A stretch of DNA of 4,140 bases from a virus (lineage: Duplodnaviria; Heunggongvirae; Uroviricota; Caudoviricetes), in IMG/VR virus record IMGVR_UViG_3300029007_000047; one strand, written 5' to 3'. The notes below the pieces were generated by a model. That model did not search any database. It was given only the letters and a program-made list of their open reading frames with translations, and had not been told where the DNA came from. The translations under genes were made by a program, and so were the position numbers. Positions 1 to 4,140 of this stretch are shown in pieces (position 1 is the stretch's first letter; every line of letters begins with the position of its first letter).

Positions 1-273
1 GAAGTCGCTTCCGGTGTGATGAACACGAAAACCAAAGGTAAGGTCTCACTCAACCTGGAAATCGAACCATTTGATGAGAACCGTGTGAAAATCAAACACA
101 AACTCTCATATGTTCGCCCGACTAACCGCGGGAAAATTTCCGAAGAAGACACCACCGAAACGCCGATGTATGTCAATCGCGGTGGTCGCCTGACTATTCT
201 GCAGGAAGACCAGGGACAATTACTGACTCTTGCCGGTGAACCTGACGGAAAACTCCGCGCAGCAGGTCATTAA
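1..273 (+). CDS. Hypothetical phage protein, 5'-partial (reading frame open from window start; stop TAA 271..273)
   Basis: Frame 1 is open from nt 1 to the stop at 271..273. The first in-window starts are GTG 16 and ATG 19, with no convincing Shine-Dalgarno upstream, so the gene most likely begins upstream of the window. It is co-directional with and 65 nt upstream of the yfdQ-like gene, where K-12 CPS-53 has yfdP, but I do not recognise the sequence. Confidence 0.55.
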   Translation, partial: EVASGVMNTKTKGKVSLNLEIEPFDENRVKIKHKLSYVRPTNRGKISEEDTTETPMYVNRGGRLTILQEDQGQLLTLAGEPDGKLRAAGH

Positions 274-338
274 TATCGTTCTTAATTAACTGATTATTTA
301 TCTCATCACTGAATATCTTTATATAGTGAGGACTTATT

Positions 339-1173
339 ATGTCTCAGAACTTAGACGCAACCGCAATTAATCAAATCCATGCCCTTATTTCTGCTCAGGG
401 TGTTAATGAAATTATCAGTAAGATTGGTGCCGATGCTGTGGCATTGCCTGAGAACTTCCGCATTCATGATCTGGAAAAATTTAATTTAAATCGCTTCCGT
501 TTCCGTGGTGCGCTTTCCACTGCCAGCATCGATGACTTTACCCGTTATTCTAAAGATCTTGCAGATGAAGGCACCCGCTGCTTTATCGATGCTGATAATA
601 TGCGTGCCGTCAGTGTGCTTAACCTGGGTACTATTGATGAACCAGGTCACGCAGATAACACCGCCACTCTCAAACTGAAAAAGACAGCACCGTTCTCTGC
701 TCTGTTGTCTGTTAATGGCGAGCGTAACTCCCAGAAATCACTGGCAGAATGGATTGAAGACTGGGCCGACTACCTTGTGGGCTTTGATGCTAATGGTGAC
801 ACCATTCAGGCAACAAAAGCGGCTGCGGCGGTCCGTAAAATCACGATTGAAGCAAACCAGACCGCTGATTTTGAAGATAATGACTTCAGCGGCAAACGCT
901 CCCTGATGGAGTCTGTCGAAGCGAAGACCAAAGACATTATGCCAGTGGCATTTGAATTTAAATGCGTTCCGTTTGAAAGCCTGAAAGAACGTCCGTTTAA
1001 ATTACGCCTCAGCATTATCACTGGCGATCGTCCTGTACTAGTTCTGCGCATTATTCAGCTGGNNNNNNNNNNNNNNNNNNNNNNNNNNNNNNNNNNNNNN
1101 NNNNNNNNNNNNNNNNNNNNNNNNATTCAAAGACAGCAAAGTAGAAACCTTTATTGGTACTTTCACCGCCTGA
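339..1173 (+). CDS. yfdQ: YfdQ-like prophage protein (DUF2303-type); 3' end uncertain because of the N-run
   Basis: ATG at 339 is preceded by GAGG (328..331) with a 7-nt spacer. An uninterrupted 241-codon frame runs to nt 1061; the N-terminus ([21 protein letters not shown]...) matches my recollection of E. coli K-12 CPS-53 YfdQ. The N-run 1063..1124 interrupts the 3' end. After it, a different frame reads [15 protein letters not shown] and stops at TGA 1171..1173, while the original frame would run to 1223 through a GC-rich hairpin. I chose 1173, but the true stop could lie inside the N-run. Confidence 0.75.
1063..1124. other. Run of 62 N (assembly gap or masked sequence)
   Basis: Directly visible as n characters; it removes the 3' portion of the yfdQ-like gene, and the reading frame cannot be carried across it. 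Confidence 0.99.
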
Positions 1174-1185
1174 TTTCATTACTGC

Positions 1186-1207
1186 AAATGCCCCTGCGGG
1201 GGCATTT
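1186..1207 (+). other. Perfect inverted repeat / stem-loop (9-bp stem AAATGCCCC, 4-nt loop TGCG, GGGGCATTT) between the yfdQ-like and yfdR-like genes
   Basis: AAATGCCCC (1186..1194) and GGGGCATTT (1199..1207) are exact reverse complements. No U-tract follows on either strand, so this is not a canonical intrinsic terminator. Confidence 0.5.
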
Positions 1208-1300
1208 ATGGAAACGTAATTGACTCAATAATCGCCGGATGGTGAGGGCTTCCTTTTACCAGAATTCAGCGCGGTGCAGCGCATATACGTGGAGAACAAA

Positions 1301-1876
1301 ATGTCATTTATTAAAACTTTTTCCGGGAAGCATTTTTATTATGACAGGATAAATAAAGACGACATCGTTATTAACGATATCGCGGTTTCTCTTTCAAATA
1401 TCTGTCGCTTTGCAGGACATCTTTCACATTTCTACAGCGTCGCCCAACATGCGGTGCTTTGCAGCCAACTGGTACCGCAGGAATTTGCTTTTGAAGCGTT
1501 AATGCATGATGCAACAGAAGCGTATTGCCAGGACATCCCCGCTCCACTGAAACGCCTTCTTCCTGACTATAAACAGATGGAAGAAAAAATAGACGCCGTA
1601 ATCCGTGAGAAATACGGGTTACCCCCGGTTATGAGTACGCCCGTGAAATATGCCGATCTCATCATGCTGGCAACAGAACGCCGCGATCTCGGGCTAGATG
1701 ATGGCTCTTTCTGGCCTGTGCTAGAAGGTATCCCGGCAACAGATATGTTCAAAGTGATTCCAGTGGCACCAAGCTATGCCTACGGGATGTTTATGGAACG
1801 TTTTAAAGAGCTGCATAAGATANNNNNNNNNNNNNNNNNNAGATACATAAGCAATCCTGACAGCGAAATTAACTAG
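1301..1876 (+). CDS. yfdR: YfdR-like HD-motif phosphohydrolase-family protein; 3' end uncertain because of the N-run
   Basis: ATG at 1301 is preceded by GGAGA (1291..1295) with a 5-nt spacer; the ORF-track start at 1274 is GTG with no SD. A 174-codon clean frame runs to nt 1822. It contains H-x3-H-x6-H (GHLSHFYSVAQHAV) and HD (LMHDATEAY) motifs typical of HD-domain metal-dependent phosphohydrolases. The N-terminus MSFIKTFSGKHFYYD matches my recollection of K-12 YfdR. The N-run 1823..1840 covers the expected C-terminus; the stop TAG at 1874..1876 is valid only if the frame is preserved across the gap. Confidence 0.8.
   Translation: MSFIKTFSGKHFYYDRINKDDIVINDIAVSLSNICRFAGHLSHFYSVAQHAVLCSQLVPQEFAFEALMHDATEAYCQDIPAPLKRLLPDYKQMEEKIDAVIREKYGLPPVMSTPVKYADLIMLATERRDLGLDDGSFWPVLEGIPATDMFKVIPVAPSYAYGMFMERFKELHKIXXXXXXRYISNPDSEIN
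1823..1840. other. Run of 18 N (assembly gap or masked sequence)
   Basis: Directly visible; it lies at the 3' end of the yfdR-like gene. Confidence 0.99.
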
Positions 1877-1915
1877 TGAAATAGTTTTGTAGCAAAAGAA
1901 ATGAGGTTATCAAAA

Positions 1916-2161
1916 ATGCTTCAAATGCTGACACTTGAGGAATGGGCTGCAGAAAAATTTAGGAGTAATCCTCCAAGTGTGTCCACATTGCGTCGTTATG
2001 CTAAGCAGAATTTATTTTGTCCACCGGCAATGAAACAAGGTCGACTGTGGCGAGTACGTGAGGACGCAGAGTTAGTTGGGGAATTAGTTACTCCAGTAAT
2101 CAAGAAAAGTGATTCTATTATTCTGCAAAGGATTTTAAGCAATGGCAGCCAGACCACGTAA
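1916..2161 (+). CDS. xis: Lambda-type excisionase (Xis)
   Basis: The translation MLQMLTLEEWAAEKFRSNPPSVSTLRRYAKQNLFCPPAMKQGRLW is collinear with the lambda Xis N-terminal region as I recall it (MYLTLQEW...R.LETVRRW....IFPPPVKDGREY). ATG at 1916 is preceded by GAGG (1903..1906); the in-frame ATG at 1901 lacks an SD and ATG 1925 is also possible. Stop TAA 2159..2161. The 3' end overlaps int by 20 nt, the classic xis-int arrangement. Confidence 0.85.
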   Translation: MLQMLTLEEWAAEKFRSNPPSVSTLRRYAKQNLFCPPAMKQGRLWRVREDAELVGELVTPVIKKSDSIILQRILSNGSQTT

Positions 2162-3269
2162 AAATAATGTTTCAGTACCTAACTTGTATCCGCTTTATAG
2201 CAGAAAAGTAAATAAAGTCTATTGGCGATATAAGCATCCAGTGACCGGGAAATTTCATTCGTTGGGCACAAATGAAGCTGAAGCTATTGCTATTGCCACT
2301 GAAGCTAACACTCGTCTGGCTGAGCAAAGAACCCGGCAGGTTCTAGCTATCAGTGATAGGATCGCAACCAGCAAAGGAAAAACTATAACAACATCATCAT
2401 GGTTAGAGCGTTACCAAGCTATTCAGGATGACAGGCTGAAAAGTGGTGATATAAAGCTCAACACCTATAAACAGAAAGCCAAACCAGTATCCTTGCTCAG
2501 GGAACGAGCAGGAATGAAGTTAATTTCATCCGTTGATGTAAGGGATATCGCACAATTGCTTGACGAGTATATCACTGCCGGGCAACCGAGGATGGCGCAA
2601 GTAGTCCGCTCCGTTCTAATTGATGTATTCAAGGAGGCACAACACTATGGGGAGGTCCCTCCTGGTTATAATCCAGCATTAGCGACCAAACAGCCCAGAA
2701 GAAAAATTACCCGACAACGGTTAAGTCTTGAAGAATGGCAAAAAATCTTTGATATCGCAGATGCCAGTCATCGTTATATGGGGAATGCCATGCTGTTAGC
2801 ACTGGTTACCGGTCAGAGGTTAGGTGATATCTCGCGTATGAAATTTAGCGATATTTGGGATGATCATCTTCACGTCATCCAGGAAAAAACCGGGAGCAAA
2901 ATCGCCATCCCGCTTTCCCTGCGCCTCAATGCAATTAACTGGAGTTTACGCGATGTAGTAGCCCGCTGCCGTGACTATGCAGTCAGCCCATACCTTGTAC
3001 ATTTTTTTCGTACGACTTCACAGGCTGAACGTGGCGCGCAGGTTAAAGCCAATACATTGACGATGAATTTCACTAAAGCGAGGGATTTGGCGGGAATTGA
3101 TTGGGGGGATGGAACTCCTGCAACATTCCATGAACAACGGTCTTTATCTGAACGTCTATACAAAGAACAGGGGTTAGACACACAAAAGTTGCTGGGACAT
3201 AAATCACCTAACCAAACAGCTCGATACCATGATGATCGTGGGAAAGATTGGGTTAAAGTAGCCCTCTGA
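2142..3269 (+). CDS. int: Lambda-family tyrosine integrase (site-specific recombinase), apparently intact
   Basis: 375-codon ORF. The N-terminal block (RPRKNNVSVPNLYPLY...WRYKHPVTGK) resembles the lambda Int arm-binding domain. Catalytic-domain blocks match lambda Int: LVTGQRLGDISRMKFSDI (Arg), QEKTGSKIAIP (Lys), TFHEQRSLSERLY (His-x-x-Arg), LLGHKSPNQTARYHDDRG (His and the nucleophile Tyr, codon 3225..3227). Stop TGA 3267..3269. Confidence 0.95.
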   Translation: MAARPRKNNVSVPNLYPLYSRKVNKVYWRYKHPVTGKFHSLGTNEAEAIAIATEANTRLAEQRTRQVLAISDRIATSKGKTITTSSWLERYQAIQDDRLKSGDIKLNTYKQKAKPVSLLRERAGMKLISSVDVRDIAQLLDEYITAGQPRMAQVVRSVLIDVFKEAQHYGEVPPGYNPALATKQPRRKITRQRLSLEEWQKIFDIADASHRYMGNAMLLALVTGQRLGDISRMKFSDIWDDHLHVIQEKTGSKIAIPLSLRLNAINWSLRDVVARCRDYAVSPYLVHFFRTTSQAERGAQVKANTLTMNFTKARDLAGIDWGDGTPATFHEQRSLSERLYKEQGLDTQKLLGHKSPNQTARYHDDRGKDWVKVAL

Positions 3270-3302
3270 CAAATGAAGGCTACTAGATAGCAGAAGACAC
3301 AT

Positions 3303-4140
3303 TTAGCGTACCGCTGGTTCTGCTTGAGCTGGCGGATCATTAGGTATGATCAAATTAAACTGACCACGAGCAACATGTCCGTTTTCGGTCACTTCTAAAT
3401 AGCTAATTCTTACTACCTCACCAGTCACAATAGCGGAGGCAAGCGCCTGTAACTCAACCGGGCGAGCAATATCCTCAGCTACTTTTATAGTAAAACTCTC
3501 TCCATTACTGACCCGGATCACACTTAAGTTTAACTCAGAGCTTGATATTCCGGATCGAGAGAGCCCCTTAATATAAAAGTTATCAAAGCGTTCTGTTCTT
3601 TCTCTGTCAACACTTTGCCTGTTTCGATAATCCTGAAGGGCTGCACCATCATATTGTTGATTTCCGATCTTTACGGACTCAGCATCTGACGCGACCGATT
3701 TAAGCAAAGAGGACTTTCCATCTTCACCATGTGCTTCAATTTCGCGGCTAAGACTAGTTTCTCCCCTACGTTTGACCTCTCTCCCCAACTCAAATGAGCG
3801 TGTCATACCATCTACTACCGTTTGAGTCGTCTGAGTTTGAGCATTTAAGTCTGCGGCATGATCTTGGCTATTTGTGTACAAATAATAGCAACCACCTACC
3901 GTCAAAGCGGTAATCAGTGCTAGCAAAATTGTCATTTTCTGAACGCCAGTCATACCTTCAAACGCTCCCGTGAGGAATGCAAGAAACTGATTAATGGTAC
4001 CTGACCAGTCAGTCTCTGAATCAGTAGAACCTTCCTTTATTTTAAATATAACATCCAAAGACTGTTTATCTTCATTAGTCAGCCTTTGTAAATTTGAGGT
4101 GCCATACTTCGCCAATGCATAAGCACGTTGAAATGACTCA
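3303..4140 (-). CDS. Uncharacterised membrane-anchored protein / candidate lipoprotein, 5' end beyond window (candidate prophage cargo gene)
   Basis: Long - strand ORF with stop TAA (complement of 3303..3305). The frame stays open to the window edge; the ORF-track start at 4115 is a TTG, not an ATG. An internal ATG (complement of 3951..3953) has GGGAG 11 nt upstream and begins MTGVQKMTILLALITALTVGGC, which has the shape of a lipoprotein signal peptide (basic n-region, hydrophobic core, Cys codon at 3888..3890 after VGG). Alternatively this is a signal-anchor of a larger bitopic protein. About 195 residues follow, charged and predicted soluble. I recognise no family. Rough hand counts give 37-39% G+C here versus 43-49% in the neighbouring genes. 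Confidence 0.8.
   Translation of the reverse strand, partial: ESFQRAYALAKYGTSNLQRLTNEDKQSLDVIFKIKEGSTDSETDWSGTINQFLAFLTGAFEGMTGVQKMTILLALITALTVGGCYYLYTNSQDHAADLNAQTQTTQTVVDGMTRSFELGREVKRRGETSLSREIEAHGEDGKSSLLKSVASDAESVKIGNQQYDGAALQDYRNRQSVDRERTERFDNFYIKGLSRSGISSSELNLSVIRVSNGESFTIKVAEDIARPVELQALASAIVTGEVVRISYLEVTENGHVARGQFNLIIPNDPPAQAEPAVR

What the first reader, a model, noticed from the sequence alone, without database searches (positions are those of the whole stretch)
339..1876. YfdQ-like / YfdR-like gene pair immediately upstream of xis: candidate host-takeover module, with YfdR carrying an HD phosphohydrolase motif
Seen in sequence: two co-directional genes sit in the early-left position upstream of xis. 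The second carries H...H...HD motifs typical of HD-domain metal-dependent phosphohydrolases. From memory: the K-12 cryptic prophage CPS-53 carries yfdQ-yfdR-yfdS-yfdT, and I recall a report that YfdR binds DnaA and that overexpressing this cluster inhibits chromosomal replication initiation. Here yfdR abuts xis directly, with no room for yfdS/yfdT homologues, so the module appears shorter. Inference: the pair could act in host replication takeover or nucleotide-pool manipulation; whether the HD motif is catalytically used is open.
Basis: partly seen in the sequence, partly recalled or inferred. Interest (0 to 1): 0.45.

Follow-up and report, generated by a model that had tools for sequence, protein, structure and literature searches.

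The report
Known prophage genes yfdQ and yfdR
The interval holds ordinary, near-identical copies of two already named E. coli prophage genes, yfdQ and the HD-domain phosphatase gene yfdR, but yfdQ's conserved partner across phages is the upstream gene yfdP, not yfdR, and this short version lacks the extra genes the published replication-blocking effect needed.

Summary
Window 339-1172 is yfdQ (DUF2303; 98-99% identical to K-12). Window 1301-1857 is yfdR (about 93% identical to K-12), with all HD metal ligands intact (H50, H69, D70, D119). xisE starts 58 nt after yfdR, so yfdS and yfdT are absent.

The recalled paper exists (Noguchi & Katayama 2016). It reports that yfdQ+yfdR without yfdS or yfdT did not inhibit initiation, and that deleting the cluster gave no phenotype.

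In 184 related phage loci, a yfdP homologue sits directly upstream of yfdQ in 168 of 176 testable cases, across Escherichia-, Vibrio-, Xanthomonas- and Pseudomonas-type phages. yfdR is adjacent only in the enterobacterial group and occurs on its own in many unrelated phages.

So yfdP-yfdQ is a conserved unit of unknown biochemistry, and yfdR is an independently mobile dNMP-type phosphohydrolase. The gene cluster is already described for lambdoid early-left operons. Interest is low. The yfdP-yfdQ pairing is the only lead worth following.

The parts
1..273 (+). yfdP, C-terminal 90 codons (cut by the window start). It is the conserved upstream partner of yfdQ.
   Evidence: Identical to GF8 yfdP (L001 11911-12273). 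Matches phrog_204 at E=1.2e-49. Carries Pfam PF27127 in precomputed annotation. Homologues lie directly upstream of yfdQ in 25 of 25 diverse lineages.
339..1172 (+). yfdQ (DUF2303 / YfdQ family), 274 aa in intact relatives. Interrupted in the window by N-run 1.
   Evidence: Pfam PF10065 at E=2.8e-81. phrog_210 at E=5e-119. 98-99% identical to K-12 YfdQ. A solved homologue exists: PDB 9o7m 'YfdQ Protein', E=1e-43.
1063..1124 (.). N-run 1, an assembly gap: 62 N in place of 52 nt, which creates a false frameshift.
   Evidence: blastn against GF8: window 1062 = L001 13062 and window 1125 = L001 13115.
1187..1206 (+). GC-rich hairpin (AAATGCCCC-TGCG-GGGGCATTT) in the yfdQ-yfdR spacer. It has no T-tract and its function is unknown.
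   Evidence: Sequence and RNA fold. The simple terminator scan did not call it.
1301..1857 (+). yfdR, an HD-domain phosphohydrolase (RefSeq names its relatives 5'-deoxynucleotidase), 178 aa. Metal ligands are H50, H69, D70 and D119. The 3' end is a mosaic junction.
   Evidence: About 92-93% identical to K-12 YfdR. phrog_318 at E=2.8e-106. PDB 2gz4 (Atu1052) at E=3e-13. Ligands are invariant in close and distant homologues. HD/E73/D78 align with YfbR H68-D69/E72/D77. Similarity to SfV-type phages stops at about nt 1810.
1823..1845 (.). N-run 2 (18 N) plus a 5-nt duplicated AGATA. This is an artificial insertion that produces the false C-terminus read by stage 1.
   Evidence: The block ending at 1822 maps to L001 13812. 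The block starting at 1841 maps to L001 13808, a 5-nt overlap.
1916..2161 (+). xisE-type excisionase
   Evidence: Pfam Exc PF07825 at E=1.5e-12. RefSeq annotates it as xisE.
2142..3269 (+). intE-type tyrosine integrase (lambda Arm-binding domain plus catalytic domain). The prophage sits at icd.
   Evidence: Pfam PF09003 at E=2e-37 and PF00589 at E=1.3e-18. icd lies about 1.2 kb beyond int in GF8.

Best explanation
The interval is the distal part of the early-left operon of an E. coli lambdoid prophage integrated at icd, the e14 site. The operon runs cI-like repressor, two small ORFs, yfdP, yfdQ, yfdR, xis, int, and has no exo/bet/gam-type recombination module.

yfdQ and yfdR are orthologues of the CPS-53 genes, but they are not an obligate pair.

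(1) yfdQ is the second gene of a deeply conserved two-gene unit, yfdP-yfdQ. This unit travels together in temperate and virulent phages of Enterobacteria, Vibrio, Xanthomonas, Pseudomonas, Psychrobacter and Acinetobacter, usually among recombination and DNA-metabolism genes. From this conserved adjacency I infer that the two products act together. The only solved homologue was deposited as 36 chains, which suggests YfdQ forms a large homo-oligomer. The biochemical activity is unknown.

(2) yfdR is an independently mobile HD-domain metal-dependent phosphohydrolase. Its conserved function is catalytic. The most likely reaction is hydrolysis of 5'-dNMPs or a related nucleotide early after induction, which would alter nucleotide pools. 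For the E. coli protein, binding to DnaA domain I has been reported, with competition against DnaB and DiaA.

Shown here: gene identities, ligand conservation, gene-order statistics and the absence of yfdS/yfdT.
Taken from the literature: DnaA binding and the genetics of initiation inhibition.
Inferred: a YfdP-YfdQ partnership, catalysis as the selected function of YfdR, and the expectation that this yfdS/T-less version does not by itself block host initiation.
For: - Identity and context.
- The yfdP-yfdQ-yfdR cluster is described as common in lambdoid early-left operons, including phages with no Rec module (PMC12315714). The nearest complete relative, GF8, shows no annotated recombination genes between cI and int.
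- P-Q linkage: the upstream gene in six distant phages is a YfdP homologue (BLASTP E from 1e-12 to 1e-48). P is adjacent in 78/78, 18/18, 4/4 and 68/76 loci of the four lineage groups. R is adjacent in 78/78, 0/20, 0/4 and 2/72. At 75% YfdQ identity, 25 of 25 cluster representatives have P upstream, and 8 of 25 have R anywhere in the locus.
- R independence: 337 phage records carry YfdR-like genes, many in Bacillus, Caulobacter, Rhizobium and Stenotrophomonas phages; YfdQ is in 184 records.
- Catalysis: H50, H69, D70, E73, D78 and D119 are invariant from E. coli to Bacillus phage homologues at 30-40% identity. They align with the YfbR HD/E72/D77 core.
- Oligomer: PDB 9o7m has 36 chains of one YfdQ sequence that is about 94% identical to Xanthomonas phage CP2 ORF37.
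- Genetics: yfdQR alone is insufficient.
Against: - No experiment links YfdP to YfdQ. In K-12, yfdP was dispensable for the multicopy phenotype while yfdQ was required.
- Within enterobacterial lambdoid phages, Q and R are adjacent in every locus examined (78/78). In Pseudomonas-type loci, R lies within 2 kb in 34 of 72. A looser functional tie between Q and R is therefore not excluded.
- According to the citing paper, YfdR has much lower nucleotide affinity than YfbR. dNMPs may not be the physiological substrate.
- The oligomer inference rests only on a chain count. I could not read the entry or any paper on it.
- The AlphaFold models are of moderate quality (pLDDT 75 and 67) and gave no fold match.
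Confidence: 0.6

Rival explanations
1. One reading: YfdQ and YfdR together form a host replication-takeover module. YfdR sequesters DnaA domain I, and YfdQ assists, so that host initiation stops and DnaB is freed for phage replication.
For: - Multicopy yfdQRS or yfdQRT inhibits initiation in vivo, and extracts inhibit it in vitro.
- Both yfdQ and yfdR were genetically required (PMC4776307). A later paper cites the result as established (PMC12122000).
- Q and R are adjacent in all 78 E. coli-type loci.
Against: - yfdQR without yfdS/T did not suppress hda-185. Deleting yfdQRST had no effect. The authors note a possible overexpression artefact.
- yfdS and yfdT are absent here.
- YfdQ occurs without YfdR in Vibrio, Xanthomonas, Psychrobacter and Acinetobacter phages.
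- YfdR-like genes occur in phages of Gram-positive and alpha-proteobacterial hosts, whose DnaA domain I differs.
- The C-terminal 35 residues of this YfdR differ from K-12.
Confidence: 0.15
2. yfdP-yfdQ, with or without yfdR, is a counter-defence cassette. The P-Q assembly would neutralise a host immune system. The HD enzyme would destroy a nucleotide-derived signal or restore pools depleted by defence enzymes.
For: - The genes sit in the early accessory region where anti-defence genes cluster.
- Among the neighbours of P-Q in 25 lineages there is one Acb3 (CBASS inhibitor, E=3e-47) and one Tad2-like protein (E=9e-22), as well as C5 methylases.
- The deposited YfdQ model has many chains. I take that as a possible large oligomer; that such oligomers are typical of sponge-like inhibitors is my own recollection, not tested here.
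Against: - The anti-defence neighbours are single cases among 95 neighbour proteins.
- Recombination and DNA-metabolism neighbours are more frequent.
- There is no sequence or fold similarity to any known anti-defence protein.
- There is no experimental hint.
Confidence: 0.13
3. yfdP-yfdQ is an unrecognised recombination or DNA-repair accessory that stands in for the missing Red/RecET-type module in this 'no Rec module' prophage.
For: - P-Q lies immediately downstream of an exonuclease plus a single-strand annealing protein and/or SSB in several lineages: YqaJ 5, ERF 3-4, RecT 2, Rad52 1, SSB 2.
- This prophage has no annotated Rec genes.
Against: - The authors of PMC12315714 argue against this reading, because the cluster coexists with complete Rec modules such as in ArgO145. 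Phage PA2 has RecT, exonuclease, Gam and SSB as well as P-Q.
- There is no fold similarity to Rad52, RecT, ERF or Gam.
Confidence: 0.1

Closest known systems
CPS-53 (KpLE1) yfdP-yfdQ-yfdR-yfdS-yfdT cluster of E. coli K-12 (Noguchi & Katayama 2016, PMC4776307)
   Same: yfdP, yfdQ and yfdR are orthologous (99%, 98% and 93% identity) and lie in the same order with the same spacing, including the 127-128 nt yfdQ-yfdR spacer.
   Different: yfdS (DUF551) and yfdT are missing here, and yfdR runs straight into xisE-intE. The last 35 or so residues of YfdR differ. The published multicopy phenotype required yfdS or yfdT.
Early-left yfdP/yfdQ/'yfbR' cluster of lambdoid phages LLS, ST64B and SfV, the 'no Rec module' group (PMC12315714)
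   Same: The three-gene cluster is the same, sits in the same operon position, and the phage likewise lacks canonical recombination genes.
   Different: The integration module differs (e14-type xisE/intE at icd), and a different cargo gene lies beyond int. Only 109 of 5,426 complete E. coli genomes share this yfdR-xisE junction.
E. coli YfbR 5'-deoxynucleotidase (PDB 2paq) and Agrobacterium Atu1052 (PDB 2gz4), both HD-domain proteins
   Same: The H...HD...D metal site and the Glu/Asp that follow the HD motif are shared.
   Different: Identity to YfbR is only about 21-23%. The match is below the Pfam YfbR-like cutoff (25.2 against 25.9 bits) and far below the NCBIfam YfbR equivalog cutoff (20.6 against 122). 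YfdR is therefore a separate HD subfamily, closer to Atu1052 (E=3e-13).
Phage T5 pre-early Dmp (deoxynucleoside-5'-monophosphatase)
   Same: It is annotated with the same kind of reaction and is an early phage gene. It is a functional analogue for manipulating nucleotide pools.
   Different: It is not homologous: hhalign probability 0.03, and T5 Dmp has no HD-domain Pfam hit.

Membership tests
YfdQ family / DUF2303 (PF10065) | Profile match above the curated threshold over most of the domain | tested here: met
   273 bits against a cutoff of 26.6, covering profile positions 2-240 of 269 in the part before the N-run. The intact GF8 copy matches phrog_210 end to end.
YfdQ family / DUF2303 (PF10065) | Family-invariant motifs (RFRFRG, NLGTxxPGHADN, AEWxED) | tested here: met
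   All are present in the window translation and invariant in a 25-sequence alignment.
YfdQ family / DUF2303 (PF10065) | A YfdP-family gene immediately upstream (an association found here, not a published criterion) | tested here: met
   Window 1-273 is the yfdP 3' end, 65 nt before yfdQ. P is adjacent in 168 of 176 testable loci.
YfdR-type HD phosphohydrolase (RefSeq '5'-deoxynucleotidase'; phrog_318) | HD-superfamily metal ligands H...HD...D | tested here: met
   H50, H69, D70 and D119 are present and invariant across close and distant homologues.
YfdR-type HD phosphohydrolase (RefSeq '5'-deoxynucleotidase'; phrog_318) | Full-length similarity to K-12 YfdR | tested here: met
   92-93% identity over 176-178 residues. 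phrog_318 at E=2.8e-106.
YfdR-type HD phosphohydrolase (RefSeq '5'-deoxynucleotidase'; phrog_318) | dNMP phosphatase activity | not testable with these tools
   Known only through annotation and through the citation of Zimmerman et al. 2008 in PMC4776307. The primary paper is not in the library.
YfbR 5'-deoxynucleotidase (PF12917 / NCBIfam NF003009 equivalog) | Score above the curated family cutoffs | tested here: not met
   Pfam 25.2 against 25.9 bits. NCBIfam 20.6 against 122 bits. Only the HD core aligns.
yfdQRST initiation-inhibiting gene set (Noguchi & Katayama 2016) | yfdQ and yfdR present | tested here: met
yfdQRST initiation-inhibiting gene set (Noguchi & Katayama 2016) | yfdS (DUF551) or yfdT present, as required for the phenotype | tested here: not met
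   Only 58 nt separate yfdR and xisE. tblastn finds no hit in the window or in the 15 kb early region of GF8.
yfdQRST initiation-inhibiting gene set (Noguchi & Katayama 2016) | YfdR binds DnaA domain I (Phe46) | not testable with these tools
   Published for K-12 YfdR only. This variant differs in its C-terminal 35 or so residues.

The most novel reading that the evidence does not exclude
yfdP-yfdQ is an uncharacterised two-protein early phage system, conserved from lambdoid prophages to virulent Vibrio, Xanthomonas and Acinetobacter phages. It would build a large YfdQ assembly that acts on DNA or on a host factor. In enterobacterial phages it would have recruited the HD enzyme YfdR, so that P-Q-R together reprogram host replication or defeat a defence. 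Neither protein's predicted fold matched a solved structure in the libraries searched.
Probability: 0.2. Interest if true: 0.6.

Novelty: already known. Interest (0 to 1): 0.2.

Why it matters
For this window, very little. The genes are near-identical copies of named and annotated prophage genes present in roughly half of complete E. coli genomes, and the cluster has been described in lambdoid phages.

The useful outcome is a correction of emphasis. Anyone following up the DnaA story should note that the published phenotype needs yfdS or yfdT. The evolutionarily stable unit is yfdP-yfdQ, a widespread pair with no known biochemistry, no fold match in the libraries searched here, and one recently deposited multi-chain structure. 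That pair, not yfdQ-yfdR, is the sensible target for functional work.

Tried and rejected
- Literature searches for 9o7m, and for YfdQ or DUF2303 since 2022, found no paper describing the structure.
- The PADLOC defence models gave no hit for YfdP, YfdQ, YfdR or the cargo ORF.
- I recalled phage T5 Dmp as an HD enzyme. That was rejected: no homology and no HD hit.
- Rfam gave only a sub-threshold sRNA hit inside yfdR (22 against 40 bits, E=0.68). Promoter- and terminator-like sites were not more frequent than in shuffles. The intergenic fold had z=-1.8.
- Apparent YfdP-YfdQ and YfdQ-YfdR 'fusion' proteins in the database (P0011, P0069, P0127, P0280) are near-identical E. coli sequences of odd length. 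I treated them as gene-calling or frameshift artefacts, not as true gene fusions.
- Zimmerman et al. 2008 could not be read.

Full report
**What is in the window.** The 4,140-nt window matches six complete E. coli chromosomes end to end at 98.9-99.4% identity, best to strain GF8. In GF8 the region is the left arm of a lambdoid prophage integrated next to icd, the e14 site. The gene order is: LexA-like cI repressor, a 91-aa ORF, a frameshifted ORF, yfdP, a YfdQ-family gene, an HD-family hydrolase gene, xisE, intE, a 348-aa hypothetical on the opposite strand, then icd. No exo/bet/gam-type genes are annotated between cI and int. That places the prophage with the lambdoid phages that lack a Rec module, described in PMC12315714. 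[quoted passage not shown]

**Checking the observation.** Gene 1 starts at ATG 339. Its first 241 codons hit Pfam DUF2303 at E=2.8e-81 and differ from K-12 YfdQ at only about three positions. Gene 2 starts at ATG 1301, is about 92-93% identical to K-12 YfdR, and matches phrog_318 'deoxyribonucleoside 5' monophosphate phosphatase' at E=2.8e-106.

Both N-runs alter the sequence length. The first (62 N) replaces 52 nt. The second (18 N) is an insertion flanked by a duplicated AGATA. The true gene ends are therefore 1172 for yfdQ and 1857 for yfdR. The tail 'RYISNPDSEIN' and the end coordinate 1876 are artefacts. xisE begins at 1916, so yfdS and yfdT cannot fit. Neither is found in the 15 kb early region of GF8.

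**The HD motif.** H50, H69, D70 and D119 are invariant in 12 enterobacterial YfdR proteins. They are also invariant in an alignment that adds homologues at 32-39% identity from Pseudomonas, Bacillus, Caulobacter, Stenotrophomonas, Rhizobium and Pasteurella phages. E73 and D78 are invariant there as well. Profile and MAFFT alignments place H69-D70/E73/D78 on YfbR H68-D69/E72/D77.

The protein is not a YfbR orthologue. It scores below the Pfam YfbR-like cutoff and far below the NCBIfam equivalog cutoff. Its closest solved relative is Agrobacterium Atu1052, PDB 2gz4. Ligand conservation across such distant hosts argues that catalysis is the selected function. The primary enzymology paper could not be read. 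The citing paper says YfdR's nucleotide affinities are much lower than YfbR's.

[quoted passage not shown] The minimum set was yfdQ + yfdR + (yfdS or yfdT), and yfdP was dispensable. Deleting yfdQRST changed neither initiation nor hydroxyurea sensitivity. The authors note that the effect might be an overexpression artefact. Purified YfdR bound DnaA domain I in a Phe46-dependent way. For a window that lacks yfdS and yfdT, the published genetics therefore predict no initiation block from this pair alone.

**Is yfdQ-yfdR a pair?** I collected 184 viral loci with four scans seeded by E. coli, Vibrio, Xanthomonas and Pseudomonas YfdQ proteins. I scanned their ORFs with HMMs for YfdP, YfdQ and YfdR.

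| Lineage group | YfdP directly upstream of yfdQ | YfdR adjacent downstream |
|---|---|---|
| E. coli-type | 78/78 | 78/78 |
| Vibrio-type | 18/18 | 0/20 |
| Xanthomonas-type | 4/4 | 0/4 |
| Pseudomonas-type | 68/76 | 2/72 (within 2 kb in 34/72) |

After clustering YfdQ at 75% identity, 25 of 25 representatives keep yfdP upstream. Eight of 25 have a yfdR anywhere in the locus. In six annotated phages (pAN, 36E38.1, CP2, Psymv2, Mystique, PA2), the 115-140-aa ORF upstream of yfdQ is a YfdP homologue at BLASTP E from 1e-12 to 1e-48.

Conversely, YfdR-like genes occur in 337 phage records, many from hosts where YfdQ is not seen. YfdQ occurs in 184 records. The stable unit is therefore yfdP-yfdQ, and yfdR is a separately mobile gene that joined it in enterobacterial lambdoid phages.

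What follows yfdR is a mosaic junction. Among 76 untruncated E. coli-type loci, 35 have yfdS+yfdT, 17 have yfdS only, 4 have yfdT only and 20 have neither. The particular yfdR-xisE junction of this window occurs in 109 of 5,426 complete genomes.

**What might yfdP-yfdQ do?** Neighbours in the 25 lineages are mainly recombination and DNA-metabolism genes: YqaJ exonuclease, ERF, RecT, Rad52, SSB, RNase T-like and Rv2179c-like exonucleases, C5 methylases and dNMP kinase. There are single instances of Acb3 and a Tad2-like protein.

PDB holds one YfdQ structure, 9o7m. It has 36 chains of a sequence about 94% identical to Xanthomonas phage CP2 ORF37. No YfdP chain is in the PDB. I found no paper on the entry, and it was not among the listed Foldseek PDB matches.

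AlphaFold models of YfdQ (pLDDT 75) and YfdP (pLDDT 67) gave no significant structural match. There was no PADLOC hit. The biochemical function therefore stays open. A large YfdQ oligomer working with YfdP in DNA metabolism or counter-defence is the best available inference.

**Comparison with known systems and verdict.** The two genes are members of the YfdQ/DUF2303 family and of the YfdR-type HD subfamily. They are not a complete copy of the yfdQRST set that gave the published phenotype. T5 Dmp carries out the annotated reaction in another phage but is not homologous.

Nothing here is new at the level of the finding as written. The genes are named, annotated and widespread, and the cluster is described. 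Interest is 0.2.

Noticed in passing
window 3303-4140, minus strand (full gene is L001 15270-16316, 348 aa): An uncharacterised ORF with one hydrophobic stretch lies between intE and icd, the cargo slot of e14-type prophages. It has no Pfam, NCBIfam or PADLOC hit and matches only phrog_6191 (unknown function). Only 6 of 5,426 complete E. coli genomes carry the whole window including this gene. It is a candidate moron or exclusion gene.
   Followed up: partly
window 1-273 and loci L084-L193: yfdP, cut by the window start, is the gene that is really linked to yfdQ. It lies directly upstream in 168 of 176 testable loci across four phage lineage groups. It has a recent Pfam family (PF27127) that is absent from the local Pfam copy.
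   Followed up: yes
window 1063-1124 and 1823-1845: Both N-runs misrepresent length. The first has 62 N for 52 nt. The second is 18 N plus a 5-nt duplication inserted where the flanks actually overlap. Any ORF read across them is frame-shifted or extended artificially.
   Followed up: yes
window 1187-1206: A perfect 9-bp GC-rich hairpin (AAATGCCCC-TGCG-GGGGCATTT) lies 15 nt after the yfdQ stop. It has no T-tract and the terminator scan did not call it. It may be an RNA-stability or processing element in the yfdQ-yfdR spacer.
   Followed up: partly
window about 1740-1857 (yfdR 3' end): This is a recombination breakpoint. Similarity to SfV-, Stx2c- and K-12-type yfdR ends near nt 1810, and the last 35 or so residues of YfdR differ from K-12. 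The gene downstream of yfdR is highly variable among E. coli prophages: yfdS+yfdT, yfdS only, yfdT only or neither.
   Followed up: yes
PDB 9o7m (relative of window 339-1172): This is a solved 'YfdQ Protein' structure with 36 chains, from a Xanthomonas CP2-like phage sequence. It was not among the listed fold-search matches, and no paper on it was found in the searchable literature. It could reveal the assembly state of the family.
   Followed up: partly
L001 1-15236 (GF8 prophage early and lysis region): There are eight Chi octamers (GCTGGTGG) in 15.2 kb, six of them on one strand, in a prophage with no annotated Rec module. This is reminiscent of the Chi-rich lambdoid phages of PMC12315714. 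I did not test it against expectation.
   Followed up: no

What the first reader, a model, noticed from the sequence alone, without database searches (positions are those of the whole stretch)
3303..4140. Unassigned membrane-anchored / lipoprotein-type gene converging on the integrase: candidate prophage cargo (superinfection exclusion, defence or envelope modification)
Seen in sequence: a >270-codon - strand ORF ends 33 nt from the int stop. It contains one hydrophobic segment (MTILLALITALTV) followed by GGC-Y-Y, which reads either as a lipobox-type signal peptide starting at the internal ATG (3951..3953) or as a signal-anchor of a longer protein whose N-terminus is off-window. The ~195-residue C-terminal domain is charged/polar and matches no family I know. 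Established knowledge: the int-proximal end of lambdoid prophages is a recurrent site for moron/cargo genes, and phage-encoded lipoproteins and membrane proteins often mediate superinfection exclusion (for example Cor and Llp blocking FhuA, or Bor). Inference: this is a horizontally acquired accessory gene with an envelope-associated function. Because it runs off the window, it may be the last gene of a larger operon upstream of 4140.
Basis: partly seen in the sequence, partly recalled or inferred. Interest (0 to 1): 0.7.

Follow-up and report, generated by a model that had tools for sequence, protein, structure and literature searches.

The report
Uncharacterised membrane-anchored prophage cargo gene
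The ORF is the 3' four-fifths of a single 348-codon prophage accessory gene for a membrane protein of a large, unnamed family that repeatedly occupies the genome slots where temperate phages keep genes that exclude rival phages, so it is a good but untested candidate for a new exclusion protein.

Summary
A - strand ORF runs from the stop at 3303-3305 off the window end, 33 nt from the int stop, with one hydrophobic segment.

With flanking sequence from identical E. coli genomes it is a stand-alone 348-codon gene (WP_050498773.1). It lies between intE and the icd attachment site of an e14-like prophage. It is neither a lipoprotein nor the end of an operon.

- **Architecture:** a conserved acidic N-domain of about 130 residues with no structural match, one predicted transmembrane helix, a helical hairpin and a C-terminal OB fold.
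- **Family size:** 883 clusters at 50% identity in Proteobacteria and their phages, all "hypothetical", with no Pfam, NCBIfam or PADLOC model.
- **Position:** always a singleton. It sits most often between cI and N (the lambda rexAB slot), also between tail chaperone and tape measure (the HK97 gp15 slot), and here in the int-att slot. In other e14-like prophages that slot holds Lit, DarTG or a Septu-like pair.
- **Rarity:** 8 of 5426 E. coli genomes carry it, against 495 with this integrase type.

Best reading: a lysogen-expressed, membrane-anchored phage-exclusion protein. An entry block is slightly favoured over abortive infection. The function rests only on genomic position and architecture.

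The parts
3303..4140 (-). 3' 838 nt of a 1047-nt stand-alone CDS (residues 71-348 plus stop; RefSeq WP_050498773.1, 'hypothetical protein'). The first 70 codons lie beyond the window.
   Evidence: 100% identical to 8 E. coli chromosomes; full CDS at L001 12034-13080 (-)
3954..4139 (-). Second half (residues 71-132) of the conserved, acidic N-terminal alpha/beta domain. This is the family signature region (QRAYA..KYGT.NLQRLTNEDKQ.LD..F.I.EGS).
3951..3953 (-). Met is present here in 95% of 186 family members.
   Evidence: conserved residue. An SD-like sequence upstream is strong in this clade only, so it is not a family-wide start.
3876..3935 (-). Single predicted transmembrane helix (residues 139-158, MTILLALITALTVGGCYYLY).
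   Evidence: the only hydrophobic peak (Kyte-Doolittle 17-residue window, median 2.03 against 0.93 for the next best), at residues 127-143 in 98% of 186 members.: helix in the AF2 model
3849..3875 (-). Polar Q/T/S/N-rich linker after the helix (residues 159-167), low model confidence.
   Evidence: pLDDT below 50 for residues 154-173
3693..3848 (-). Two long helices forming a hairpin (residues 168-219).
   Evidence: H168-196 and H199-219; fast-evolving (mean pairwise identity 0.19)
3348..3677 (-). C-terminal beta-rich domain (residues 225-334). Its core (249-334; window 3348-3605) is an OB fold with the order b1-b2-b3-helix-b4-b5.
3270..3302 (.). 33-nt spacer between the convergent stops of int and the cargo gene.
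2142..3269 (+). intE-type tyrosine integrase (lambda-type arm-binding domain plus catalytic domain) of an e14-like prophage that integrates in icd.
1916..2161 (+). xisE excisionase, overlapping int by 20 nt.

Best explanation
The gene encodes a single-pass inner-membrane protein carried as an independent accessory gene ('moron') by temperate phages. It is probably expressed in the lysogen and probably protects the lysogen against superinfecting phages.

The most likely layout places the conserved acidic N-domain in the cytoplasm. One transmembrane helix follows. The fast-evolving helical hairpin and OB fold would then lie in the periplasm.

The mechanism I commit to is superinfection exclusion at the genome-entry step. 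In this model the periplasmic hairpin and OB module binds a component of the incoming phage's ejection or tail-tip apparatus, or its inner-membrane entry site, and prevents DNA from crossing the inner membrane. The cytoplasmic domain would anchor or oligomerise the protein.

**Shown:** gene boundaries, rarity, prophage location, family size, single hydrophobic helix, OB fold, and positional equivalence to known exclusion genes.

**Inferred:** lysogenic expression, topology, and any anti-phage activity or mechanism.
For: **1. Accessory and mobile**
- It is present in 8 of 5426 E. coli genomes, against 495 with the same integrase type.
- Relatives above 80% identity occur in Klebsiella, Lelliottia, Citrobacter, Enterobacter and Scandinavium, again between icd and int.

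**2. The slot is a defence hotspot**
- K-12 e14 holds lit there, also convergent on intE.
- Other e14-like prophages hold DarT+DarG, or PtuA plus an HNH protein.

**3. Homologues sit in other classic exclusion slots, always as singletons**
- Of 34 distinct nearest-upstream neighbours, 16 are Peptidase_S24/HTH repressors on the same strand, 22-222 nt away.
- At least 9 of 50 distinct downstream neighbours are lambda-type N proteins. That is the cI-X-N arrangement, matching lambda cI-rexA-rexB-N.
- Others lie between the tail chaperone (DUF6246) and the tape measure gene, the position of the HK97 gp15 moron.
- Others lie at prophage ends next to DinI and tail-fibre genes.
- Published work identifies cI-downstream genes (rexAB, bstA) as abortive-infection genes (PMC8585504). 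It identifies gp15 and SieA as inner-membrane blockers of genome entry (PMC3594210, PMC10883804).

**4. Architecture**
- One conserved hydrophobic helix is present.
- No enzyme family matches and no invariant polar residue is seen.
- The C-terminal half evolves faster than the N-domain in 90% of sequence pairs, as expected for a part that contacts phage proteins.
- The C-terminal half is Cys-depleted (no Cys in 148 of 183 members), which fits export to the periplasm.
Against: - No experiment bears on this family and no characterised homologue exists. All functional evidence comes from genomic position and architecture.
- Topology is unresolved. K+R is slightly higher on the C-terminal flank of the helix (2.69 against 2.18 within 15 residues, p=0.0015), which runs against the N-in model.
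- A conserved 130-residue cytoplasmic domain is not needed for a simple entry block. The known occupants of the two best-matching slots (rexAB, bstA, lit) are abortive-infection systems, not entry blockers.
- In Pasteurellaceae phages the homologue lies among early genes (Sipho_Gp157, AAA_24, Bro-N antirepressor), which is not an obviously lysogen-expressed position.
- No consensus sigma-70 promoter was detected upstream of the gene in the e14-like prophage.
Confidence: 0.38

Rival explanations
1. Abortive infection by a one-polypeptide sensor-effector. The variable OB and hairpin module senses a phage component, either in the periplasm during ejection or in the cytoplasm if the topology is reversed. 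The conserved N-domain plus transmembrane helix then oligomerise into a lethal membrane lesion. This would be functionally like RexA+RexB, or like a single-helix holin.
For: - The commonest slot is exactly the rexAB slot, and the slot in this window is that of the Lit abortive-infection protease.
- A conserved 'effector' half paired with a fast-evolving 'sensor' half is the usual pattern for defence proteins.
- The K/R bias leaves a cytoplasmic OB fold possible.
- BstA, another abortive-infection protein, lies downstream of cI.
Against: - There is only one moderately hydrophobic helix and no known toxic or pore domain.
- There is no homology to RexA, RexB or Lit.
- The OB domain is acidic to neutral (median pI 5.65), unlike typical nucleic-acid sensors.
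- No partner gene is conserved next to it.
Confidence: 0.27
2. Lysogenic-conversion factor unrelated to phage exclusion. Under this reading the envelope protein alters stress tolerance, colonisation or serum resistance of the host, in the manner of Bor or Lom, or of the periplasmic OB-fold stress proteins of the YgiW type.
For: - It has a moron-like distribution at prophage ends and next to tail-fibre genes.
Against: - The strong association with the repressor locus and with slots occupied by proven anti-phage genes is not expected for such factors.
- The family spans hosts with very different lifestyles: marine Marinobacter, Shewanella and Pseudoalteromonas, as well as Pasteurellaceae and enterics.
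Confidence: 0.12
3. A function for the phage itself, such as a counter-defence protein, a modulator of the lysis-lysogeny switch (as reported for RexA), or a lysis or injection helper.
For: - It lies in an early-region position in Pasteurellaceae phages.
- The N-domain is very acidic (net charge about -6), reminiscent of DNA-mimic anti-restriction proteins.
- There is a weak PHROG resemblance of the helix and following segment to Rz-like spanins (E 0.1).
Against: - It is sporadic among near-identical prophages, so it is dispensable.
- It occurs in many different modules rather than one functional module.
- It is not in a lysis cassette and has no Rz1-like partner.
- The spanin match is not significant.
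Confidence: 0.1
4. Lipoprotein made from the internal ATG at 3951-3953, or a shorter helix-plus-C-terminal isoform made in addition to the full-length protein.
For: - Met133 is 95% conserved.
- In this clade a GGGAG lies 11 nt upstream of that ATG, at -7.2 kcal/mol, within the top 5-7% of in-gene positions.
- VGGC loosely resembles a lipobox.
Against: - The full-length ORF with its N-domain is conserved in all members.
- The Cys is not conserved outside close relatives.
- The SD-like signal is absent in most subfamilies, with a median percentile of 0.33.
Confidence: 0.04

Closest known systems
Lambda RexA/RexB (abortive infection, transcribed with cI)
   Same: Homologues in phi458, mEp332, Moraxella phage Mcat17 and many viral contigs lie directly downstream of the S24 repressor on the same strand and upstream of N. 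This is the rexAB position. Both systems include a membrane component.
   Different: There is no sequence relationship: hhalign probability is below 1% to RexA and to RexB. This is one gene rather than two. It has one helix, whereas RexB is, from my own knowledge, a multi-pass protein. It also has an OB fold and an unmatched N-domain.
Lit protease of prophage e14
   Same: It occupies the same slot in the same prophage type, between the icd attachment site and intE, and has the same convergent orientation to intE.
   Different: There is no match to the Lit model or to any peptidase family. Lit is, from my own knowledge, a soluble metalloprotease that cleaves EF-Tu. This protein has no metalloprotease signature.
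HK97 gp15 moron (inner-membrane superinfection exclusion)
   Same: [quoted passage not shown] Both are single genes for inner-membrane proteins.
   Different: gp15 is 62 residues long and YebO-like. It has no detectable similarity to this family. This protein is 348 residues with two folded domains.
P22 SieA and other membrane-anchored injection blockers (from my own knowledge: lactococcal Sie2009, S. thermophilus Ltp)
   Same: These are prophage-expressed single membrane proteins that act without partners, and they are often encoded next to int or the repressor (PMC10883804).
   Different: SieA is about 160 residues with three predicted helices. No homology could be tested because no model was available, and the architecture differs.
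BstA (prophage abortive-infection protein downstream of cI)
   Same: It is a single gene conserved downstream of the prophage repressor and presumed to share the repressor's promoter (PMC8585504).
   Different: BstA is a soluble protein that localises to phage DNA replication sites. Here there is a transmembrane helix and no BstA or KilA-N match.
Periplasmic OB-fold proteins (SilF/CusF, YgiW/BOF, AB5 toxin B subunits)
   Different: Sequence identity is only 4-15%. Cytoplasmic OB folds (AsnRS, SSB, PriB, RPA) score nearly as well. Ligand-binding residues were not compared.
T4 holin T (from my own knowledge: one transmembrane helix with a large periplasmic domain that receives the superinfection signal through RI)
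   Same: It is a precedent that a single-helix protein with a large periplasmic domain can both respond to superinfection and make lethal membrane lesions.
   Different: No similarity was tested or expected. T has only a short cytoplasmic N-terminus, and it is a lysis protein rather than prophage cargo.

Membership tests
Bacterial lipoprotein (lipobox signal peptide) | Signal peptide at the true N-terminus of the precursor | tested here: not met
   The hydrophobic segment starts at residue 139 of 348. The upstream 132 residues form the best-conserved domain of the family.
Bacterial lipoprotein (lipobox signal peptide) | Invariant Cys at +1 of the lipobox | tested here: not met
   Cys154 is present only in relatives above about 53% identity. 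More distant members have G, T, W or Y at that position.
Lambda RexA/RexB | Sequence homology to RexA or RexB | tested here: not met
   hhalign of the family profile gives probability 0.4% against RexA and 0.1% against RexB. There is no PADLOC hit.
Lambda RexA/RexB | Located downstream of cI, co-oriented, upstream of N | tested here: met
   This is met for homologues, not for the window copy. 16 of 34 distinct upstream neighbours are S24 repressors, and at least 9 of 50 distinct downstream neighbours are N proteins.
Lambda RexA/RexB | Two-gene sensor plus membrane-protein system | tested here: not met
   The gene is always a singleton and no neighbour is conserved across contexts.
Lit (peptidase U49) abortive infection | Match to the Lit or peptidase model | tested here: not met
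   K-12 Lit hits the PADLOC Lit model at 8.5e-124, while the target has no PADLOC or Pfam hit.
HK97 gp15 / YebO | Sequence homology and small size (about 60 residues) | tested here: not met
   hhalign probability is 0.3%, and the sizes are 348 against 62 residues.
OB-fold superfamily (structural class) | Five-stranded barrel with a helix between strands 3 and 4 | tested here: met
   [not shown]
T2SS GspM (label given to the mEp332 homologue by its depositors) | Match to the Pfam GspM (T2SSM) family | tested here: not met
   No T2SSM hit at E<=0.01 in any of 42 diverse members, including the mEp332 protein.
Rz-like i-spanin | Significant profile match, location in a lysis cassette, and an Rz1 partner | tested here: not met
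   The PHROG spanin matches have E 0.1-0.14 over about 50 residues only. No observed context is a lysis cassette.
PHROG phrog_6191 (unknown function) | Full-length profile match | tested here: met
   E 3.8e-42, covering residues 3-330 of 348 against profile positions 5-327 of 338. The family has no assigned function.
Single-pass (bitopic) inner-membrane protein, N-in/C-out | One hydrophobic helix of transmembrane length | tested here: met
   The Kyte-Doolittle 17-residue peak has a median of 2.03 at residues 127-143 in 98% of 186 members, with no second peak.
Single-pass (bitopic) inner-membrane protein, N-in/C-out | Orientation (positive-inside rule, reporter fusions) | tested here: inconclusive
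   The K+R bias weakly favours C-in. Cys depletion of the C-terminal half and the absence of an N-terminal signal peptide favour N-in. Dedicated predictors and fusions were not available.

The most novel reading that the evidence does not exclude
The family could be an 'outside-in' antiviral sensor. In this reading a rapidly evolving periplasmic hairpin-plus-OB module detects the ejection machinery of a superinfecting phage before or while its genome crosses the inner membrane. It then signals through a single transmembrane helix to a conserved cytoplasmic domain of a previously unseen fold, which stops the infection. That would be a new, widespread single-gene immunity principle (883 clusters at 50% identity) sitting in the rexAB, lit and gp15 slots of temperate phages.
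Probability: 0.15. Interest if true: 0.85.

Novelty: new variant of a known kind. Interest (0 to 1): 0.62.

Why it matters
Prophage slots such as cI-N (rexAB, bstA), int-att (lit) and chaperone-tape measure (gp15) have each yielded textbook exclusion systems. This family occupies all three. It is large and spans Gamma- and Betaproteobacteria and their phages. Yet it has no Pfam or DUF, NCBIfam or PADLOC model and no name.

If it excludes phages, it adds a new single-gene, membrane-anchored system with an unmatched N-terminal fold. It would also be easy to test, because natural carriers (phi458 and mEp332) infect E. coli K-12 derivatives.

The analysis also shows that the intE-icd junction of e14-like prophages is a swap-in defence hotspot with further uncharacterised occupants.

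Tried and rejected
- **Lipoprotein or internal start.** I rejected this as a family feature. The Cys is not conserved. The SD-like signal upstream of Met133 is not conserved, although it is strong in this clade.
- **Truncated operon.** Rejected after extending the sequence.
- **Core chromosomal gene.** Rejected, since only 8 of 5426 genomes carry it.
- **Family libraries.** Pfam, NCBIfam and PADLOC gave nothing for the target or for 42 diverse members.
- **PDB sequence searches.** They gave only insignificant hits. These were eS12 at E 0.25, and MotB at E 0.016 over the helix and following segment. Other single-pass anchors also appeared.
- **GspM and spanin labels.** Neither was reproduced.
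- **BFVD Foldseek.** It returned only uncharacterised phage proteins.
- **Tools or searches that failed.**
  - The AFDB50 library was unavailable.
  - The profile of the N-domain alone in the word-indexed protein search returned one trivial hit.
  - The genome-contig scan found only one species-representative genome, Scandinavium hiltneri.
- **Literature.** Searches for mEp332, phi458, the record accessions and phrog_6191 found no functional study of this gene.
- **Nucleic-acid-binding OB fold.** Not favoured, because the domain is acidic to neutral.

Full report
**1. Observation**

On the - strand the frame from window 4139 down to 3306 is open for 278 codons and ends at the stop at 3303-3305. 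There is no stop before the window edge.

The integrase ORF (2142-3269, + strand) ends 33 nt away, so the two genes converge as described.

The segment MTILLALITALTVGGCYYLY is at 3876-3935. The ATG at 3951-3953 is the Met six residues upstream of it.

**2. True extent of the gene**

Window 3270-4140 is 100% identical to 8 of 5426 complete E. coli genomes.

In strain Ecol_545 the ORF is one annotated CDS of 1047 nt (348 residues, WP_050498773.1, 'hypothetical protein'). The window lacks its first 70 codons.

Upstream of its ATG lie 188 nt that contain the icd terminator, and then icd itself. It is therefore a single gene between intE and the icd attachment site of an e14-like prophage. The gene order is yfdP-yfdQ-yfdR-xisE-intE, then this gene, then icd. 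It is not the tail of an operon.

Its GC content (0.37-0.43) is well below that of icd (0.50-0.54).

**3. It is cargo in a defence hotspot**

The same integrase type occurs in 495 of 5426 genomes, but this gene occurs in only 8. The int-icd slot holds different genes in different strains:

| Strain | Slot contents | Evidence |
|---|---|---|
| K-12 e14 | ymfD, ymfE and lit; lit also converges on intE and hits the PADLOC Lit model at E 8.5e-124 | |
| EcPF40 | PtuA (E 4.8e-239) plus an HNH partner | |
| APEC O2-211 | DarT plus DarG | |

Relatives of the target above 80% identity in other genera are again flanked by icd and a convergent integrase.

**4. The family**

- No Pfam, NCBIfam or PADLOC model matches the protein. 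The only library hit is PHROG phrog_6191, of unknown function, over the full length at E 3.8e-42.
- The word-indexed search found 57 clusters, all in Enterobacterales and all 'hypothetical'.
- An exhaustive profile search found 883 representatives at 50% identity with E<=1e-3, of which 549 have E<=1e-10. Nearly all of the 150 listed are 310-375 residues and match over most of their length, so the architecture is uniform.
- Named members come from Marinobacter, Pseudoalteromonas, Shewanella, Vibrio, Photobacterium, Pasteurellaceae and Chromobacterium. A Moraxella phage also carries one.
- Scans of 42 diverse members against Pfam and PADLOC gave nothing consistent.

**5. Architecture**

An AlphaFold2 model of the 94%-identical Klebsiella protein has mean pLDDT 74.6 and pTM 0.60. 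It shows the following parts in order:
- an alpha/beta N-domain (residues 1-130);
- a helix over the hydrophobic segment;
- a low-confidence polar linker (154-173);
- two long helices (168-196 and 199-219);
- a beta-rich C-terminal domain.

Measures taken over 183-186 members:
- There is a single hydrophobic peak at residues 127-143 in 98% of members (Kyte-Doolittle 17-residue median 2.03; next best 0.93).
- The N-domain is the most conserved part, with mean pairwise identity 0.30 against 0.19-0.20 for the hairpin and OB fold. It is the higher of the two in 90% of pairs.
- Positions conserved at 80% or more are Gly, Pro, Trp, Phe, Leu, Met, Ile, Ala and one Ser. The pattern looks structural rather than catalytic.
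- The N-domain is strongly acidic (median pI 4.8). The OB domain is acidic to neutral (median pI 5.65).

The Cys of 'GGC' is confined to close relatives. Together with the conserved upstream domain, this rules out the lipobox reading.

Topology remains open. Two observations favour a cytoplasmic N-domain and an exported C-terminal half: there is no N-terminal signal peptide, and the C-terminal half has no Cys in 148 of 183 members. The K+R counts on the two flanks of the helix lean slightly the other way.

**6. Context across the family**

I examined 59 loci from phage genomes, IMG/VR contigs and bacterial contigs. I took the nearest ORFs on each side of the gene and scanned them against Pfam.
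- **Upstream:** of 34 distinct neighbours, 16 are Peptidase_S24/HTH repressors on the same strand, 22-222 nt away.
- **Downstream:** of 50 distinct neighbours, at least 9 are lambda-type N proteins, and 5 are convergent lambda-type integrases. The latter are the target's own clade.

The commonest arrangement is thus cI-X-N. In lambda that position is cI-rexA-rexB-N. It holds for phi458 (37% identity), mEp332 (24%) and Moraxella phage Mcat17.

Other positions were also found:
- between the DUF6246 tail chaperone and the tape measure gene, which is the HK97 gene 15 position;
- next to DinI and tail-fibre genes at prophage ends;
- between baseplate genes of Mu-like Chromobacterium prophages;
- in the early region of Pasteurellaceae phages.

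No neighbour is conserved across these contexts, so the gene behaves as a self-contained moron.

**7. What the slots imply**

- The literature describes the cI-N region as a mosaic hotspot that holds the abortive-infection systems rexAB and bstA. These are presumed to share the highly active repressor promoter in lysogens (PMC8585504).
[quoted passage not shown] - Lit is the e14 exclusion protease (the mechanism is from my own knowledge).

The family shows no homology to RexA, RexB, gp15 or Lit.

**8. Explanation and rivals**

I put about 0.65 on some form of phage exclusion. Within that, I split the probability as follows:
- **Entry block, 0.38.** There is precedent for single membrane-anchored proteins in lysogeny modules. 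There is no toxic domain. The presumably periplasmic half evolves fast.
- **Abortive infection, 0.27.** The best-matching slots hold abortive-infection systems. The conserved half paired with a variable half resembles an effector and a sensor.

The remaining readings are:
- a non-phage lysogenic-conversion role, 0.12;
- a function for the phage itself, 0.10;
- a lipoprotein or short isoform, 0.04.

All functional statements are inferences from position and architecture. Nothing here tests activity.

**9. Novelty**

The kind is well known: a prophage-borne, single-gene, membrane-anchored exclusion moron. The family and its domain combination (an unmatched acidic N-domain, one helix, a hairpin and an OB fold) are not described in any library or paper I could search. 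I rate it a new variant of a known kind. It is of moderate to high interest, mainly because it is large, unnamed, sits in three classic exclusion slots, and can be tested directly with phi458 or mEp332 in E. coli K-12.

Noticed in passing
window 1063-1124 and 1823-1840: Two masked runs of N (62 and 18 nt). One lies inside the yfdQ-like (DUF2303) ORF and the other at the 3' end of the yfdR-like HD hydrolase ORF. The unmasked sequence is available in the identical E. coli records (L001).
   Followed up: no
window 1906-1915; L001 13167-13200 (beyond the window end): GTTATCAAAA occurs three times in tandem, 11-13 nt apart, between the icd terminator and the start of the cargo gene. One more exact copy lies directly upstream of the xis ATG. 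There are 7 matches in 24.9 kb against 2.2 expected. The tandem copies are probably Int arm-type (P'-like) sites, which would place the cargo slot between the arm sites and int.
   Followed up: partly
[not shown]
   Followed up: partly
window 3951-3953 (Met133 codon) and 3954-3975: Met133, just before the membrane helix, is conserved in 95% of 186 family members. In this clade a GGGAG lies 11 nt upstream of it (-7.2 kcal/mol, top 5-7% of in-gene positions). An in-frame shorter product, like Esc within SieB (from my own knowledge), is not excluded for this clade. The signal is absent in most subfamilies.
   Followed up: partly
L082 2203-6628 and L083 244-2714 (Chromobacterium-type viral contigs): A distant family member sits inside a Mu-like baseplate module, between the gpP-type hub region and the small W-like ORF followed by Baseplate_J. 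This is another moron-like insertion in a late operon, here in a myovirus-type tail.
   Followed up: partly
L079 781-5023 (Pasteurellaceae-type viral contig): The family member lies 1.3 kb downstream, on the same strand, of a 615-residue AAA_15/AAA_21 ATPase (OLD/AbiEii-like). This hints at a small defence cluster inside a phage. Other Pasteurellaceae copies lie among early genes (Sipho_Gp157, AAA_24, Bro-N/P22_AR_C antirepressor).
   Followed up: no
window 16-1876: The yfdP-yfdQ-yfdR module known from prophage CPS-53 lies upstream of xis and int in this e14-like prophage. It comprises the DUF2303 protein and the HD-domain 5'-deoxynucleotidase-like protein. It recurs in other e14-like prophages, once interrupted by IS1 in strain LST200A.
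   Followed up: no
window 2142-2161: xisE and intE overlap by 20 nt in different frames, as annotated in the matching RefSeq records.
   Followed up: no
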